Assembly: GCA_040386275.1 (NCBI GenBank)
Contig: JAZKFU010000009.1
Span: 22,367-86,366 of the forward strand
DNA length: 64,000 nucleotides
Reading direction: 5' to 3'
Source: Patescibacteria group bacterium
GTDB taxonomy: Bacteria > Patescibacteriota > Minisyncoccia > Phycocordibacterales > UBA918
The notes beneath the pieces were generated by a model, which saw only the letters and a program-made list of their open reading frames with translations, had not been told where the DNA came from and made no database searches. Positions 1 through 64,000 of this stretch are shown here, in pieces. The stretch's first letter is position 1, and every line of letters starts with the position of its first letter. Both the position numbers and the translations under genes were made by a program.

Positions 1-41
1 AGATAATTCCATGCCCGTATCATACCAGAAAGATGCCTATT

Positions 42-296
42 TTAAACATTAAATTTTTGGCGACGAGAACTGACTTTTGAGAGCGCCTCATGTTTGCTTC
101 GGTCACCATTTCTACTTTCTACCCGTTTTCGCCAGCGAATATATGTTTTGGGAGATTGGTTGGTACGCATGAATGCAATGACTTGGTTTTCAGTTAGTCC
201 AAATTCTCGCGTAATGGTTTCAAAAGAAATCGTGTCACCCCAGGCCATGAGGATAATTTGTTCCGTTTCTTCGGGATTGAAAGTAGTTAGTTTCAT
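42..296 (-). CDS. TIGR03643/DUF2805 family small protein
   Basis: 84 aa; the motif MAWGD..SFE.I...FGLTE..VIAFMR....WRKRV matches the conserved DUF2805 core as I remember it. Confidence 0.5.
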   Translation of the reverse strand: MKLTTFNPEETEQIILMAWGDTISFETITREFGLTENQVIAFMRTNQSPKTYIRWRKRVESRNGDRSKHEALSKVSSRRQKFNV

Positions 297-425
297 ACCA
301 ATGTATTAATAATAATTATAATATCCCTAGTAACTCTCGCCTAATACGCAAAATACCCACGGTTTGACAGTTTTTTCGAGCGTTTTAAAATAATAGAGAG
401 GCTTAGTACCTTAAGTCATGTATCT

Positions 426-1646
426 ATGAATCCAGAATCAAATCTTTCTCGTTTTGTAACTATTGTAGTCACCAGTGTGGTGACGGTGATTATTACTTTG
501 GGTGTAATGGTGTTGGCGCCCCGATATCTACCACAGCAAATTTCTGATAAAAATCAATTAACCACTACCCAGGCTGATGCCGGGATAGGGGGTAATGCTG
601 AAGCAATTCCTGATATGGTAGATCGCGTGTCAGATGCCGTGGTGTCCGTGATAGCAACAGCCGATGTGCCGGTCGTGGAGGAATACTTTGAAGAATATAA
701 CCCCTGGGGTAGATTTTTTGGTGATGGGTTTGGCCTATCAATTCCTCGCCAGCGACAAATTGGAACGGAAAAACAAGAGGTGGGAGGCGGAACTGGATTT
801 TTTGTATCCAATGACGGCTACATCGTAACCAATCGACATGTAGTCGATGCGGAAAATGTAGAATATTCTGTAGTGACCAATGACGGCGAAACCTTTCCGG
901 TAACGGTTATCGCTAAAGATTCAGCTTTGGATATTGGAATCCTAAAAGTTGATGCCGACCAACAATTTCCGTTTCTAGCGTTTGGTGACAGTAAAGATGT
1001 TCGCTTGGGAGAAACAGCCGTAGCCATTGGTAATGTACTCGCGCAGTTTCCTAATAGTGTCTCGGTGGGAGTAATTTCAGGACTTTCCCGCGATATTGTA
1101 GCGGGTGATAATGCCGGATCAGTTGAGTCACTCGAAGGCGTAATTCAAACCGATGCTGCCATCAACCGGGGTAATTCAGGTGGGCCGTTATTAAATCTCG
1201 CGGGAGAAGTCATTGGGGTTAATGTGGCGGTAGCTGGTAACGGTGAAAATATTGGTTTTGCGTTACCAGCTTCATCGGTCGCGAGTGCCTATGAGAGTGT
1301 AAAAAAGCACGGTGCAATTATTCGACCGTTTATTGGCGTGCGTTATTTGCAACTTGATGAAACGATTGCGCGACGAAATAATGTTGACCGTAACTATGGG
1401 GTGCTCGTCGTACGCGGGTCCTCGCAGGAAGAATTAGCGGTCGTGCCTGGTTCACCGGCTGATAAAGCTGGGATTGTAGAAAACGATATTATATTAGAAA
1501 TTGAAAGTAAAAAATTAGATGGTGCTCAAAGTTTTGCCAGTATGATTCGGGACTACGCGGTAGGGGACACGATTACCCTAAAAGTCTTGCATGACGGTGA
1601 AGAAAAAGAGGTGGTTGTGAAATTAGAAAAAGCTCCAGCTGTGTAA
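426..1646 (+). CDS. htrA: HtrA/DegP-family trypsin-like serine protease with C-terminal PDZ domain
   Basis: N-terminal TM segment; catalytic His (GYIVTNRHVV), Asp region and Ser (GNSGGPLLNLAGEVIGVN); PDZ-like C-terminus. Confidence 0.85.
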   Translation: MNPESNLSRFVTIVVTSVVTVIITLGVMVLAPRYLPQQISDKNQLTTTQADAGIGGNAEAIPDMVDRVSDAVVSVIATADVPVVEEYFEEYNPWGRFFGDGFGLSIPRQRQIGTEKQEVGGGTGFFVSNDGYIVTNRHVVDAENVEYSVVTNDGETFPVTVIAKDSALDIGILKVDADQQFPFLAFGDSKDVRLGETAVAIGNVLAQFPNSVSVGVISGLSRDIVAGDNAGSVESLEGVIQTDAAINRGNSGGPLLNLAGEVIGVNVAVAGNGENIGFALPASSVASAYESVKKHGAIIRPFIGVRYLQLDETIARRNNVDRNYGVLVVRGSSQEELAVVPGSPADKAGIVENDIILEIESKKLDGAQSFASMIRDYAVGDTITLKVLHDGEEKEVVVKLEKAPAV

Positions 1647-1784
1647 ATTACGTGTGGTGTAAACCTTTAAAATATCTCGTTAATTCAACGGTATGAGGAC
1701 AACCTTGCTTGCAAATATTTTGTTATTAATCTATAGTAACATTATCTGATTATATAAAGGTCAGTAATTAAAATAAATAAAACT

Positions 1785-2045
1785 ATGACAAATATTTTAC
1801 TTTGGATTATATCTGGAGGAATAGCCGGATGGTTGGCGAGTCTTCTTATGGGGGATGATGCAGGCTTAGGAATTATCGGCAATGTAGTAGTTGGTATTAT
1901 TGGAGCCTTTATTGGAGGGTTTATCTTTGACAAAATTGGACACGGTCAAGCACCTGGTGCGGAACGTCCCACAGCAGTGATGCCTTTCATTGCAGCGGTA
2001 GTTGGGGCAGTGGTCTTATTATTTATTATAGACTTAGTGCTATAA
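1785..2045 (+). CDS. GlsB/YeaQ/YmgE-family stress-response membrane protein
   Basis: 86 aa; Gly-rich double TM segments (GGIAGWLASLLMG ... GNVVVGIIGAFIGGFIF) typical of the transglycosylase-associated protein family. Confidence 0.7.
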   Translation: MTNILLWIISGGIAGWLASLLMGDDAGLGIIGNVVVGIIGAFIGGFIFDKIGHGQAPGAERPTAVMPFIAAVVGAVVLLFIIDLVL

Positions 2046-2083
2046 AAATATAAATAATTATTTCTAAAACTACCTATAAAAAT

Positions 2084-2368
2084 ATGGAAAACAATAACGC
2101 AAGCACGGTTGCCTGGGTCGGTCTCATTACTGCAGTTCTAGCGCTTATCCTAGCGTGGACAGCGTTCAATCGAGCCGGTGCAGATTTGGAGGCGATGGTC
2201 GCAGCTCAAATCGAAGAAGCTGCAGAAGAAGCGGCTGTTGTTGCCGACGACGCAGCTGACGCAACCTTAGAGGTAACTGCAGATACTCTAGAAGTTAGTG
2301 CTGATGCGATGGATGCAGGTGCTGAAGCTTCTGATGCTGCAGCGGTAGATGTACGACAAGCTCAATAA
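2084..2368 (+). CDS. hypothetical small membrane protein with an Ala/Asp/Glu-rich acidic tail
   Basis: ORF with N-terminal TM helix followed by a low-complexity acidic region. Confidence 0.4.
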   Translation: MENNNASTVAWVGLITAVLALILAWTAFNRAGADLEAMVAAQIEEAAEEAAVVADDAADATLEVTADTLEVSADAMDAGAEASDAAAVDVRQAQ

Positions 2369-2404
2369 TAACTTTAGGAATTGTAATTAAATAATATACA
2401 CAAT

Positions 2405-2662
2405 ATGGACAATGATAACCCAAACTTAAATAATGCAGCCCATGATCGAAAGGAGTGGTTTGAGTCTAAAAAAGCTGAACATCAAGCCCGCGTCGAAAAA
2501 ATGGAAGCTTCAGAAAAAATGGAAGCAAATAACGGTTGGCAAAATTTTAGTGATGAGTTTGACGCTGCAACCGATTGGACAGATGCATCGTGGGACGAGT
2601 TCACTGCAAAGATAGGTAAATGGTGGAATGCAGGAGAAGTAAAAGTTGACGAGTCAATTTAA
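2405..2662 (+). CDS. hypothetical small acidic protein
   Basis: 85-aa ORF followed by a strong intrinsic terminator. Confidence 0.35.
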   Translation: MDNDNPNLNNAAHDRKEWFESKKAEHQARVEKMEASEKMEANNGWQNFSDEFDAATDWTDASWDEFTAKIGKWWNAGEVKVDESI

Positions 2663-2692
2663 TTGAAAAAATTAGTCGGGGTTGCTCGACAT

Positions 2693-2724
2693 AAAAACAC
2701 ACTTTCTTAAGAAAGTGTGTTTTT
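2693..2724. terminator. intrinsic terminator (perfect 14-bp stem, loop ttaa, flanked by A and T runs)
   Basis: aaaaacacactttc ttaa gaaagtgtgttttt. Confidence 0.8.
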
Positions 2725-2803
2725 ATGTTAGGTGAATTTTTAAACGAAAAAGCGTTCAGGCTTTTTCTCTTAGTGGACGTTGCTCACTTATTCGCCTATA
2801 CGC

Positions 2804-2827
2804 AAAAATCCCCGAAAGGGGATTTTG
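2804..2827. terminator. intrinsic terminator hairpin
   Basis: aaaaatcccc gaaa ggggattttg. Confidence 0.6.
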
Positions 2828-3017
2828 CTTCTGGGCGACGTCGTAGAGGATGTTAGAACTGTGTTTGAGAAATTGGGGGATACGAGTATTTATATTCCAG
2901 TACTTTCATACGCAAATTGAAAAAGCCCCGCACGAAGCAGGGCTTTTCTGGGGGCTCGCTATGTGACGGGTTCTAAGTTGACTCTGGGTGTCAAAATACC
3001 CGTCTTCGCCACTGTCG

Positions 3018-3398
3018 TCATTCCACCTGGCAACGATAGGGTCGGCCAAGTTCCAGGTTGACTTTGACGACAGTCTCCGGCGATTTGTCGATACTGCAAA
3101 GACGCAGCAGATGTTGTCCTGTAGCCCGCCCCAGAACGTTGACCATTTCCCGTTCTGCCGTATCCTTCGGAAGCTGGCCGGATTCAATGAGTAGCGACAG
3201 GCTGATGCGAAAGGCGATGGTTTCGTCGACACTCATGTCAGTCAGGTTTTTCCCAACCTCGATCAAGCCTTGTGCAATGCCGGCACCGTCTTCACTCGCC
3301 ACAACTTTGTTGAGGGCAGCATAGACGTTGTTTTCTTCAGCCTTCGCCATGCTGGCGAAGGACGATGCAGCAACAATAAGAACAAAGAGCGTACGCAT
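3018..3398 (-). CDS. hypothetical secreted protein (signal peptide), GC-richer than its surroundings
   Basis: Start moved to the internal Met (MRTLFVLIVAASSFASMAKA, a signal peptide) with an aaggaa RBS; the longer form in the ORF track lacks an RBS. Confidence 0.4.
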   Translation of the reverse strand: MRTLFVLIVAASSFASMAKAEENNVYAALNKVVASEDGAGIAQGLIEVGKNLTDMSVDETIAFRISLSLLIESGQLPKDTAEREMVNVLGRATGQHLLRLCSIDKSPETVVKVNLELGRPYRCQVE

Positions 3399-3778
3399 GT
3401 CATATTCCTTCTTTTTGAGATGACTCCAGCAAATTACCATATTTACTATAGAAATCAAGGTGAAGAGAAATGGGTCAGTCACTTCTGTATAAACAAATAG
3501 CTATCTTTGCTACGTAGGGCAGTTAACGGAAAAGGTTACGAATCACTAAGTATATTTGTCCTCTTTCAGCTCCAAATCTACTAAGTGTTCTCGACCCTGA
3601 CGCCGGCCCTAAAGGGGACCACGGCTTGCGTCTTTCAATTCCCGGTAGCTCGCTCCAAACGTCAACGACCCCAAAGCTAAACGCTTTGGGGTCGGACAAT
3701 TTGGGCACGTACTGTCCCTCGGGTGGAACCAATTCTAAGATTTATGCCTGGGGTGGCTGGATGAAGCGAGAGATGTAT

Positions 3779-4303
3779 TTATTCTGGATTTATTGGCTCG
3801 ATTTCGCTTTTGTATTTTTTATATAACGCAAGAGAACGATTAAAAGGAATCGCTTTTACGTAGAAAACATTTTTGCCATATGAAGCGGGGACATCCCATA
3901 ATTTATGTCTCACTAAAGGTCCCCATGCCCATTTAGAAATGATTTGGTCTTCATGTACAACACCAATGTGGGTTAGCCGTTCTGGGTAATTCTCCAAGTC
4001 TTGATAAACAACGTAGTCGCCGTTAATTGGAGCATCCGTACGTTCAATCTCATTGTTCTCCAAGAGTTTAATGAGGTACAAGTCATCAAATCCGTTCGTC
4101 TCTGCTATTAGCTCTAATTTGCCAGCAAAGCCGAGTGCGTAGGCGAAGTAGTTATGATTTTTAGTTTCCTCTGGTGGGTCTGCAAGTATCTCTAGCTCGC
4201 CAGGAAAAATCGGTTTTGTATTTTTTACAAATAGCTCTGGTATCCACCAGTCTTTCACATCATTTTTTAAGATTATTACATCTAACTGCTCTCGGTTCAC
4301 CAT
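3779..4303 (-). CDS. hypothetical protein
   Basis: 174-aa ORF; no family recognised. Confidence 0.45.
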   Translation of the reverse strand: MVNREQLDVIILKNDVKDWWIPELFVKNTKPIFPGELEILADPPEETKNHNYFAYALGFAGKLELIAETNGFDDLYLIKLLENNEIERTDAPINGDYVVYQDLENYPERLTHIGVVHEDQIISKWAWGPLVRHKLWDVPASYGKNVFYVKAIPFNRSLALYKKYKSEIEPINPE

Positions 4304-4389
4304 CAGAAAAGTATATCAGGTTCAACTACGGACAGTAGTCACACAAAAATACCTTCAAAATCCGTAGCAATATATACCTCTGAAAATTG

Positions 4390-4583
4390 GGCGGCTATCG
4401 GGGGTAATCTTTCCCTACGGGAACGGTACAGTTTTCGCACCTCACTAAATACCGGGAATATCGACCCTTACAGGGTCAGTACCCCAATTGGATATTTCTG
4501 TTCGCAAGCTCCAGAAATATCTCAATCGGGCTTCGATTCGCGCAACGCGTTTCTAAAGAAACGCTGCGCCCGATAGCCGCCCA
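4390..4583. ncRNA. candidate structured RNA or MITE-like element closed by a perfect 14-bp terminal inverted repeat
   Basis: gggcggctatcggg ... cccgatagccgccc; internal hairpins include gatatttctg/cagaaatatc (10 bp), gaccct/agggtc and gcgtttc/gaaacgc; no ORF. Confidence 0.35.
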
Positions 4584-4588
4584 CGAAA

Positions 4589-4612
4589 AAAGTCCCCGAA
4601 GGGACTCTTTCT
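4589..4612 (-). terminator. intrinsic terminator downstream of tRNA-His
   Basis: Minus strand reads agagtccc ttcg gggactttttt. Confidence 0.65.
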
Positions 4613-4615
4613 CGA

Positions 4616-4689
4616 GGGCGGCTACCGGGAATCGAACCCGAATTATCGGTACCACAAACCGATGCATTAACCGTTATACTATAGCCGCC
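4616..4689 (-). tRNA. tRNA-His (anticodon GTG)
   Basis: Reverse complement GGCGGCTATAGTATAACGGTTAATGCATCGGTTTGTGGTACCGATAATTCGGGTTCGATTCCCGGTAGCCGCC: cloverleaf with extra 5' G, anticodon loop TTGTGGT, T-loop GGTTCGATTCC. Confidence 0.85.
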
Positions 4690-4921
4690 ATTTGCCATTG
4701 AGCGTAGCTCTTTGGTGCACACTGTTATACCTATTTTTTGGGAAAAAGTCGAGCCCTTACTTTGGGCTCTTAAAATATAAGTTAGATATGGCTGTCTGCA
4801 GAAAATCTTGTATACTCTTATTATATGAATCAAGAAACTTTGTTGGTGGCGTTGTTTTTTCTGTTTATGATTGGGGCGGGGATTGGGTTTTATATTGCGC
4901 GGATGATTTTTTAATACGTGT

Positions 4922-6049
4922 ATGGCTAAGTACCTAGTATTGCTGGTAGGGGTCTTGTTTTTTGTTACAACCAGCTCCAGCGTGCTTGGTCAAGAGGTGC
5001 ATCAAGACTTGCAGGAAACGGTAAAAGCCAAGGTGCTTGAGGTGGTGGAGCAAAGTGACCGACTGATAATGGGAACAGATGCAACGACCACGGTGCAAAC
5101 GCTGCGTATTGAATTATTAGAGGGGGAGAAAAAGGGGGAAGTTGTGTCTTTAGATAACGACATCATGGTGTTGTTTGTGGGGGATACGATATTCGTTAAT
5201 CGGCTCGTTGCTATTGATGAAACAGAGTATTTTACCTTTAAAGATGTGGAGCGACGGCCACAATTATTTTGGATGGGTCTATTGATGGTGGGATTGGTGC
5301 TGTTGTTTGCGGGTTGGCAGGGGATGCGGGCACTAATGAGTTTGGGAATTAGTATTGCGGCGATTATATTTTTACTGGTGCCCGCTCTTTTAGCAGGATA
5401 TGAACCAGCACTCGCGAGCTTGGGAATTGCAGGAGTGATTTTGGCAGTATCTCTGTTTCTCACTCATGGGGTAAAGCCACGCGTGTTTATTGCGTTTATG
5501 GGAACCTTTGGAGCGGTCGGGGTTACTTGTTTGATTGCATGGTTGTCTGTGGATTGGTTGCGATTAACGGGCTTTGGTTCTGACGCGTCGGTGTATTTAA
5601 ATTTTTCTACTGGGGGCACGCTAGATATCGCGGGCTTGCTACTCGGTAGTATCATTATTGGACTGCTTGGGGTACTTGATGATGTTTCTATTACCCAGGC
5701 GTCGGTAGTGCAAGAACTCAGGGGGGCTAACCCCACACTCTCGAGTTTTGAACTCTATAAGCGCGCTATTAATGTTGGACGTGATCATGTGGGTTCGCTC
5801 GTTAATACGCTGGCGTTGGCATATTTGGGTACGGCGCTACCGCTCGTTATGTTTTACGCCCGCGCTAACGCTGATTTTTGGCAATCGATTAATCAAGAAA
5901 TTATCGCTTCAGAAATCCTGCGGATTATTATCGGCAGTATTGGCCTAATCTTGGCTGTACCATTTACGACCATGGTGGCAGCTTGGTACTTTGGTAACCG
6001 AGAAGTCCGGCCAGAAGACACCAGTGGACATGCGCATCACCACCATTAA
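4922..6049 (+). CDS. YibE/F-family polytopic membrane protein (putative), with C-terminal His-rich tail
   Basis: N-terminal TM helix, an approximately 90-aa soluble segment, then 7-8 TM helices; ends GHAHHHH. Confidence 0.5.
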
Positions 6050-6087
6050 TTAGCTATACTACATATATTATAAATAAGTACTACTCT

Positions 6088-6471
6088 ATGAAAGATTTTA
6101 TTGACGAATTCAAGGCGTTTGCGATGAAGGGAAATGTGATTGATCTCGCCGTGGCGGTGGTGATTGGAGCAGCCTTTGGAAAAATCGTAGCCTCACTTGT
6201 AGAAAATATCATTATGCCTACCATTGGTATATTGATGGGTGGTGTTGATTTTACCAACTGGTCACTACAGGTAGGGGAGGCAAATATTACCTACGGTGTG
6301 TTTATTCAAAGTATTTTTGACTTTACCATCATAGCCTTTGTTATCTTTATGGTGATGCGGGCTATTTCGCGCTTTAAAAAGAAGGAGGCGGTGTTGCCAA
6401 CGGTGACTCCCGAGCCGTCAGATGAGGTAAAGTTACTCATTGAGATTCGCGATAGTTTACGGCGGAATTAA
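6088..6471 (+). CDS. mscL: large-conductance mechanosensitive channel MscL
   Basis: [34 protein letters not shown]...IMPTIG signature, two TM helices and a charged C-terminus. Confidence 0.9.
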
Positions 6472-6489
6472 AGGTATACATAAAACTAA

Positions 6490-6516
6490 TGAGGCGACCA
6501 ATGTCGCCTCATTTTA
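6490..6516. terminator. bidirectional intrinsic terminator (mscL and the convergent 67-aa gene)
   Basis: tgaggcgac caat gtcgcctca tttta. Confidence 0.7.
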
Positions 6517-6521
6517 ATTGT

Positions 6522-6725
6522 CTAGGAAGCAACTGTCGGCACGTTCAGCTCATACCGACTGACCCCGTGCTCATCTTCCCAGAAGGCAAGGCGTGTTTCA
6601 AGGGGTTGAGTGCCTTGCCCTCGCTTTAGGTGGTAGTGATAGAGTTGTTTATCCGCCTCACACCAGATGCCAAAACTACCGTCGGTGAACACTTGAGTTA
6701 CCATACCTGACTTACTTTTATTCAT
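6522..6725 (-). CDS. hypothetical 67-aa protein, GC-rich
   Basis: Strong GGAGG RBS 8 nt upstream; shares a terminator with mscL. Confidence 0.45.
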   Translation of the reverse strand: MNKSKSGMVTQVFTDGSFGIWCEADKQLYHYHLKRGQGTQPLETRLAFWEDEHGVSRYELNVPTVAS

Positions 6726-7101
6726 ACTACTTTCCTCCGGCTCTGTACTATCGTTACAGTATATAAGTTGCTCATGAGTGTCAATAAATGCATTAGATAT
6801 TTCTCCCGGTCTTCACAAATGCTAAAACAATTTTAGAGTATGAAAGACCTGATTAGTTATCCCCATTCTTGTGCACTGTACTCAGGTAGCGGTCCTTACT
6901 TTAAGCCATATCTCCGTGCCGTAGCCGTTTTTTACATTTACTGCAAAACCCCTTATTATAGGTGTATCACCGCGTCTCCACCGCGATGTGTGTCGGAGGA
7001 CAAGACACGCAGCGTTATGTTTTTAAAACATACCCTGAGCCCAGTCACATAAACTGGGCAGTCTTTACCTCACCTTGTAGTCGCGCACATTATTTATTAA
7101 A

Positions 7102-8433
7102 ATGAAAGATACTACGACTATGGAAATTAAACACATTAAAAAGCGTGATGGATCACTACAGTCCTTCGATATTGTAAAAATCGAACACGCTATTTTAATG
7201 GCACTGAAAGAAACCAATGAAGGTGTTGAAGCTGACGCGAGTAAAGTGGCCACTCGAGTTCATCAAAACGCTGTTTCTATGTGTGTCCAAGCGGGCACCG
7301 CTACTGCAGAGGACCCGCAGTCCCAAAAATGTATCAACGGTTACCCAACGGTAGAAGAAATCCAGGACTTGGTGGAGGCGTCACTCATGGAATTGGGGTA
7401 TTTTGAAACGGCCAAAGCGTACATCATCTACCGAAACGAGCGCAAGAAAATGCGTGAACCGGATATTTTCCGCAAGCGACCCTACCTCAAGCCGTACGAG
7501 TACCCTGAACTCTATGAGTACGTTGATGCAGTACGACATTCATACTGGGTGCACACGGAATTTAACTTTACCGGTGACGTCCAAAATTTCCATGTGAACG
7601 TTAACGATGTTGAGCGTAGTGCTATTAAAAACACCATGCTTGCCATCGCGCAAATTGAAGTGGCGGTGAAAAGTTTCTGGGGAGATATTTACAAAAAAAT
7701 GCCTAAGGCAGAGATTGGGGCAGTGGGAGCGACTTTTGCTGAATCTGAAGTTCGTCACACTGACGCCTACTCACACTTGCTTGAAATTTTAGGTCTCAAC
7801 AATGAGTTCACTAAAATTAAAAATATCCCAGTCATTCAGTCACGAATGAATTATTTGGAGAAAGTAAGTGAGCTCTCAAAAACGAGTGAAAATAAAGAGT
7901 ACGCTCAAGCGGTTATGTTGTTCTCGTTGTTTGTGGAGCACGTCTCTTTGTTCTCACAGTTTTTGATTATGATGTCCTTCAATAAACATAAGAATTTATT
8001 TAAGGGAATCAGTAACGCCGTGGAGGCTACTTCAAAAGAAGAAAACCTGCACGGTATGTTTGGGATTGATGTGATTAACATCATTAAAAAAGAACATCCA
8101 GAGTGGTTTGACGCCGAAGCAAAAAATAAGATTATGACTGCTTGCGAAGAGGCGTTTGAAGCAGAAAGTAAGGTGATTGACTGGATTTTTGAAGCGGGGG
8201 AACTTGATTTCTTGCCCGCCAGTAACGTGAAGGAGTTTGTGAAGCATCGCTTTAACAATTCGCTTGCATCCATTGGTATGGAACGATTGTTTGATGTAAA
8301 TCCGGTGTTGCTTGAGGAAACTGATTGGTTTGATAATGAAGTTATTGCTACCAAGCACGTAGACTTCTTTGACAAACGATCAATTAACTACAACAAACGA
8401 TCGGCGAGCGTGACGAGTGAAGATTTGTTTTAA
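7102..8433 (+). CDS. nrdB: class I ribonucleotide reductase small (radical-generating) subunit NrdB with an N-terminal ATP-cone
   Basis: N-terminal IKRDGS..F...KI..AI ATP-cone; R2 iron ligands and the radical Tyr (ESEVRHTDAYSH, EENLHG). Confidence 0.85.
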   Translation: MKDTTTMEIKHIKKRDGSLQSFDIVKIEHAILMALKETNEGVEADASKVATRVHQNAVSMCVQAGTATAEDPQSQKCINGYPTVEEIQDLVEASLMELGYFETAKAYIIYRNERKKMREPDIFRKRPYLKPYEYPELYEYVDAVRHSYWVHTEFNFTGDVQNFHVNVNDVERSAIKNTMLAIAQIEVAVKSFWGDIYKKMPKAEIGAVGATFAESEVRHTDAYSHLLEILGLNNEFTKIKNIPVIQSRMNYLEKVSELSKTSENKEYAQAVMLFSLFVEHVSLFSQFLIMMSFNKHKNLFKGISNAVEATSKEENLHGMFGIDVINIIKKEHPEWFDAEAKNKIMTACEEAFEAESKVIDWIFEAGELDFLPASNVKEFVKHRFNNSLASIGMERLFDVNPVLLEETDWFDNEVIATKHVDFFDKRSINYNKRSASVTSEDLF

Positions 8434-8483
8434 CATGAGTAGAGTGTCGCACTCTTTATTATTCCGCATTAAGCATTGATTGT

Positions 8484-10184
8484 ATGGCTACAGAAAATAA
8501 ACCGTGGGACTGGGTAAATGATAATACACGCGCTTTTATGGCTCGTGGGTATTTGGTGGAAGGGCAGACAACCGAAGAACGCGTGCGGGCCATTGCAGAA
8601 TTTGCTGAAAGCATTCTCGGCCAAAAAGGCTTTGCGGAAAAATTTGAAAAATACATGAGTCTCGGGTGGATTTCACTTGCGACACCAGTGTGGGCCAACT
8701 TTGGACTTAAGCGGGGACTGCCGATTAGTTGCTTTGGTTCGTTTGTCGGAGATGATATGGCCAACATTTTGCATACGCAAAGTGAAGTAGGCATGATGAG
8801 TAAATACGGTGGTGGGTGTTCAGCGTACTTTGGCGCGTTGCGTCCTCGTGGAGCAGAGATTACCCAAAATGGCTACTCATCAGGGCCGGTGCATTTTATG
8901 CAGTTGTTTGAAAAGATTCTTGATGTCGTCAGTCAAGGAGCAACTCGTCGCGGCGTGTTTGCTGCGTACTTGCCGGTAGAACATCCAGATATTAATGAAT
9001 TCCTTGATATTGGTGCCGAAGGGAATCCAATTCAGAAAATCAATCACGCGGTTACGGTAACAGATGCCTGGATGCAAGCGATGATTGATGGCGATGAAGA
9101 GAAGCGAAAAGTGTGGGCTAAAATCATTCAACGTCGTGGTGAAATTGGGTATCCGTATATCATGTTTATTGATAACGCCAATAACGCTCGCCCACAGGTA
9201 TACAAAGACAAAGAACTACCAATTTACGCCAGTAACGTGTGTAGTGAAATCATGCTTCCGAGTAACAAAGAGTGGTCATTTGTGTGTTGTCTCTCATCAA
9301 TTAACCTCTTGCACTACGATGAGTGGAAAGACACTGACCTTGTTGAAACGATGACCTACTTCCTTGAAGCAGTCATGACAGACTTTGTGAATAAGCTCGA
9401 AGCGATGCGTGATTCCGAAGAAGAGGAAAAGCGTCTGGCGTTTAAATTTATGGAGCGACCATACAATTTTGCGAAAGCTAACCGAGCGCTCGGATTAGGG
9501 GTGCTTGGGTACCACTCGTTGTTACAAAGTAAGGGTCTGGCGTTTGAAAGTGATGAAGCCATAGCAATTAACAACGAAGTCTTTAAGTTAATGCAAGAAC
9601 GCTCATTTAAAGCGTCTGAAGCCATGGCCAAGGAATTTGGTGAACCAGAAGTACTCAAAGGCTACGGACGCCGTCACACGACGACTATGGCTATTGCGCC
9701 AACGACATCATCGGCCTTTATCTTGGGTCAGGTATCACAAGGTATCGAACCAATCTGGAGTAACTGCTACATCAAAGACGTAGCCAAGATGAAAGTCGTT
9801 ATCAAAAACCCGATGCTCATTACCTTGCTCGCTGAGAAGGGGAAGGACACTAAAGAAGTGTGGGACAGTATCCGCGACGCCGACGGATCAGTACAGCACC
9901 TAGATTTCTTAAGTGATGATGAAAAAGCGGTCTTCCGAACTTTCGCCGAAATTGATCAAAATAAAATCATTGAACAAGCTGCTGAACGACAAAAGTTTAT
10001 CGACCAAGGCCAGTCGCTCAACGTGATGGTAGCGCCCGATACACCAGTAAAAGACATCAACCGTCTCTACCTCCAAGCCTGGAAGCAAGGCTGTAAAGCG
10101 CTTTACTATCAACACAGTATGAATGCCGCGCAACAGCTTACTCGAAAGAAGATTGCGGAACGGAATGCTGTAAAAGGGGAGTAA
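8484..10184 (+). CDS. nrdA: class I ribonucleotide reductase catalytic subunit NrdA, short form lacking an ATP-cone
   Basis: Active-site motif SNVCSEIMLP (N-x-C-x-E); the 566-aa protein starts directly in the catalytic barrel. Confidence 0.85.
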   Translation: MATENKPWDWVNDNTRAFMARGYLVEGQTTEERVRAIAEFAESILGQKGFAEKFEKYMSLGWISLATPVWANFGLKRGLPISCFGSFVGDDMANILHTQSEVGMMSKYGGGCSAYFGALRPRGAEITQNGYSSGPVHFMQLFEKILDVVSQGATRRGVFAAYLPVEHPDINEFLDIGAEGNPIQKINHAVTVTDAWMQAMIDGDEEKRKVWAKIIQRRGEIGYPYIMFIDNANNARPQVYKDKELPIYASNVCSEIMLPSNKEWSFVCCLSSINLLHYDEWKDTDLVETMTYFLEAVMTDFVNKLEAMRDSEEEEKRLAFKFMERPYNFAKANRALGLGVLGYHSLLQSKGLAFESDEAIAINNEVFKLMQERSFKASEAMAKEFGEPEVLKGYGRRHTTTMAIAPTTSSAFILGQVSQGIEPIWSNCYIKDVAKMKVVIKNPMLITLLAEKGKDTKEVWDSIRDADGSVQHLDFLSDDEKAVFRTFAEIDQNKIIEQAAERQKFIDQGQSLNVMVAPDTPVKDINRLYLQAWKQGCKALYYQHSMNAAQQLTRKKIAERNAVKGE

Positions 10185-10203
10185 TTTTCCCAAAAAATGA
10201 TAA

Positions 10204-10232
10204 AAGAGTCCCGGTAACACCGGGCTCTTTTT
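10204..10232 (+). terminator. intrinsic terminator after nrdA
   Basis: gagtcccgg taaca ccgggctc tttttt. Confidence 0.7.
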
Positions 10233-10325
10233 TAAAAAAAGGTATTTTGACGAGTTACCCCCAAACCCCTGGTGATATGTGACTTTAGTCGCGGGGGTGG
10301 TCATGTATGATAGAGGTAAGAGAAA

Positions 10326-10390
10326 AAGCGGTCTTAAGCAGGGGCTACGTTTCGCGACGACATAGCCCCCGCTTAGTACCGCTTTTTTGT
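10326..10390 (+). terminator. second nested hairpin followed by a T-run, between nrdA and the metalloprotease gene
   Basis: gcggt...ggggcta...tagcccc...accgc tttttt. Confidence 0.5.
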
Positions 10391-10442
10391 TACTCGGTAT
10401 TTTGTAATACCGAATTAGTGGCTAATTTGGTAGAATACCTGT

Positions 10443-11393
10443 ATGCGTATCCCGTTCTTACTTGTACTCCTCACTACAATTATATTTTGTGGTTGGTATT
10501 TTTATAGTATCGCTGGCCCGTGTGTCGTACCGCAGACCTATGCGCTTGGGGCTATTGATCCGCGATTTAAGTTATCAAGTTCTACCATAGAAACCCTTTT
10601 GTCTGAGGCGACAGATGTGTGGGAGGCAAAAATTGGTCGAGAATTGTTTACCTACGACCCCGATTCAAACTTTAAAATTGAGTTTATTTATGATGAGCGG
10701 CAAGCCACCAGTGATAACGCTGAAACCCAAAAAGAAGTGCTGTCAGAGAAAGAGGCTATGAGTAAAAAAATTAGTGAAGAGTACACCAAATTGGTTAGTG
10801 AGTATGATGCCTTAAAAAAAGAGTATGACGCCGATGTAAGTGGGTATCAAAACCGGCTGGCTTCGTTTAACGCCACGGTGGAAAAATATAACAACGAGGG
10901 TGGGGCTCCTGCCGACGAGTATGCCCAGTTACAAAAAACTGAAAAGGCACTTAAAGCCCAAGAGCGAACTCTTGAAACTACTGCCGCAACATTATCTGGT
11001 ATTGCCAAGAACATTAATCGCCTCAGTGAAGAGGGGAATGCGGTTATTTCAGAATACAACCAAGGAGTAAATCGTTTTAACCAAAACTACACCGGAGGGG
11101 AAGAATTTACCCAGGGGGATTATACTGGTACGGCAATTCATATCTACCACTTTAAAGATACTAACGAACTCAAGAACGTATTAATTCATGAATTTGGTCA
11201 TGCGCTTGGGCTCCCGCACGTTGAAGGAAGTGAGTCCATCATGTATTATTTGATGGATAAGCAACCAGCAACTTCGGAGCTCTCCCCAGAAGATTTGGCT
11301 GCTTTAGAAGGTATATGTTTACCTCCTGATAGCATCGTTCAACGATTGCATCGGCAATTTAGTTCTTTATTTATCAAAGCCAAATTAATATAA
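10443..11393 (+). CDS. matrixin-like (M10 family) zinc metalloprotease with N-terminal TM anchor
   Basis: HEFGHALGLPH (HExxHxxGxxH) followed by the Met-turn SIMYY; coiled-coil Glu/Lys-rich middle. Confidence 0.7.
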   Translation: MRIPFLLVLLTTIIFCGWYFYSIAGPCVVPQTYALGAIDPRFKLSSSTIETLLSEATDVWEAKIGRELFTYDPDSNFKIEFIYDERQATSDNAETQKEVLSEKEAMSKKISEEYTKLVSEYDALKKEYDADVSGYQNRLASFNATVEKYNNEGGAPADEYAQLQKTEKALKAQERTLETTAATLSGIAKNINRLSEEGNAVISEYNQGVNRFNQNYTGGEEFTQGDYTGTAIHIYHFKDTNELKNVLIHEFGHALGLPHVEGSESIMYYLMDKQPATSELSPEDLAALEGICLPPDSIVQRLHRQFSSLFIKAKLI

Positions 11394-11396
11394 TGT

Positions 11397-12182
11397 ATGA
11401 ATTCAATATTTAACTCAAAGTTAAATCAGCTGCTTATTACGTTGGTACTCGCTGGAGCAACAATCGCCTTAATTGCGTTTGCCTACAGTACCATCAAGCA
11501 GCAAAACCAATGGGGAGGGCCCATGACCATTAATGTGACCGGAAAAGGTGAAGTGATGGCAAAGCCAGATATAGCCCAGTTTTCGTTTTCCGTACGAGCA
11601 GACGGTGCTGACGCCACTGAAGCCCAAAAGAAATCAGCTGATGCTATTAATGCCGTCACCGCGTACCTAAAAGAAAACGCGATTGAAGACAAAGATATCA
11701 AAACTGAAGGCTACAACATGAACCCAAAGTATAAGTATGAGCAAAAGCCATGCCTCTACGGTTCAATTTGTCCTCCGGGTGAACAAATACCTGACGGGTT
11801 TGAAGTATTTCAAACGGTGACGGTAAAAGTTCGGGATATTCAAAAAGCTGGCACACTCTTAGGCGGCGTAGGGGATAAGGGAGCCACTGATATTTCCGGT
11901 CTTAATTTCACCATTGATGATGAGGATGCCCTTAAAGCTCAAGCGCGCGAAATGGCGATAGCCGACGCTCAAGCCAATGCGGAAAAGCTAGCCGGTAACC
12001 TCAATGTTCGGATCGTAAAAATGATGAGTTACTACGAAGATTCTCCAGCCATGCCAATGTACGGCTACGGTGGCACCATGATGGATGCACAAGCTAAAAA
12101 TGCACCAATGGCTGCCCCAGAAATTTCAGTGGGGGAGAATAAGACTGTAAGCAACGTCACCATCACCTACGAAGTTAAGTAA
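11397..12182 (+). CDS. SIMPL-domain (DUF541) protein, membrane-anchored
   Basis: N-terminal TM; INVTGKGEV..KPD.A.FSFSV and the overall DUF541 pattern. Confidence 0.7.
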   Translation: MNSIFNSKLNQLLITLVLAGATIALIAFAYSTIKQQNQWGGPMTINVTGKGEVMAKPDIAQFSFSVRADGADATEAQKKSADAINAVTAYLKENAIEDKDIKTEGYNMNPKYKYEQKPCLYGSICPPGEQIPDGFEVFQTVTVKVRDIQKAGTLLGGVGDKGATDISGLNFTIDDEDALKAQAREMAIADAQANAEKLAGNLNVRIVKMMSYYEDSPAMPMYGYGGTMMDAQAKNAPMAAPEISVGENKTVSNVTITYEVK

Positions 12183-12183
12183 G

Positions 12184-12262
12184 CAAACGAGCGTAGCGAC
12201 TATTGCGAACTTAGTTCCGAATTTGCCCCTTCCCAGGGCAAATTCCTGGAACATGTTATCGT
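12184..12262. repeat. intergenic repeat family A, copy 1 (conserved 10-bp-stem hairpin)
   Basis: aaacgagcgtagcgactattgcgaac..ccGAATTTGCCCcttcccaGGGCAAATTCctggaac..atcgttg; two further copies at 44231 and 49213. Confidence 0.8.
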
Positions 12263-12436
12263 TGAAATAAGGTCATTTTCCTTGTACTTCTTACAGAAGC
12301 TGTCTACTCATTGGCTATTTTGCTTCGTAAGCTCACAAAATAACTCAATGAGTCTTGCGAAAGTGTTTAGACACTTTCTCACCTTGTATCTACAGCAAAA
12401 TTAAACTTTTTTGACAAAAAACCACTTTAAAGAAAG

Positions 12437-12466
12437 CACCCAAGGCTTTGCCTGGGGTGTTTTCTT
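12437..12466 (+). terminator. intrinsic terminator
   Basis: cacccaagg cttt gcctggggtg ttttctt. Confidence 0.7.
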
Positions 12467-12510
12467 ATGTTTTCTACTTTTCTCTATTCAATATTCCATT
12501 TTCTAAGGCT

Positions 12511-12539
12511 TTGACACTTGGGAAATGCAGGTGTATAGT
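12511..12539 (+). promoter_or_regulatory. sigma70-type promoter for secE-nusG
   Basis: TTGACA, 17-nt spacer, TATAGT. Confidence 0.6.
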
Positions 12540-12588
12540 TGACTGTAATCCGCCCCCGAGGCGTTTTTATTTTGGTTAATTATTTATC

Positions 12589-12777
12589 ATGCAACAATTC
12601 ACTCAATATCTCCGCGACACTGTAGCTGAGATGAAACAAGTAAAGTGGCCAACTCAAAATCAAGCGTTAATATATACCGCTTTGATTATTCTCGTGTGTA
12701 CCGTCATTGCGATTTTTGTCAGTATTTTCGACTTCATTTTTGCGTCAGGCATCGACTTTATTATTAATCGTTTCTAA
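12589..12777 (+). CDS. secE: preprotein translocase subunit SecE
   Basis: 62 aa; KQVKWPT motif and one C-terminal TM helix; directly upstream of nusG. Confidence 0.85.
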   Translation: MQQFTQYLRDTVAEMKQVKWPTQNQALIYTALIILVCTVIAIFVSIFDFIFASGIDFIINRF

Positions 12778-12783
12778 TACTCT

Positions 12784-13329
12784 ATGGCTAAACAACAATT
12801 CACCGGCGAACGACACTGGTACGCCATCCATACTTACTCTGGATACGAAAACGCCGTTGCGCGTAACCTGAAACAGCGTATTGAATCCCTCAACATGACG
12901 GAGAAAATTTTTAACGTGGTCGTGCCTTCAGAAAAGAAAATTCGCGTAAAAGGGGGAAAGCGAGTAACTGAAGAAGAGAACCTATTTCCGGGGTACGTGC
13001 TCGTTGAAATGGTAGTAGATGATGAGTCATGGTACGTTGTGCGAAACACACCGCGCGTAACGGGATTTGTGGGTAGTGGGACACAACCAGTACCGCTCTC
13101 AGAATCAGAATACAAAGCGCTCCTCAGTCAAATGAGTGATGACTCAGCTACACACAAGGTAGATCTTTCAGCGGGTGATCTCGTAATGATTACTGATGGT
13201 CCGTTTAAGGAGTTAGAAGGAAAGGTAAGTGACGTTGATGAAAAGACTGGAAAAGTGAAAGTATTAGTGGCGATGTTTGGGCGGGAGACTCCGGTCGAAC
13301 TCGACTTTCTCCAGATCAAAAAGGTATAA
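12784..13329 (+). CDS. nusG: transcription termination/antitermination factor NusG
   Basis: N-terminal WYAIHTYSGYENAV and C-terminal KOW (GDLVMITDGPFKELEGKV). Confidence 0.9.
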   Translation: MAKQQFTGERHWYAIHTYSGYENAVARNLKQRIESLNMTEKIFNVVVPSEKKIRVKGGKRVTEEENLFPGYVLVEMVVDDESWYVVRNTPRVTGFVGSGTQPVPLSESEYKALLSQMSDDSATHKVDLSAGDLVMITDGPFKELEGKVSDVDEKTGKVKVLVAMFGRETPVELDFLQIKKV

Positions 13330-13351
13330 ATCAAAACTCCTAAAATCGGCG

Positions 13352-13440
13352 ATTCGCGTTGTCGTTACGAAATTTTGTTCAGTCACCGTACAGTAGTACG
13401 GCTCCTTCTCAAAATTCCTAGACTCCTAGCGACTCATCCA
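13352..13440. repeat. intergenic repeat family B, copy 1 (ccgtac-loop-gtacgg hairpin element)
   Basis: gcgttg...tcaccgtac agta gtacggctc cttctcaaaattcc; further copies at 24815, 42762 and 43172. Confidence 0.75.
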
Positions 13441-13475
13441 ATTTAAGAAGTTTTAGGAAGTTGACTGAAATTAAG

Positions 13476-13509
13476 AAAACACCCCAGGCTACGCTTGGGG
13501 TGTTTTCTT
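13476..13509. terminator. bidirectional intrinsic terminator (nusG and the convergent small ORF)
   Basis: aaaacaccccaggc tacg cttggggtgttttctt. Confidence 0.75.
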
Positions 13510-13546
13510 AAATGAATATGACCCGCTGGATCATATCCATGTCGGG

Positions 13547-13717
13547 TCATTTTTTCACATCTTCTGGCTTGGGGTCTTCATCACCCGGAAACTTGAAGTG
13601 ATTTAGGATATCCATGGCCATTTTGGTACCTGCTTTGTTACGGCGTTCTGGTTTTTCTCGCCGTGCTTCCTGGTCACGAGCCAGCATTTCACGAATTTCT
13701 CTTTCGGTTGCAGCCAT
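13547..13717 (-). CDS. unannotated 56-aa basic/acidic protein (MAATEREIREMLARDQEARREKPERRNKAGTKMAMDILNHFKFPGDEDPKPEDVKK)
   Basis: Hand-translated; GGAGGT RBS 7 nt upstream of the ATG; ends at the bidirectional terminator; below the 60-aa cutoff of the ORF track. Confidence 0.4.
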   Translation of the reverse strand: MAATEREIREMLARDQEARREKPERRNKAGTKMAMDILNHFKFPGDEDPKPEDVKK

Positions 13718-13790
13718 TTTTACCTCCGTTGCATCTAGCTAATACTATAGCAACAATTATTTTAGCCGCAATGCTATTGGATTACTAGTA

Positions 13791-13826
13791 TTGACATGTA
13801 GCTACAAAAATATATAATGTAGCTAT
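13791..13826 (+). promoter_or_regulatory. promoter of the hicAB-like operon with paired palindromic operator boxes
   Basis: TTGACA, 16-nt spacer, TATAAT; the perfect 8-bp palindrome gtagctac at 13798-13805 and gtagctat at 13819-13826 flank the -10. Confidence 0.55.
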
Positions 13827-13845
13827 TACCATTTCGGTAATTTAC

Positions 13846-14091
13846 ATGACTCAAAAACAGAAATTAGTAGAAACTTTTCGGACCAATCCAGGCTCATTAA
13901 AGTTTAAACAGCTGGCAGCTGTACTTGAACATTATGGTTTTACCATGATTCAGGCTAAGGGCAGTCATGTAAAATTTAAACATCCAAAATTGTCTTCTGA
14001 TTTAATAATCCCAATTCATAACGGTGACTGCAAGGATTTTTATAAAAAAGAAGCATTAAAACGAGTTTCTGAAATCGAAAAAAATAAATAA
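13846..14091 (+). CDS. hicA: type II toxin HicA-family (YcfA-like mRNA interferase)
   Basis: 81 aa; LEHYGF...KGSHVKFKHP....IIPIHNG core typical of HicA. Confidence 0.7.
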   Translation: MTQKQKLVETFRTNPGSLKFKQLAAVLEHYGFTMIQAKGSHVKFKHPKLSSDLIIPIHNGDCKDFYKKEALKRVSEIEKNK

Positions 14092-14092
14092 T

Positions 14093-14407
14093 ATGGCTAC
14101 AACTTCAACTATCACCATTCAAAATAAAAAATATGAATATACTCTAAAACCTTCAAAGGAGAAGGGAGTTATTCGCTTTGTTTGCAAAGGAGCCAATATT
14201 GATCAAGACTTTCTTGCGGAAGATATTCCAACGTTAATTCTTGACTTGCCTAGACTCATTCTTGCTGAGCGAGCGTACCAGGACAATCAAACCGAAGTTG
14301 TTCGATTCCGTATCTCCTCAGAAGATAAGAAAAAAATTGAGAAAAAAGCGCTCGCTAGTGGTTTTGAGACCGTTTCTGATTATTTGCGTGCGCGAGCGCT
14401 AGCGTAG
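14093..14407 (+). CDS. hicB: cognate antitoxin (HicB-like) with a C-terminal ribbon-helix-helix
   Basis: Start 2 nt after the hicA stop; C-terminal RFRISSEDKKKIEKKALASGFETVSDYLRARAL resembles a CopG/RHH DNA-binding motif. Confidence 0.55.
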   Translation: MATTSTITIQNKKYEYTLKPSKEKGVIRFVCKGANIDQDFLAEDIPTLILDLPRLILAERAYQDNQTEVVRFRISSEDKKKIEKKALASGFETVSDYLRARALA

Positions 14408-14408
14408 G

Positions 14409-14436
14409 TTGCAAAAAGGCTGAATTCTTGTACAAT
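14409..14436 (+). promoter_or_regulatory. sigma70-type promoter for rplK
   Basis: TTGCAA, 16-nt spacer, TACAAT. Confidence 0.5.
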
Positions 14437-14516
14437 ACGCGAGCTTCAGGGATGGTGGTGGATATGGACATATATCACTTTCCCACACAACAAAAAGACT
14501 TTAATTAACAAACACT

Positions 14517-14939
14517 ATGGCTAAAAAACTCGTAAAGACAATCAAAGTACAGTCAAAAGGTGGTAAAGCTACACCAGCTCCACCGTTAGGACCGGTACTA
14601 GGACAAGCTGGTATTAATATCGGTGAATTCGTAAACCAATTTAACGAACAAACTCGTGACCGAATGGGGGAAGTAGTTCCAATCGTAATCTCTGTGTACG
14701 ATGACCGGACATTTACATTCGTAACTAAAACTTCACCAGCGTCACGACTTATCTTGAAAGCTATCGGAAAAGAAAAAGGTTCAAGTAAGAACAATCAATC
14801 AAAAGCGGGAAATATCACTAAAGCTCAAATCCGCGAAATCGCAGAAATCAAAGCCGTTGATATGACAGCCGCTTCAATTGAAACAGCGATGAAGAGTATT
14901 GAGGGAACTGCACGGTCAATGGGGGTTAATGTAATCTAA
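14517..14939 (+). CDS. rplK: 50S ribosomal protein L11
   Basis: MAKKLVKTIKVQSKGGKATPAPPLGPVLGQAGINI... is the canonical L11 N-terminus. Confidence 0.95.
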   Translation: MAKKLVKTIKVQSKGGKATPAPPLGPVLGQAGINIGEFVNQFNEQTRDRMGEVVPIVISVYDDRTFTFVTKTSPASRLILKAIGKEKGSSKNNQSKAGNITKAQIREIAEIKAVDMTAASIETAMKSIEGTARSMGVNVI

Positions 14940-14995
14940 ATTACATTAACCGACACTTTGAGATACTTTTGATTTTATGAAAAAAGTATCCAAAG

Positions 14996-15017
14996 GGTGT
15001 ACAGCTTCTGTAAGAAG
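14996..15017 (+). promoter_or_regulatory. conserved 22-nt motif ggtgtacAgcttctgtaagaag (copy 1, in the rplK 3' region)
   Basis: Near-identical copy at 58667-58688 downstream of rplL; both are preceded by ttgattt and contain a cttct-gta-agaag mini-hairpin. Confidence 0.5.
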
Positions 15018-15051
15018 TGAATGTAATTAATTAACATTTTAATTAATTTCA

Positions 15052-15077
15052 AAAAAGCGCCACAGGGCGTTTTTTTG
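15052..15077 (+). terminator. intrinsic terminator after rplK
   Basis: aaagcgcc acag ggcgtttt ttt. Confidence 0.65.
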
Positions 15078-15183
15078 TTGTGTTGTTCAAATAGAGTGCT
15101 CAGTGTAAGAAACGTCTCTTTACTGCGTCAAAGGGTTTAGAACCCTAGTATCGGGCAAATGTTCTATAACAAGAGGTGCAATC

Positions 15184-15549
15184 ATGAAGCCAGAAGTACG
15201 TCATACCACGTTCTTCAAGATGGGCGAATCCTTAGCAGTGTTTGCCCGCAAAGTAGTAGATGTTGATCAGGCAGAAGTGCTCGGTCACAAAGTGGTGCTC
15301 AAAGAAATACCGGTTGATGAGTCAGTGCAGGTGCAGGACATACAGCGACGGTTCTGGGCGGTAACTGAGTATCCGCCAGAATTGGTTAGTTGCCTCGGGC
15401 AGTTTACTCATGCGGTTCGTGGTACTTCAGACTATGAGGTTGGTCAGCCTAATGATGATGAGTCCCGCAAACTCTTTCGTTGGGCACAAGAAAAAGTAAA
15501 AGTTATCCTCTTTCCTGAACAAGAACAACCAGAAGCAACTCGGCTGTAA
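15184..15549 (+). CDS. hypothetical protein (island gene A), GC-rich
   Basis: 121-aa ORF; shares an upstream motif (ctgcgtcaaaggg) with island gene B. Confidence 0.45.
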   Translation: MKPEVRHTTFFKMGESLAVFARKVVDVDQAEVLGHKVVLKEIPVDESVQVQDIQRRFWAVTEYPPELVSCLGQFTHAVRGTSDYEVGQPNDDESRKLFRWAQEKVKVILFPEQEQPEATRL

Positions 15550-15719
15550 TGAGAATCCAGACTGGAGTTAGCCCCACTTTTTTGTGGGGTAATTTTTTTT
15601 ACTTAAGCAGAATCAGTAAAAAGTATCATTTTGTAAGAAAGAGGGAGTTGCTGCGTCAAAGGGAACAGACCGTACAAAATGTGCGTATCAAGCGCACAAA
15701 ATAGAGAAAGGGACAGAGA

Positions 15720-16187
15720 ATGATGGACGCAGTAGTAGACTATATCAACCGAACGTTACGGAAAGATAGTGTCGCAGTTATGATTCAAGCACACGATGGG
15801 TCCCAATACATCGTTGACAGGAATCATTTTGTGACCAGAGCGGGAAGAACCATTGCTCACAAAGGGCATGTGGAAACGATTGCCAAAGCAGCGATGCGGG
15901 TCATGCGGTACCTGGATAAAGAGGTAACTGAAAAAGATTTTGAGGTCTTTAAACCTCGCAACCTCGGCCCAAACCGAACCCACTTCGTTGTGTGGTTTCC
16001 TTCTTCTGACGTGTTTAAAGTTGATGATGTTGCCTGGAAGCAACATCTGTTTGCTGTTGAAGATGAGCATTTATTTACCCGCGCGCAACTGCGGGCGATA
16101 CACTTTGTTTCTAGTGAAGCTCGTAATCTTCATGAACAACGGCAACTTCCAGTCGCTGACTATCATCTCGTGATGAAAGCGGGCTAA
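15720..16187 (+). CDS. hypothetical protein (island gene B)
   Basis: 155-aa ORF; translation-initiation region gagaaagggacagagaATG resembles that of gene C. Confidence 0.45.
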   Translation: MMDAVVDYINRTLRKDSVAVMIQAHDGSQYIVDRNHFVTRAGRTIAHKGHVETIAKAAMRVMRYLDKEVTEKDFEVFKPRNLGPNRTHFVVWFPSSDVFKVDDVAWKQHLFAVEDEHLFTRAQLRAIHFVSSEARNLHEQRQLPVADYHLVMKAG

Positions 16188-16311
16188 CAACAACACGGCA
16201 TCCGAATAACTTCGGGTGCTGCTTTTTTTATACAGTCATTTTTCCGGACATAGAGAATAGTGTGCTATAACGTACTAAGCGGAAGAAGTTCATCATGGAG
16301 AGGGGACAGAG

Positions 16312-16863
16312 ATGAAAGCTATGCTGGCACCTATGATTGGGAATCCCGACCGACCACTACCGCGGAGTATGTTCGTTCAAGGAATTCGTAACACCGTTAT
16401 GGTGGGCGTAGTCAGTCAAGACAATGGCTTTGCGGTTATCAAACCCATGCGAGACCCAACTGGTCGTGTTTGGATTCCACCGCAGGGTCCCATTGGTCAC
16501 AAACGTTCTTTGTTTGCTGCCGGCCGTCACGTACTGCGGGAAGAGATTCCTTCATTAAAGCGACCACACCGTCATGCCATTCCCATCATTGATTGGGACA
16601 GCGCTTTCTACGCAGGCTCGGCCATTAACGAGCATGCTCGTAGTGGTTACTGCAAAATGGTGCATGTAGTGTTGTTCCGGACGAATACGGCACGCTTGCC
16701 GACACTGCGTAGTAATGGCTCGGACGCCAGTGCCGCCCAGTGGGTGTTCTCAAATGAAATGTTGCACCATGTGCTTAAAAGTACCCATGACACCAATCCT
16801 GTAAAAGCCCACCTGGTCATGGAGGCAGCCTGGGCCGCAAAAGAAAAAGGATGGCTCCACTAA
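16312..16863 (+). CDS. hypothetical protein (island gene C)
   Basis: 183-aa ORF; translation-initiation region gagaggggacagagATG. Confidence 0.45.
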   Translation: MKAMLAPMIGNPDRPLPRSMFVQGIRNTVMVGVVSQDNGFAVIKPMRDPTGRVWIPPQGPIGHKRSLFAAGRHVLREEIPSLKRPHRHAIPIIDWDSAFYAGSAINEHARSGYCKMVHVVLFRTNTARLPTLRSNGSDASAAQWVFSNEMLHHVLKSTHDTNPVKAHLVMEAAWAAKEKGWLH

Positions 16864-16988
16864 ATGAATCAAACCTAACGCCGGTTGCATTAATAGCAAC
16901 CGGCACCCAACTAAGTCCCTCATCAGGGGACTTTTGTTATTTTTTAATACTTTGCTATAGTGCATCCGGACTGGAACAAGAGGGATAT

Positions 16989-17414
16989 ATGATGACAGAA
17001 GTAACCATGTACGTGGGACAGGCACTAACCGACGCACCTGATTCGTTTCGAGTGGATTTCCAAAACGAGCTCAAGGTAGCATTGCGAAAGTTGCCGGAGG
17101 TAACAGTTCTTGATTTTGTGGGGCTTGAAAATGGTACGGCGCAGGATGTCTATCTTCATGATAGAAAATGTACCACCAGCGCCACATTGTGTGTTTTTAT
17201 TGTTGATTACGCCTCCATTGGGTTGGGTATGGAGATTATGATTCGACATCACGCGGGTGGACCTGTGTTATTTTTTGCCAAGACTGGCCGAAAGGTAACG
17301 CGGATGCTCACGGGGTACATTGAGTGTATGGATCAAACATTGACCCGGTATAACGAGGTCGAGGATATCATCGTTGTGGTGAAAGAATATCTTCAGCACA
17401 CTGAAACTCATTGA
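16989..17414 (+). CDS. hypothetical protein (island gene D), possibly nucleoside 2-deoxyribosyltransferase-like fold
   Basis: Start taken at the internal MMTEVTMYVGQ (the ORF track's 16851 start overlaps gene C); the pattern YVGQ...D...FIVDYASIGLGMEI...GGPVLFF resembles the NDT/LOG-like Rossmann signature. Confidence 0.35.
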   Translation: MMTEVTMYVGQALTDAPDSFRVDFQNELKVALRKLPEVTVLDFVGLENGTAQDVYLHDRKCTTSATLCVFIVDYASIGLGMEIMIRHHAGGPVLFFAKTGRKVTRMLTGYIECMDQTLTRYNEVEDIIVVVKEYLQHTETH

Positions 17415-17453
17415 ATTAAAAGAAGCGCCCCATACAGGGACGCTTCTTTCTTT

Positions 17454-17963
17454 TTATTTTCGAACGTAGTCTACCCACTGAAACGATAGTCCTGCGTGTT
17501 CTTGAATGGGGTGTTCGGTAGCAATTGTAAAATCACTTTCGAACTCGGGGAAGGTTGTGTCACCCTCAGCATCATCGTTATAGAGTGTTAGGTAAATTTT
17601 ATCGACATAGGGAAGCGCTTGTTCGTACATCTGCGCCCCTCCACCAATATGAATTTCACTCGGGTTTTCTTTGGAGGCTACGGTAAATGCTTCCTCAAGT
17701 GAGGTGGTCGTGGTAGCTCCTGGGTAGGAGTAGCTTGCGTCACGCGTCACAATGATATTGGTTCTGCCTGGTAATGGTTTGCCTAAAATAGCAATAATCG
17801 ATTCAAAGGTTTTTCTACCCATAATGATAGGGTGGCCCAGGGTCAGAGCTTTAAAGCGTCGCAAATCGGCAGGGACGTGCCAGAGGAGGTCATTTCCTTG
17901 GCCAATGGCTCGTGTATGGCGACCCATGCCAGCCACGATAATAACGGGTGTATTGTGAGTCAT
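17454..17963 (-). CDS. folA: dihydrofolate reductase
   Basis: IIVAGMGRH..IG....LLWHVP.DLRRFKALTLGHPIIMGRKTFESI and the GRTNIIVTRD motif. Confidence 0.85.
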   Translation of the reverse strand: MTHNTPVIIVAGMGRHTRAIGQGNDLLWHVPADLRRFKALTLGHPIIMGRKTFESIIAILGKPLPGRTNIIVTRDASYSYPGATTTTSLEEAFTVASKENPSEIHIGGGAQMYEQALPYVDKIYLTLYNDDAEGDTTFPEFESDFTIATEHPIQEHAGLSFQWVDYVRK

Positions 17964-18001
17964 ATTAGACTGCAGTATACTACGAGAAATAAAAAATCAA
18001 T

Positions 18002-18541
18002 ATGGCAATAAATGCAGGCATTTTTGGAGACAAGACCAGTTTTGACCACCGGTATATTCCTGACCACGACAAGCTTGAAACTTCAGTAAAGCTTTGGAAA
18101 CAACTGGGATTAAAAATTGTTCTTACCTCAGGTACCTTTGATTTATTTCATATTGGCCACGCGCAGTATTTAGAGAAAGCAAAAGAGCTCGGGGACGTCT
18201 TGATTGTGGGGGTAGACAGTGATGCTCGGGTAAAAAAGCGAAAAGGTCCTGATCGTCCGGTAGTACCAGACTCGGAACGAGTACTTATTTTATCGCACGT
18301 TCGGCATGTTGATGTAGTGACGATTAAAAATGTAGATGATCCGAGCAATCATTTAATTAAACTTATCAAGCCTGACGTACTTATTGTTTCTGAATCAACC
18401 AAACATGCTGATAATGAGGTGGATGAAAAAGCGCAATATTGTGGTGAAATAATAGTGCTTGAACCCCAAGCGACCACGAGTACGAGCGCCAAACTGCGTA
18501 TGATTCAAATTGGAAAAGAAGAAGGTCTCGCGCACGGTTAG
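18002..18541 (+). CDS. cytidylyltransferase-superfamily nucleotidyltransferase (RfaE domain II / HldE-like adenylyltransferase)
   Basis: TSGTFDLFHIGHAQYL (HxGH motif), GDVLIVGVDSD and KGPDRPVV..SERVLILSHVRHVDVV. Confidence 0.65.
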   Translation: MAINAGIFGDKTSFDHRYIPDHDKLETSVKLWKQLGLKIVLTSGTFDLFHIGHAQYLEKAKELGDVLIVGVDSDARVKKRKGPDRPVVPDSERVLILSHVRHVDVVTIKNVDDPSNHLIKLIKPDVLIVSESTKHADNEVDEKAQYCGEIIVLEPQATTSTSAKLRMIQIGKEEGLAHG

Positions 18542-18542
18542 T

Positions 18543-19388
18543 ATGATTGCAATTTGTCACATTCCGGTAGTTCATCGCGGGTACTTAGATTTTGTCCGAA
18601 CGTGCGAGGCGAAGGGAGTGACAAAATTGTTTTTGGTTGATTTACAATTTCTCTCACCCTATGATGAATTTGATTACTTGGTGCGAAAGAATAGTTTGCA
18701 TGCATTATCGGCGACTGATATTAAACAGGCGCTCGAACAGTACACTAATATCCCCGTAGTAATTTTAACTGACGAAACAGTAGCCGAAGTAGAAAACGGC
18801 GACGTCGAAATTTTGATGCCAAAGGAAGATATCAGTACGTTCTTGGCAGAAAAATATTTAGCTGGTCGAACCATACAGTTTGAAAATGTTTTCTTGCGGT
18901 GGAATCGCGAAAACTTGGGAGAAACAAAAGAACCAGATGTGCAAGCAAGTGATTTGCCAGAGTTTGTAACAACTGTTTTTCATCAAGTGCTTGAAGAGGC
19001 GACAAAAAGTGCGGATTGGTGGCGGAGTGTCGGTGCGGCCTTAGTCAAAAATGGGGAAGTGATAGCGCTTGCCCATAACGACCACATGCCGTTTGAACAG
19101 CTTCCTAATGTATTTGGCGATGCTCGGGCCTTATTTAAAAAAGGTATCAACATTAACTACGCTACTTCTGCCCATGCAGAGGTCGGGGTAATTGCCGAGG
19201 CGGCTCGCAAAGGCATTTCACCCCAAGGCGCGGAATTATTTTTAACGGATTTTCCGTGCCCGTACTGTGCTCGTTTGATAGCGAAAGCTGGTGTTAAAAA
19301 AATTTATTTCCTCAAGGGATACGCGGTGTTAGAAGGAGATGAGTTTTTAAAGGGGGAAGGGGTGGAGCTGATACAAGTTGGATTATAA
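18543..19388 (+). CDS. dCMP/cytidine deaminase-family protein with an approximately 140-aa N-terminal extension
   Basis: C-terminal zinc-deaminase motifs HAEVGVI and PCPYC; the start is placed at the ATG 2 nt after the upstream stop. Confidence 0.7.
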   Translation: MIAICHIPVVHRGYLDFVRTCEAKGVTKLFLVDLQFLSPYDEFDYLVRKNSLHALSATDIKQALEQYTNIPVVILTDETVAEVENGDVEILMPKEDISTFLAEKYLAGRTIQFENVFLRWNRENLGETKEPDVQASDLPEFVTTVFHQVLEEATKSADWWRSVGAALVKNGEVIALAHNDHMPFEQLPNVFGDARALFKKGININYATSAHAEVGVIAEAARKGISPQGAELFLTDFPCPYCARLIAKAGVKKIYFLKGYAVLEGDEFLKGEGVELIQVGL

Positions 19389-19430
19389 AAATAAGGACCG
19401 AGGCGGAATGTTCCGCCTCGGTCTGATTTT

Positions 19431-20108
19431 TTAAAACTGCTCATCATGATGCAGGGCGTGCGAACGGATATACTGTTCGCGAGTCATGTCTGGTTCGTAA
19501 GCTTTCAAGTACCCGAGCAGTCGCCCGTGGTCCTTTTTCCAGCCAGCCAAATTTTTGTACACAGCCGGCCTGATTTCATCGAGACCATTGGGCTCATCAA
19601 CATTTTCATGCAGGTGACCGATGACAGTGCCGCCGTTGAAGATTGCGGAACCCCAGCGAGTGTAGTTGGCCCCACCTGTTCCTTCTGCAAAGCAGCCAAA
19701 TTTCTCCATCAAGTATCTGCGACAGCGGTTCATACCGAGCGACTCAGCGTCAGTCAGAACAGGATTTGCAGTGTGACGCTTGAGTACAATCACAAACTTT
19801 TTCGCCAACGCGCCTTGGTGACGGTTGAATCCTCCTGGGGGAATGAATGCAAAACAGCTGGCGTTGTCGAAGATGATTTCTCCTTTGAGAAGGGCGGGGT
19901 TGCAAAAGACACACCGTTCCTTTGTATTCATTCCAGCGTGCAGCATGTCGTAGAATGCACCGGGCGTATTGGTGCGTCCCAGGGCAATGACATATTCGAG
20001 TGTCAGGCCGGGAATGGTCGGCCAGCCGAATCCTTCATGAATCATCAGGGTCGGTGTATCACCGCTTGGGGAGTCTATAGACAAGTCATTTCTCCTTGCT
20101 TTGGGCAA
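19431..20108 (-). CDS. HIT-like superfamily protein (putative nucleotide hydrolase/transferase)
   Basis: CVFCNP Cys pair and a GHLHENV histidine-triad-like motif; weak. Confidence 0.4.
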   Translation of the reverse strand: MPKARRNDLSIDSPSGDTPTLMIHEGFGWPTIPGLTLEYVIALGRTNTPGAFYDMLHAGMNTKERCVFCNPALLKGEIIFDNASCFAFIPPGGFNRHQGALAKKFVIVLKRHTANPVLTDAESLGMNRCRRYLMEKFGCFAEGTGGANYTRWGSAIFNGGTVIGHLHENVDEPNGLDEIRPAVYKNLAGWKKDHGRLLGYLKAYEPDMTREQYIRSHALHHDEQF

Positions 20109-20206
20109 TACTACCCAGTTTCAATCTGCCGCTACAATACAACAATTTGCGTAAAAAACAAGCTTACGGTACTCTACAAATGGAAGCTCAACTTGGAGGA
20201 ATAGTA

Positions 20207-20755
20207 ATGTCTGCACTGCCTAAATCTAAGCCGATGTCTGACACTGAAGTGGTGTTATACGAAGGCATTCACAACATTGTCACTGTTATCATCGGAGAAA
20301 ATTTGTACGACCGTCGTCAAGTTATTATGAAAAATACTGGCCTACAAAGTGCAGGTGCTACTTTGTGGGGTGTGTCGGCCGGTGTCGTCGATCCATCAAC
20401 GGGTCGCAAAATGTTGTGCAAGAGCAGTATTCCTATCATGCCAGCTGATGCGGAAGTGATGGGTACTCGTATTGCTGATCGTTTCTTCAGGGTCGCAGTC
20501 GATGATTATCTCGAGCACTTTCGTTTTGAAGCTTGGTGCGAGCACAATCCTTACAATGGGGCCATGACCATTGTGCGGATGATTTGCCCGCAGGGTCCTG
20601 ATAAATGGTTGATTGGTGGCGGTATGGACAATACCGTTGAATATCGAGGGGAATTTGCTCGGATGCCGCAGTGGGCAAAAGACATCGCCTACAAAAACTT
20701 TGGCGGTTGGATTGGTACTGTAGGGGCAAACCTCGGTCCGCTTGTGACTAAATGA
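20207..20755 (+). CDS. hypothetical protein
   Basis: Start moved to the Met preceded by a GGAGGA RBS (MSALPKSK...); the ORF-track start at 20096 lacks an RBS. Confidence 0.45.
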   Translation: MSALPKSKPMSDTEVVLYEGIHNIVTVIIGENLYDRRQVIMKNTGLQSAGATLWGVSAGVVDPSTGRKMLCKSSIPIMPADAEVMGTRIADRFFRVAVDDYLEHFRFEAWCEHNPYNGAMTIVRMICPQGPDKWLIGGGMDNTVEYRGEFARMPQWAKDIAYKNFGGWIGTVGANLGPLVTK

Positions 20756-20799
20756 AAATACATTGGCCGCTTCAATATGAAGCGGCCAATATTTTATTT

Positions 20800-21267
20800 T
20801 TACACAACTTTCTTATAACTCAACTTCACCTTCAGACCTTCGGTGTCTTCTGCTTTTCGTACACCAGTTATTAATTGTGCGTGGAGGTGTTCGACACTAC
20901 TGCCGTTGTAGCCTCCTTCACCAAACCGCATAAAGAAACCGCCACCCGGGATTTTATATTCGTTAATGACCCAGTCCACTAAATCAAATAGTTCGATGCG
21001 ACTTTCAGGAGTGAGGTCCGACGGAACGGTAATGTGCGCTGGTTTATACACAAAAATATAGTGTTGAGTTGTCCCTTCATAGGGGCTCATGTTTTCCGTT
21101 AAAAACCAAGATTCAGTTTCTTTAAGAATTGGTTTCGGGTGGTACTGTCTAAAATGTGCCTCACAAAACGGACAGACTCCATCGGCTTCAATTTGGGCCA
21201 TTAACTTTTTTTGCTCCTCAGTTCGAGCTTCCTTGTGGTCGAGGCCAGCGTCAGGAGTAAAAGACAT
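20800..21267 (-). CDS. HIT-family protein (HxHxQ variant) with a CxxC zinc motif
   Basis: GVCPFCE and VEHLHAQLI. Confidence 0.55.
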   Translation of the reverse strand: MSFTPDAGLDHKEARTEEQKKLMAQIEADGVCPFCEAHFRQYHPKPILKETESWFLTENMSPYEGTTQHYIFVYKPAHITVPSDLTPESRIELFDLVDWVINEYKIPGGGFFMRFGEGGYNGSSVEHLHAQLITGVRKAEDTEGLKVKLSYKKVV

Positions 21268-21270
21268 ACT

Positions 21271-22185
21271 TTATATAGCCACTGGAATATCCTTCATCGC
21301 CTCACCGGCATGATAATCATCTCCGAGGGTGAAGTCAGTGTTACGGAATTCGGTAAAGGTGGTGGTTGGATTATCGAGTGTCACCGTTGGGAATGGGAAG
21401 GTTTCGCGCTTAAGGAATTCCTCTACCTTTGGAATTTGGTCTACATAAATGTGGGCATCAGAAATAGTGTGGATGTACTCACCAACTTCATAGCCGGTTA
21501 CTTGCGCCAGCATCATGGTGAGGGCAGCATACTGAATCATGTTAGACGGTACTCCAATTGGTACGTCACCTGACCGTTGGAACATATGCAAGTTTAATTT
21601 TCCGTTTAAGATACGGATATGGAGCCAGCCGTGGCAGGGGCACACCACTACTTTCTGCTGACGACCTTCAACCCGCGCGGTGTACTGCGGAACCCAGGGA
21701 GAAATAAAGTGTGTCTTTAAATGAGGTCGTTCTTTAATTTGTTGGATAATGTGCTTGAATTGATCGTATGATTCACCTTCGGCGGTAGGGAAGTCGTGAA
21801 AGGCAGCACCATATGAACCCGGACCAAGGTCGCCTTCTTCGAGTCCACGCTTGGCACACTTTTCTTTAGTGACCCAGGCTGCCCAAAACTTGCATCCGTA
21901 TTCCTCGAGTTCTTTCTGTGTTCGAGCACCATTAGCGAAACCAATAATTTCACCCACTGCCTGTTTCCAAAATCCCTTTACACTTCGTTCAGTAATCATC
22001 GGAAAACCATTGCTTAAATCAAAACGCATTGGATTAGCTCCGAATAGCGTAATGCAGTCAGTTCCGTCAGGATTTTCGGCACTGGTACCAGCTTGGCTTT
22101 GTGAACGAATCCCTTTATCTAAAATAGTTTGTAAAAGTTGCTTGTATTGGAGGTCAGGTGTGCGCTCGTTATATGGTTTCATCAT
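21271..22185 (-). CDS. thyA: thymidylate synthase (ThyA)-family protein, divergent
   Basis: Catalytic Cys in CPCHGW, FQRSGDVPIGVPSNM (Q-R-S-D and N) and DAHIY; the start is set at MMKPY. Of the usual YGFQWR and SRR motifs, the two Arg-containing tails are replaced (YGAAFH, LKTHFISPW). Confidence 0.75.
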   Translation of the reverse strand: MMKPYNERTPDLQYKQLLQTILDKGIRSQSQAGTSAENPDGTDCITLFGANPMRFDLSNGFPMITERSVKGFWKQAVGEIIGFANGARTQKELEEYGCKFWAAWVTKEKCAKRGLEEGDLGPGSYGAAFHDFPTAEGESYDQFKHIIQQIKERPHLKTHFISPWVPQYTARVEGRQQKVVVCPCHGWLHIRILNGKLNLHMFQRSGDVPIGVPSNMIQYAALTMMLAQVTGYEVGEYIHTISDAHIYVDQIPKVEEFLKRETFPFPTVTLDNPTTTFTEFRNTDFTLGDDYHAGEAMKDIPVAI

Positions 22186-22252
22186 AGGACCTAATAATAC
22201 TGTATTTGTATATAAAGTGTAACTTTGGGAACCTGGTATACTATTTTGTAAT

Positions 22253-22678
22253 ATGCAGATACGCATAAAAAAACTAGCCCCCACCGCTATCATGCCTAGC
22301 TTTGCTCATACAAGTGATGCCGGGATGGACCTTTTTACTTTAGAGTCTATAGAAATAAGAGCGGGAACACGAATACTGATACCTACCGGTCTCTCTATGG
22401 CCATTCCGGAAGGATACGTAGGCTTAATTTGGGATAAAAGTGGTTTATCAAATAAAGGGGGATTAAAAGTTTTGGGGGGAGTTGTTGATGCGGGATATCG
22501 GGGGGAGATTTTAGTAGGGTTATTAAATACTTCAGATGCTGACTATATCTTTGAAGCTGGCCAAAAAATTGCCCAAATGATAATTCAAAAAGTTGAACAC
22601 CCAGAGTTTATAGAGGTTTCTGAGCTTGATAGCACAGAGAGGGGAAATGGGGCATTTGGAAGTACCGGTGTATACTAG
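22253..22678 (+). CDS. dut: dUTP diphosphatase
   Basis: AGMDL, GLIWDKSGLS, GVVDAGYRGEI and a C-terminal ERG..GFGSTG motif. Confidence 0.9.
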   Translation: MQIRIKKLAPTAIMPSFAHTSDAGMDLFTLESIEIRAGTRILIPTGLSMAIPEGYVGLIWDKSGLSNKGGLKVLGGVVDAGYRGEILVGLLNTSDADYIFEAGQKIAQMIIQKVEHPEFIEVSELDSTERGNGAFGSTGVY

Positions 22679-22696
22679 TGAGATAATATTTTTGAT

Positions 22697-23389
22697 ATGA
22701 GCACGGCAAAATTAATTGTGATTGACGGTGGAGCGAACGTGGGGAAAGCGACCCAGGCGGACATGTTAATGAATCGATTAATTGCAGAAGGGTACCAAGT
22801 CGGAAAAATTGATTTTCCACGGTACAGTCAAAACTCTATTGGGCACTTTATTCGAGAATGTTTAGACGGAGAAGAAGATAAGTTTGCTGAGCTTGATCCA
22901 CGGATTGTGGCGATGGTGTACGCGATTGATCGATTTGAATCTAAAAAACAAATTGAAGAATGGATGGAAGAAGGACGTATCATTATTTTTGACCGGTACG
23001 TGAGTTCCAACATGATGCACCAGGGTGCAAAAGTGCATGACGCCGATGCTCGTGAAGAATTCTTTTCGTGGGTGGAACATTTGGAATACGATATTTTAGG
23101 ATTGCCACGACCTGATATGACGATTTATTTGGATATTCCACCCCAGGATAGTCAAAAGTTACTAGAGTACATTGAAGACATTGGTGTGACTGTAGTTGAT
23201 CCCAAAGAAAAAGATAAACTCCACCAGGCAAAGGTTTCAAAATGTGCGAGTTATCTAGCAAACACGCACAACCAATGGGTAACAGTGCCTTGTGTGACTG
23301 ATGGGGCCTTACGTCTCCGGGAAGAAATTCACGAAGAAGTGTACACTGCGGTAAAGGCCAATATTCCAGCGCCTCACGCAACGGTATAA
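22697..23389 (+). CDS. tmk: thymidylate/deoxynucleotide kinase-family protein with an atypical P-loop
   Basis: IVIDGGANVGKATQ (Walker-A-like) and the DRY motif (IIFDRYVSSNMMHQG). Confidence 0.6.
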   Translation: MSTAKLIVIDGGANVGKATQADMLMNRLIAEGYQVGKIDFPRYSQNSIGHFIRECLDGEEDKFAELDPRIVAMVYAIDRFESKKQIEEWMEEGRIIIFDRYVSSNMMHQGAKVHDADAREEFFSWVEHLEYDILGLPRPDMTIYLDIPPQDSQKLLEYIEDIGVTVVDPKEKDKLHQAKVSKCASYLANTHNQWVTVPCVTDGALRLREEIHEEVYTAVKANIPAPHATV

Positions 23390-23540
23390 TTGAATTAAGG
23401 AGTAAAAGATGGAGAAAAAATTGCCCGGGTTTGAACCCGGGCAATTTTTTGATGGGGTGATATACTGTACTAAATATTTTTGCCTATGATTTAAGCTCCC
23501 GTACAATTTCTGAAGATTATATAAATTTTAAGTTTTAACT

Positions 23541-24809
23541 ATGCAAAATTACGATTTCATTAAAGCGCAGGATCCAGAATTGTACGCGACGTTAATTGGA
23601 GAAGAAGCTCGAGAAGCCCGGGGTATAGAATTAATCCCTAGTGAGAACTATGTTTCGCGCGCTGTCTTGGAGGCTAATGGTTCAGTATTCACGAATAAAT
23701 ATTCCGAGGGGTATCCTGGGAAGCGATACTACGGTGGGCAACAGTACACCGACATGATGGAGAGTATCACGATTGAACGTGCAAAAAAGTTATTTAAAGC
23801 AAACTATGCAAACGTGCAGCCATTAGGAGGAGCGGCCGCTAACGTAGCGATGTACTTTGCGCTTATGGAACCAGGAGACACCGTATTAGGTATGGACCTG
23901 AGTCACGGTGGACACCTTACCCACGGTCACCCTACGACAGCAATTAACAAAGTCTTTAACTTTGTCCGCTACAAAATGAAGGACGTTGATACGGGAGAAA
24001 TTGATTATGAAGCATTGCGACAGACTGCACTTGAACATAAGCCAAAAATTATTTTGGCAGGATTTTCTGCGTATTGTCGCGAGCTTGATTACCAAAAATT
24101 TGTTGATATCGCGCGTGAAGTAGGAGCGTACGCGGTAGCCGACGTAGCGCATATTACCGGACTGATTGCCGGAGGGGTAGCCAAGAACCCGTTTGATTAT
24201 GGGTTTGATGTAATGACGATGACCACACATAAATCTCTTCGTGGTCCACGAGGAGGAATGATTGTCGTGCGCGAGAGTGAAGAGATTGCTAAAAAAATTA
24301 ACAAGGCAGTATTCCCCGGAATGCAGGGTGGGCCACACATGCATATTATTGCGGCCAAAGGAGTTGCCTTTGGTGAAGCACTAACTCCACAATTTAAAGT
24401 GTACGCAGCCCAAATTCTAAAAAATGCTAAAGCCATGGAAGCGGTCTTTAAAGCGCACAACGTACGATTGCTTTGTGGAGGAACTGATAATCACATGTTA
24501 CTGGCGGACGTGTTTGGCAGTCTTGGTATAACCGGTCAAGAAGCAGAAACTGTTTTGGATAAGGTTGGGATTACGCTTAACAAAAATATGATTGCTGATG
24601 AAACTCGTACTGCTATGGATCCTTCAGGAATTCGCTTCGGCACGCCAGCCATGACCACACGCGGCATGATGGAAGGGGAAGCCACCAAGCTCGCTGAAAT
24701 TATGATTACCACCATGAAAGCTAAAGATGATTTGGTGAAGATTAATGAGTTGCAAAATGAGGTGCAGGCTCTTTGCGAAGCGCATCCCGTCCCCGAAAAG
24801 TTCGTCTAA
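23541..24809 (+). CDS. glyA: serine hydroxymethyltransferase
   Basis: LIPSENYVS.AVLEA.GS..TNKYSEGYPGKRYYGG and the PLP-lysine region THKSLRGPRGG. Confidence 0.95.
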   Translation: MQNYDFIKAQDPELYATLIGEEAREARGIELIPSENYVSRAVLEANGSVFTNKYSEGYPGKRYYGGQQYTDMMESITIERAKKLFKANYANVQPLGGAAANVAMYFALMEPGDTVLGMDLSHGGHLTHGHPTTAINKVFNFVRYKMKDVDTGEIDYEALRQTALEHKPKIILAGFSAYCRELDYQKFVDIAREVGAYAVADVAHITGLIAGGVAKNPFDYGFDVMTMTTHKSLRGPRGGMIVVRESEEIAKKINKAVFPGMQGGPHMHIIAAKGVAFGEALTPQFKVYAAQILKNAKAMEAVFKAHNVRLLCGGTDNHMLLADVFGSLGITGQEAETVLDKVGITLNKNMIADETRTAMDPSGIRFGTPAMTTRGMMEGEATKLAEIMITTMKAKDDLVKINELQNEVQALCEAHPVPEKFV

Positions 24810-24814
24810 AAATA

Positions 24815-24908
24815 GCGCATTTCTGCGTTGCAGCTGCGGCAAAACTTTACTCACCGTACAAGAAGTACGGCTCGCAAACTTTTCCTTGTGCGCCTTGAAC
24901 TGCATCTA
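24815..24908. repeat. intergenic repeat family B, copy 2
   Basis: ctgcgttgcagctgcggcaaaactttactcaccgtac aagaa gtacggctcgcaaacttttccttgtgcgccttgaactgcatc. Confidence 0.75.
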
Positions 24909-25113
24909 TTTTAAAACGAACTTCCACCCCACAACGAGTCGTGAGAAGTGACATTGAGTCACTTCTCACCTTGAACTTCATCTCGTTTAATGAATTCTAG
25001 GTCCTGTGTGATTAATGACGCCTAGGACTGTATCTATTTTTGACTCACACTGAGTTTCTGGGCAATTCTTGGAGTTTTAAATTGCTTTTATATTGGATGA
25101 TTCGGCTATGAAT

Positions 25114-25153
25114 AAAAGCCCAAAACCAGACCCAGGGCTAGTTTTGGGCTTTT
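25114..25153. terminator. bidirectional intrinsic terminator
   Basis: aaaagcccaaaac...gttttgggctttt. Confidence 0.7.
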
Positions 25154-25184
25154 ATCAAACCTTAGATTGAGATGGTAATAGGAC

Positions 25185-25212
25185 TTGGCAATTTTAAAAA
25201 ACATGCTATAAT
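25185..25212 (+). promoter_or_regulatory. sigma70-type promoter (TTGGCA, 16-nt spacer, extended TGc TATAAT) driving a roughly 185-nt structured leader
   Basis: The leader contains the hairpin gtgagggg...cctctcac and the terminator-like hairpin gcgtccag...ttggacgc followed by T9 at 25334-25380, immediately before the membrane-protein ORF. Confidence 0.5.
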
Positions 25213-25399
25213 ATAACCAAGTGAGGGGTTAGAACTCTTCCTCTCACGCGCTCTGCTCCTTGTTGTTCCCCAAGTGCCGAGCTACACTGTCCCTCGTTAA
25301 AAAAGTTCAAACTTGTGGCTAATCTATCCCACGGCGTCCAGCTTTGTAATTCGGCAGAGTTGGACGCTTTTTTTATTTTTCATACGTTATACTTACTGT

Positions 25400-26476
25400 A
25401 TGACCTTTCGGGAAATGTTTCAGCAGGTAAAACATCACTGGCTTACCGTGGCTTTTATTTTAGGATTCATCACTGATTACCTATTGCTTAATCGGATTGA
25501 TGATACGTTTGATAATGCACTCCTGTTTTTTTATGTGGTGTTAGCTTCGATTTCGATTGTATTATTGTACGGAAGTATTGCTCAAAAATTTGGCGAACGA
25601 CCCTCGGCCTTTTTTCGAAAAGTAGCTCCGATGTTAATGCAGTATTCGTTCGGAGGATTATTTTCGGGGATGCTCATTTTTTATAGTCGCAGTGGAGCGC
25701 TCTGGGCATCGTGGCCGTTTTTACTTTTATTTATTGCCGCTATTTATGGGAACGAGACGATGCGTAATCGCGGACAGCAACTGGTGTTTAACATCTTGTC
25801 TTATTTTGTGGGTTTGTTCTCGTACCTCGTGATGGTGGTGCCGGTGTTTCTCGGACGGATGGGTCCAGAAATATTTGTCGCCAGTGGATTGCTCGCACTC
25901 GTTATTGTGTATGCACTAGTGCAGCTTCTGACAAAAATTATTCCGAATTATATGTCGATGCAAACCAAGCCCATTGTCTATATGGTGTTTGGATTATTCG
26001 TGGGGTTAAATACGTTGTACTTTACGAATGTGATTCCACCGATTCCGCTCTCACTACAAGAAATACATATCGTGCACGAAGTTACGCGATTAAACGATTC
26101 AACCTACGAGCTTACCTATGAGCCTGTGGAATGGTATCGCTATGATAAAAAAATGAGTATGGTATTTCATCCATCCGAATCAGGCACTGTCGCTTGTTTT
26201 ACCAGGGTGTTTGCACCAGCAAAAATTGATACCGAGGTTTTCCATGTCTGGGAGTATCGAGATGCTGAAGGAAACTGGGTAGAGCATTATCGAAAATCAT
26301 ATGCCGTAACGGGGAAGGCAGTAAACGGCTACCGAGGTTGGACAGCACTTTCCTCAGCGCGCAATGGTGTATGGCGATGTAGTGTCGAGACTGCGCGCGG
26401 ACAAGTATTGGGTCAAAAAGAATTTACCATTGATACTTCAATACCGCCGAGTACCTTAGAAAAAAAAGTTGATTAA
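25400..26476 (+). CDS. polytopic membrane protein with a C-terminal soluble domain, function unknown
   Basis: Start set at MTFREMFQQ after the leader terminator; the ORF-track start at 25313 would run through the hairpin and T-run. Confidence 0.5.
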   Translation: MTFREMFQQVKHHWLTVAFILGFITDYLLLNRIDDTFDNALLFFYVVLASISIVLLYGSIAQKFGERPSAFFRKVAPMLMQYSFGGLFSGMLIFYSRSGALWASWPFLLLFIAAIYGNETMRNRGQQLVFNILSYFVGLFSYLVMVVPVFLGRMGPEIFVASGLLALVIVYALVQLLTKIIPNYMSMQTKPIVYMVFGLFVGLNTLYFTNVIPPIPLSLQEIHIVHEVTRLNDSTYELTYEPVEWYRYDKKMSMVFHPSESGTVACFTRVFAPAKIDTEVFHVWEYRDAEGNWVEHYRKSYAVTGKAVNGYRGWTALSSARNGVWRCSVETARGQVLGQKEFTIDTSIPPSTLEKKVD

Positions 26477-26505
26477 TTAGAATTTTTGCTATAGTCTCAA
26501 TATCT

Positions 26506-28191
26506 ATGGACTCTGTCATCCGAACCGCCGTTGCTGAAGCGTTAGAAACTCTCGGTTTACCTGAGGCAGATTTTTCTATTGAACACCCACATGAATTTAA
26601 TCATGGGGATTTTGCTTGTAACGTAGCTATGGTTGTCAGTAAAGAAGTGGGGCAGGCGCCACGAGTAATCGCCGAACAAATCGTTACGGAACTGTTTAAT
26701 CAAATTGAATATATAGATCGTATTGAAATTGCGGGTCCTGGATTTATAAATTTCTTTTTAAGTCGAGATTTTTTTGTTGCCGAAACCAACCGCATTATTA
26801 GTGCGGGAGAGAGTTGGGGACGAAACGATTCATGGGAAGGTAAAAAAGTAATTGTTGAATATACAGACGCTAACCCGTTTAAAGAATTTCATATCGGACA
26901 CTTATTTACCAACGCGGTCGGGGAAAGTATTGCGCGTTTATTTATGATGGCCGGAGCAGATGTTAAGCGTGTATGTTACCAGGGTGATGTTGGGTTACAC
27001 GTTGCGCATGCCATCTGGGGGATGCAAAAAAGCGGACTCACTGCTACCAGTGCTTTTACTGCCAAAGATCTAGGCAAAGCCTATGCAGTTGGAGCTACCG
27101 CCTACAAAAATGACGAGACCGCTAAAGCAGAAATTATTGCCTTAAATAAAATAATCTACGAACGTAGTGATGATTCCGTCACGGCACTGTATGATGCGGG
27201 ACGCACGGTGTCACTTGAGTACTTTGAATCAATATACAAACTAGTAGACACACAATTCTCAGAATACTTTTTTGAAAGCGAAGCAGCGGGTGAAGGGAAG
27301 TCGATTGTCTTAGCTCACCCAGAAGTATTTCCTCAAAGTGATGGGGCGTATATATTTGAAGGTGAAAAATACGGATTGCACACTCGCGTGTTTTTGAATA
27401 ATCAGGGACTGCCTACCTATGAAGCCAAAGAGCTAGCGCTGGCAAAACTAAAGGAAGAACGTCTCGGTGCGTATGACCACTCAGTGATCTCAACCGCGAA
27501 AGAAATTAATGAATACTTTAAAGTGCTCAAAACCGCTATGGGATTTGTGTATCCTGAGTTGGCCGCCAAAACCGAACACATCGGTCACGGGATGGTGCGG
27601 TTGGCTACCGGTAAAATGTCGTCACGTACGGGAGATGTTATTTCGGCGCTTGATTTTATTGAGGATGTCGCGCACTCCGCTAAAGAAAAAATGGTCGCCT
27701 CGGGCGTGGTAACTCCAAGTAGTGACTTGGCGCACGATATTGCTATGGCCGCGATTAAGTACGCTACGTTGCGGGGCAATATTTTACAGGATTCAATTTT
27801 TGATAAAGAGCGAGCGCTCAGTTTTGAAGGGGATTCGGGCCCGTACTTACAGTACACACACGCTCGAATTTGCAGTGTCCTTGATCGGGCCCGTTTGGCG
27901 GGAATTGAGCCGTCACGTAAACAGGTGCCCGATGAGACCTACCTGGTAGAAAAAACTTTGTACCGGTTTGAGGAAATAGTCATGCAAGCGCTTGATGAGC
28001 GAGCACCGCATAAAGTAGTGGGGTATTTAACTGAACTAGCAGCTGCCTTTAACACGTTTTACGCCCACGAAAAAATCGCTGATCCGAGTGATACCTACGC
28101 CGCCTATAAATGTCAGGTGGCCCAAGCTGTGGCGATTACCCTCAAAAACGGACTTTTTGTTTTGGCGATTAAAGCTCCTAATCGTTTGTAA
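26506..28191 (+). CDS. argS: arginyl-tRNA synthetase
   Basis: Class I HIGH (FHIGHL), the KMSSRTG variant of KMSKS, and a C-terminal DALR-like anticodon-binding domain. Confidence 0.9.
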   Translation: MDSVIRTAVAEALETLGLPEADFSIEHPHEFNHGDFACNVAMVVSKEVGQAPRVIAEQIVTELFNQIEYIDRIEIAGPGFINFFLSRDFFVAETNRIISAGESWGRNDSWEGKKVIVEYTDANPFKEFHIGHLFTNAVGESIARLFMMAGADVKRVCYQGDVGLHVAHAIWGMQKSGLTATSAFTAKDLGKAYAVGATAYKNDETAKAEIIALNKIIYERSDDSVTALYDAGRTVSLEYFESIYKLVDTQFSEYFFESEAAGEGKSIVLAHPEVFPQSDGAYIFEGEKYGLHTRVFLNNQGLPTYEAKELALAKLKEERLGAYDHSVISTAKEINEYFKVLKTAMGFVYPELAAKTEHIGHGMVRLATGKMSSRTGDVISALDFIEDVAHSAKEKMVASGVVTPSSDLAHDIAMAAIKYATLRGNILQDSIFDKERALSFEGDSGPYLQYTHARICSVLDRARLAGIEPSRKQVPDETYLVEKTLYRFEEIVMQALDERAPHKVVGYLTELAAAFNTFYAHEKIADPSDTYAAYKCQVAQAVAITLKNGLFVLAIKAPNRL

Positions 28192-28295
28192 CGAGATACC
28201 TAGGCAAGCTCCAATTTCGTGATACTATAAAAATGCTGGTCTGATACATCAGTTTTATTAGTATGTCTGATACACATACGTAACCTAGTATTTAT

Positions 28296-31200
28296 ATGAA
28301 TAAACAACATGGTCGGGAAAATGACTCAGTGGCCGTTGTGCCTGAGACCGAAAAAAGTGACGTAGCAACTCGTGAAGAATTGATGCAAGCATTTTGGCTT
28401 GAGCACGATATTTTTAATAAAAGTCTGGCTACTCCAGCTGGGGATACGCCCAAAGGTAGCTACACCTTTTATGACGGTCCACCGTTTGCGACGGGCACTC
28501 CTCACTACGGGCATATTTTAGCCAGTACCATCAAAGATGCGGTGCCCCGATTTTGGACCATGAACGGTATGCGGGTAGACCGAAAGTGGGGCTGGGATTG
28601 TCATGGACTACCACTAGAGAATTTAATTGAAAAGAAACTCGGACTGGCTACTAAACGGGATATTGAAGAGTACGGCGTAAAGAATTTTAACGAAGCTGCT
28701 CGTGGTGCGGTGATGGAATATGCTGACTACTGGAAAATGGCCATTCCCCGCATGGGACGATGGGCCGACATGGAGGACGATTACAAAACCATGGACAATA
28801 CCTACACCGAAAGTGTGTGGTGGGTTTTTTCTGAATTACATAAAAAAGGATTAGTGTTTGAAGGCTTTAAAACTATGCATCTCTGTCCACGCTGTGGGAC
28901 TACGTTGAGTAATTTTGAAGTGAATCAAGGCTATAAAGATATTAAAGATATTGCCGTTACGGTTAAGTTACCGTTACTTGATGATGCTGGTAACGTTACC
29001 GATACCTCACTGTTGGTCTGGACCACGACTCCGTGGACGTTGCCGGGGAATATGGCTGCTGCTGTTCACAATGATATTCAGTATGCAAAAGTAAAAGTAA
29101 CCACAGAAACCGGAGCTGAGTTTTTTATTCTCGCTAAAGAGCGCTTGTCACAATTAGGAGATGTATCCTATATGATAGAGGAAGAACTGAAAGGATCGAC
29201 ACTGGTCGGACGTTCCTACCAGTCACCATTTACTTTTTGGCAAAACCAAGATTTTGACAAAACCAATGCCTGGAAAATTTGGCACGCGGACTATGTCGAA
29301 GTCGGGACTGAAGGCACCGGGGCAGTGCATATCGCGCCAGCGTATGGAGATGATGATATGCAGTTAGCCAAAGCCAACAACGTGCCAATCATGCACCACG
29401 TTGATACGGCCGGGCACTTTATGCCGTTGGTGACAGAATTCGCGGGACGGTTGGTAAAACCAAAAGATGACGATGCTTCGGGGATTGATCACAAAGATAC
29501 TGATATTGAAATATTAAAGTCTTTGCAAACCGCAGGCAAAATTTTCAAAAAAGAAAACATCACTCACAGCTATCCGCACTGTTGGCGCTGTGATACACCG
29601 TTACTTAACTACGCGACCACCTCGTGGTTTGTGAATGTGCCGGCAATTAAAGATGCGCTTGTAGCAAATAACGCTCAAGTACACTGGGTGCCAGAGCATG
29701 TGGGCACTAATCGCTTTGGAAAATGGCTTGAAGGAGCGAGAGATTGGGCTGTCTCGCGACAGCGGTATTGGGGAGCACCCTTGCCAATTTGGAAAAATCC
29801 TAAAACCGGTGAGTACAAAGTTTTTGGTTCGCTCGCCGAGTTGCAACAGTATATTCCGCAAACCAATAACACCTTCTTTGTGATGCGTCATGCGCAAGCG
29901 CACAGTAATCTGGGCGATGCCGTAATTGATGCGATTCCGGATGAAGAAAATCCGTTAACTGATACCGGTCGCGAGCAATGTAAAGTAGCCGCCGAGCAAT
30001 TGAAAGACGCGGGCATTACTCGCATTGTGCACTCAGGGATGCAGCGCACGCGCGAGACGGCGCTCGCTGTGGCGGCTGAGCTTGGGTTACCAGAATCAGC
30101 GGTGACGGTAGATACTCGCATTACCGAATTACAAACTGGTAACGCCTTTGAAGGGAAAACCTGGGCAGAGTACAACGCCAACTACGCGAGTGAAGAAGAA
30201 AAGTTCACCAAAGTAATTCCCGGGGTAGAAAACCGCTACGACCTTATTAAACGGGCGGGAGCATTCTTGTATGACTTTAATGCGAGTCATCAAAATGAAA
30301 CTGTCTTAGTAGTGGCGCACGCCAGTTCAACGTTTGCGTTACGGTGCGTCGCTGAAGGCGCCGATCATACCCGTGTCATTGAACTTAAAAAGGAAGGGTA
30401 CTTTGGTAATGCTGAAGTCCGTCCGTTACCGTTTACTCCGGTACCGCATAATGATAATTACGCACTTGATTACCACCGGCCGTACATTGATGAGATTGAG
30501 CTTATTGATACTGACGGTACTAAGCTTGTGCGCGTGCCCGATGTATTTGACTGTTGGTTTGAAAGTGGTTCAATGCCGTATGCGCAACATCATTTCCTCG
30601 GGGAAGGACGAGCAGACTTTGAGGGAACAAAATTCCCGGCGCAGTTTATTGCTGAAGGTCTTGATCAGACGCGCGGGTGGTTCTATTCACTGATTGTGTT
30701 AGGCACAGCCTTATTTGGAAAATCACCGTTTGAGAATGTAATAGTAAACGGGTTAGTGCTCGCGGAAGATGGAAAAAAGATGTCTAAATCTCTCAAGAAC
30801 TATCCTGACCCAATGGAGTTAGTTGATCGTGTAGGAGCGGATGCTATTCGATACTACATGCTCACCTCACCATTGATGAAAGGGGAAGATCTAAACTTTT
30901 CGGAAAAAGAAGCACTTGAGTTACAACGAAAAAATATCGGCCGGTTGCATAACGTGCTTGCTATGTACGAGATGTTTGCCGACGGCACTAAAGCCAATGC
31001 AAGTTCCGACAACATACTTGATCGTTGGATTATTACCCGACTTAATCAAATCATTTCTGAAGCCACTGCCGGATACAAAACCTACGAACTAGATAAAGCC
31101 AACCGACCAATTGCTGATTTTATTGATGATGTATCGGTCTGGTATCTTCGCAGAAGTCGAGAACGCTTAAAGGCCGATGATGAAGCTGACAAAGCTTTAC

Positions 31201-31847
31201 CCATTGGAACACTCCGCTATATCTTGCGCGAACTTGCAAAAGTCATGGCTCCCGCTATGCCATTTTATGCTGAGTATTTATATCGTGCAGTAAAAGATGA
31301 GGGAGAAGCAGAAAGTGTACACCTAACTGCTTGGCCACAAGGTGGAGAAGTAAGTACTGATCTTATCGAGAAAATGAAAGAGGTACGTATGTTTGTGACG
31401 GCTGGTCTTGAAGCTCGCACCAAAGCCAATATCAAAGTTCGCCAACCATTGTCAGAATTATTTATTCGCACAACGATGCTTCCGGATACTGAGCTACTCG
31501 ATTTAATTAAAGATGAGCTCAATGTAAAGGAGGTGAGTCTCGACGGAGTTGGGGAAGACAACAGTCCCCGCATTAAACTCATGACTGACCTCAGTCCCGA
31601 GTTGCTCGCCGAAGGAGCCGTCCGGGAAGTTATGCGGGCTGTTCAAGATATGCGTAAAGATGCCGGCCTAGAACCAAGTGACCGTATCACGCTCACGATT
31701 GATACCGACGAAAAAGGCCAGCAAGCTATTGCTGTACATCAAGACATGCTCCTCAAAACCGTCGGAGCAACAGATGTTGTATTTGAAGTAACTTTTGGAA
31801 CGAGTGTCACGAGTGGTAACTATAGTTTTATTTGTTCAATTTCGTAA
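28296..31847 (+). CDS. ileS: isoleucyl-tRNA synthetase, eukaryote-like type 2, carrying an inserted histidine-phosphatase (PGM-like) domain
   Basis: YDGPPFATGTPHYGHIL (type-2 HIGH), WTTTPWTLPGN, RDWAVSRQRYWGAPLPIW and KMSKSLKN; residues 526-712 (nt 29871-30431) carry VMRHAQAHSN, SGMQRTRETA, ELQTGNAFEGKTW and LVVAHASS, the histidine phosphatase superfamily motifs. Confidence 0.9.
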   Translation: MNKQHGRENDSVAVVPETEKSDVATREELMQAFWLEHDIFNKSLATPAGDTPKGSYTFYDGPPFATGTPHYGHILASTIKDAVPRFWTMNGMRVDRKWGWDCHGLPLENLIEKKLGLATKRDIEEYGVKNFNEAARGAVMEYADYWKMAIPRMGRWADMEDDYKTMDNTYTESVWWVFSELHKKGLVFEGFKTMHLCPRCGTTLSNFEVNQGYKDIKDIAVTVKLPLLDDAGNVTDTSLLVWTTTPWTLPGNMAAAVHNDIQYAKVKVTTETGAEFFILAKERLSQLGDVSYMIEEELKGSTLVGRSYQSPFTFWQNQDFDKTNAWKIWHADYVEVGTEGTGAVHIAPAYGDDDMQLAKANNVPIMHHVDTAGHFMPLVTEFAGRLVKPKDDDASGIDHKDTDIEILKSLQTAGKIFKKENITHSYPHCWRCDTPLLNYATTSWFVNVPAIKDALVANNAQVHWVPEHVGTNRFGKWLEGARDWAVSRQRYWGAPLPIWKNPKTGEYKVFGSLAELQQYIPQTNNTFFVMRHAQAHSNLGDAVIDAIPDEENPLTDTGREQCKVAAEQLKDAGITRIVHSGMQRTRETALAVAAELGLPESAVTVDTRITELQTGNAFEGKTWAEYNANYASEEEKFTKVIPGVENRYDLIKRAGAFLYDFNASHQNETVLVVAHASSTFALRCVAEGADHTRVIELKKEGYFGNAEVRPLPFTPVPHNDNYALDYHRPYIDEIELIDTDGTKLVRVPDVFDCWFESGSMPYAQHHFLGEGRADFEGTKFPAQFIAEGLDQTRGWFYSLIVLGTALFGKSPFENVIVNGLVLAEDGKKMSKSLKNYPDPMELVDRVGADAIRYYMLTSPLMKGEDLNFSEKEALELQRKNIGRLHNVLAMYEMFADGTKANASSDNILDRWIITRLNQIISEATAGYKTYELDKANRPIADFIDDVSVWYLRRSRERLKADDEADKALPIGTLRYILRELAKVMAPAMPFYAEYLYRAVKDEGEAESVHLTAWPQGGEVSTDLIEKMKEVRMFVTAGLEARTKANIKVRQPLSELFIRTTMLPDTELLDLIKDELNVKEVSLDGVGEDNSPRIKLMTDLSPELLAEGAVREVMRAVQDMRKDAGLEPSDRITLTIDTDEKGQQAIAVHQDMLLKTVGATDVVFEVTFGTSVTSGNYSFICSIS

Positions 31848-32085
31848 TAATGTTTGCTTTCTATCCATCTAAGTAATTAATTAGTGTGATAAAAATAGAT
31901 GAAATACAAGGCGTCCAAGAAAAAAGTTTCGAGCCATATCGCGTATATGGTGAGGAATTTTTTGCGCAGTTGGTCCAGCGATTTTCCCAAGGGAAGAAAA
32001 AATCGGGACAGAAATTCAGAATTGTCGCTACGCTCTGTTCTTTATTCCACACAGTAGGTCGCTTGTTTTAGGAAACGTACCCAGC

Positions 32086-32670
32086 ATGTCATACAACACA
32101 TACATTACTGAGGCGCTCATCTGCGGCAGCTTCGATTCCAACACTGCTGATAAATCGTACCTCCTGTTTACCAAATCGGCGGGGATGATTTATGCGTCGG
32201 CGCGCAGTGTGCGCGAAGAGCGAAGTCGTCAACGGTTTGCCTTGCAAGATTTTGGAATAGTGACCGTGTCACTTATTAAAGGGAAGACGGGGTGGCGAAT
32301 TGGGAGTGTGCAATCGGAAGGAAACTTGTTTGCAAGCGCACCTAATCGGTTGGTGCGGGGAAGTGTGGTGCGAATGTTTAAATTTCTGCGACGTTTTGCC
32401 GGTGCCGAAGAACCAGAGCCTATTATCTATGACGAATTTTGTCTTGGGCTGTCGTATCTCACAAAACCTGAAGTAGAAAATCGAACCCTGATTGAGGAGG
32501 TGTTACAAGCCCGGATGTTGTATCATTTGGGGTATATTGCCGATACCGAAGATAGTAATTTTATCTTTGAACAACCACTTCTAGTGGTAATTACGTCTGA
32601 GTTGTTGCCTCCATTGCTTCCACGATTAAAAACAATCACCGGCAATGCAACTTCGGCCAGTCATTTATAA
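32086..32670 (+). CDS. recO: RecO-like DNA repair protein (short form)
   Basis: N-terminal OB-fold pattern ..LLFTKSAGMIYASARSVREERSRQRFALQDFG resembles the RecO N-terminus; the call is weak. Confidence 0.4.
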   Translation: MSYNTYITEALICGSFDSNTADKSYLLFTKSAGMIYASARSVREERSRQRFALQDFGIVTVSLIKGKTGWRIGSVQSEGNLFASAPNRLVRGSVVRMFKFLRRFAGAEEPEPIIYDEFCLGLSYLTKPEVENRTLIEEVLQARMLYHLGYIADTEDSNFIFEQPLLVVITSELLPPLLPRLKTITGNATSASHL

Positions 32671-32687
32671 AGATAAGTGATATACTG

Positions 32688-34661
32688 GTGGATATTAGTA
32701 TTATGTCACCGCTTAAAGATCAAGCTCAAATTGATGAAATTCGACGTCGTTTATACGAACGTGGAGCGCAACCGGGGGTCACACCCAGGCATAATTTATC
32801 AAAGGTAGCTGAAACTCCCCAAACGCGGTGGCCGGGACAAAAACCGTTACCGCAACCCGAAATCTATCCTGCTGATCAACGCGGAGAAGTACTTGATGAA
32901 CCAACTGTTGACGTCCATGAAGTTAAGGTGCCCAAAAAGCGATTTAGATTTACCTTCCGAACGATAATGCTAATCTTGGCGCTCGGTACTTTTTTAGCGG
33001 CGATTTTATTTTCAAGTTTCTACATGCTGTTTGGAAACAATCAAATTTCCAACAAAAATATTAGTATCAACATTAATGCTCCCTTAACTATTGGTGGAGG
33101 GGAAGTAATGGATATTCAGATATCGGTCACCAACCAAAATAAAGTCCCCATTGAATCTGCAGTGCTGATTGTGAATTATCCAGCCGGATCCAAATCAACG
33201 GATTTGCCCGCAAAAGATCTCTATGAAGAGCGCATTACCCTCAACCGGATAGAGGCTGGTGAAGCAATTAATATTCCTCTCAAGGCCGTCATGTTTGGCG
33301 AAGAAAACCAAGAGCGGCAAATTAAAGCCACCATTGAATATCGTTTGGTTGATTCAAACGGAACTTTCTACAAAGAGAGTGATCCGTTAACTTTTAAAAT
33401 CAGTTCTTCGCCGGTAGTGATTCGCGTTGAATCAATTAAAAAAGTATCAGCGGGACAGGATATTGAAGTAAAATTGACCATTCAATCAAACGCGTCGACG
33501 CCATTAAAAGACGTACTTGTCACCGCCAATTATCCAACCAATTTTGATTTTAGCAGTGCAGAACCGACTCCTGTTTTTCGAGAGAGCGCTTGGTTGATTA
33601 AAGAATTACTCCCCGAAACCTCCACTACCATTGTGATTAAAGGGGGAATTCTTGGTAAGCAAACGGAAGAATTTCAAATTCAGTTCTCAGCCGGAACCGC
33701 CCAGCAAGATAATCAATTTATGATTGGATCGGTTCTAGCAAATGCCATCGCTGACTTTGTGATTGAACAACCGTTTATTGATGTGGGGATTGGCGTTAAT
33801 AATTTAACGACTGAAGTAGTGACACTGCCAACCGGCCAAGACACGCAGGTTGAAGTATCAGTTCAAAACACGTTGGATCAGACCCTCTACGATATGGCAG
33901 TTGAAGTGGCGGTTAAAGGAAATATTTTGGTACGGGAAAATGTGCAGGTAAACAAAGGGTTCTATGACTCGGTGAAAGATGTGATACGTTTTGACCCCTC
34001 AGGAGATAAAACGTTAGGGGCGGTCGCTCCAGGAGCCACAAAAAAATTCATCTTCACTCTAAGGCCCGGTGATCAAAAATCAACCCCATCATACACCCTG
34101 ACTGCAAATGCGTACGCTCGGCGTGTAAACGAAACGAGTGCCACTGAACAATTAGTGGGTACCGCCAAAACAGAAGTTAAATTTACTTCCTCGGTAGCGA
34201 TAACCCGAACCATTGGCCGTAGAGTGCCTGGGTTTACTGATGTGGGACCAATTCCACCCGCACCTGATATCAAAACTTCGTACACCGTTACGTTAACGAC
34301 CAGTGCCGGAGGGAATGATGTGACCGGTGGAGTGCTTACTACTTCTTTGCCCCAGTACGTCAGTTGGGAGAACCTCAGTAGTGGTGATGGCACGCTGGCC
34401 TTTAACCCGATATCAAAAGAACTAACCTGGACGGTAGGGGAAATTAAAGCCGGAGCCAAGAAAACCACCACTTTCCAAATCGCCCTCTTGCCAAGTCAGA
34501 ACCAAATTGGTACAACTCCTGCAGTACTTGGTACGCAACGATTTAGAGCGACTGACCGATTTACCAACCAAGTAATACGTGCCGAAGGTCCGCCTGCTAG
34601 TTCAGAATTAGGTATTGAATCTGGTTTTGAGCAAAATAACGGTGAGGTGACTCGACCCTAA
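32688..34661 (+). CDS. membrane-anchored surface protein with repeated beta-sandwich (DUF11/CARDB-like) segments
   Basis: TM helix near residue 95 and a long Thr/Val-rich extracellular region. Confidence 0.5.
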   Translation: MDISIMSPLKDQAQIDEIRRRLYERGAQPGVTPRHNLSKVAETPQTRWPGQKPLPQPEIYPADQRGEVLDEPTVDVHEVKVPKKRFRFTFRTIMLILALGTFLAAILFSSFYMLFGNNQISNKNISININAPLTIGGGEVMDIQISVTNQNKVPIESAVLIVNYPAGSKSTDLPAKDLYEERITLNRIEAGEAINIPLKAVMFGEENQERQIKATIEYRLVDSNGTFYKESDPLTFKISSSPVVIRVESIKKVSAGQDIEVKLTIQSNASTPLKDVLVTANYPTNFDFSSAEPTPVFRESAWLIKELLPETSTTIVIKGGILGKQTEEFQIQFSAGTAQQDNQFMIGSVLANAIADFVIEQPFIDVGIGVNNLTTEVVTLPTGQDTQVEVSVQNTLDQTLYDMAVEVAVKGNILVRENVQVNKGFYDSVKDVIRFDPSGDKTLGAVAPGATKKFIFTLRPGDQKSTPSYTLTANAYARRVNETSATEQLVGTAKTEVKFTSSVAITRTIGRRVPGFTDVGPIPPAPDIKTSYTVTLTTSAGGNDVTGGVLTTSLPQYVSWENLSSGDGTLAFNPISKELTWTVGEIKAGAKKTTTFQIALLPSQNQIGTTPAVLGTQRFRATDRFTNQVIRAEGPPASSELGIESGFEQNNGEVTRP

Positions 34662-34690
34662 TACTTAACTTACAAACATTAAATTACGTT

Positions 34691-36079
34691 ATGACAAACC
34701 CCGACAGTACGACAAACAAAATGGAAAAAATCACCGCCCTATGTAAGCGTCGGGGATTTGTGTTTCAAGGTTCGGATATTTATGGGGGACTGCGAGGTAC
34801 CTGGGATTTAGGTCCGCTTGGGGTTGCTTTGAATAACAACATCAAACGTGAGTGGTGGAAGATGTTTGTTGATGGACGAGAGGATATGTATGGACTCGAT
34901 GCGTCTATATTAATGAACGCCAAAGTGTGGGAAGCAAGTGGCCACACTGGCGCTGGTTTTGCTGACCCGATGCTTGAGGATACCGTGACAGGTGAACGCT
35001 TCCGAGCTGACCATTTTCTAAAAGATAACGGGTACGATGCGGAGGGGCTGTCACTCGAAGCCATAGATGCACTAATTACAGAGAAGGGAATTAAAAGTCC
35101 TAAAGGAAATCCGCTGTCAAAAACTCGAACGTTTAACATGATGTTTGAAACTCGGATTGGCGCTACTGCCGGACCAGAAGGTTTGGTGTACTTGAGACCC
35201 GAAACAGCACAAGGAATTTTTGTGAACTTTAAAAATGTAGTTGACTCAATGGCGCCAAAGATGCCATTTGGAATTGGACAGATTGGGAAGGCGTTTCGAA
35301 ATGAAATTGCTCCTCGTGAATTTTTGTTTCGCGTGCGAGAGTTTGAGCAGATGGAAATTGAATACTTCGTAAAAGAGGAAGAGTGGAAAGAACGATTTGA
35401 AGAGTGGCGCTTGGCCATTTGGAATTGGTTTGACCATCTTGGACTTTCGAGAGAAAACGTACAGGAGCTCGAAGTAGCCGAAGGAGACCTTGCTCACTAC
35501 AGTAAACGGACTATTGATTTTGAGTACAATTTTCCTGGTAAAGGGTTTGATGAGTTGGCTGGGTTTGCGTACCGAACCGACCATGACTTAAAAGCGCACA
35601 TGAACGCGAGCGGGGTTTCAATGGAATATATTGAATCAGATGGGACGCGCTTCGTGCCTCACGTGCTTGAACCAAGTTTTGGTGTGGGTCGAGCAATAAC
35701 CGCAGTATTGTGTGAAGCGTATACGGAAGACGCAATGGGTGAGGATGGCCGAACGTTTCTTAAATTGCCAAAACACCTCGCGCCGTATGTAGCCTGTGTC
35801 TCACCGTTGCTTCGTAACAAACCAGAGTTGGTAGAAAAAGCTCGGGGAGTGTTTTCTATCCTTAAAAAAGAGTTTGGAAATGTCACCTGGGATGACAATG
35901 GAAATGTCGGAAAACGCTACCGACGCCAAGATGAAATTGGTACCCCATACTGTATCGTGATTGATTTTGACACTCTCGGAGAAAATCCAGAATTACTTGA
36001 TACGGTCACCGTCCGTAATCGTGATACGGGGGAGCAAGAACGAATGGCTATTACGGAACTTGTAAACTACTTAAAATAA
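34691..36079 (+). CDS. glyQS: glycyl-tRNA synthetase (alpha2 dimeric class II type)
   Basis: ITALCKRRGFVFQGSDIYGGLRGTWDLGPLGV.L..N.K..WW and FR.E..PREFLFRVREFEQMEIEYF (motif 2). Confidence 0.9.
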   Translation: MTNPDSTTNKMEKITALCKRRGFVFQGSDIYGGLRGTWDLGPLGVALNNNIKREWWKMFVDGREDMYGLDASILMNAKVWEASGHTGAGFADPMLEDTVTGERFRADHFLKDNGYDAEGLSLEAIDALITEKGIKSPKGNPLSKTRTFNMMFETRIGATAGPEGLVYLRPETAQGIFVNFKNVVDSMAPKMPFGIGQIGKAFRNEIAPREFLFRVREFEQMEIEYFVKEEEWKERFEEWRLAIWNWFDHLGLSRENVQELEVAEGDLAHYSKRTIDFEYNFPGKGFDELAGFAYRTDHDLKAHMNASGVSMEYIESDGTRFVPHVLEPSFGVGRAITAVLCEAYTEDAMGEDGRTFLKLPKHLAPYVACVSPLLRNKPELVEKARGVFSILKKEFGNVTWDDNGNVGKRYRRQDEIGTPYCIVIDFDTLGENPELLDTVTVRNRDTGEQERMAITELVNYLK

Positions 36080-36115
36080 GTATAGTCTAATTTATAGATA
36101 GAAAGGAGGTGTGCC

Positions 36116-36541
36116 ATGCAGTTGATTCTAGGTAAGGTCAATCAAGAATCTAAAAAATTGATATTCATGGCGCACATTCCTATAAGTGCACAACAACATG
36201 ATATCAAAACGGCAATTGAAAAAGTCCGATTTCTAAAAATCGCCGCTGAACGTTCCGGGTACATCGCATACTCCACTGATGTGGTCACATTATTTGAATC
36301 TCGCTTGCATGTGAGTAAGGAGCTACAACAAAAACGCGAACGGGATTGCCATTTACTGTCAGTGGGTACGTACGATGCCATCCAATATTCCGGAAGCGGT
36401 CTTTCCAGTGATCATTTGCAAGATATTGCTCGAGCGGCCTATTTTGGAGAAACGCCAGTCTACTTAGATATACCAAAAGAATCTCTACTGGCTCAGTATA
36501 TTATTAGGTTTAAATTTAATAGAGTGCAAAGGGATATTTAA
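36116..36541 (+). CDS. hypothetical protein
   Basis: Strong RBS aaggaggtgtgccATG. Confidence 0.45.
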   Translation: MQLILGKVNQESKKLIFMAHIPISAQQHDIKTAIEKVRFLKIAAERSGYIAYSTDVVTLFESRLHVSKELQQKRERDCHLLSVGTYDAIQYSGSGLSSDHLQDIARAAYFGETPVYLDIPKESLLAQYIIRFKFNRVQRDI

Positions 36542-36606
36542 AGCAGCTGATTCAAAAAGAATCGGCTGCTTTTTTATTTCCCACGCTGTGGTACAGTATT
36601 TTAACT

Positions 36607-38166
36607 ATGTCAGACAAAAAACCCCGTTATATCACCACCACCTTGCCGTATGTAAACGCTGAACCGCATATTGGGTTTGGGTATGAACTGGTGGTTGCCG
36701 ACACACTTGCACGCCACTGGCGCTTACAGGGGCACGAAGTATTCTTTACCACCGGTACCGACGAACACGGCCAAAAAATTGCTGAAAAAGCAGATAGTGA
36801 GAGTGTCCCGAGGCAACAGTATGTCGATACCTACGCCGCAAAGTTTGCGGAGCTAAAAGGAGCGCTCAATATTTCCAATGACAACTTTATCCGGACCACT
36901 GACGCAACGCATAAAGCCGCGGCTCAGGCTATCTGGAACAAATGTCTAGCTAAAGGTGATATCTATAAAAAAACCTACAAAGGTCTCTACTGCGTCGGGG
37001 ATGAGATGTTTTTACGTGATAGTGACTTAGTAAATGGACGGTGTCCGAATCATCCAAATGTAGACCCGGTAGAAATTGAAGAAGAAAATTACTTTTTTAA
37101 ACTCTCAGAATATCAAACTAAACTTACTAAATATTTATCCGATCCGACGCGGACTCTGTCTGAATCGTACCGCACCTGGGCCTTGCAGTTTGTGACGGCT
37201 GGACTTGAGGACTTGAGTATCTCCCGCAGTAAAAAGCGGATGGACTGGGGGATTGATGTGCCAGGGGATGATGAGCACGTCATGTACGTGTGGTTTGACG
37301 CGTTGACCAACTACATCAGTACGCTCGGCTGGCCTGAAGACGCAGCTGGTAATTTTAAAAAATTCTGGGTAGAGGGTGAGACGGTGCAGTTAGCGGGGAA
37401 AGATCAGGTTCGATTCCAATCTATTATTTTTCAGGCAATGTTGATGTCGGCTGATGTACCCACCACCGATACTATTTGTTATCACGGGTTTATTAATAGT
37501 GGGGGGCAGAAAATGAGTAAGAGTCTCGGCAATGTAATTTCGCCGTATGAACTTGTTGCACGCTACGGCACTGACGCTACGCGGTATTTACTGTTGCGCC
37601 ATGTGCACCCGTTTGATGATACTGATGTTACCTGGGACAGACTGGATGAATGGTACACCGCGGACTTGGTAAATGGGCTAGGGAATCTAGTAGCCCGGGT
37701 GATGAAAATGGCCGAGACTCATGTCGAGAAACCAGATTATTTAGATTATGATGAAGCATATAAGTTAGTTTCTCAGCAAGCGCAAATATTGGTACCAAGA
37801 CATGACAATCAAATATCAGTCCAATATAAAACTGAGATCGATAATTTTTTACTTCAAGATTCAATAGATTTAATTTGGGCACATATTCAACTTATTGACG
37901 AAGAGATTACAAAAAGTGAACCTTTTAAAGTCATTAAAACTAATCCTGAAGAAGCTAAAAAAATTATAATTAAGCTTAGAAGTGATCTCACAGAGGTTGC
38001 TTTGTTAGTACTGCCATTTATGCCTTATACTGCAAAAATTATTCTCGAAGCTATAGCTCAAAACAAAAAACCTGAAAACCTTTTTAATCGACTTCCACTC
38101 AAAACTGAGTCAATAGCTTTTAAAATTGACGGCGGTAATGCTAATCTTCAAATAGATGGAAAATAA
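36607..38166 (+). CDS. metG: methionyl-tRNA synthetase (short form without C-terminal dimerisation domain)
   Basis: TTTLPYVNAEPHIGFGYE (HIGH-like), the Zn knuckle CPNHPN, and KMSKSLGN. Confidence 0.9.
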   Translation: MSDKKPRYITTTLPYVNAEPHIGFGYELVVADTLARHWRLQGHEVFFTTGTDEHGQKIAEKADSESVPRQQYVDTYAAKFAELKGALNISNDNFIRTTDATHKAAAQAIWNKCLAKGDIYKKTYKGLYCVGDEMFLRDSDLVNGRCPNHPNVDPVEIEEENYFFKLSEYQTKLTKYLSDPTRTLSESYRTWALQFVTAGLEDLSISRSKKRMDWGIDVPGDDEHVMYVWFDALTNYISTLGWPEDAAGNFKKFWVEGETVQLAGKDQVRFQSIIFQAMLMSADVPTTDTICYHGFINSGGQKMSKSLGNVISPYELVARYGTDATRYLLLRHVHPFDDTDVTWDRLDEWYTADLVNGLGNLVARVMKMAETHVEKPDYLDYDEAYKLVSQQAQILVPRHDNQISVQYKTEIDNFLLQDSIDLIWAHIQLIDEEITKSEPFKVIKTNPEEAKKIIIKLRSDLTEVALLVLPFMPYTAKIILEAIAQNKKPENLFNRLPLKTESIAFKIDGGNANLQIDGK

Positions 38167-38761
38167 CAAAACTCAAATTGTTTTTATTCATGGTGGAGAC
38201 TCGTTTGATACCATCCAGGAATTCTATGAGGCGCTACGCACTTGGACCTACAATCCCTATAAAGAAGAGCGAAAACGCTGGCGTGATGCAATAATGCTCG
38301 CTACCGAATCAACCCATGATTTTATCGTTCCTTCTATGCCTAATAAACAAAACGCAGATTATATTGCGTGGGCTATTTGGTTTGAAAAAGTCATTCCTTT
38401 TTTGCGTGACGGCGTAATTCTAGTAGGTCATTCATTAGGTGGGGGCTTTCTCTTGCGGTACTTAAGTGAAAATAAATTACCTATAACAATTTCCCAACTG
38501 CATTTAATTGCCGGAGTGATTGATGATGTAGATTGCCCAGGAGTGGGGGAATTTGGTATTGCTGTTACTCAGTGGTCCGGGTTTATTTCTACAATAGAAG
38601 AAATCCATCTCTGGCATAGTTCGGATGATGAATATGTGCCATTACATCACACCGAGCGTCTCGCGAGTAAATGCCCACAGGCAATCACGCATTACTTTAC
38701 CGACAGAGGCCACTTTCTCCAGCCAGAATTTCCCGAGCTTTTACTTGAAATCCAAAAATAA
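38156..38761 (+). CDS. alpha/beta-hydrolase-fold serine hydrolase (YdeN/RBBP9-like)
   Basis: GHSLGG nucleophile elbow; overlaps the metG stop by 11 nt. Confidence 0.65.
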   Translation: MENNKTQIVFIHGGDSFDTIQEFYEALRTWTYNPYKEERKRWRDAIMLATESTHDFIVPSMPNKQNADYIAWAIWFEKVIPFLRDGVILVGHSLGGGFLLRYLSENKLPITISQLHLIAGVIDDVDCPGVGEFGIAVTQWSGFISTIEEIHLWHSSDDEYVPLHHTERLASKCPQAITHYFTDRGHFLQPEFPELLLEIQK

Positions 38762-38769
38762 TCATCCGT

Positions 38770-39627
38770 ATGAACGTTACCTATATTGATACTCACGCCC
38801 ATCTTAATCTCTCTGCTTTTTCGGAGGATGTTGAAGCGGTCATCGCTACATGTGATGCGCAAAGTGTGGGGGTGATAAATATTGGTACCAAGGAATCAAC
38901 CAGCACTAAAGCCGTTGCGCTCGCGCTTTCACACTCAAACCTCTATGCCATGGTGGGACTGCATCCGATTCAGACGGTGCCGCAAGCGCATGATGAAGAT
39001 GAAATTGGTTTAGGAGGCGCTCCATTTGTTTCAAAAGGAGAAACATTTAATACCGATTTTTACCGTAATTTAATTGCTACTAGTAACGGAAAAGTAGTGG
39101 GGATAGGTGAGTGTGGGTTTGATTATTATCATACCAATCCAGATACCTATATTACTCAAGAGATAGCGTTTATAGAGCAAATCAAGTTGGCTAATGAACT
39201 AAATTTGCCGCTTATGATTCATACCCGCGGACCCAAGCCAGGGGAGACTAGTCCTACCGGTCGCAGCGTCTATGCAGATGTTCAGGCAATTTTAAGTCAG
39301 TACTCCAAAGTTCCATTTAACGTGCATTTTTATGCCGGCACCTACGAAGAAGCCAAAGCATTTTTTGAGATTGGCGGCACCATTTCATTTACCGGCGTTA
39401 TCACCTTTGCCAAAGTCTATGAAGATATAGTAAAAGCGGTACCGCTTGATTTGATTCACGCCGAAACTGATTGTCCGTATGTAGCCCCGATACCACACCG
39501 CGGAAAGCGCTGTGAACCGTGGATGGTGCAGGCAGTCTATAAAAAAATTGCGCAGATACGCGGTGAGGATGAAGAAATGGTCCGGGAACAATTACTCCAA
39601 AACGCCCGTAGTTTGTATAAATTATAG
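38770..39627 (+). CDS. tatD: TatD-family metal-dependent hydrolase
   Basis: IDTHAHLN, GECGFDYY, MIHTR and the ETDCPY motif. Confidence 0.85.
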   Translation: MNVTYIDTHAHLNLSAFSEDVEAVIATCDAQSVGVINIGTKESTSTKAVALALSHSNLYAMVGLHPIQTVPQAHDEDEIGLGGAPFVSKGETFNTDFYRNLIATSNGKVVGIGECGFDYYHTNPDTYITQEIAFIEQIKLANELNLPLMIHTRGPKPGETSPTGRSVYADVQAILSQYSKVPFNVHFYAGTYEEAKAFFEIGGTISFTGVITFAKVYEDIVKAVPLDLIHAETDCPYVAPIPHRGKRCEPWMVQAVYKKIAQIRGEDEEMVREQLLQNARSLYKL

Positions 39628-39672
39628 ATTTTTGTATAGTAATGAAAGACCTATACTAGAGGAGCACGAACA

Positions 39673-39996
39673 ATGCTTATTGTTGTTGATGATAATCCGT
39701 TCTTTGATAGTGATTTACTGACCGAGGAAATCAAACAGTTATTTTTTGGTTTACGATTGGAAGTCAGGGGTCCCTTTGATGGTTTCTTTCCGGAGAAGTT
39801 TTACATGGTGACGTTACAAGAATTTTACACCAAGCTAAACGTTCCCTTGTACGAACGGGCGTTACTAATTTTTAGGACCCAAGTGTGCGTGTTCACTACG
39901 CTCGCTGAACAGCCATTTTTTGATGAAGTCGCTCAGTTAATTGAGATACCGATTCGGGCCTCAGCTTGTCTCGTTACCACTGGCGCAATCCACTAG
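39673..39996 (+). CDS. hypothetical protein
   Basis: 107-aa ORF. Confidence 0.4.
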   Translation: MLIVVDDNPFFDSDLLTEEIKQLFFGLRLEVRGPFDGFFPEKFYMVTLQEFYTKLNVPLYERALLIFRTQVCVFTTLAEQPFFDEVAQLIEIPIRASACLVTTGAIH

Positions 39997-40085
39997 ATTG
40001 TGCCAGTTTCTACTGTTGCTTATGTAAGTGCTTGCTTGTAAAAAATCTAAGCCTACGAATAGTAGCGTAAGAATAGGAGGGAGAA

Positions 40086-40391
40086 ATGACAGAAATCTGT
40101 GACTGGTCAACTGGACACTTTATGATTGCTCGAATTGATAGCTTGACTGCTCAAGCGGGTGAATCATGGTGGTGCGAATGCTTACGACCGTATGGTCATG
40201 CCGGCCCCCATCTTATCAAACGAGTTGAGAGGATTGGCGGTCAATATGTAATCTGGGAGCAAGACTGTTGTGAGCCAGGGACGTGTGAAGGTTGTGACGG
40301 AGAAGATCCCGAAGACTACTGTTTGACCTTTAGAGAAGTAGATGAAATGGTAGCAAGCAGACTTATTGCCGACGGTTCCCTAGAATCATAA
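40086..40391 (+). CDS. hypothetical Cys-rich small protein (8 Cys in 101 aa), GC-rich
   Basis: Strong RBS aggagggagaaATG; CEC...CCEPGTCEGCDGEDPEDYC. Confidence 0.45.
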   Translation: MTEICDWSTGHFMIARIDSLTAQAGESWWCECLRPYGHAGPHLIKRVERIGGQYVIWEQDCCEPGTCEGCDGEDPEDYCLTFREVDEMVASRLIADGSLES

Positions 40392-40417
40392 AGGCCAGCG
40401 AACAAACGCTGGCCTTT
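40390..40417. terminator. bidirectional intrinsic terminator
   Basis: aaaggccagcg aacaaa cgctggccttt. Confidence 0.7.
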
Positions 40418-40626
40418 CTATTATTTAAATATTCACAAAAGTTTTCGAGATACTAAAAACCCTTAAATCAGTTTAGTAGCCAGGCTCGCTCAATTAATCT
40501 AAATTATCTCAAAAATGAGATGAACGCGCGACGCGCGAGGAAAATTTCCCGAGCCTTACTTTCTGTAAGGTGAGGGGAATTTTGCCGAAGCGCAACAAAG
40601 CGGGCGCTCATTTTTGTGGTAATTTA

Positions 40627-41598
40627 TTAGTCGAAGATGGATATTAGATACTCATCAATCTTCCGCTGCTCCCAGTCATAAAAACTGGCATCTGCTTTAT
40701 CTAAATCCTTTGCTAAATCTTCACCGACAAAACGCCAGTGCCACGGTTCAAACACGTAATAAGCATTACCTTTTGGGTAGGAGAGGGTGAAGCCGTACTT
40801 GGAAGCATTTTCCAACATCCAGGTATAGGCTGGAGTGCCTTCGAACCCATCCAATCCGCCACCCAGTCCTTCGGTCGTAAAATCGAGCGTGGTACCGAGT
40901 TGGTGTTCGGAGTAGCCCTGGTCGGCGGAGAACGTGTTGGCGCCACTGCCGTAGGTTTGGGTGTAGGCACCTTTAAGACTGGCTTGTTCGTTAAAGGAAC
41001 GGTACGCTGACACCACCCAAATTTTAATACCATCTGCTAACGCAGCTTCTATCATATCATTAAGATACGGTTCGACTTTGCCGTGAATTGATTTGGAAAT
41101 GGCTTCGTTATACAGATATTTCTTCTCAATCGGGACAATTTTTTCCGGGATGTAGTGTTCGTTTAAGAAATAGACTTTAGAGTATTTTTGCAGTAACTCT
41201 TTGTCGGTTTTAGAGAGTTTATCGAGCACACCAACGGTACCAGAAATTTTCTTAATCTGGTCTTCAAATTCATCGTTTTTATTCTTTTCTTTTCGATAAT
41301 CGTCCTCGATGTCATCTAGTTCTTCCGCGGTGAGGGACAGTCGGCTGGAGAGTTCGGCGATCGTACTGCTCGCTAATTCCCGTTCTTCAAGCAGACTTTG
41401 GGTGCTAGAAGCGTTTTCCAAGAGGAAATAGTTACGTTCCGCCAACAGCATGTCGATTTTCTTTGCTTGTGACCAGGTAGAGTACGATAAATACCCGGTA
41501 CCAATCAGTAAGACCACAATTGCCCCCAAATAGAGGTATTTTGGATGAATTTTCCGACGAACAATAACTCGTGACATAGTTGCTCTTAAGTATATCAC
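40627..41598 (-). CDS. VanY/M15-family D-alanyl-D-alanine (LD/DD) carboxypeptidase with N-terminal TM and coiled coil
   Basis: SEHQLGTTLDF and the SAYRS..EQ motifs. Confidence 0.7.
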   Translation of the reverse strand: MIYLRATMSRVIVRRKIHPKYLYLGAIVVLLIGTGYLSYSTWSQAKKIDMLLAERNYFLLENASSTQSLLEERELASSTIAELSSRLSLTAEELDDIEDDYRKEKNKNDEFEDQIKKISGTVGVLDKLSKTDKELLQKYSKVYFLNEHYIPEKIVPIEKKYLYNEAISKSIHGKVEPYLNDMIEAALADGIKIWVVSAYRSFNEQASLKGAYTQTYGSGANTFSADQGYSEHQLGTTLDFTTEGLGGGLDGFEGTPAYTWMLENASKYGFTLSYPKGNAYYVFEPWHWRFVGEDLAKDLDKADASFYDWEQRKIDEYLISIFD

Positions 41599-41716
41599 GC
41601 ATGCTTGAAAGAGGGCACTAATTGTGGTACTGTACTAACATTATTAGAGTGGGGATTAGGGCGGGGTAACACTGGTTTGCCAGTTCCCGGACTAATTCAC
41701 ATAATAAAAAATAAGA

Positions 41717-42244
41717 ATGTCAGAAACAACAATGCCAGCTATCGAGGCAGAAATTCGTACTGATGAGCAAGAAATTGCCTCATACGAACTCGCCTACCAC
41801 ATACTTCCAACGGTAGCTGAAGGGGAAGTGATGGCAGTGACTCAGTCACTCAAAGACCTTATTACTAAAGCCGGTGGTCAAATTTTTGACACCGAAGACG
41901 CAGAACGCTTCGAACTAGCCTACGAGATTGATAAATATCTTGAAGGTAAGTACCGAAAGTTCAACAGTGCATACTTTGGATGGACACGTTTCAAACTTGC
42001 TCCATTAGCGCTTAATCAACTCACTGAACACGTGGATGAACACAAGCAACTCCTACGATTCCTCCTCGTTCGATTAACGAAAGTAGAAGAAGCTAATCCG
42101 TTCCGTTTCCACGAAGCGTTAGTAGACACAAAAGTACGAAACATTGATCTTGATGCTGAAGTTGCTGCCGACACCGAAGTGGTAGATACTGAGGGTATCG
42201 TCGATGAAGTGGTTGAAGGTGGAGACGATGTGAAGATTGCGTAG
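41717..42244 (+). CDS. rpsF: 30S ribosomal protein S6 with acidic C-terminal extension
   Basis: YELAYHILP.....GG.I...E..ERFELAYEI pattern; sits in the conserved rpsF-ssb-rpsR context. Confidence 0.8.
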   Translation: MSETTMPAIEAEIRTDEQEIASYELAYHILPTVAEGEVMAVTQSLKDLITKAGGQIFDTEDAERFELAYEIDKYLEGKYRKFNSAYFGWTRFKLAPLALNQLTEHVDEHKQLLRFLLVRLTKVEEANPFRFHEALVDTKVRNIDLDAEVAADTEVVDTEGIVDEVVEGGDDVKIA

Positions 42245-42276
42245 TACCTTATTTCGTAATTTGTAACTAAAACTAT

Positions 42277-42741
42277 ATGTACCTTAACAAAGCCATGATT
42301 TACGGAAATCTCACCCGAGACCCGGAAATGAAATCCCTTCCGAGCGGCATGCAAGTATGCTCGTTCTCAGTTGCTACCAACCGTTCATACAATGACCGTG
42401 ATGGTAAGCGCCAAGAAGCAGTTGAATACCACAATATTACTGCCTTTGGTAAACAAGCCGAAGTTATCTCTAAGTATTTAACAAAAGGTAGTGGTGTGTA
42501 CGTTGAAGGACGTTTACAAACCAACAGCTGGGAAAAAGACGGAGTCAAACAATATCGTACCGAAATTGTCGTCGATAAATTTGAATTTGGTCCGAAAGGT
42601 GGCGGCGCAGGAGGCAGTAGTACAAGTAACGCAGGAAACGCAGGCAGTAATGCCACTAGTACCGGGGGTAATAACAATAGTGCACCGGTGCTACCTGAGT
42701 ATCCAACGGAAGACATCAATCCCGAAGACATCCCTTTCTAA
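42277..42741 (+). CDS. ssb: single-stranded DNA-binding protein
   Basis: OB-fold N-terminus (MYLNKAMIYGNLTRDPE...), Gly/Asn-rich linker and the C-terminal DIPF. Confidence 0.9.
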   Translation: MYLNKAMIYGNLTRDPEMKSLPSGMQVCSFSVATNRSYNDRDGKRQEAVEYHNITAFGKQAEVISKYLTKGSGVYVEGRLQTNSWEKDGVKQYRTEIVVDKFEFGPKGGGAGGSSTSNAGNAGSNATSTGGNNNSAPVLPEYPTEDINPEDIPF

Positions 42742-42761
42742 CGAACGAATATACCCAATCT

Positions 42762-42855
42762 ACTGCGTTGCAATGACTGTTTGTTCGGTTACCGTACCGA
42801 CGTACGGCTCTCTCTCAAACAATCATCGCGCCTTGTATCTCGGGCATCTCGTTCA
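42762..42855. repeat. intergenic repeat family B, copy 3 (between ssb and rpsR)
   Basis: ctgcgttgcaatgactg...ttaccgtac cgac gtacggctctctctcaaac...cgcgccttgtatc. Confidence 0.7.
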
Positions 42856-42949
42856 TTAGAAAATAGTTTAGAAAGTGCATCTGCATCATCTTTAAACTTT
42901 AAAACACCTCGTAACGTAAATTTGAAAACTTATTAGTTAAAATACCAAC

Positions 42950-43153
42950 ATGGAACAACATAATCTTCACAAAAAGGCGGCTTTGGAGCATATTGATTAC
43001 AAAGACATCACTAGTCTCGCAAACAATATCAACCCACACGCACGTATGAACAGTCGACGTCGAACTGGCTTCTCAGCCAAGGCACAACGTGACTTTTCTC
43101 GAGCGATTAAGCGGGCGCGGTTTATGGCCCTAATGCCATACATCGCCCGCTAA
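42950..43153 (+). CDS. rpsR: 30S ribosomal protein S18
   Basis: IDYKD...L..........R...GFSAKAQR....AIKRAR..ALMPY. Confidence 0.9.
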   Translation: MEQHNLHKKAALEHIDYKDITSLANNINPHARMNSRRRTGFSAKAQRDFSRAIKRARFMALMPYIAR

Positions 43154-43171
43154 AGCTTCCATAGCAAGCCA

Positions 43172-43265
43172 TCTGCTGCGTTGGGACTGCGGTAAAATTT
43201 TACTCACCGTACAAAAGGTACGGCTCGCAAAATTTTCCTTGCCCACCTTGCATATGACTCACTCT
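43172..43265. repeat. intergenic repeat family B, copy 4
   Basis: ctgcgttgggactgcggtaaaattttactcaccgtac aaaag gtacggctcgcaaaattttccttgcccaccttgcat. Confidence 0.75.
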
Positions 43266-43330
43266 GAAAACTTTAGTAGAAATCTGCTTAACTAATTCAG
43301 TGGAAAAAGAAAAAACACCCGGTGGGGTGT

Positions 43331-43358
43331 TTTTTTTGAAATTGAGGTATATACTAAT
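43331..43358 (+). terminator. intrinsic terminator
   Basis: aaaaacaccc ggtg gggtgttttttttg. Confidence 0.75.
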
Positions 43359-43368
43359 TGCGGAATGA

Positions 43369-43584
43369 GTGGCTCTGGAGGGAAAGGATATATCCATGGG
43401 ATTAGCTGTTCTCGCTGGTGTGTGTGGTTACAGTTGGTTGGTAGCGCTGCTTTTTGCTGGCTTTCCAGTCTTGATTGCGGTGGGTCAAGGATGGTTGGTA
43501 GCTATGTTGGTTATGGGACTGCCCATTGCCTTTGGGTACATTGAAAGCATGCCCAATCGCTTTGCTAAGCATGCTTCAAAATGA
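43369..43584 (+). CDS. small two-TM membrane protein (possibly DUF307/YccF-like)
   Basis: 71-aa ORF with two hydrophobic helices. Confidence 0.4.
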   Translation: MALEGKDISMGLAVLAGVCGYSWLVALLFAGFPVLIAVGQGWLVAMLVMGLPIAFGYIESMPNRFAKHASK

Positions 43585-43592
43585 GACGAGAA

Positions 43593-43617
43593 AGGCCCCG
43601 CACTTGTGTGGGGCCTT
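43593..43617. terminator. bidirectional terminator hairpin (efp and the upstream small ORF)
   Basis: aggcccc gcacttgtgt ggggcct. Confidence 0.6.
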
Positions 43618-43646
43618 ACTGTGTATGGGGCAGTTCTAATTCCTGG

Positions 43647-44222
43647 CTACGCTTTCTCGATTCGTTCTGAGTAGTCGCCTGACTCGGTGTTAATTGAAAT
43701 CACGTCTCCTTCATTGATAAACATTGGTACCATGACGGTGGCGCCAGTTTCTACGGTTACTTGTTTAAGGGCACTACTTGAAGTGTTACCTTTAACCGCA
43801 GGCATGGCTTCGGTTACCTTAAGCTCTACTTTAATAGGAAACTTGATACCAATAATCTCTTCTTCAAATACTAACGCTTGTACGTCACTGCGTTCCTTAA
43901 GGAATTTACCGGGGTCTCCAATAAAGTCTTCGGTGAGGGCAAAGCGTTCTGCTGGCTTGCCAGCGTTATGGAACCAGTATTCACTTCCTTTGCGATAAAT
44001 GAATGTTACGTTTTTGTTTTCAAGATCAGCCTCGTCTGCTGTTTCGCTTACGTGGAAGGTTTGTTCGTACTGACGACCAGACTTCAAACCTTTAAGTTTA
44101 GTAATGTTTACCGGCTTACGTTGTTGCTTCCGAAACACGTGAGTAGCGAGCACTAAACAAGGCTCATCGTTAAAGATGATTACTTTCTTGAGGGTTATTT
44201 CGTTGTATGAGAGGACAGCCAT
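43647..44222 (-). CDS. efp: elongation factor P
   Basis: KOW-like N-terminus plus two OB domains; central ..EADLENKNVTFIYRKGSEYWFHN pattern. Confidence 0.85.
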   Translation of the reverse strand: MAVLSYNEITLKKVIIFNDEPCLVLATHVFRKQQRKPVNITKLKGLKSGRQYEQTFHVSETADEADLENKNVTFIYRKGSEYWFHNAGKPAERFALTEDFIGDPGKFLKERSDVQALVFEEEIIGIKFPIKVELKVTEAMPAVKGNTSSSALKQVTVETGATVMVPMFINEGDVISINTESGDYSERIEKA

Positions 44223-44230
44223 GAAGTGAG

Positions 44231-44320
44231 AAAACGAGCGTAGCGACTATTACGAACTTCCTTCCGAATTTGTCCCTTTCCTAGGACAAATTCCTGGAAT
44301 ATGTAATCGTTGCGTACTGC
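44231..44320. repeat. intergenic repeat family A, copy 2 (abuts the efp start codon)
   Basis: aaacgagcgtagcgactattacgaac..ccGAATTTGTCCctttcctaGGACAAATTCctggaat..atcgttg. Confidence 0.8.
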
Positions 44321-44425
44321 TCAATTAAAATGAATAATAGCGTCACATTTATACCAAAATTACCCATTAAAAGCAACGCGTGTACAGCAACCAAAGCGTT
44401 AGTTTGGTGGTATTATTAAAGAATT

Positions 44426-45016
44426 ATGCAATTGTTTGGCAATTCAGAAAACATGAGCGAACTATCTGATGAAGATATTTTACTGCGTTCCCGCGCTCAC
44501 CCCTGGCTGTTTTCAATGATTCTCGAACGCTACCAAGACGCTTTTTTCCGTAAAGCCATGGGAATTATCCATACTAAAGAGGATGCCGAAGAAATAGTAC
44601 AAGACACGTTTACCAAAATTTACCTGCATGCTGATTCCTTTAGCCCGGTTGAAGGCGCCAAATTTTCTTCGTGGGCGTACCGAATTTTAATGAACACCGC
44701 CTTTACCGCCTACCAAAAGCGCATCAAGCAAGGTGCACGCTTTCAAAATATTGATCCGGAGTTTGAACAGTTTGTGGCCGATAAATCAGGTGGGGTAGCG
44801 GCTACGGAAATTCATGACGGGGTAGAGCGCATTTTAGCTCGATTGCCGGGCCATTTCTCGAGCGTATTGCGGTTGCACTACATTGAACGCTGGAGTCACC
44901 AAGATATAGCCACCGAAACGGGTGAGGCCGTAGGGACCATAAAAGCCCGTATCCACCGAGCCAAGGCCGCCTTTCGAAAGGAAAGTACCGAACTGGAACA
45001 GCAACAATTACTGTAA
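44426..45016 (+). CDS. ECF-type RNA polymerase sigma factor (sigma-70 regions 2 and 4)
   Basis: Region 2 (EEIVQDTFTKIYLHADSF, SSWAYRILMNTAF) and region 4 HTH (IERWSHQDIATETGEAVGTIKARIHRAKAAFRK). Confidence 0.8.
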   Translation: MQLFGNSENMSELSDEDILLRSRAHPWLFSMILERYQDAFFRKAMGIIHTKEDAEEIVQDTFTKIYLHADSFSPVEGAKFSSWAYRILMNTAFTAYQKRIKQGARFQNIDPEFEQFVADKSGGVAATEIHDGVERILARLPGHFSSVLRLHYIERWSHQDIATETGEAVGTIKARIHRAKAAFRKESTELEQQQLL

Positions 45017-45049
45017 CTATTATTTACTACCTGCTGTTATATACCATAT

Positions 45050-45403
45050 ATGAATAACCATGCTACTCATCCATCATCCGTTACGCTCAGACGCGCTATT
45101 ATGCGTCGCGTGTGGTACACGTATATGTTCAGTCTTATCTTGCGGGAAAGTACTGTGTGGGGACTGGCGTTTGGGGGGAGTGTAATTGGGTTTTGGAAAT
45201 TAGTGTCTATCACCAGTATCGTGCAGAATTTCCTGAATGTCCCAGTCGGTCATGTGCCGATGTATGTGCTTAATTCGCTCCTGCAGGCCGAAACCCTCGC
45301 GTTGATTGCCTTTGGCATAATTGTATTTACGGTGTTGTCAGTAGGATTTAAAATTAGTGTGCCAGTTTTTACCCCACGTGCTCAGAAATTCAGTTCGGTC
45401 TAA
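45050..45403 (+). CDS. membrane protein downstream of the ECF sigma (candidate anti-sigma factor)
   Basis: Cytoplasmic N-terminus followed by 2-3 TM helices; the anti-sigma assignment rests on position only. Confidence 0.35.
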   Translation: MNNHATHPSSVTLRRAIMRRVWYTYMFSLILRESTVWGLAFGGSVIGFWKLVSITSIVQNFLNVPVGHVPMYVLNSLLQAETLALIAFGIIVFTVLSVGFKISVPVFTPRAQKFSSV

Positions 45404-45420
45404 TACCTTATACATAACTA

Positions 45421-45454
45421 TAAAAAATCAGCCGGTAGTAGCCGGCTGATTTTT
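45421..45454. terminator. bidirectional intrinsic terminator
   Basis: aaaaaatcagccgg tagt agccggctgattttttaa. Confidence 0.8.
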
Positions 45455-45476
45455 TAATTGGATAGCGGAGTTAGAG

Positions 45477-46559
45477 TTATTTGGTTTCAGCGTGTTCAGC
45501 TTTTAGCGCTGCGCGCACGTGTTTAAGCATCTCATCTTTGAGTTTCGTATTTTCTCTAAGGAATGTTCGGGCAGCATCATAGCCTCGACCCAATTTTTCA
45601 GTAGTTGATTCATCTCCGCCGGGGGGAGTGTATGAGTATGAAGAGCCTGATTTGGTAACAAATTTATACTTTTCCCCGAGAGCAAGAATCTCACCTTCAA
45701 TCGAGATACCTTCATTATAAATAAGGTCAAACTCAGTACTCTTAAATGGAGAAGCTACTTTGTTCTTCACGACCTTAACGCGGTGGCGACCGCCGACAAT
45801 TTCTTCACCCTTTTTAATTTGGGCAATACGACGGATATCGAGACGCACTGAAGTGTAGAACTTAAGCGCCTTTCCACCGGGGGTTGTTTCAGGGTTACCA
45901 AACATAACACCAATCTGCATACGGATTTGGTTAATAAAGATAACTACCGTTTTTGATTTGGCAACAATACTCGTCAGTTTACGTAACGCCTGACTCATCA
46001 ATCGCGCCTGCTTACCCACGTGGTGGGCACCCATTTCACCCTCAATTTCATCGCGGGGAGTAAGGGCAGCTACGGAGTCGATAACAATCACGTCAATTTT
46101 ACCGGTTCTTACGAGAGACTCCACGATTTCAAGCGCTTGTTCACCGTTATCAGGTTGTGAGATTAAGAGTTCATCGAGTTTAACACCGAGGTTCTTGGCG
46201 TACTCTGGGTCCATAGCATGCTCAGCATCGATAAAGGCACAGATACCACCTAACTTTTGTGCTTCAGCAATCGCGTGTAGGGAAAGGGTAGTCTTACCAG
46301 AAGATTCTGGACCATAAATTTCAATAATACGACCGCGGGGGAATCCGCCAATTCCTAACGCTTCATCAAGACCAATCGAGCCAGTCGGGACGACATCAAT
46401 ATCAACCTTACGACTCTCGGACAAGGTCATAATCGCTTCATCACCAAATTTAGTTTTCAGTGCCCGGAGAGTTTCCGCAATATCAGCAATGCCGCCTTCT
46501 TTACTAGTAGCGGCTTCACCAACAACTTTTTTTTCTTTGGCAGCTTTTTTTGGTTTCAT
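45477..46559 (-). CDS. recA: recombinase RecA
   Basis: Walker [24 protein letters not shown] and the overall RecA core. Confidence 0.95.
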
Positions 46560-46576
46560 AGTATAGTTATTTGTAT

Positions 46577-46960
46577 TTACAGAGGAATAATAGAAGTCGG
46601 GGTGTACACAAATTGTTTTACAATACGTTGCGTTCGACCGTAGCGGTCCGTTGCTTGTATGGTAGCTACATTATACCCGTTTTCGAGCACAAGTGCCTCA
46701 TCAAAGTACCCAGTGCGATCGGTAAATATCTGCCGACCATTTAAATTAATGGTACTGATATTACTCGCTTTACCGCGCAAATGAACCACCTGACTATTTT
46801 GGACACTCTCCGGTTCATTAATTAGGGAAAGCTTCGGTCCTTCGAGTAAAAACCGCGCCTGGTACATGACATAGAGCACAATCAGGGTACAGGCCATCAT
46901 AATAATGACAGCGTAGACAATTGAGCGAAATTGGATGTGGGAGCGAAAGATACCGGTCAT
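46577..46960 (-). CDS. hypothetical membrane-anchored protein
   Basis: 127-aa ORF with an N-terminal TM helix. Confidence 0.4.
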
Positions 46961-46973
46961 TATTAATCACTAA

Positions 46974-49196
46974 TTACATCCGATTCGTCGTATCAATGTC
47001 ATCTTCCGTATCGTCACTACCACCACCATCACTGCCGAGAATTTCCCGTGGTTTTGAACCGTCAGCCGCACCAATGACGCCGCGATCTTCAAGTAAATCA
47101 ATTAATCGAGCCGCACGCGAGTAGCCGACACGCAACTTTCGTTGAATGTATGAGGTAGAGGCCTTACCCGCTTCAATGACGGCCTGTTTAGCGTCTTCAT
47201 AGAGCTCGTCATCGTCATCACTATCGTCATCGTTAATCATGCCAATAAAGCTGTCTCCCGAACCGCCTGATTTTTCATCAAGGTTAATTGAATCAAGAGA
47301 GTGGGCACTATCTTGCATCTTGAGGTACGACACCACGTTCTTAATTTCATCTTCAGAAATAAAGGCCGCTTGCAACCGCACTGGCTTGGGGGAATCACTC
47401 GAGAGATACAACATGTCACCCTTACCAAGCAATTTTTCTGCTCCCACACCATCTAAAATGGTCCGCGAGTCAATCTGAGAGGCAACATTTAAGGCGATAC
47501 GAGTCGGGATGTTGGCTTTAATGGTACCGGTAATAACGTTTACCGATGGGCGTTGGGTCGCAAGGATAAGGTGAATACCCACCGCGCGGGACATTTGAGC
47601 CAAACGCACGATAGCCGCTTCTAGTTCCCGAGGGTAGGCATGCATAAGGTCCGCCAGCTCGTCCATCAAAATCACAATGTACGGAAGGGGTTCAGGAAGA
47701 TTAACTAATTCTTCTTCGGGTGAACCTTTAGCTTCCCACGCTTTTTTCGCTGGTTTGTATACGTTGGCGTGGTACGAGTCGAGATTCTGGATTTTTTCGG
47801 TCTGGAGAATGTCGTACCGGCGTTCCATTTCCTTGATAGCCCACTTAAGCATCATCAAGGCTTTTTTAGCTTCTACAATTACGGGCGCAAGCAAGTGTGG
47901 GATACCCTCATATAATGTAAGTTCTACGCGCTTTGGGTCCACCATAAAAAATCGCAGCTGGTCCGGTGAATTGCGGAACAAAAGAGAAATCACCAAGTTG
48001 TGCATGGTAATAGATTTTCCAGACCCAGTGGTACCGGCAACCAAGGCATGGGGCATCCGGGCAATGTTCGCAAAGTGCGCATTGCCCGTTACATCTTTCC
48101 CTAACGCTACATACAGTGGATGTGGGGAATCGGTGTATTCCGGTGTCTTAAGTAGTGACGCAAGACCAATCGTAGAACGGGTGAGGTTTGGAATTTCGAT
48201 ACCCACCAGTGACTTCCCAGGAATCGGTGCTTCGATACGTAATGTACCTGATGAGAGGTTCAACTGGAGTTCTTGTTGCAACCCGACGATACGCGCAATC
48301 TTTACCCCTTGAGCGGGCTTCAATGCATAGCGACTGATAGTCGGTCCAATCTCCACCGCATCCATTTCTACGTGAATGCCAAATTCCTTGAGGGTTCGTT
48401 TAATAATATTAGCGTTAGCTTTTACGTCACCGGTTTGTGGTTTCCCCTGATCCTTCTTTAAGAGTGAAAGTGACGGGGGAGCGTACGTTCCTGAAAACGT
48501 CGACACCACAAAATCTGCCCTCGGTGCATTCCCGAGACCGAGCTTATCGGATACTTTTTGCATGGTTGGTCGTTTTGCCACCGCTGTGGCATCGGGAGCA
48601 TTTTCCTCTTCGAGCAACTCGTCAAAATCTTCTTCAGACTCCGGACCAGTTTGCAGGACCAAGTTCTCGATATCTGATTCGTCGTCGAGAGTCTGTTCGC
48701 GTCCCATCTGTGGAAGTCGTAACCCAGTATTAAAAATGAGGAACCCAGAAATTAATATTAACCCTCCCAAAATCACTCCCGCTACCGACGCCCCAAATAA
48801 ATACGATAGGGGAGCCAAGAGCACCCACCCGACCATCCCACCCCACTCGGTTACCGAGATTTCCAAAATCCCCAAGAGTGAAATAAACAATAATCCAATA
48901 CCAGTGATCTTCGACATACTCACCTCCTCGTTATCTTTAGGATTTAACAACGCGTACACGTAAAAGGCACAGACCATGGGAGCAAGATAAGCTCCGGTTC
49001 CAAATAGCCAGTAGAGGGAAATCTGAGTCCATGACCCCACCACCCCGCCATACTCAAACAGGGCAGCTGCAAAGAAAATACCGACGGTCGTAAGTAACAC
49101 CGCCCCGATCGCTTGCCGAGCTTGGGGACTGAGGTCCTCAAAAAACGGCTTCGATTCTTTTACCTTCTCAACTTTTTTCGGTCCTCGTTTGCCCAT
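46974..49196 (-). CDS. ftsK: DNA translocase FtsK/SpoIIIE
   Basis: Four N-terminal TM helices, an acidic linker, a motor domain with Walker A GTTGSGKS, and a C-terminal gamma wHTH. Confidence 0.9.
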   Translation of the reverse strand: MGKRGPKKVEKVKESKPFFEDLSPQARQAIGAVLLTTVGIFFAAALFEYGGVVGSWTQISLYWLFGTGAYLAPMVCAFYVYALLNPKDNEEVSMSKITGIGLLFISLLGILEISVTEWGGMVGWVLLAPLSYLFGASVAGVILGGLILISGFLIFNTGLRLPQMGREQTLDDESDIENLVLQTGPESEEDFDELLEEENAPDATAVAKRPTMQKVSDKLGLGNAPRADFVVSTFSGTYAPPSLSLLKKDQGKPQTGDVKANANIIKRTLKEFGIHVEMDAVEIGPTISRYALKPAQGVKIARIVGLQQELQLNLSSGTLRIEAPIPGKSLVGIEIPNLTRSTIGLASLLKTPEYTDSPHPLYVALGKDVTGNAHFANIARMPHALVAGTTGSGKSITMHNLVISLLFRNSPDQLRFFMVDPKRVELTLYEGIPHLLAPVIVEAKKALMMLKWAIKEMERRYDILQTEKIQNLDSYHANVYKPAKKAWEAKGSPEEELVNLPEPLPYIVILMDELADLMHAYPRELEAAIVRLAQMSRAVGIHLILATQRPSVNVITGTIKANIPTRIALNVASQIDSRTILDGVGAEKLLGKGDMLYLSSDSPKPVRLQAAFISEDEIKNVVSYLKMQDSAHSLDSINLDEKSGGSGDSFIGMINDDDSDDDDELYEDAKQAVIEAGKASTSYIQRKLRVGYSRAARLIDLLEDRGVIGAADGSKPREILGSDGGGSDDTEDDIDTTNRM

Positions 49197-49212
49197 GTAG
49201 TGAAATGAAGAA

Positions 49213-49310
49213 ATGAGCGCCAGCGATTATTCTGAATTTCGTTCCGAGTTTGCCCCTTTCCCTAGGGCAAACTCCTTGAACTTGTAATCGTTGCTAGCGA
49301 CTCATTTTGT
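49213..49310. repeat. intergenic repeat family A, copy 3 (abuts the ftsK start codon)
   Basis: aaatgagcgccagcgattattctgaa..ccGAGTTTGCCCctttccctaGGGCAAACTCcttgaac..atcgttg. Confidence 0.8.
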
Positions 49311-49545
49311 ACTAATGCTAATAAATTTTCTGCCTAATATATGCGCGCATTATATCACTAAATATGACTATTATCTGTGTATATAATGAGGCGCGTAAGC
49401 ACTCAAAGACACTTGTCATCTTCACTATTCCATATCCAATTTTCTAACTCCCACCCGTGTCCTTTTCTTGCTTTTTGTCTAAAATGTCCTTATAATACAA
49501 GTGTCTTTAATCTATTAGACAGAGCAAAATCTTATAAGACATATC

Positions 49546-50268
49546 ATGACTATGAATACGTATAACCCAAACGACAGTCTCATATCACTCAAACGTTTGT
49601 CTGCAAATGATGACTATTATAATATCGTTTTCAAAAAGACAGAGCGTGTCGCATCTGCAGTCTTTTATATTTTGGCTCATGTTGATTTAAATGATCGGAC
49701 CAAAGTCCATTACTCAAATCTAAGCGACAAAGCGATGGCCCTTCACGAAGCAGTAATTGCTTCCCTCAACTTATATGAGTACGAAGCCAGGGACAAAATC
49801 TACACCGTCCAACAAGCTCTCGTTGTACTCCAAAGTGCTCTCCATCTTGCAGCGGCTTCTCAACTCATTACTCCTGATATGGAAGGAGTCGTCGCCGAGG
49901 AAACAGACGTCGTGTTACGGTATATCCGCAACCACTACATTAACCCCGCTGCCAGTCCGGTCTCGATTGCTCCACAAGCACCCAAACCTAAAGCGACACC
50001 TAAAGCTTCTCGTCGCGCTCGACCCAATATCCCATCCAATGACTTTAGTTCAGATGCTGTCCTTGTCTACAGTGATTTGTCCGATAGAACATCTCGTATC
50101 AAAACTGTCCTTGATGCCAAACCAGAAGCTACTATCAAAGACCTATCTGAAATTATCACCGACGTGAGTACAAAGACAATTCAAAGAGACTTAAACAGTC
50201 TCATAGAAAGTGGAGAAGTAATAAGGCAAGGTGAACGACGTTGGTCGAAGTACTCAATCAATAAATAA
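49546..50268 (+). CDS. hypothetical protein with C-terminal winged-HTH (DeoR-like) DNA-binding domain
   Basis: C-terminus TIKDLSEIITDVSTKTIQRDLNSLIESGEVIRQG. Confidence 0.45.
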   Translation: MTMNTYNPNDSLISLKRLSANDDYYNIVFKKTERVASAVFYILAHVDLNDRTKVHYSNLSDKAMALHEAVIASLNLYEYEARDKIYTVQQALVVLQSALHLAAASQLITPDMEGVVAEETDVVLRYIRNHYINPAASPVSIAPQAPKPKATPKASRRARPNIPSNDFSSDAVLVYSDLSDRTSRIKTVLDAKPEATIKDLSEIITDVSTKTIQRDLNSLIESGEVIRQGERRWSKYSINK

Positions 50269-50855
50269 AAGACAAAGTCGTGACTGCGCTAACAGTCACG
50301 TCTTTGTTTGTCTTTAATCTTCATATGATGCAATTGTGGCTACTAGTAGTGAGAGTAGGGTCGTCTCATAGAAGTGCCCTTTGCTTTCTCCGTACGTTTT
50401 CATTATGTGAATGTGACAGATATATGTATACGCACTCTCAACTGTGTATAGAGAAATAGTCAGTAGTACTTGGTAAGACTACTCATCTTCACTCGTCATA
50501 GATACCAGAGCAAGAATTTTGTATGGCCAATTGAGCGTTAGAAGTAACGCTTTCCCCAGACTAAAAACTCGCTATTTTCCAATTAGTTGCTATACTATTT
50601 GGTATGCGCTTAGGCGCTTTTTTCCTAGCCTGACTAAGCGTCACCGTTAGAGAATAAAGCACCAACCAAGGCGTTCTATGATCTTTGACAACTAGAGAGT
50701 TCGAATGCCCTCTACACATATCAAATACAAAATCCAACCTAGTGTTGGTAATTTCCGCATTACCTTATCCCGCCCTGTCTGCCTATCTGCCGCACCCTTT
50801 CATTACAGCTAACCTCTCAGTATGGGCGTAATACACCTATATATGAGAGTTAGTG

Positions 50856-50898
50856 ATATTACATAACGAGGTGACTCGTTATGAATATGAATTAATTC
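50856..50898. promoter_or_regulatory. two adjacent perfect palindromes upstream of the surface-protein gene
   Basis: cataacgag gtga ctcgttatg (9-bp arms) and atatgaatt|aattcatat (18-bp palindrome). Confidence 0.4.
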
Positions 50899-50977
50899 AT
50901 ATTATCAGTATTAGCCGGTCCCGCTAATGGGACATAACCGCGTTGTTAACAAACGCACAAAACAAAAAATTATAATT

Positions 50978-52936
50978 ATGACGAATACAAAAACTGTAGC
51001 ATCAAAGGCTTTCGTAGCCATTGTTGCTGCTGCTATGGTGTTCTCTCTGATTGCTCCAGCTGCTAAGGCTGCAACAGCAGAAGAACTACAAGCACAAATC
51101 GCTGCTTTGATGGCACAGATTGCTGCGCTACAAGGTGGAACAACTACAACAACTACTACTACAACTAGTACTTGCGTAGCTATTCCTGCACCACTTACAA
51201 TGAACGCTTCAGGCGCTAGTGTAACTGCGTTGCAAAACTTTCTTATCGGCGCTGGACAATCAATTCCAGCAGGAGCTACCGGATACTTCGGAGCACAAAC
51301 TCGTTCAGCTCTTGCCGCTTGGCAATCAGCTAACGGGGTTATGCCAGCTGTAGGGTACTATGGTCCAATCACAGCTGCAGCAGTTGCTGCTAAGTGTGTA
51401 CCAACAACACCTACAACTCCAACAACACCTACAACTCCAACAACACCAGGTGGATCAACTGATCTACAAGGTGAAGCTTCACTTGATAACTTCGAACTCG
51501 AAGATGGTGAATCTACAATTGAAGAAGGTGATGAAGAACAAGTAGTTGGTGAACTCACAGTTGAGTTTGCTGATGGAGACGCTGAAATTTCACGTCTTGA
51601 CTTCACTATTGAGTCAGATGATGCAGGCGCAAGTCCATGGGATGCCTTTGAAACTCTATCACTTTGGGTAGATGGTGACATGGTAGCCGAATTTGACGCT
51701 GCTGATGAAGACAATTACCTAGATGAAGATACAGGCGAATTCCGATTCTCAGATCTTGATATCGTAGCTATGGAAGACGAAGAAATGGAAATTTCTATCG
51801 GCGCTACAGTTATGAACAATCTTGACGCTGAAGAACTTAGTGAATGGACAATTACCCCAACAGCAATGCGATTCTTCGACGCTGATGGTGTAGCTTCTAC
51901 AGAAACTTCAGGTCTTGACGGAACAGCAGTATTCGATGTTGAAGTAGCTGGAGCTGACGAAGAAATCAAGGTATCTCTTGGTTCAGCAAACCCAGATGCA
52001 ACAGATATCGTTGTTGACACAGATTCAGACACAAGTGATGTAACAATCATGGTTGCTGATATCGAAGCTGAAGACAATGATATTGAACTCAGTAAGGTAG
52101 TAGTTCGAATCGACACTGGTTCAGCTTCTACATCTGATGTTATCGATGAAGTTCGAGCTATTATCGATGGTGAAGAATTCACAGCAGAAGCAGTAAACGG
52201 AACTGGAGCTCCAACAGGTTTGGACTCAAAGAACGTTACTTCAGCTGGAACTTCAACATGGTATGTGTTTGATATCGATGGTGACATCACTATTGATGCA
52301 GATTCAGAAGTTGAAATGGAAGTAGTTGTTGACTTTAACGACACAGATGACGGTGTTCGTTACGCTAACGGTACTACTATCAAAGCTTCTGTTACACAAA
52401 CAGAACGAGAACTTTGGGAAGGAGAAGGTGCTGATGATCTTGCAGCTGGTCAGTTCACTGGTTCAGCAGTAGGAGATGAACACACTCTAGTTGCCGAAGG
52501 TATTCTTGTACCAGTAGATGGTTTCACTTCAGAAACTGATACACAAGGACAAGATGATACAACAGGTGTATTTACACTTGAGTTCGAAGTAACAGCTGTT
52601 GAAGGTGATTTCTACATCACAGACAACGCTACTACTTCAACTGCCGTAACTAACGGAGTTGTATACTCAGTAACTGGTGGAACTGCTGCTACTTTGACAC
52701 AAAGTCTTACATCAACAGCTGATGAAGATTCAGTTGGAGTATTCACAGTACGTGAAGGAGAAACAGAAACATTCACTCTTGTAGTAAATGCAACTGTAGC
52801 TGCTTCAGCATCACTACGAGTACAGCTTGACGAAATCTGGTTCTCAGCTAACGCTGACGGTACAACTTCTAGCGAAGCATACTTGCCAACACCAGTTTCA
52901 GATTACCGATCTTCACCACAATCAATCAACAGTTAA
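50978..52936 (+). CDS. secreted acidic surface protein with peptidoglycan-binding (PG_binding_1-like) domain and Thr-Pro linker repeats
   Basis: Signal peptide; SGASVTALQNFLIGAG....GATGYFGAQTRSALAAWQSANGV; (TTP)n; a long Asp/Glu-rich region. Confidence 0.6.
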   Translation: MTNTKTVASKAFVAIVAAAMVFSLIAPAAKAATAEELQAQIAALMAQIAALQGGTTTTTTTTTSTCVAIPAPLTMNASGASVTALQNFLIGAGQSIPAGATGYFGAQTRSALAAWQSANGVMPAVGYYGPITAAAVAAKCVPTTPTTPTTPTTPTTPGGSTDLQGEASLDNFELEDGESTIEEGDEEQVVGELTVEFADGDAEISRLDFTIESDDAGASPWDAFETLSLWVDGDMVAEFDAADEDNYLDEDTGEFRFSDLDIVAMEDEEMEISIGATVMNNLDAEELSEWTITPTAMRFFDADGVASTETSGLDGTAVFDVEVAGADEEIKVSLGSANPDATDIVVDTDSDTSDVTIMVADIEAEDNDIELSKVVVRIDTGSASTSDVIDEVRAIIDGEEFTAEAVNGTGAPTGLDSKNVTSAGTSTWYVFDIDGDITIDADSEVEMEVVVDFNDTDDGVRYANGTTIKASVTQTERELWEGEGADDLAAGQFTGSAVGDEHTLVAEGILVPVDGFTSETDTQGQDDTTGVFTLEFEVTAVEGDFYITDNATTSTAVTNGVVYSVTGGTAATLTQSLTSTADEDSVGVFTVREGETETFTLVVNATVAASASLRVQLDEIWFSANADGTTSSEAYLPTPVSDYRSSPQSINS

Positions 52937-52988
52937 TCTCTGATTAACTACTTGATTTGAATGTGAAAGTTCATAATCAAAGCTAAAC

Positions 52989-53016
52989 AAAAGCCCCCGC
53001 AAGGGGGCTTTTGTTG
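52989..53016 (+). terminator. intrinsic terminator
   Basis: aaaagccccc gcaa gggggcttttgttg. Confidence 0.8.
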
Positions 53017-53316
53017 TGTCTGGAGAATTGAAGGAGGGAAGTAGGGTGCAATAATAAACTCAAAAACCAACCTACCAGGGTTGGTTTTTGTTATTTATAT
53101 ACAGTAATATCCAGTATTTATACAAAAGTTATGCACAATGTTATACACATAGTTATAAAATAGGCATATATTCTAACGTAAGCTAAGCCTCCCTTAGATG
53201 CTCATAAATCCCGGGTGATCCCCCGCTGTAATCTTTTAGGAGTCAAAATAAGTTATAGAGAACAACATCGACAATTACATAAAGCAGGAATATACTTTAA
53301 TCATCTTAAAGGCAGT

Positions 53317-55881
53317 ATGAAGAAATATCTCTTCACAACACGAGCCCTTCATATTTTCTCATATTTCTCCGTTCCTTTGTTTTTATTTGGACTCACATTC
53401 ATTGTGAGCTTTTTTATACCGTTTGAATCAGTGCAGGCAAAAGTTCTATTTGAACAAAGTAAAACGGGAACCGCGTATGATATTTTTAAAGCTGAAGGGC
53501 ATAATACTGCTTTAGCACAAAGGTTACCTCAATACAGTGGCACACCGCCGGTATTGAATTCAAGCGGAACAATATCATATCGAGGTACTGCAGAGTGGGT
53601 GAGATTAAAAAGAATTTCTGGCGTAGAGTGCGACACACGCGTCTGGCTCACTCTGAGTGAACCCGATGGTGTAACTCGTATTGGCGATGATGTTTTATAC
53701 GGCAGACAAAATGGTGAATTCTGTGATTTTAAAATCACTGGTCCAAATCGAACAGATGGGAAAGTTGGCATTATACACATTTGTTATAACGGTCAATGTA
53801 GTTTTTCTGACAATTTTATCTTGGATGGTTCAAGAGAGAATGAAGGGTATGTATCTGACGGTTATTACAACTCTCCTGAATCAGGAGGTTGGGCGTTTCA
53901 AATATGCGACATAGACGGCTGTGAAGGCGGGTTTGAACCCGTAGCGACTACCACAGCCACCAGCACCGGCGCCAGTAGCGTACTGTTCTTGCCAGGTATT
54001 CAAGCCAGCCGGTTGTATACGGATGGTGGTTCAGGTACTGAGGATCAAATATGGGTGCCAAATATTGATGCCGATGTTGAAAAGCTCAGGATGACATCAT
54101 CGGGGTTGAGTTTAAATGACATTTACACTAGAGATGTTTTAGACGAACTAGCGTTACCTTATGCGGGTATTAACGTATATAAGGGGTTCATGAGTCTTAT
54201 GGATGAATTAAAGGAGACAGAAGTAATAAAAGACTGGGAGCCTTTTGCGTATGATTGGCGATACGATGTAGAGGAAATAGCAAAAAATGGAACAAAATAT
54301 CAAAATGAAGTAAAAAGTCTCGTTGCAGAAGTGGAGCGACTCGCCTCAAGTTCTTATTCTGGTAAAGTAACTATCATAGGACATTCTAATGGGGGATTGG
54401 TAGGAAAGATGCTTATTTCAGAGTTAGAACGTCAAGGGCAGGAGGAATTAGTGGATAAGCTGGTTATGATTGGAACCCCGCAATTAGGCGCCCCTAAAGC
54501 AGCTTTGGTAATGCTCCATGGGTATGATCAAAAAGCAGTATTTGGATTAGTAGTAAATGATACTACTGCAAGAGATGTGATGAAAAATTTACCGGGCACT
54601 TATGGTTTATTGCCCTCAAATGAATATTTTATAAAAAGTGGTGACACTCTAATTTCTTCTGATAATTCAGTTACAACTGCAAGTATTGGAGCGTATGGAC
54701 CAATTAATTCATATACTTCGATGAACTACTTACTTACGGATTCATTAAATAACCGAAATGACGAGGTGCCAATTAATGAGCCTAGCACCTTAAATAATAA
54801 TCTTTTGCAATATTCTATTAGCTTAAAACAAAACCTCGATTCTTGGTTACCTCCAGATAATGTAGAAATATATGAAGTTGTAGGGACGGGCAATCCCACA
54901 ATTAGAGGTGTGCAATATCAAAGTTTCCCATGCAGGCTAGGTTTTCTTACCTGCGAGACAGGAAGTTATATGAAAGCCGTACCTATTTTTACAAGTAGTG
55001 GTGATGAGACTGTACCAATTGTTTCAGCATCGGGACAAGATGGAAATAAAGTGACAGGGATAATAGATTTAATTGCAGAAGCGCCAAACACCTTAATACG
55101 ACCCTATAAACATATGAATCTTACCGAAAGTCCAACCGTACAATCTTTTATTGAATCAATCGTTAAGTTTCCATATTTGAGTCAGACTTTAGAAATACCA
55201 GAATATGCAAATGTGGCACGCAATTTTAAAATCATTGGAGTACATTCGCCTGTCTCATTAGTGATTACAGATAGTTTGGGTGAAAAAGTCGGCAAAATTG
55301 GAAATGAAGTAAAAGAAGAAATTGTTGGTTCTCAATATCTTGATTTAGGGGATAGCTCCTATGTAATTATCCCAGACGATATTTTATTTGAAGCAGAGAT
55401 TAAGGGACAAGCAACAGGTACATATTCAATTACAGTTGATACTTTAAAAAATCATAATCAAACACAAACATTCCGATATATTGGCGCTAGTTCTACTCCA
55501 GAAATGAAGGCTGCTTTTAGCTTTGCCACTTCAGGATACACAAACATTAAGACAGATATTAATAATGATGGTCTAACAGATTTAGAGCAGACTTTAAACG
55601 GACAAGTTATTTTACCTCCAGCTTTATACTCTTATCCGCTTTTGAAAACTAACATAAAAGCTTTAAAGTTATCAAAAGTATTAGAAACCGTACTTTTAGT
55701 ACAAGTTGATGCGGCTTTGTATTGGGATACGCTCACTCCTGCAAAACCAGCTTATCAGAAACCAGAATTTGCAGCACTAGATACACTTAAGGCTACGTTG
55801 TTAGTTTATAAACAGAAAAAATATATTACACCAATGCAGTACAGTGCTTTAGAAATAATAGTTTATAATTTAAGAAAATAA
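53317..55881 (+). CDS. secreted alpha/beta-hydrolase (LCAT/PGAP1-like lipase/esterase domain) protein
   Basis: Signal/TM; GHSNGG nucleophile elbow in VTIIGHSNGGLVGKML; a large C-terminal extension. Confidence 0.55.
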   Translation: MKKYLFTTRALHIFSYFSVPLFLFGLTFIVSFFIPFESVQAKVLFEQSKTGTAYDIFKAEGHNTALAQRLPQYSGTPPVLNSSGTISYRGTAEWVRLKRISGVECDTRVWLTLSEPDGVTRIGDDVLYGRQNGEFCDFKITGPNRTDGKVGIIHICYNGQCSFSDNFILDGSRENEGYVSDGYYNSPESGGWAFQICDIDGCEGGFEPVATTTATSTGASSVLFLPGIQASRLYTDGGSGTEDQIWVPNIDADVEKLRMTSSGLSLNDIYTRDVLDELALPYAGINVYKGFMSLMDELKETEVIKDWEPFAYDWRYDVEEIAKNGTKYQNEVKSLVAEVERLASSSYSGKVTIIGHSNGGLVGKMLISELERQGQEELVDKLVMIGTPQLGAPKAALVMLHGYDQKAVFGLVVNDTTARDVMKNLPGTYGLLPSNEYFIKSGDTLISSDNSVTTASIGAYGPINSYTSMNYLLTDSLNNRNDEVPINEPSTLNNNLLQYSISLKQNLDSWLPPDNVEIYEVVGTGNPTIRGVQYQSFPCRLGFLTCETGSYMKAVPIFTSSGDETVPIVSASGQDGNKVTGIIDLIAEAPNTLIRPYKHMNLTESPTVQSFIESIVKFPYLSQTLEIPEYANVARNFKIIGVHSPVSLVITDSLGEKVGKIGNEVKEEIVGSQYLDLGDSSYVIIPDDILFEAEIKGQATGTYSITVDTLKNHNQTQTFRYIGASSTPEMKAAFSFATSGYTNIKTDINNDGLTDLEQTLNGQVILPPALYSYPLLKTNIKALKLSKVLETVLLVQVDAALYWDTLTPAKPAYQKPEFAALDTLKATLLVYKQKKYITPMQYSALEIIVYNLRK

Positions 55882-55883
55882 AT

Positions 55884-56276
55884 ATGCGCTTAATAACAAA
55901 TAAAAAATTCTTTTTAAGTTCAGTATTACTCGTTCTGTGTCTTTTTGTATACGATTATTTAGTTATAGAATCTATATCAGATAGTATAAAAAAATATTAT
56001 TATGAAGAGTATTTACGAATATTATTATATTTTTCAATTTCGGTAGCCGTTTCTTCAGGAGTTTTAATTTTCTTCAATAACGTGATTTTTGAAAAATGGT
56101 TAAAAAAAATCATTAGTTGGTATTTGCCTTTTGCAGCTATAATAACTTCAACAGGTAGTGAAGGTTCGTTTATTAATCCAGGAAAAGACGATCTCGCATT
56201 GTTTTTTAGTTGGCTACTATTGGGAGTAACATTACTTTTTATTCTCGTTCAAAAGTTTTATTTTAAGGTTAAATAA
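55884..56276 (+). CDS. hypothetical membrane protein (very AT-rich)
   Basis: 130-aa ORF with 3-4 TM helices. Confidence 0.4.
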   Translation: MRLITNKKFFLSSVLLVLCLFVYDYLVIESISDSIKKYYYEEYLRILLYFSISVAVSSGVLIFFNNVIFEKWLKKIISWYLPFAAIITSTGSEGSFINPGKDDLALFFSWLLLGVTLLFILVQKFYFKVK

Positions 56277-56314
56277 CTTTTAAAAAACACAATCCATACG
56301 TTATACTTATCCGA

Positions 56315-56419
56315 ATGTTTAACAAGTCGTTCTATCAATTCCTGTTTAGCTTTATTGCGGTGATTGCGGGTGTGTTATTATTTATATTAATTGTCGGCAT
56401 GGGGGCGACAGGTACTTAA
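56315..56419 (+). CDS. possible 34-aa single-TM micro-protein (MFNKSFYQFLFSFIAVIAGVLLFILIVGMGATGT)
   Basis: The stop is 2 nt before the next gene's ATG; hand-translated; not in the ORF track. Confidence 0.2.
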   Translation: MFNKSFYQFLFSFIAVIAGVLLFILIVGMGATGT

Positions 56420-56421
56420 TT

Positions 56422-56904
56422 ATGATTCGTATCACCGATCAATACTTTTGGAATTTTGTCTTTGGCTTATTCTTTTTACTCCTGGTTGTAATGGGGGCTA
56501 TCATTCTCGAAACCGAAACCCGTATTCCGTTTACTGACCTCACACTCGTGGACTACACCTTAATTACACTTGCTACCTGGCGGGTCATTCGTTTGTTTGT
56601 CTATGACGCTATTACCAAATTCATCCGTGAGCAATTTTATGATGTGCAGAAAGTAGGGAAGAGCTTTCGTTTGGTAAAGCCGGCAACGGGACCACGTCGT
56701 ACCGTAGCTGACTTATTATCGTGTGCCTGGTGTTTTGGTGTGTGGTCTGCTGCTTCCGTTACATTCTTTTACTTACTATTTCCCATCTTTCAGTACTTTG
56801 CTATTTTCCTCGCCATTTCTGCAGTTGCTACGTTCCTACAAATCCTCACAAACATGATTGGCTGGCAAGCTGAGAAGTTGAAAAATGAAGTTGAGGGGAG
56901 TTAA
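56422..56904 (+). CDS. DUF1360-like membrane protein
   Basis: TM helices with the CAWCFGVW motif. Confidence 0.45.
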   Translation: MIRITDQYFWNFVFGLFFLLLVVMGAIILETETRIPFTDLTLVDYTLITLATWRVIRLFVYDAITKFIREQFYDVQKVGKSFRLVKPATGPRRTVADLLSCAWCFGVWSAASVTFFYLLFPIFQYFAIFLAISAVATFLQILTNMIGWQAEKLKNEVEGS

Positions 56905-56940
56905 AAAAGAAAAGCGAGCATGAAGCTCGCTTTTCTTTTT
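56905..56940. terminator. bidirectional intrinsic terminator (upstream gene and tRNA-Pro)
   Basis: aaagcgagc atgaa gctcgctttt cttttt. Confidence 0.75.
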
Positions 56941-56944
56941 AATG

Positions 56945-57015
56945 TCGGGAAGCCGGGAATCGAACCCGGGCAGTACGCACCCCATGCGCACACACTACCA
57001 CTATGATACATCCCG
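56945..57015 (-). tRNA. tRNA-Pro (anticodon GGG), with non-canonical acceptor and D-arm features
   Basis: Reverse complement CGGGATGTATCATAGTGGTAGTGTGTGCGCATGGGGTGCGTACTGCCCGGGTTCGATTCCCGGCTTCCCGA: T-arm CCGGG-TTCGATT-CCCGG, anticodon loop ATGGGGT, and one T:T mismatch in the acceptor stem. Confidence 0.65.
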
Positions 57016-57098
57016 AATCGCTACTAGTATACCGTATGCTATGATTTTTGGAATAGTGTGGTATAGTTCTGCGGGTTCAGATAGGAAAGGAAGACCTT

Positions 57099-57386
57099 GT
57101 GGATATCAGAGCGCACTTTGAGGCTATCTACGACAAGCAGGAATTCAATCCCGGCAATCTGCTTCAAAATGAAGTGGTGGTGCTGCGGAGCTGCCTGGTC
57201 CTGGATAGTCAGGACTCTTTGGGGGAAGTGATGCAGAAGGAGGCGAACAAGATCTTTGCTGCCGACCCCATGGCCAGTCGTGGCTATCGCCACCGGATCA
57301 GGATATTCGGTATGGAGCTTGACGGCGGCGGGTTCAGCGCGAATCAGAACATGAATATCGCGGTGAAGATGAACCAGACTGCGTAA
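57099..57386 (+). CDS. hypothetical 95-aa protein, GC-rich, GTG start
   Basis: RBS aggaaaggaag; its own terminator (ggggtggcatc...gatgccgcccc ttt) at 57393-57423. Confidence 0.35.
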   Translation: MDIRAHFEAIYDKQEFNPGNLLQNEVVVLRSCLVLDSQDSLGEVMQKEANKIFAADPMASRGYRHRIRIFGMELDGGGFSANQNMNIAVKMNQTA

Positions 57387-57429
57387 ACCAAGGGGTGGCA
57401 TCACATACGATGCCGCCCCTTTACCATTT

Positions 57430-57628
57430 GTATACTCTATAGTATTGTACTGGGCATCAGGCTCAAGACAGCTGGTGGTAGGGGGTCACTCTACCGTAAT
57501 GTATACACAGCCGTGTATATGCCCGCCGAGGTCCAATTTCTTAGATTTTGGGGTCGAAGCCTAGGGTTATAAAAATTAATTTTGTAACCGTGGGCCTGTA
57601 TTTATAAGATCGTAATCACACAAATTTC
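57430..57628 (+). promoter_or_regulatory. structured 5' leader of rplJ (candidate L10-leader autoregulatory RNA)
   Basis: About 200 nt of GC-richer, hairpin-rich non-coding sequence immediately upstream of rplJ; assignment by position only. Confidence 0.3.
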
Positions 57629-58114
57629 GTGGCCATTACAAAAGCAAAGAAGGTAGATATCCTCAGTAAGTTGACTGAAGTAAAAGATACTGCAGACTCA
57701 ATTGTGTTCGTTCACTATAAAGGTCTTTCAGTAGCTGCTACTACAGCAATGCGCAAGGAACTACGAGAAAAAGGCGTCGGCATGTTCGTAGCCAAAAAGA
57801 CTCTTATGGGTCGCGCATTTGATGGAGCATTCACCGGCACTATGCCAACACTCGACGGCGAAATCGCTGTTGCATACAGTGTTGACGCAATGGCGCCAGC
57901 TCAGAATATGAAGGAGTTTTCAACCAAGTTCAAAGACAAGATTACTATTGTTGGCGGTGTCTTCCAAGGTGCCTACAAGAATAAAGAAGAAATGATTGAA
58001 ATTGCTTCGATTCCATCACTTGATGTACTCCGAGGAATGTTTGCTCAACTCATCAACTCACCACGTCAGCGTTTCGCTGTGGTATTGGATGCAGTATCAG
58101 GAACAAAGAGTTAA
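57629..58114 (+). CDS. rplJ: 50S ribosomal protein L10
   Basis: KKVDILSKLTEVKDTADSIVFVHYKGLSVAATTAMRKELREKGVGMFVAKKTLM. Confidence 0.9.
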   Translation: MAITKAKKVDILSKLTEVKDTADSIVFVHYKGLSVAATTAMRKELREKGVGMFVAKKTLMGRAFDGAFTGTMPTLDGEIAVAYSVDAMAPAQNMKEFSTKFKDKITIVGGVFQGAYKNKEEMIEIASIPSLDVLRGMFAQLINSPRQRFAVVLDAVSGTKS

Positions 58115-58139
58115 TTACTAATACATTACACATATACAT

Positions 58140-58502
58140 ATGACTAACGATCAAATTATCGAAGCCGTTGAAAAAATGACTGTTCTTGAACTCAACACTC
58201 TCGTAAAGACAATTGAAGAGAAGTGGGGAGTATCTGCTACAGCAGTAGCAGTAGCTGGTCCAGCTGCAGCAGCTGGTGGAGCTGATGAACAATCAGAATT
58301 CACTGTTGAACTTACAGAAGCTGGTGCGCAAAAAATTGCTGTTATCAAGGTAATCAAGGAAGTACTTGGTCTTGGACTCAAGGAAGCCAAGGACCTCGTT
58401 GACGCTGCGCCTTCAGTTGTAAAGGAAAACATGAAGAAAGAAGATGCTGATGCCCTTAAAGCTAAGCTTGAAGAGGCTGGAGCAAAAATTACATTAAAAT
58501 AA
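58140..58502 (+). CDS. rplL: 50S ribosomal protein L7/L12
   Basis: N-terminal dimerisation helix, an Ala-rich hinge, and the C-terminal domain [26 protein letters not shown]. Confidence 0.95.
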
Positions 58503-58516
58503 TTTTACAGCATAAT

Positions 58517-58545
58517 AAAACACCCCCTGGTTGGGGGTGTTTTAT
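58517..58545 (+). terminator. intrinsic terminator after rplL
   Basis: aaaacaccccc tggtt gggggtgtttt. Confidence 0.8.
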
Positions 58546-58666
58546 TATGTAAAAATTTTTTAATGTAATTTTTGAACCGGAAGCGCGCATCAGACAAAAC
58601 AGTCTGGGTGAGAAGTGACTAAATGTCACTTTGCAAGACCTTTTGATAAATCTTTGATTTACAAAA

Positions 58667-58688
58667 GGTGTACCGCTTCTGTAAGAAG
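58667..58688 (+). promoter_or_regulatory. conserved 22-nt motif ggtgtacCgcttctgtaagaag (copy 2)
   Basis: 21/22 identity with 14996-15017; lies between the rplL terminator and a second terminator at 58813-58843. Confidence 0.5.
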
Positions 58689-58812
58689 ACTGTTTTGTCG
58701 CAAGCGCTGAGGTGGGGTCGAGAGCACTTGGCTGATTTGTGAGCTTGCGAGCAAATCTGCGTAGTGACTCGTGACAAGATTACCCTTAAATAATTTAAAA
58801 CGAAAGTATTTC

Positions 58813-58843
58813 AAAAAACACTCCCACCTGGGAGTGTTTTTTG
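58813..58843 (+). terminator. intrinsic terminator upstream of the surface-protein gene start
   Basis: aaaaaacactccc acct gggagtgttttttg. Confidence 0.75.
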
Positions 58844-58920
58844 TACTTTTAGACTCGTTTACCAGGATTTTGTCCCCAGAGTCTTCTTCGTCGGTATCTA
58901 TAAATGCTACTATTTTAGAT

Positions 58921-61900
58921 ATGACAGAAAAATTAACAGAAATAGTCGCTTTATTACAAATATTACTTTCGCTTGTGATGACGCAAGGTCAGACACTAGC
59001 TACCAATAATAATAACGGTGCTCTTTTAGGATCTACTTCAGTTGTGACTGCGACGACTACTGCGTGGACCCAAATTGCCAAAGAAGGTCAAAGGTTCACT
59101 GTTTCAGGCACACAAACGGTCCGGTATGGATATGGAACGTCATGGGTCCAAAAAACAGTGACTAATTCAGGTACTTGCTCTAATCGTTTTTTTGGAAAGG
59201 ATCCGATTGTAAATCAAGTAAAGGTGTGTCAGGTTTCTTCTACAGTTACCCCGTCAACTCCCACACCAGTAACTATCGCCACTCCGTTTAAGATTGGTGA
59301 CCGGGTGAGTATGACCGCAAACGTTAATGTTCGAACATCAGGTCTAATTTCAGCCACTACACTTATTGGTGTTAATCCACTTGGGAGTGTGGGAACGCTT
59401 ATTGCTGGTCCCACCCGATCTGCTGACGGCCTTGTTTGGTTTAACGTCAACTTCGACGCTGGCTTTGATGGGTGGGTTGGTTCAAATAACTACCGTTTAG
59501 TTACTACCTCGGTCACTCCGTTACCAACCCCAGCACCAACGCCAACCTTCACCACCACCGTCTCTGGTCTCACAGCTACTGCAGCTTTCACGTTAAGTAA
59601 TGGGTGTGAAGGGTACACCATCCTCTGGGGTGACGGTACTCAATCAGCTAAAGCAGCTTCACCATCGGGCAGTTCGTGTACCATGGCGATTGTAAATGTG
59701 TCCCAAGTCCATGCCTATGCTACCGCGGGAACCTATACGGTCACCGTTCAACGGTACAGTAGTGGTACGACTTTAAAAGATACCAGTACCCGAACGGTTA
59801 CTGTTGCTGGCTCAACTCCAGCCCCAACTCCATTGCCCGTAACTATCAACACTCCTTTTAAAATTAATGACCGGGTGAGTATGACCGCAAACGTTAACGT
59901 GCGCTCTACTGGGCTGGTATCTGCAACTACATTACTTGGAGTTAATCCTCTAGGAAGTATGGGAACCCTCGTGGCAGGTCCAACCCAATCTGCTGACGGT
60001 CTCATTTGGTTTAACGTGAATTTTGACACTGGCTTTGATGGTTGGGTGGGAGCAAATAACTACCGTTTAGTTACTACCGTTACTCCATTGCCGTCTCCAA
60101 CACCAACGCCAATTCCTGTACCAGCGCCAACACTTGTTGTGAACGCTAACCCTACGAGCGTTACTACTGGTAACACTGCTGTAATTTCTTGGTCAAGTAC
60201 TAACGCCACCGCGTGTACAGCGAGCGGCGCCTGGAGCGGTTCTCGAGCGGTGACTGGTTCATTCACGACGAGTGCTCTTAATACCACGGGCACCCAAACA
60301 TACTCCATGACCTGTACCGGTTCAGGCGGCAGTGTGACCCGTTCTGGTAGTGTGGCAGTAACCGCGGCGGCAACAGTAACTCCAACCCCAGCTCCAACTA
60401 CGCCAACAGTATTTGGTCCGCGAACCCCAAGTCCACTTTCGGTACGACAAATCCACAGTGGCCACAGCCTCACCGACGGCGGTACGTTCCAAGGTACCTA
60501 CCCGGGGCACTTCCGGAATATGATTAATAGTATCCAAGCCAATAGTGCCAATGTCGCTCAAAGTACCATTCCGGGTTCTCCGCTCCATTGGCGCTGGAAC
60601 AACGTACCGGGCTATGGTCAGCCTGATGCCCGCGGTGATATCGGTAACTATCAGTTACTTGTTATTACCGAAGGCGTGCCATTCATCTTCTCTGCCTCCA
60701 ACCCCGAGTGGACCCTTGAACACCGCACCTGGCTGCGCACCTGGGCCGAACACGCCTGGCGCAACGGTAATGGCGGCGCGGGTGCACCAACCATCTTATA
60801 CGCCACCTGGACCAACATCGATGATGCGGACGGACCGTTCCGCCAAAACCTCGATACCTACCAACCTATCTGGGAGGATATGGCTGACTACGCGTCTGCT
60901 AACCTACCTGCTCAAGCCAAGGTATACATTATTCCGGCGAACCTTTTAATGAAACGCTTCTACGATGACATTCAAGCCGGACGAGTACCGGGTATCAATA
61001 ACATTAGTGGTTTCTTCTCTGATGCCATTCACCCTAATGGCTTAGGAAGTTACGCGGTAGCGCTTCAACACCTTCTCGTGATTCACCACATTGACCCGCG
61101 CGGACTGCGGTCCACTGGTTTTGGCTTAAGTCCTGAACCTTCAGCGGCTCTGGCTAAGTACATTCAAGATACCGTGTGGGATGTGACGACGAAGTATCCA
61201 CGTAGTGGGGTGACGGCGGGGAATACAACCACCTCAACGCAAACCCCAAGTACAGTTCCAACCCCAACCCTGTCTCTGAGTGCTAACCCAACCAGTCTTA
61301 CCGCTGGTAACGCCGCTACACTGAACTGGTCAAGTACCAACGCCACCGCATGTTCTGCTGGTGGTGCATGGAGTGGATCGCGGGCGGTAAACGGTTCATT
61401 TACTACGGGTGCACTTAGTACTGTGGGTACACAAATTTTCAACCTTACGTGTACGGGAAGTGGAGGAAGTGTGAGTCGTTCTGCAAGTGTGGGTGTGACA
61501 GCGTCTACAGTAACCTCTGCGCCTACCGTTACCTCGTGTACGGTACCAACCCTGACCTTTAATCCGGCTGACTTCGACCGCGTGATTGATGGCACAGAAA
61601 TCACCAGTACATTGACCCTGGATGGATCTGCTTGGAATAATACGCTGATTAGAAATTGTCGCGTGCGTAACACCGCTGGGGATGGAATTCTTCTCCGTAA
61701 TGTGAGCAACGTGGTAATTACCGGTTGTACGTTTGAAAATATGGGCGGAAATGCGGCGGTCCGAGGGAGTTCAAGTGGCGGGACGTCAAACGTGACGCTT
61801 TATAGAAATACTGTGAATGGAACTGCTTCAAACGGTTTCCATTTTGCAGAACGAATTGCTTCGGGAGTGGATCACGTAAACTTGCGTATTATTGGCAATA

Positions 61901-62349
61901 CACTCAGTAATACGGGTCGAGCTTCGTCAGATGGTTCAACCCACGCTTTGTATATCCAAGCGCATGATTCTCTGATTACCCATAACACTATTAATGGTTC
62001 GCGCAATGGAAACGGTATCTCCGTTCGCAGTTCAGGGGAAGTGTCGTGTAATACCGTATCAGGCACTTCATCAAATGGTAAGCCAGGTATTCGCTATTAC
62101 TCAGACCATAATACTGGTTTGACCAATACCCTTATTATCAATAGAAATACCGTAAGCGGAGCAACTGAAGGAATAAATATCTATCAACCAGTCGTCAGGT
62201 ATGATGGCCAGACTGGATTAGATCACGTGGTGAAAAACTTTGTGATTACCAACAACGATGTCCGGAATAACACCAATGGTATTGGTATTGCCAGTCAGTA
62301 CAATCAATCACCGTTTACCGTGACGCAGTCAGGAAATATGACTAATTAA
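58921..62349 (+). CDS. large secreted multidomain surface protein (two SH3-like repeats, two Ig/PKD-like repeats, a central hydrolase-like domain, and a C-terminal right-handed parallel beta-helix)
   Basis: Start set at MTEKLTEIVALLQILLSLV after the terminator; internal direct DNA repeats 59281-59507/59851-60077 and 60143-60366/61280-61505; beta-helix repeats NCRVRNTAGDGILLRNVSNVVITGC... Confidence 0.55.
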   Translation: MTEKLTEIVALLQILLSLVMTQGQTLATNNNNGALLGSTSVVTATTTAWTQIAKEGQRFTVSGTQTVRYGYGTSWVQKTVTNSGTCSNRFFGKDPIVNQVKVCQVSSTVTPSTPTPVTIATPFKIGDRVSMTANVNVRTSGLISATTLIGVNPLGSVGTLIAGPTRSADGLVWFNVNFDAGFDGWVGSNNYRLVTTSVTPLPTPAPTPTFTTTVSGLTATAAFTLSNGCEGYTILWGDGTQSAKAASPSGSSCTMAIVNVSQVHAYATAGTYTVTVQRYSSGTTLKDTSTRTVTVAGSTPAPTPLPVTINTPFKINDRVSMTANVNVRSTGLVSATTLLGVNPLGSMGTLVAGPTQSADGLIWFNVNFDTGFDGWVGANNYRLVTTVTPLPSPTPTPIPVPAPTLVVNANPTSVTTGNTAVISWSSTNATACTASGAWSGSRAVTGSFTTSALNTTGTQTYSMTCTGSGGSVTRSGSVAVTAAATVTPTPAPTTPTVFGPRTPSPLSVRQIHSGHSLTDGGTFQGTYPGHFRNMINSIQANSANVAQSTIPGSPLHWRWNNVPGYGQPDARGDIGNYQLLVITEGVPFIFSASNPEWTLEHRTWLRTWAEHAWRNGNGGAGAPTILYATWTNIDDADGPFRQNLDTYQPIWEDMADYASANLPAQAKVYIIPANLLMKRFYDDIQAGRVPGINNISGFFSDAIHPNGLGSYAVALQHLLVIHHIDPRGLRSTGFGLSPEPSAALAKYIQDTVWDVTTKYPRSGVTAGNTTTSTQTPSTVPTPTLSLSANPTSLTAGNAATLNWSSTNATACSAGGAWSGSRAVNGSFTTGALSTVGTQIFNLTCTGSGGSVSRSASVGVTASTVTSAPTVTSCTVPTLTFNPADFDRVIDGTEITSTLTLDGSAWNNTLIRNCRVRNTAGDGILLRNVSNVVITGCTFENMGGNAAVRGSSSGGTSNVTLYRNTVNGTASNGFHFAERIASGVDHVNLRIIGNTLSNTGRASSDGSTHALYIQAHDSLITHNTINGSRNGNGISVRSSGEVSCNTVSGTSSNGKPGIRYYSDHNTGLTNTLIINRNTVSGATEGINIYQPVVRYDGQTGLDHVVKNFVITNNDVRNNTNGIGIASQYNQSPFTVTQSGNMTN

Positions 62350-62372
62350 GTTCAGAAAATTTATATCCAATT

Positions 62373-62399
62373 ACAGCCCTACGTGTAAGGGCTGTTTTT
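62373..62399 (+). terminator. intrinsic terminator
   Basis: acagccct acgtgta agggctgt tttt. Confidence 0.75.
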
Positions 62400-62462
62400 G
62401 TTATTTGACAGGATACAAAACTCGTATTATTGTTCTTGTCCAATCAAAGTAAGGGAGTGAAC

Positions 62463-62708
62463 ATGGCCGAAGTGATCCTACACGCTGAGATGGCGTACAT
62501 CAAATATGCCAAAGATAGGGGAGTGAAAACCCTGGTTGCATGGTTCCGAGCCGAATTGGTCAGTCGAGACGACGCAACGAAAGAACGGTTGGGCGCTCTC
62601 TCTGACTCTCGTCTGGAGGAGCGTGAGCACGAGCACGAGACCGAAGATTTGGCGCAACGATGGCGCGCGGCACGGCTGGCACGGTCGCAGGTTAGTTCGG
62701 TCGCGTAA
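62463..62708 (+). CDS. hypothetical GC-rich small protein
   Basis: ORF followed by a terminator at 62733-62766. Confidence 0.3.
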   Translation: MAEVILHAEMAYIKYAKDRGVKTLVAWFRAELVSRDDATKERLGALSDSRLEEREHEHETEDLAQRWRAARLARSQVSSVA

Positions 62709-62863
62709 GCCGACTATCTTATAAGATGAAACAGGGCCCTCATTTTATTGTGAGGGCTTTTTCTTTTGTGAGGACAAATCTCGTGGGTGGGCATCATGCA
62801 GAGAATACCGTCAAGACTGTGGAGAGCTTCTTTGGTGTTAAAATACTCGTACAAGATTCTGAT

Positions 62864-63499
62864 ATGGCTGATCCACTTTCCATTCTGTTTGGTAGCACTG
62901 CCCGGGTAAAACTCCTTCGGTTTTTTCTATTCAACCCGTCAAAAGAATTTACCTTTGATGAAATAAGTAAACGAGCCCGGTTGGTACGTCGCACAGCCCG
63001 GACTGAAATTTCTGCTCTGGAAAAAGCGGGCGTGATTGTGAAGCGGTCAATGTATGTACTGATTGATGGCAAGAAAAAAAAGATGAAGGTGCTAGGGTTT
63101 GCGTTAAATAAAGATTTCCAAGAACTTCAAGCCCTACAAACATTTTTATTTGAAACGGCCCCGATTGATGGAAAGAATCTCATTACTCACTTACGAAAGG
63201 CTGGGGTCATTGATTTCTTGGTGATTGCGGGCGTCTTTGTGCGGGAGTTTGAGCAGTCGCTTGATGTATTAATTGCTATGAAGAAAATATCTCAAGCTAA
63301 AGTAGAGACCGCCATAAGAGCACTCGAGTCAGAAATTGGGATGGAGATTCGTTTTGCGTTGATGTCTGATGAAGACTTATTGTATCGGGTAGGAATGAAT
63401 GACAAATTGACGCGTGAGCTATTTGATTACAAACACCAGATTTTGGTAGATAAAATCGGCGTGCGAGACGAACTCCATAGAGGATCGTTTAGGAGCTAA
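62864..63499 (+). CDS. hypothetical protein with N-terminal winged-HTH (putative transcriptional regulator)
   Basis: Start set after the terminator hairpin that lies inside the ORF-track N-terminus; GSTARVKLLRFFLFNP..FTFDEISKRARL.RRTARTEISALEKAGVI. Confidence 0.45.
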   Translation: MADPLSILFGSTARVKLLRFFLFNPSKEFTFDEISKRARLVRRTARTEISALEKAGVIVKRSMYVLIDGKKKKMKVLGFALNKDFQELQALQTFLFETAPIDGKNLITHLRKAGVIDFLVIAGVFVREFEQSLDVLIAMKKISQAKVETAIRALESEIGMEIRFALMSDEDLLYRVGMNDKLTRELFDYKHQILVDKIGVRDELHRGSFRS

Positions 63500-63538
63500 C
63501 AAAAAACCACCGCACGAAGACCGGAGTCTTGTGGGTGG

Positions 63539-63572
63539 GGAGGAGGTGCCGTGGAAACGGCACCTCCTTTGT
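63539..63572. terminator. bidirectional GC-rich terminator between convergent genes
   Basis: ggaggtgccg tggaaa cggcacctcc tttgtgttt. Confidence 0.75.
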
Positions 63573-63574
63573 GT

Positions 63575-63985
63575 TTATTTAGACCAACCTAACGGGTGGG
63601 CCATACACGGAACCGTGTTGGGGGTTCCAGGTTCAGCTAGTTTGCTGATGGCCCAGGTGTACCCTTTTTCATCGCGGCCAGCAAAGGCAGGGGAGCCTGT
63701 CATTTCTTGGTGGTGAGCAGCTGTCCAGATAAAGTCGAGCAACCCTCCCTTGAAGGTGTTTTCGGGGCTCCAGACCATCGGCGGTTCATTGCGAAACTGA
63801 ATGGTCATAGTGTCGTGCGGCGCACTCCACTTTCCATCGACCAGCTCTGGCCCCGACAGAGTGAATTTCTCAGAAATCTCGAGCTGCAGGTCATCTACCG
63901 CCCACTGCAGACAGAACATATTGTCCTGAGCCTGGGCTATGTTTGCGCCAGCAAGTAGCGTGACGACGGCTAGAGTGCGAAGCAT
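63575..63985 (-). CDS. hypothetical secreted protein (signal peptide), GC-rich (about 58%)
   Basis: Start set at ATG (MLRTLAVVTLLAGANIAQAQ) with an aaagga RBS; the ORF-track extension to the window edge begins on a TTG. Confidence 0.45.
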   Translation of the reverse strand: MLRTLAVVTLLAGANIAQAQDNMFCLQWAVDDLQLEISEKFTLSGPELVDGKWSAPHDTMTIQFRNEPPMVWSPENTFKGGLLDFIWTAAHHQEMTGSPAFAGRDEKGYTWAISKLAEPGTPNTVPCMAHPLGWSK

Positions 63986-64000
63986 TTCAAATCCTTTCAA

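Follow-up and report, generated by a model that had tools for sequence, protein, structure and literature searches.

The window, i.e. the whole stretch of 64,000 nucleotides analysed here, comes from a tiny, symbiotic bacterium of the Patescibacteria (CPR). Between positions 17454 and 24809, it carries folA, a nucleotidyltransferase (NTase) gene, a deaminase gene with an additional N-terminal domain (N-domain), the genes of two HIT proteins (HIT-a and HIT-b), a hypothetical gene, thyA, dut, tmk and glyA. Pfam matches identify folA (dihydrofolate reductase; 17454..17963, minus strand; PF00186 DHFR_1, E 5e-45), thyA (thymidylate synthase; 21271..22185, minus strand, within an ORF extending to 22293; PF00303 Thymidylat_synt, 2.6e-65), dut (trimeric dUTPase; 22253..22678, plus strand; PF00692, 1.8e-28), tmk (dTMP kinase-like; 22697..23389, plus strand; PF02223 Thymidylate_kin, 1.1e-20) and glyA (serine hydroxymethyltransferase; 23541..24809, plus strand; PF00464 SHMT, 1.5e-149). 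They also identify the NTase, a cytidylyltransferase-fold protein resembling RfaE/HldE domain II (18002..18541, plus strand; PF01467 CTP_transf_like, 1.4e-20), and a dCMP-deaminase-type zinc deaminase domain (HAE...PCPYC; 18921..19388, plus strand; PF00383 dCMP_cyt_deam_1, 1.7e-14), preceded by the N-domain (18543..18920, plus strand), which is Rossmann-like alpha/beta in its AlphaFold model. HIT-a (CPFC...HLHAQ; 20800..21267, minus strand) is a divergent protein placed in the HIT superfamily by the PF01230 matches of its relatives, and HIT-b (CxFC and HLHxN; 19431..20084, minus strand) is a divergent paralogue placed there by comparing its family profile with PDB. The hypothetical gene is lineage-specific (20147..20755, plus strand), and a gene for a possible Rcl/DNPH1-like dNMP N-glycosidase (16989..17414, plus strand; weak profile match) adjoins folA. 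The translations contain GVCPFC...EHLHAQ, RCVFC...GHLHEN and FDLFHIGH; together with the Pfam matches, they recovered in its place every gene named in the original prediction.

The true gene starts are likely to give shorter products than the longest ORFs. The gene call of a near-identical assembly sets the starts of the deaminase, HIT-b and hypothetical genes at 18543, 20084 and 20147, respectively. For thyA, the onset of orthologue matches gives an estimated start at about 22185 (22266 in the gene call). The deaminase and HIT-b genes are convergent and separated by a hairpin resembling a bidirectional intrinsic terminator (19395..19424; 13-bp stem, 9 G-C pairs, T-runs on both strands), and a second terminator-like hairpin with T-runs on both strands (20760..20792; 13-15-bp stem) separates the hypothetical gene from HIT-a. 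Both are predicted to be strong bidirectional terminators bounding the convergent operons. The base composition of the cluster is that of the rest of the window.

We then compared 42 genome loci anchored on HIT and 40 metagenome loci anchored on the deaminase (about 80 in total). Loci from Kaiserbacteria, Paceibacterota, Parcubacteria, Minisyncoccia and Saccharimonadales share one core, in which thyA followed by HIT-a (and HIT-b) is convergent with the NTase gene followed by the deaminase gene, together with folA; this core is kept down to 29-35% HIT identity. Presence was counted only in loci with at least 4 kb of flanking sequence. Among the 25 HIT-anchored loci, the NTase, deaminase and thyA genes were found in all 25, and folA and glyA lay within 4 kb of the anchor in 24 and 20, respectively. 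Among the 9 deaminase-anchored loci, NTase, HIT and thyA genes were found in all 9, with folA (8/9) and glyA (6/9) within the same distance. In relatives, argS (8/25) and L11 (9/25) are lost from the neighbourhood. In Saccharimonadales-type loci (L040, L042-L044), folA has moved, giving the order thyA-folA-HIT, and the NTase-deaminase pair is still convergent; in L031-L033, the second HIT gene has changed position and is still inside the cluster. The tight co-localisation initially proposed is thus kept across about 80 related loci, and is for this reason far beyond chance. Whether the HIT and NTase genes are conserved with thyA/dut in relatives, the check initially proposed, came out positive: the NTase, N-domain deaminase and HIT-a genes adjoin thyA/folA in 25/25 HIT-anchored and 9/9 deaminase-anchored loci. 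The objection raised at the time, that the accessory enzymes might be unrelated housekeeping functions whose genes stand elsewhere in relatives, does not hold, given their conserved linkage to thyA/folA and a fusion between NTase and deaminase. Three or four uncharacterised proteins belong to one selected unit with the thyA pathway.

Two observations speak against the explanation preferred below. CPR genomes keep long syntenic blocks, including the clearly unrelated argS and DUF2914 genes, and part of the linkage within the cluster could be historical. According to Table S1 of PMC10633639, the cultured saccharibacterium Southlakia carries thyA-folA with dCTP deaminase and tmk genes and without NTase or HIT genes; two divergent HIT genes are found in tandem away from thyA, and co-culture requires none of these genes.

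Two genes are less widespread. The hypothetical gene has homologues in the window's clade only (L004, L005, L050 and L051; 27-35% identity) and no match in Pfam, NCBIfam or PADLOC, its sole PHROG match being non-significant (phrog_4236, E 0.057); it lies outside the conserved core. A profile of four orthologues of 16989..17414 gave weak matches in PDB, all of them to Rcl/DNPH1 or MilB chains (E 0.0016-1.1, ≤0.13 for most), and an orthologue stands beside folA or the NTase gene in L006, L010, L039, L047, L049, L054 and L073. It may be an occasional, Rcl/DNPH1-like accessory gene. Rcl/DNPH1 is a 5hmdUMP N-hydrolase, and the Rcl/DNPH1/MilB family acts on 5hm-dUMP and hm-CMP.

ThyA scores 179.1 against the thymidylate-synthase equivalog TIGR03284 (cut-off 108.35) and keeps C146, H147, Q165, R166, S167, D169, N177 (the dUMP-specifying Asn), H207, Y209 and the PVAI C-terminus. 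In the window's clade, it has an 8-aa insertion, and three of its four dUMP-phosphate arginines are replaced (R21Q, R126K and R127T). R127T is found in all CPR orthologues, R21 and R126 are retained in most of them, and a natural thymidylate synthase without R127' is active (PMC6005164). From these residues, ThyA is predicted to be catalytically canonical. Tmk exceeds the PF02223 cut-off (74.5 vs. 27 bits) and falls under the NCBIfam cut-offs of NF005923 (7e-37) and TIGR00041 (73.3 bits); only about 10 of 42 loci have its gene in the cluster. The dut slot of related loci holds dut, a MazG-like NTP pyrophosphatase gene or both; the MazG-like gene, found in 9 genome loci, in L045 and in further metagenome loci, fits a feed from dCTP/dUTP to dNMP. 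The thyA-folA operons, the td-frd-cd genes of phage T4 and human DCTPP1-DCTD-TYMS follow the same logic, from dCMP deaminase to thymidylate synthase, and likewise share dTMP kinase, recycling by DHFR and SHMT, and a supply of dUMP/dCMP from a dUTPase or dCTP pyrophosphatase. However, the NTase, the HIT pair and the Rossmann N-domain deaminase are absent from those clusters in the literature searched, whereas here they are as conserved as thyA itself.

In the deaminase ORF (18510-19388, plus strand), PF00383 covers residues 155-268. The extra N-terminal domain initially described is real: these 125-140 residues (approximately) have no match in Pfam or among PDB sequences. Their AlphaFold model (pLDDT 84, pTM 0.78) is Rossmann-like alpha/beta; a Foldseek comparison with PDB reached no significance (best E 0.011; TM about 0.5 with pantothenate synthetase), and the model suggests a novel Rossmann-like domain. 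H11-x-G13-Y14, D44, Y45, R48, K49, E95, D96, R119 and N124 are invariant. The family comprises 381 clusters at 50% identity; the domain is N-terminal in the full-length matches listed (about 270-330 aa), and shorter ones may be fragments or stand-alone copies. The deaminase profile matched the S-TIM5, T4, S. mutans and human dCMP deaminases in PDB (9e-17 to 3e-12), which are also the best Foldseek matches of the core (1.8e-10); the core thus appears closest to dCMP deaminases, with AHNEH in place of the canonical GYNG motif. It also matches NF041025 (9e-19) and the PADLOC dCTPase model (2.4e-22). The anti-phage dCTP deaminase AvcD/DCD similarly joins a dCMP-deaminase core to an N-terminal nucleotide-binding domain and, with the bifunctional dCMP/dCTP deaminase of PBCV-1, provides a precedent for action on dCTP besides dCMP in this family. 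Nevertheless, only about 75 core residues match AvcD/DCD (67.6 bits vs. a 400-bit cut-off), the N-domain is not P-loop kinase-like, and the gene, rather than belonging to defence islands, universally neighbours thyA on the chromosome.

The NTase scores 115.6 bits against TIGR02199 (rfaE_dom_II), under the 181.5 cut-off, and its PDB relatives are ECT, HldC (5x9q) and TagD. It keeps HxGH and a TSTSAK motif; the fold, HxGH and an ISTT-like motif are common to HldE-II, HldC and ECT, and HldC is about 45% similar to it across 100 residues. Unlike in HldE, however, the KGGDY segment is replaced by SKSTKH, and unlike heptose-type NTases, this one has no heptose-pathway context and its gene is always paired with that of the deaminase. 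It lies directly upstream of the latter in 66 loci (median gap 24 nt), with a spacing near zero in 63 of them. One lineage, represented by two independent assemblies, even encodes an in-frame NTase-N-domain-deaminase fusion (P0229, 467 aa). The NTase is thus predicted to be translationally coupled, and is sometimes fused, to the deaminase. No significant homology links the N-domain to the NTase (hhalign probability 3%). In ECT, tandem CT-like domains can act as a pseudo-dimer, an arrangement which the NTase and N-domain of P0229 resemble.

Neither HIT ORF matches Pfam at E ≤0.01. However, 13 of 13 HIT-a relatives match PF01230 (best 9.7e-8), HIT-a matches Hint-type PDB chains (6e-4), and the HIT-b family profile matches HIT proteins (4e-9) and GalT (1.4e-7) in PDB. 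HIT-a and HIT-b are paralogues (hhalign 99.8%, E 1.8e-29), and both are assigned by these profiles to the HIT superfamily. They share with Hint hydrolases and GalT/Ap4A-phosphorylase-type transferases the CxxC, the H-phi-H nucleophile motif and a single alpha+beta HIT domain, but differ by their very weak similarity (profile E 1e-3 to 1e-9), a conserved N-terminal helical extension (ARTxEQKxLM), their third triad residue and their organisation as a tandem pair linked to thyA. This residue is H in 41 relatives of HIT-a and Q in 29, and HxHxN is found in 42 of 60 members of the HIT-b family. The HxHxQ of the window's HIT-a is the GalT-branch signature, and the HxHx(H/Q/N) triad of the pair leans towards the transferase/phosphorylase branch. 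The weak matches of HIT-a and HIT-b to Hint-type hydrolases count against the explanation preferred below. The 380 relatives of HIT-a are all about 155 aa long. Its gene is separated from thyA by 3 nt in the window, lies on the same strand within 150 nt of it in 56 of 67 loci, and is predicted to be co-transcribed downstream of it; of 79 loci, 50 carry HIT-b together with HIT-a, and many of the other contigs are truncated.

On balance, we favour a chromosomal, Patescibacteria-wide module leading from deoxycytidine nucleotides to thymidylate, which would make ordinary dTMP and to which an uncharacterised NTase/deaminase unit and a HIT pair are attached. According to family assignments, the deaminase would convert dCMP, or possibly dCTP, into a dU nucleotide; Dut, or the MazG-like pyrophosphatase in some relatives, would yield and sanitise dUMP; ThyA would methylate it with CH2-THF from GlyA; FolA would recycle dihydrofolate and Tmk would phosphorylate dTMP. 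No step would yield a modified base. The NTase and the N-domain deaminase may form one physical unit acting on a cytosine nucleotide. The NTase might, for example, take (d)CTP as a nucleotidyl conjugate, or with PPi being lost, ahead of deamination. The N-domain may be a nucleotide-binding or regulatory module, or a pseudo-dimer partner as in ECT, and the HIT pair would resolve or transfer the resulting NMP-X species, so that (d)NMP or (d)NDP would enter the ThyA pathway. It is probable that the NTase/deaminase unit and the HIT pair act on nucleotidyl (NMP-X) intermediates by which the dTMP module is fed or regulated. All substrates proposed here for the NTase, N-domain and HITs are putative. 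Against this scheme, many of these loci already possess a route that takes a single enzyme (MazG or Dut), beside which an NTase and HIT route to dCMP/dUMP would be redundant.

Alternatively, the accessory genes could encode functionally unrelated housekeeping enzymes, kept beside thyA only by the strong synteny of small CPR genomes: an NTase activating sugars, teichoic-acid precursors or cofactors (heptose-1-P, glycerol-3-P, FMN, NMN, phosphopantetheine) and generic Hint-type nucleotide phosphoramidases. We consider this rather unlikely. In its favour, heptose-1-P adenylyltransferases are what the NTase matches best in NCBIfam and PHROG, as in source annotations, and the obviously unrelated argS, DUF2914 and L11 are also syntenic in Paceibacteria-type loci. 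In Southlakia, the only cytidylyltransferase-like gene retrieved by a term search of the supplement lies among glycosyltransferase/GalE genes, and the HIT pair is distant from thyA (PMC10633639). However, the NTase misses the HldE-II cut-off and segment, no GmhA, HldA or GmhB-type gene recurs in the neighbourhood, the fusion and near-zero spacing would be difficult to account for if no function were shared, the core outlives rearrangements removing argS, glyA and L11, and the second HIT relocates within the cluster. It is less probable still that NTase and HITs form a nucleotidylylation/de-nucleotidylylation (or signalling-nucleotide) cycle controlling the deaminase or ThyA, with the N-domain as a sensor replacing a lost dCTP/dTTP allosteric site. 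The replacement of the GYNG allosteric/substrate loop by AHNEH, the attachment of the N-domain to this deaminase in the full-length matches listed, and its predicted nucleotide-binding-type topology with invariant basic and acidic residues would agree with such a cycle, as would HIT chemistry: HIT enzymes strip NMP from phosphoramidate and anhydride adducts. On the other hand, we know of no precedent for protein modification by HldE-type NTases, neither a target residue nor a signalling nucleotide suggests itself, and no computed result separates such regulation from metabolism.

The original prediction went further, proposing that the cluster may produce, or else salvage, a modified pyrimidine nucleotide as in phage thymidine hypermodification, with the ThyA-like enzyme, kinase, NTase and HITs as tools; such a product could be e.g. 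a hydroxymethylated or hypermodified dU/dC (deoxy)nucleotide. Its premise stood, the accessory genes being conserved, and co-evolving, with thyA/folA; the proposed function is without positive support, and we judge it very improbable. The altered phosphate arginines and insertion of the window-clade ThyA, the Rcl/DNPH1/MilB-like ORF adjoining folA, the Tmk scores under equivalog cut-offs and, in L038, a much more divergent ThyA-like gene beside a HIT gene would suit it. But ThyA passes the equivalog cut-off with its catalytic and hydride-transfer-associated residues kept, R127 is dispensable, and the obligatory linkage to folA argues for true reductive methylation, since without the formation of dihydrofolate there would be no need for DHFR. 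The analysis turned up no hydroxymethylase, base-modifying transferase or phage relative; no base-modifying gene of the kinase (5-HMUDK-type), glycosyl-, aminoacyl- (amino-acid-), polyamine-transferase or radical-SAM type recurs in the approximately 80 loci; the HIT and N-domain families have no relatives among 2.9 million viral contigs; and PADLOC and PHROG returned nothing beyond canonical nucleotide enzymes. Nothing suggests a modified DNA base. The accessory enzymes themselves are apparently undescribed, and they pose a real puzzle within a conserved thymidylate cluster.

The cluster between positions 17454 and 24809 is a thymidylate operon whose accessory enzymes are undescribed, and its best-supported reading is a standard Patescibacteria module that converts deoxycytidine nucleotides into dTMP. 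The window itself is chromosomal and comes from a Patescibacteria (CPR) metagenome-assembled genome: the surroundings of the cluster consist of ribosomal-protein, NusG/SecE, tRNA-synthetase, RecA and SSB genes, the GC content is even (~0.42-0.47), and two contigs labelled "Patescibacteria group bacterium" (JAWVHH010001235 and JAZKIJ010000029) carry the same genes. Pfam and NCBIfam models support folA, a cytidylyltransferase-fold nucleotidyltransferase (NTase), a deaminase, thyA, dut, a dTMP-kinase-like gene and glyA. Checked with these models, family profiles and translations, the gene list and the motifs quoted in the original prediction were right in every particular.

The NTase (18002-18541, + strand) and the deaminase lie on the same strand, 1 nt apart when the deaminase ATG is placed at 18543, as in the gene call of a near-identical assembly. 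On the opposite strand, thyA and HIT-a (20800-21267, - strand), the first of two HIT-superfamily genes, are spaced by 3 nt, and dut-tmk-glyA are divergent from thyA. Two strong bidirectional terminator hairpins (19395-19424 and 20760-20792) part the convergent units, i.e. NTase-deaminase from the second HIT gene (HIT-b, 19431-20084, - strand) and a hypothetical gene from HIT-a-thyA. This hypothetical gene (20147-20755, + strand), located between both HIT genes, belongs to a family found only in the window's own clade, with the conserved motifs IFGENL and FEAWCENNP; it has no match in Pfam (even at E ≤ 1), NCBIfam or PADLOC, and its PHROG match is non-significant (E 0.057).

We searched 185,579 species genomes with HIT-a as anchor, which gave 42 loci, and metagenome contigs with the deaminase as an independent anchor, which gave 40 more. 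When the window proteins were mapped on these loci by tblastn, a recurring architecture appeared: glyA-(dut and/or MazG)-thyA→HIT-a→(HIT-b)→ ←deaminase←NTase, then folA. The loci come from Kaiserbacteria, Paceibacterota, Parcubacteria, Minisyncoccia and Saccharimonadales, with identities down to 29-35% for HIT-a and ~30% for the deaminase. Neighbours were counted within 4 kb of the anchor, in loci with at least 4 kb on both sides (25 HIT-anchored and 9 deaminase-anchored). The NTase and thyA are each present in 25/25 HIT-anchored and 9/9 deaminase-anchored loci, the deaminase in 25/25 HIT-anchored loci and HIT-a in 9/9 deaminase-anchored ones. The gene folA follows (24/25 and 8/9), then glyA (20/25 and 6/9), L11 (9/25 and 8/9) and argS (8/25 and 0/9). 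As had been proposed, the NTase, HIT and deaminase genes truly belong to the cluster, being next to thyA in 25/25 and 9/9 loci. Clustering of all ORFs near the anchor in the 42 loci revealed no further conserved unknown partner, and the literature searched held nothing specific on an association between HIT proteins, thymidylate and CPR.

The accessory genes might still stand beside thyA by mere synteny, without any shared function. This explanation is weakened by three observations. The NTase and deaminase are coupled: in 66 loci they lie on the same strand, separated by a median of 24 nt. They are fused in one lineage, as an in-frame 467-aa protein (P0229) found in both a Logan assembly and an NCBI MAG. 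The core also survives rearrangements: in Saccharimonadales-type loci (L040, L042-L044) the order is thyA-folA-HIT-a, glyA and argS are missing from the retrieved ~±10 kb, and NTase-deaminase are still convergent with HIT; the second HIT gene is mobile yet within the cluster, being found upstream of thyA (L031/L032) or next to folA (L033). Mere synteny nevertheless keeps some likelihood because CPR genomes are highly syntenic. The cultured saccharibacterium Southlakia epibionticum also speaks for it: its thyA and folA stand with a dCTP deaminase gene (SEML1_0409-0412, tmk-dcd-folA-thyA), without NTase, deaminase or HITs there (PMC10633639, Tables S1/S2). A tandem, weakly HIT-like pair (SEML1_0715/0716) lies away from its thyA genes, one of the two having the Ap4A phosphorylase Rv2613c as best structural domain match (PMC10633639). 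All these genes, the pair included, are non-essential by Tn-seq (PMC10633639, Tables S1/S2).

Other members are less constant. The gene tmk is inside the cluster in just about a quarter of the loci. The window copy encodes a dTMP-kinase-like protein, with a visible P-loop (GANVGKAT) and DRY motif, that exceeds the PF02223 cut-off (74.5 vs. 27 bits) and stays below those of TIGR00041 (73.3 vs. 83.25) and NF005923 (126.9 vs. 193). A MazG-like NTP pyrophosphatase (PF03819; 113 aa, L045:6956-7297) occupies the thyA-glyA slot, replacing trimeric dut or beside it, in L045 and 15 other loci (L004, L006, L008, L009, L014, L018, L021, L023, L026, L049, L051, L054, L061, L067 and L075), and is absent from the window. 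As a candidate dCTP/dUTP pyrophosphatase, this protein may supply the deaminase and ThyA. As for dut, it is intact in the window (22253-22678) and in locus L002, and is called as two genes with an apparent frameshift in a near-identical NCBI assembly (L001:8567-9015), which probably reflects an error of assembly or a pseudogene at the strain level.

A small protein adjoining folA (16989-17414, + strand; ORF from 16851) recurs beside folA/NTase in seven loci (L006, L010, L039, L047, L049, L054 and L073). The profile of its orthologues gave 16 matches, all in the Rcl/DNPH1-MilB superfamily and all weak (E 0.0016-1.1), with a GLGxE segment aligned with the Rcl active-site region. Rcl/DNPH1 is a 2'-deoxynucleoside 5'-phosphate and 5hm-dUMP N-hydrolase, and MilB is a CMP/hmCMP hydrolase. 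Judged from its sequence, the small protein may sanitise dNMPs or exchange bases. Upstream, the stretch from rplK to the cluster contains three consecutive ORFs (15184-16863, + strand; 121, 155 and 183 aa) with no family match, whose homologues among the compared loci occur solely in near-identical assemblies; Pfam is empty for the ORF 16312-16863 even at E ≤ 1, and the 183-aa ORF shows a faint Nudix-like match (NF003787, E 0.004). Between NusG/SecE and rplK, a HicA toxin gene (PF07927) and, after it, the gene of a small NikA-like/RHH protein (13846-14407, + strand) are probably an inserted toxin-antitoxin pair. Finally, the isoleucyl-tRNA synthetase (28296-31847, + strand; 1183 aa) has, according to Pfam, a PF00300 His_Phos_1 domain inserted between the halves of its catalytic domain.

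The window ThyA exceeds the cut-off of the TIGR03284 equivalog (179.1 vs. 108.35 bits) and matches PF00303 at 2.6e-65. Residues were read from the alignment to E. coli ThyA for the window protein and 39 CPR orthologues. The window protein retains C146, H147, Q165-R166-S167, D169, N177, H207, Y209, W80/W83, Y94 and the C-terminal PVAI, and the great majority of the 39 orthologues keep the same residues and PVAI, the exceptions being W83F (n = 3), Y209F (in L029), PTPx/PTAV C-termini (n = 6) and a divergent protein in L038. The latter gene (L038:10426-11418, Paceibacterota) is far more divergent, with 36% identity, an ETEL C-terminus instead of PVAI, R126→F and R21→E; it lies downstream of HIT, not upstream, and may encode a functionally different ThyA paralogue.

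In ThyA, N177 determines dUMP specificity, and R21, R126', R127' and R166 are the arginines of the dUMP phosphate. The window protein has one of these four left (R166), the others being Q21, K126 and T127. The changes R21→Q and R126'→K mark its whole clade, together with 8 residues inserted after position 21. Every CPR orthologue carries T127; R126 is kept in most and R21 in many. Since thymidylate synthase does not need R127, and activity is known for a natural R127'G enzyme (PMC6005164), we treat the loss of arginines as a peculiarity and not as evidence for another substrate.

The original prediction placed the accessory genes within the cluster, which holds, and suggested that the cluster makes or salvages a modified pyrimidine rather than just dTMP, which found no support: neither a hydroxymethylase signature, nor a base-modifying transferase or kinase, nor a relationship with phages was detected. 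The dCMP hydroxymethylases show an N177D switch, and phage hypermodification combines a hydroxymethylase with a 5-HMUDK kinase and transferases. The window ThyA keeps N177 and a canonical C-terminus, with no N177D switch, and the clustered ORFs of the 42 loci contain no recurrent family of base-modifying enzymes. Moreover, a methylating ThyA oxidises tetrahydrofolate, while a hydroxymethylase yields no DHF and hence needs no DHFR. The tight linkage of thyA with folA (24/25 and 8/9 loci) is therefore expected of a genuine methylase and not of a hydroxymethylase. PHROG matches concern canonical nucleotide enzymes only, and a phage origin of the cluster was rejected because the scanned viral contigs contained no relatives of HIT-a or of the N-terminal domain of the deaminase. 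On present evidence, the cluster does not point to a new DNA base.

The C-terminal ~130 residues of the deaminase form a dCMP/CMP-type zinc deaminase (PF00383, 53.9 bits vs. 25) with invariant zinc motifs HAEVG and PCPYC. By profile and predicted fold, this core is nearest to dCMP deaminases (S-TIM5, T4 Cd, S. mutans, human DCTD), the PBCV-1 dCMP/dCTP enzyme also being among its nearest relatives, and the top PDB matches are all dCMP deaminases. It reads AHNEH in place of the GYNG loop and stays below the ComEB equivalog (TIGR02571, 47.9 vs. 219). A role in defence was rejected, PADLOC having given only the deaminase core against the anti-phage dCTPase model. Against the anti-phage dCTP deaminase model NF041025 the protein scores 67.6 bits (cut-off 400) with only core residues 201-280 aligned, whereas a full-length match would include the N-terminal kinase-like domain of that enzyme. 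Riboflavin (RibD and FAD synthetase), NAD and nucleoside-antibiotic (MilA/MilB-like) pathways were also rejected, because the deaminase is nearer to dCMP deaminases than to RibD and ThyA is of the dUMP type.

The N-terminal domain of the deaminase (~125 aa, 18543-18920) is confidently modelled as a five-stranded Rossmann-like alpha/beta fold (pLDDT 84), with invariant residues H-x-G-Y after strand 1, D44, Y45, R48, K49, E95, D96, R119 and N124. Its profile gave only noise against PDB and Pfam, a Foldseek search of its model against PDB returned nothing significant, and the search with the full-length deaminase model retrieved the deaminase core only. Among 1.84 billion representatives, 381 clusters contain this domain; in full-length matches it is N-terminal to the same deaminase, and these matches contain no other architecture. 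Its HxGY aligns on the HIGH motif of the NTase with a non-significant hhalign probability of 3%, so that an origin by NTase duplication is unproven.

The NTase is the best-conserved protein of the cluster (at least 70% identity over the best 120 matches). It matches PF01467 (74.2 vs. 21 bits) and keeps the cytidylyltransferase catalytic motifs, FDLFHIGH and TSTSAK being kept across 36 orthologues. Its best model is rfaE domain II, yet it remains below TIGR02199 (115.6 vs. 181.5 bits) and NF008454 (106.9 vs. 521). In the sugar-side segment, it reads SKSTKH where HldE has KGGDY. Scores below the equivalog cut-offs and the lack of KGGDY speak against an HldE-II/HldC heptose-1-phosphate adenylyltransferase. 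No GmhA, HldA or GmhB heptose gene turned up among the families recurring within 9 kb in the 42 loci. The 120 matches listed, all stand-alone proteins of ~175-198 aa, show no new fusion architecture.

Searched as single sequences, the two HIT proteins had no match in Pfam, NCBIfam, PHROGs or PDB, and family profiles alone identify them as mutually paralogous HIT-superfamily members. With PF01230, the window HIT-a stays at 14.1 bits against a threshold of 21.5, and HIT-b is not matched; among relatives, 13/13 for HIT-a (best 9.7e-8) and 8/21 for HIT-b (best 1.1e-6) match this model. The family profiles reach PDB HIT proteins at 6e-4 (HIT-a) and 4e-9 (HIT-b). HIT-a has 155 aa and HIT-b 175-225 aa (217 aa in the window), and common to both are CxFC and RFG motifs, a helical extension at the N-terminus and the nucleophile motif H-L-H. 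In the HIT-a triad (EHLHAQLI), H127 and H129 are invariant, and at the third position 41 relatives have H and 29 have Q; the HIT-b triad is GHLHENV, with HxHxN in 42/60 members. A Gln in place of the third His is a signature of the transferase/phosphorylase (GalT) branch, whose members combine HxHxQ with a zinc site (CxxC/His) and are built of two duplicated half-barrels, ~320-380 aa in all. The window HIT-a shows HxHxQ and CxxC, but HIT-a and HIT-b are single-domain proteins (155 and 217 aa). GalT-family Pfam models gave no match beyond faint ones to DUF4931_N/DUF4921, and GalT chains were reached by the HIT-b profile alone (1.4e-7 over ~70 residues). Being single-domain and failing the GalT-family models, both proteins were rejected as members of this branch.

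The NTase and the N-domain-deaminase behave as one unit, and the HITs as partners of ThyA. Our inference, whose details carry low confidence, is that the NTase, deaminase and HITs build and resolve a nucleotidyl (NMP-X) pyrimidine intermediate, or regulate the deaminase. Tentatively, the NTase-N-domain-deaminase and the thyA-linked HIT pair could form an undescribed, Patescibacteria-specific, carrier-mediated nucleotidyl route, a reading that we hold to be rather unlikely. In one version, (d)CTP would be turned into a (d)CMP-X conjugate and deaminated, and a HIT transferase/phosphorylase would free dUMP or dUDP; in another, the route would be a PPi/Pi-coupled interconversion of pyrimidine deoxynucleotides. 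If true, this route would be a new means of supplying or balancing thymidylate precursors without de novo nucleotide synthesis.

The module converting deoxycytidine nucleotides into dTMP fits organisms that rebalance salvaged nucleotides. To our knowledge, Patescibacteria have no de novo nucleotide synthesis and their salvaged nucleotides need rebalancing; these bacteria represent a large share of bacterial diversity. Three to four constant members of the cluster await an activity: a new deaminase N-terminal domain, a non-HldE NTase and two atypical HITs. Their assignment could improve the annotation of roughly a thousand or more genes now misnamed "rfaE", "Ap4A hydrolase" or "deaminase". Solving the accessory chemistry would close a gap in what is known of CPR nucleotide metabolism and could bring new HIT or nucleotidyltransferase reactions.

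Follow-up and report, generated by a model that had tools for sequence, protein, structure and literature searches.

An isoleucyl-tRNA synthetase of Paceibacteria with a histidine phosphatase domain nested in its CP3 module

The window (the whole 64,000-nucleotide stretch of Patescibacteria DNA analysed here) contains an ileS gene whose product is a eukaryote-like type-2 isoleucyl-tRNA synthetase (IleRS) with a histidine phosphatase domain nested inside it. On balance, it is probable that this protein is a working type-2 IleRS whose CP3 module houses a competent phosphomonoesterase, derived from an upstream gene and tied to class Ia aminoacylation. The nested architecture had been proposed in a sequence-only reading, with which Pfam profiles, TIGR00392, structure alignments and 120 clusters of related proteins agree; the motifs quoted there lie at the places given for them (PHYGH at aa 69-73, RDWAVSRQRYWG at 482-493, RHAQAHSN at 531-538, MQRTRETA at 582-589, RITELQ at 608-613, VVAHASS at 672-678, VFDCWFESGS at 750-759, and KMSKS at 828-832). 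The synthetase is encoded in one unbroken reading frame with the following features:

28296..31847, + strand: ileS, type-2 isoleucyl-tRNA synthetase with nested phosphatase domain (ORF, 1183 aa)
28500..28514, + strand: HIGH-type signature PHYGH, aa 69-73 (motif position)
28929..29579, + strand: CP1 editing domain, about aa 212-428 (match to the isolated IleRS editing domain 1wk8)
30777..30791, + strand: KMSKS signature, aa 828-832 (motif position)
31020..31454, + strand: Anticodon_1, anticodon-binding domain, aa 909-1053 (Pfam, E=4.5e-28)
31560..31793, + strand: DUF5915, C-terminal and typical of type-2 IleRS, aa 1089-1166 (Pfam, E=6.9e-17)

The whole product scores 857 bits against TIGR00392 (ileS; cutoff 621.4), and Pfam recovers, besides Anticodon_1 and DUF5915, two stretches of tRNA-synt_1 with His_Phos_1 between them, the nesting that the sequence-only reading had led one to expect. 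Among solved structures, the closest are the cytoplasmic IleRS of eukaryotes, P. megaterium IleRS2, and the T. thermophilus enzyme; their phmmer E-values (1e-184 to 1e-201) are far better than those of type-1 structures (S. aureus and H. pylori, 1e-73 to 1e-85), which, together with DUF5915, supports the type-2 affiliation. By motif content, the host synthetase is intact: P69, H70-H73, K828, S830, and K831 are invariant in a 42-sequence alignment, in which M829 is at least 90% conserved and T68 and S832 fall outside the conserved columns. CP1 contains both the Thr-rich peptide and the GTG-VH-AP-G-D motif, as WTTTPWT at 242-248 and GTGAVHIAPAYGDDD at 340-354, each intact and with key residues invariant among relatives. 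The predicted function of the product is that of a working type-2 IleRS. The HIGH and KMSKS signatures, the CP core, CP1, CP2, CP3, Anticodon_1, and DUF5915 are shared with the solved type-2 enzymes (T. thermophilus 1ILE, P. megaterium IleRS2 8C8U, and yeast 7D5C/8WND), but where those have a CP3 loop of 5-10 residues, an enzyme domain of about 205 residues is nested here. The region around the insertion is laid out as follows, with CP3 boundaries set by homology to yeast and Candida IleRS:

29739..29774, + strand: CP2-CP3 linker RDWAVSRQRYWG, aa 482-493 (motif position)
29775..29852, + strand: N-terminal part of CP3, aa 494-519, with the CxxC zinc-knuckle cysteines lost (alignment to insert-free IleRS)
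29853..30467, + strand: inserted segment relative to insert-free orthologues, aa 520-724 (alignment)
29877-30377, + strand: His_Phos_1 proper, aa 528-694 (Pfam PF00300)
30468..30572, + strand: remaining, C-terminal portion of CP3, then re-entry into the Rossmann fold (DYHRPYID ... VFDCWFESGS), aa 725-759 (alignment)

In alignment with human and yeast IleRS, query residues 518/520 correspond to residue 490/492 and query residues 724/725 to residue 498, such that about 205 residues stand in place of a 5-7-residue loop; in insert-free Patescibacteria IleRS, the replaced loop measures 8-10 residues. The synthetase halves on either side are collinear and complete. As judged from these alignments, the insertion site is CP3, a peripheral module of variable structure located after the CP2-3 linker, and not the Rossmann core; the earlier placement was correct in setting the insert between its two named blocks, although not in assigning it to the catalytic core. 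Likewise, the boundaries first drawn (aa 526-712, nt 29871-30431) were essentially right, with the extra segment relative to insert-free orthologues extending over aa 520-724 (nt 29853-30467). In yeast IleRS, the equivalent of the RDWAVSRQRYWG linker, 453-ARDWNVSRNRYWG-465, lines the tRNA A76 / reveromycin pocket (PMC7955072). Insert-free IleRSs have WxCxxCG at the position of the lost zinc-knuckle cysteines, which are present in T. thermophilus IleRS and insert-free Patescibacteria IleRS and absent from the IleRS of the window. A full-length AlphaFold model reached a pTM of 0.56, with the core poorly predicted.

The nested architecture is no isolated case but lineage-wide, and occurs within the Paceibacteria of the Patescibacteria, a large group of very small symbionts. 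PF00300 was found in 120/120 top clusters (sources NCBI, JGI, ENA, and Logan), drawn from at least 120 protein clusters at 90% identity that come from independent assemblies and are 65-100% identical to the query. The search of related CPR/Parcubacteria genomes that had been recommended found the domain at the same site in 19 GTDB species representatives, and all clusters and representatives with the nested architecture belong to Patescibacteria (Paceibacteria).

The insert matches PF00300 with E=1e-25 (91 bits) in context and E=2.7e-27 (96 bits) on its own (cutoff 21.7), and modelled alone with AlphaFold it gives a pLDDT of 95.1 and a pTM of 0.91. The top Foldseek matches of this model are PspA, GpgP, PhoE, and CobC (probability 1.00, TM ~0.77), which, with RosC and HFP, are also the best matches when sequence and fold are taken together (TM ~0.77). 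The nested domain is a member of the PhoE/PspA/CobC/GpgP-like phosphatase clade, not of the cofactor-dependent mutases. By profile scores, the earlier term "PGM-like" is apt for the superfamily fold only and not for function, as the dPGM models fall far short (TIGR01258 19.7 bits against a cutoff of 81.7; NF038349 55 against 225). The insert lies below the cutoff of every NCBIfam equivalog; CobC (TIGR03162, 64 against 162.9 bits), PspA (NF045917, 47 against 350), SixA (TIGR00249, 33 against 74.5), and GpmB (NF002901, 38 against 261) were each rejected. With the solved small-molecule members of the clade, namely PspA (4IJ5, a phosphoserine phosphatase), PhoE/YhfR (1H2E, 1EBB), CobC (6NRU and 6E4B, an alpha-ribazole phosphatase), GpgP Rv2419c (4PZ9), RosC, and HFP (9MMH), all from branch 1 of the histidine phosphatase superfamily, the insert shares its fold, all catalytic residues, a size of about 190-210 aa, and a cap region (normal in the nested domain, aa 611-653); it differs in being only 17-27% identical to them and in being embedded in another enzyme rather than free-standing. 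Because of this low identity and the sub-cutoff equivalog scores, no substrate can be transferred from these relatives. Favoured as substrate is a small and probably nucleotide-like phosphomonoester, not a macromolecule. The catalytic residues are the following:

29886..29891, + strand: Arg531-His532, RHA variant of the RHG motif, His532 being the predicted phospho-acceptor (120/120 clusters)
29907..29909, + strand: Asn538, predicted phosphate-binding residue of the His_Phos core (120/120 clusters)
30045..30047, + strand: Arg584, second catalytic arginine, MQRTRETA motif (120/120 clusters)
30126..30128, + strand: Glu611, predicted general acid, RITELQ motif (120/120 clusters)
30318..30320, + strand: His675, second catalytic histidine, VVAHASS motif (120/120 clusters)

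Both catalytic histidines had been reported as intact, and R531, H532, N538, R584, E611, and H675 are in fact all kept in 120/120 clusters, while the third position of the RHG motif is Ala in 86 and Gly in 34; the RHA form of those 86 sets the insert apart from the small-molecule clade. Across the 120 clusters, median identity to the query is 57% for the insert and 73% for the remainder of the protein, and invariance of six catalytic residues in so fast-evolving a domain is a signature of retained catalysis. In a broader set of 150 representatives at 50% identity, 134/167 domain copies retain an intact RHNREH signature, including both copies of double-domain IleRS variants and of the ValRS P0237, and the only non-conservative departures occur in two copies, which belong to the partial ValRS-like proteins P0122 and P0266.

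The same phosphatase clade also occurs as separate genes. The neighbourhood of ileS in the window comprises:

26506..28191, + strand: argS, arginyl-tRNA synthetase, upstream synteny anchor (Pfam Arg_tRNA_synt_N, tRNA-synt_1d, DALR_1)
28192..28295, no strand: argS-ileS spacer, 104 nt (ORF coordinates)
32086..32670, + strand: recO-like gene, downstream synteny anchor (Pfam RecO_N, E=2e-4, weak)
32688..34661, + strand: DUF11/CLIPPER-like large protein, downstream synteny anchor (Pfam PF01345)
34691..36079, + strand: class II aminoacyl-tRNA synthetase (tRNA-synt_2b plus HGTP_anticodon), downstream synteny anchor (Pfam)

In sister lineages, stand-alone homologues of 186-202 aa, labelled "broad specificity phosphatase PhoE" by JGI, lie directly upstream of an insert-free ileS at 6/6 loci tested, where the IleRSs measure 923-990 aa; a distant homologue, unlike these close ones, lacks ileS adjacency. 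The six phosphatases are about 36-45% identical to a common query. The stop and start codons of the phosphatase gene and ileS often overlap (ATGA-type), which suggests that the two may be translationally coupled. The order at split loci is argS-HP-ileS-recO, with argS-ileS-recO synteny shared with the window, such that the argS-ileS spacer of the window occupies the site of the stand-alone phosphatase gene(s). The stand-alone proteins (P0272, P0292, P0336, P0327, P0334, and P0332) match the insert end to end, with the same length, clade, and argS-(HP)-ileS-recO neighbourhood, but exist as polypeptides of their own, in some cases from a tandem pair of genes, and are 21-31% identical to the insert of the window; some stand-alone representatives are 45-48% identical to other embedded copies. 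The position of argS is as in the window at loci L050-L057, RecO_N/RecO_C occupies the recO position in L050, L051, and L057, the DUF11/CLIPPER-like family is in the matching position in L050, L053, L055, and L056, and the class II synthetase in L050 and L053. No second His_Phos ORF occurs within the whole window, and the fused loci sampled have no separate phosphatase copy, with argS directly upstream of ileS; fused and split forms are mutually exclusive among the loci sampled. From the 6/6 upstream adjacency, a functional link between the phosphatase and ileS would appear to be older than the fusion. As a general matter, adjacency in very compact genomes is a weaker sign of shared function than in larger genomes.

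Independent nestings of the clade were found at no fewer than four IleRS sites (i.e., at least 4), as tandem copies, and in ValRS with 2-4 copies, with catalytic residues nearly always intact. That nesting occurs at several different loops suggests no need for precise geometry; simple tethering or co-expression fits this as well as substrate channelling does. The most divergent fused forms, L018 and L019, still have the CP3 zinc cysteines, so the insertion was not originally a replacement of the zinc knuckle. In one representative, the same clade is fused to a Sua5/TsaC domain, which belongs to the t6A tRNA-modification pathway.

Aminoacyl-tRNA synthetases with accessory enzyme domains are already known, and the nested histidine phosphatase is a new variant of that theme; no description of a phosphatase-nested IleRS was found in the searchable literature. 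A curated precedent is NF040702 ("ileS_w_GNAT"), which unites IleRS with an additional enzyme domain and matches the IleRS part here, although its extra domain is a GNAT acetyltransferase and not a histidine phosphatase; membership of the window's protein was rejected (300 bits, cutoff 1999; no acetyltransferase among the Pfam matches). NF005567, the bifunctional RNase H/acid phosphatase (Mycobacterium Rv2228c type), joins a CobC-like His_Phos domain to a nucleic-acid enzyme and ranks second among the NCBIfam matches of the insert (E=8e-17; 62 bits, cutoff 326), but there the domain is fused end to end with RNase HI and not nested in a synthetase.

Several other accounts of the domain merit consideration. 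It is unlikely that the domain is a housekeeping phosphatase (phosphate or metabolite salvage) nested through genome compaction and loop tolerance, with co-expression as the only link and no mechanistic coupling. Genes overlap in the extremely compact genomes of Patescibacteria, CP3 varies in structure among IleRSs and is therefore tolerant of change, the insertion sites differ, and the PhoE label of the stand-alone homologues would suit such a role; nevertheless, in-frame nesting in a loop is far rarer than end-to-end fusion and yet has arisen in ValRS and at no fewer than four sites in IleRS, and adjacency to ileS persists at all six loci despite the modest identity of their phosphatases to the common query. 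Recurrent nesting and adjacency argue that physical linkage to class Ia synthetases in particular has been selected for.

Rather improbable is a tRNA 3'-end phosphatase that would clear the CCA end of a 3'-/2'-phosphate, pyrophosphate, or 2',3'-cyclic phosphate after damage, e.g., by a toxin or nuclease, the same enzyme then aminoacylating the repaired tRNA. Toxins are known to block the CCA 3'-OH by (pyro)phosphorylation, the insertion directly follows the linker whose yeast counterpart lines the A76 pocket, the partners IleRS and ValRS are tRNA-handling class Ia enzymes, and the Sua5/TsaC fusion is likewise linked to tRNA through t6A modification. Against this, the nearest solved relatives are all small-molecule enzymes, a normal cap covers the active site, a literature search found no histidine-phosphatase member acting on RNA ends, and a CP3-tRNA contact is not reported for the yeast complex; several sites with up to four copies are unlike a precisely aligned tRNA-end path, and there is no evident reason for repair to be confined to tRNAIle and tRNAVal. 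Hydrolysis of an aminoacyl-adenylate or aa-tRNA, also raised in the sequence-only reading, is chemically unlikely for a phosphomonoesterase and unnecessary given the intact CP1 editing motifs. A structural or regulatory pseudo-enzyme, either a CP3 stabiliser in place of the zinc knuckle or a phospho-ligand sensor without turnover, is very improbable: the window's clade does lack the zinc-binding cysteines kept by insert-free relatives, but the six catalytic residues are invariant in a fast-evolving domain, and L018 and L019 retain those cysteines. Lastly, the chance of an assembly or gene-calling artefact, whether a chimeric join (a concern raised at the outset) or two genes read as one, is vanishingly small, as the frame is uninterrupted, the flanking halves are collinear and complete, and misassembly is excluded by recurrence of the architecture in 120 clusters from independent assemblies in four repositories and, at the same site, in 19 species-representative genomes. 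Nothing was found in favour of an artefact; the GC content at 29.9-30.2 kb is slightly raised (0.50-0.53 against ~0.45) but inside the local range.

In the favoured account of a bifunctional synthetase, CP3 houses an entire histidine phosphatase of the PhoE/PspA/CobC-like kind, about 195 aa long. The ancestral state would have been a small separate gene directly upstream of ileS, as in related Paceibacteria, and its coding sequence would then have been relocated into a tolerant CP3 surface loop, yielding a bifunctional enzyme at a fixed 1:1 ratio. During catalysis by the usual mechanism, His532 would be transiently phosphorylated, with the phosphate held by Arg531, Asn538, Arg584, and His675 and the leaving group protonated by Glu611, and this activity would be functionally tied to the class Ia aminoacylation cycle.

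A broader and more tentative possibility is that, in Paceibacteria, IleRS and ValRS rely on a dedicated partner, a histidine phosphatase, for an unrecognised step of the aminoacylation cycle. The partner may take the form of a translationally coupled upstream gene or of a domain nested in CP3 or other loops, and candidate steps would include clearing a phosphorylated or blocked tRNA 3' end and hydrolysing a nucleotide by-product or inhibitor. If true, this would represent a new accessory catalytic activity of aminoacyl-tRNA synthetases, akin to the gain of the CP1 editing domain. The nested phosphatase points to an undescribed phosphatase partner of tRNA charging and offers a good target for experiment.

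The type-2 isoleucyl-tRNA synthetase (IleRS) of the window is encoded by an uninterrupted ORF.

28296-31847, + strand: ileS, type-2 IleRS with nested phosphatase, 1183 aa

The protein scores 857 bits against the ileS equivalog of NCBIfam (cutoff 621), and in Pfam its tRNA-synt_1 domain (matches at aa 30-520 and roughly 740-880) is interrupted by His_Phos_1 (PF00300) at aa 528-694 (91 bits, cutoff 21.7, E=1e-25); farther downstream come Anticodon_1 and then DUF5915. The nesting of His_Phos_1 within tRNA-synt_1 that a sequence-only reading had proposed is thus borne out, and each of the motifs quoted there was found at its position in the IleRS. Alignment to the human and yeast cytoplasmic enzymes stops at query residues 518/520 (chain 490/492) and restarts at 724/725 (chain 498), so that approximately 205 residues stand in place of a 5-7-residue loop. 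The GC content of the insert is slightly raised (0.50-0.53 vs about 0.45 locally) and unremarkable.

The same architecture recurs widely. In a 5.8-billion-protein collection, the best 120 clusters share 65-100% identity with the query, range in length from 1117 to 1269 aa, and all combine PF00300 with IleRS domains; they stem from NCBI, JGI, ENA, and Logan assemblies and, where the source names the organism, from Patescibacteria, Paceibacteria, Parcubacteria, or Pacebacteria. Among GTDB species-representative genomes, the domain was located at exactly the same IleRS site in 19 species, a lower bound given that the back-translated, tight alignment of the insert used as query (A3) recovers close relatives only. 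These species are labeled Kaiserbacteria, Yonathbacteria, Paceibacterota, or Parcubacteria, with some MAGs labeled Saccharibacteria, and the most distant of them retain 30-35% insert identity. An insert profile matched 128 representatives at E<=1e-30 in a 1.84-billion-representative library (50% identity clusters); among the best 150 representatives, the domain is embedded in IleRS in 102, 27 of which are full length. The insertion that was to be sought in related CPR/Parcubacteria genomes is therefore present in both the 120 clusters and the 19 GTDB species, and misassembly was rejected, as one architecture is shared across all of these assemblies.

The closest non-fused relatives of the insert are patescibacterial proteins of 186-206 aa, annotated as "broad specificity phosphatase PhoE" or "histidine phosphatase family protein." In 6/6 loci looked up, such a stand-alone phosphatase gene immediately precedes an ileS whose product (923-990 aa) is devoid of PF00300, in the order argS - phosphatase - ileS - recO - DUF11/CLIPPER protein - class II aminoacyl-tRNA synthetase (aaRS); as a control, the gene for the distant homologue P0375 was located, and it lies away from ileS. 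The phosphatase stop and the ileS start overlap by 4 nt (ATGA) in loci L050 and L053 and by 8 nt in L055, and they are separated by 6 nt in L057 and 10 nt in L056. The synteny of the window is the same.

26506-28191, + strand: argS
32086-32670, + strand: recO-like gene
32688-34661, + strand: DUF11 protein
34691-36079, + strand: class II tRNA-synt_2b/HGTP_anticodon aaRS
36607-38166, + strand: metG-like gene

Here the argS-ileS spacer, where the phosphatase gene would be, measures 104 nt, and no second His_Phos ORF was found in the 64-kb window; likewise, each of the 19 fused loci holds the embedded copy only, with argS directly upstream wherever the sequence extends that far. Because fused loci have no separate copy and the ileS genes of split loci have no insert, the two forms are complementary in the sampled loci. 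The stand-alone phosphatase and the insert align end to end, so that the transfer involved the equivalent of an entire gene and hardly any linker. These comparisons demonstrate, at the level of sequence, a split/fused relationship with conserved gene order, and they identify the phosphatase insert as a neighboring gene that moved inside ileS.

Four aaRS genes (argS, ileS, the class II enzyme, and the metG-like gene) lie on one strand across 26506-38166 of the window, with the recO-like gene, the DUF11 gene, and an unannotated 141-aa ORF between them; the argS-ileS-recO-DUF11-class II order is common to Paceibacteria loci. In some split loci (L053:1096-4188 and L055:1749-4542), restriction-modification genes (N6_N4_Mtase plus DpnII, or DNA_methylase plus an HATPase) and a PIF1 helicase gene intervene between argS and the phosphatase-ileS pair; despite these intervening genes, the phosphatase remains joined to ileS, not argS. 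Two tandem stand-alone phosphatase genes are found just upstream of the insert-free ileS in 2/6 loci (L055:5001-6195 and L056:5001-6180), in parallel to the double-domain fused forms described below, an arrangement that recalls the PspA/PspB paralogue pair of the closest solved relative.

In the alignment, the insertion corresponds to yeast residues 492-498, within the CP3 connective-polypeptide subdomain (residues 459-526) and 27 residues past the CP2-3 linker (453-ARDWNVSRNRYWG-465), which is part of the pocket for the tRNA 3' end and reveromycin A (PMC7955072). CP3 is a known variable module, as its topology differs between Candida, Thermus, and Staphylococcus IleRS and a zinc motif is present in only some of them (PMC7191050). 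Insert-free IleRSs that are 40-48% identical to that of the window carry an 8-10-residue loop between the cysteines of a CxxC...CxxC or CxC zinc knuckle; in the clade of the window IleRS these cysteines have been lost.

29775-29852 and 30468-30542: CP3 halves without zinc-knuckle cysteines (WKNPKTGEYK / IDTDGTKL)

Since the cysteines are kept not only in insert-free relatives but also in the most divergent fused IleRSs (loci L018 and L019), the insertion appears to have preceded cysteine loss in this clade. A full-length AlphaFold model was of low confidence (pTM 0.56; pLDDT 72.9 overall, under 50 in the conserved catalytic core) and was set aside as a guide to where the phosphatase active site lies relative to the synthetic and editing sites.

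Nesting extends to other sites and to a second synthetase. Two-domain IleRS variants of 1400-1470 aa in the representative library (P0200, P0204, P0215, P0187, P0207, P0251, P0225, and P0241) hold either both domains in CP3 or one in CP3/before FIAEGxDQTRGWF and one between KMSKS and the anticodon-binding domain, with at least four distinct insertion points among them. The CP3 pairs lie before and after the DLHK motif, each copy being orthologous across P0187, P0207, P0251, and P0241; elsewhere, the domain is placed between MPYA and FIAEGxDQTRGWF (P0204 and P0215) or follows the KMSKS region, ahead of the anticodon-binding domain (P0200, P0204, and P0225). P0237 (L059:703-5319, on a 47.8-kb contig) is a bona fide ValRS (NF004349 849 bits, cutoff 704; Val_tRNA-synt_C present) with two nested copies, one of them in the CP3-equivalent loop. 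Two copies are likewise found in the ValRS-type P0266 and four in the fragment P0122, and others among the ValRS copies are located in the CP2 region or arranged in tandem, all from the same His_Phos_1 clade. In all of these IleRS and ValRS variants other than P0122 and P0266, the complete copies keep the catalytic signature, and nearly every ValRS copy has its catalytic residues intact. Nesting in IleRS and ValRS has thus been repeated and independent. At a single locus, a PemK/MazF-family toxin gene (L059:162-596) lies immediately upstream of the two-phosphatase-domain ValRS gene.

A protein of 387 aa (P0188, L060:977-2140) joins the same phosphatase clade to Sua5/YciO/YrdC, the threonylcarbamoyl-AMP synthase family of the t6A tRNA-modification pathway. 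As a 90% cluster search yielded no second instance and the fusion occurs on one 3.7-kb Logan contig only, it was set aside as support for an adenylate-forming or tRNA-related link; it may be a local artefact; if real, it would represent another adenylate-forming, tRNA-related partner.

As had been proposed for both catalytic histidines, the active site is intact: R531, H532, N538, R584, E611, and H675 are kept in 120/120 clusters, even though, the C-terminus excepted, no part of the protein evolves faster than the insert (median identity to the query 57% vs 73% elsewhere; mean column conservation 0.65 vs 0.85-0.89 for the catalytic parts). Among the 167 domain copies of the 150 representatives, the six-residue signature is complete in 134; the exceptions are mostly truncated fragments or conservative swaps (E to D, N to Q), with non-conservative changes in only a handful. 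This pattern indicates purifying selection on the phosphatase catalytic residues, and the nested domain is probably an active phosphomonoesterase. The host enzyme looks functional as well, given that little or no variation is seen in its HIGH, KMSKS, Thr-rich editing peptide, and GTG-VH-AP-G-D editing motif.

By sequence and predicted fold, the insert is assigned to the branch-1 histidine phosphatases, within a PhoE/PspA/CobC-like clade. Its closest solved protein by sequence is the PspA phosphoserine phosphatase of Hydrogenobacter (4IJ5, E=7e-20), followed by a riboflavin-pathway histidine-family phosphatase (9MMH), PhoE/YhfR, CobC, and GpgP, and an insert-only AlphaFold model (pLDDT 95.1, pTM 0.91) retrieves the same small-molecule phosphatases in Foldseek (TM ~0.77), plus RosC. 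The earlier description as "PGM-like" holds at the superfamily level, but not for mutase function: cofactor-dependent mutases are far weaker sequence matches, and the dPGM equivalog scores 20 bits against a cutoff of 82. The insert stays under the cutoff of every NCBIfam equivalog, CobC (64/163), PspA (47/350), and SixA (33/75) among them, and substrate assignment by this route was rejected. The nearest solved relatives include several flavin-nucleotide phosphatases, namely RosC and the riboflavin-pathway enzyme (9MMH, 8S6Q, and 9EMU by fold; 9MMH by sequence). In many bacteria, ribF (riboflavin kinase/FAD synthetase) is directly upstream of ileS; this likeness, in a phosphatase gene occupying the position held elsewhere by ribF, may be coincidence. 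Mean net charge differs between embedded (-7.5) and stand-alone (+10.8) domains, which probably reflects proteome composition; as the whole window IleRS is itself acidic, charge was dropped as an indicator of RNA binding.

Taken with the conserved neighborhood, the split and fused forms provide strong comparative evidence for a functional partnership, and physical linkage of the phosphatase to class Ia synthetases appears to have been selected, implying functional coupling. A small phosphomonoester tied to the aminoacylation cycle, possibly nucleotide-like, is favored as the substrate because of the fold neighbors, the retained cap, and the tolerance of varied insertion points. Adjacent or overlapping genes would also suit co-expression with ileS free of any coupling; set beside the copies nested inside IleRS and ValRS, this explanation seems a less likely but serious rival. 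A tRNA 3'-end phosphatase, as suggested from the sequence, would accord with proximity to the linker of the 3'-end pocket; no CP3-tRNA contacts are reported in the yeast IleRS-tRNA paper, no histidine phosphatase acting on RNA ends was found in the open-access literature, and we consider this role a serious rival as well, though an unlikely one. Hydrolysis of aminoacyl-adenylate or aa-tRNA, also conjectured, is unlikely, as neither is a phosphomonoester and CP1 editing is intact.

Few enzymes have been studied as thoroughly as the aminoacyl-tRNA synthetases, and they rarely prove to contain new catalytic modules, of which the CP1 editing domain is the classic example. The open-access literature yielded no account of an aaRS that has a histidine phosphatase nested in it or as its partner, and public databases label these proteins generically ("class I tRNA ligase family protein" or "isoleucyl-tRNA synthetase"). 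As NCBIfam already recognizes one IleRS that carries an additional enzyme domain (ileS_w_GNAT), this kind of accessory domain has a precedent in IleRS; in the present case, the IleRS of an entire bacterial class contains a second, nested enzyme whose active site is intact. The evidence from comparison is unusually clean, and the hypothesis lends itself to direct testing, since expression of the protein is feasible and both versions, split and fused, are at hand for comparison. The insertions also show the tolerance of CP3, which is useful for synthetase engineering. Routine culture of such ultra-small symbionts is not yet possible. If the partnership is not mechanistic, it would be an unusually clear natural case of a whole neighboring gene relocated into a loop of the next; if mechanistic, it would constitute a new requirement or quality-control step of tRNA charging in these organisms.
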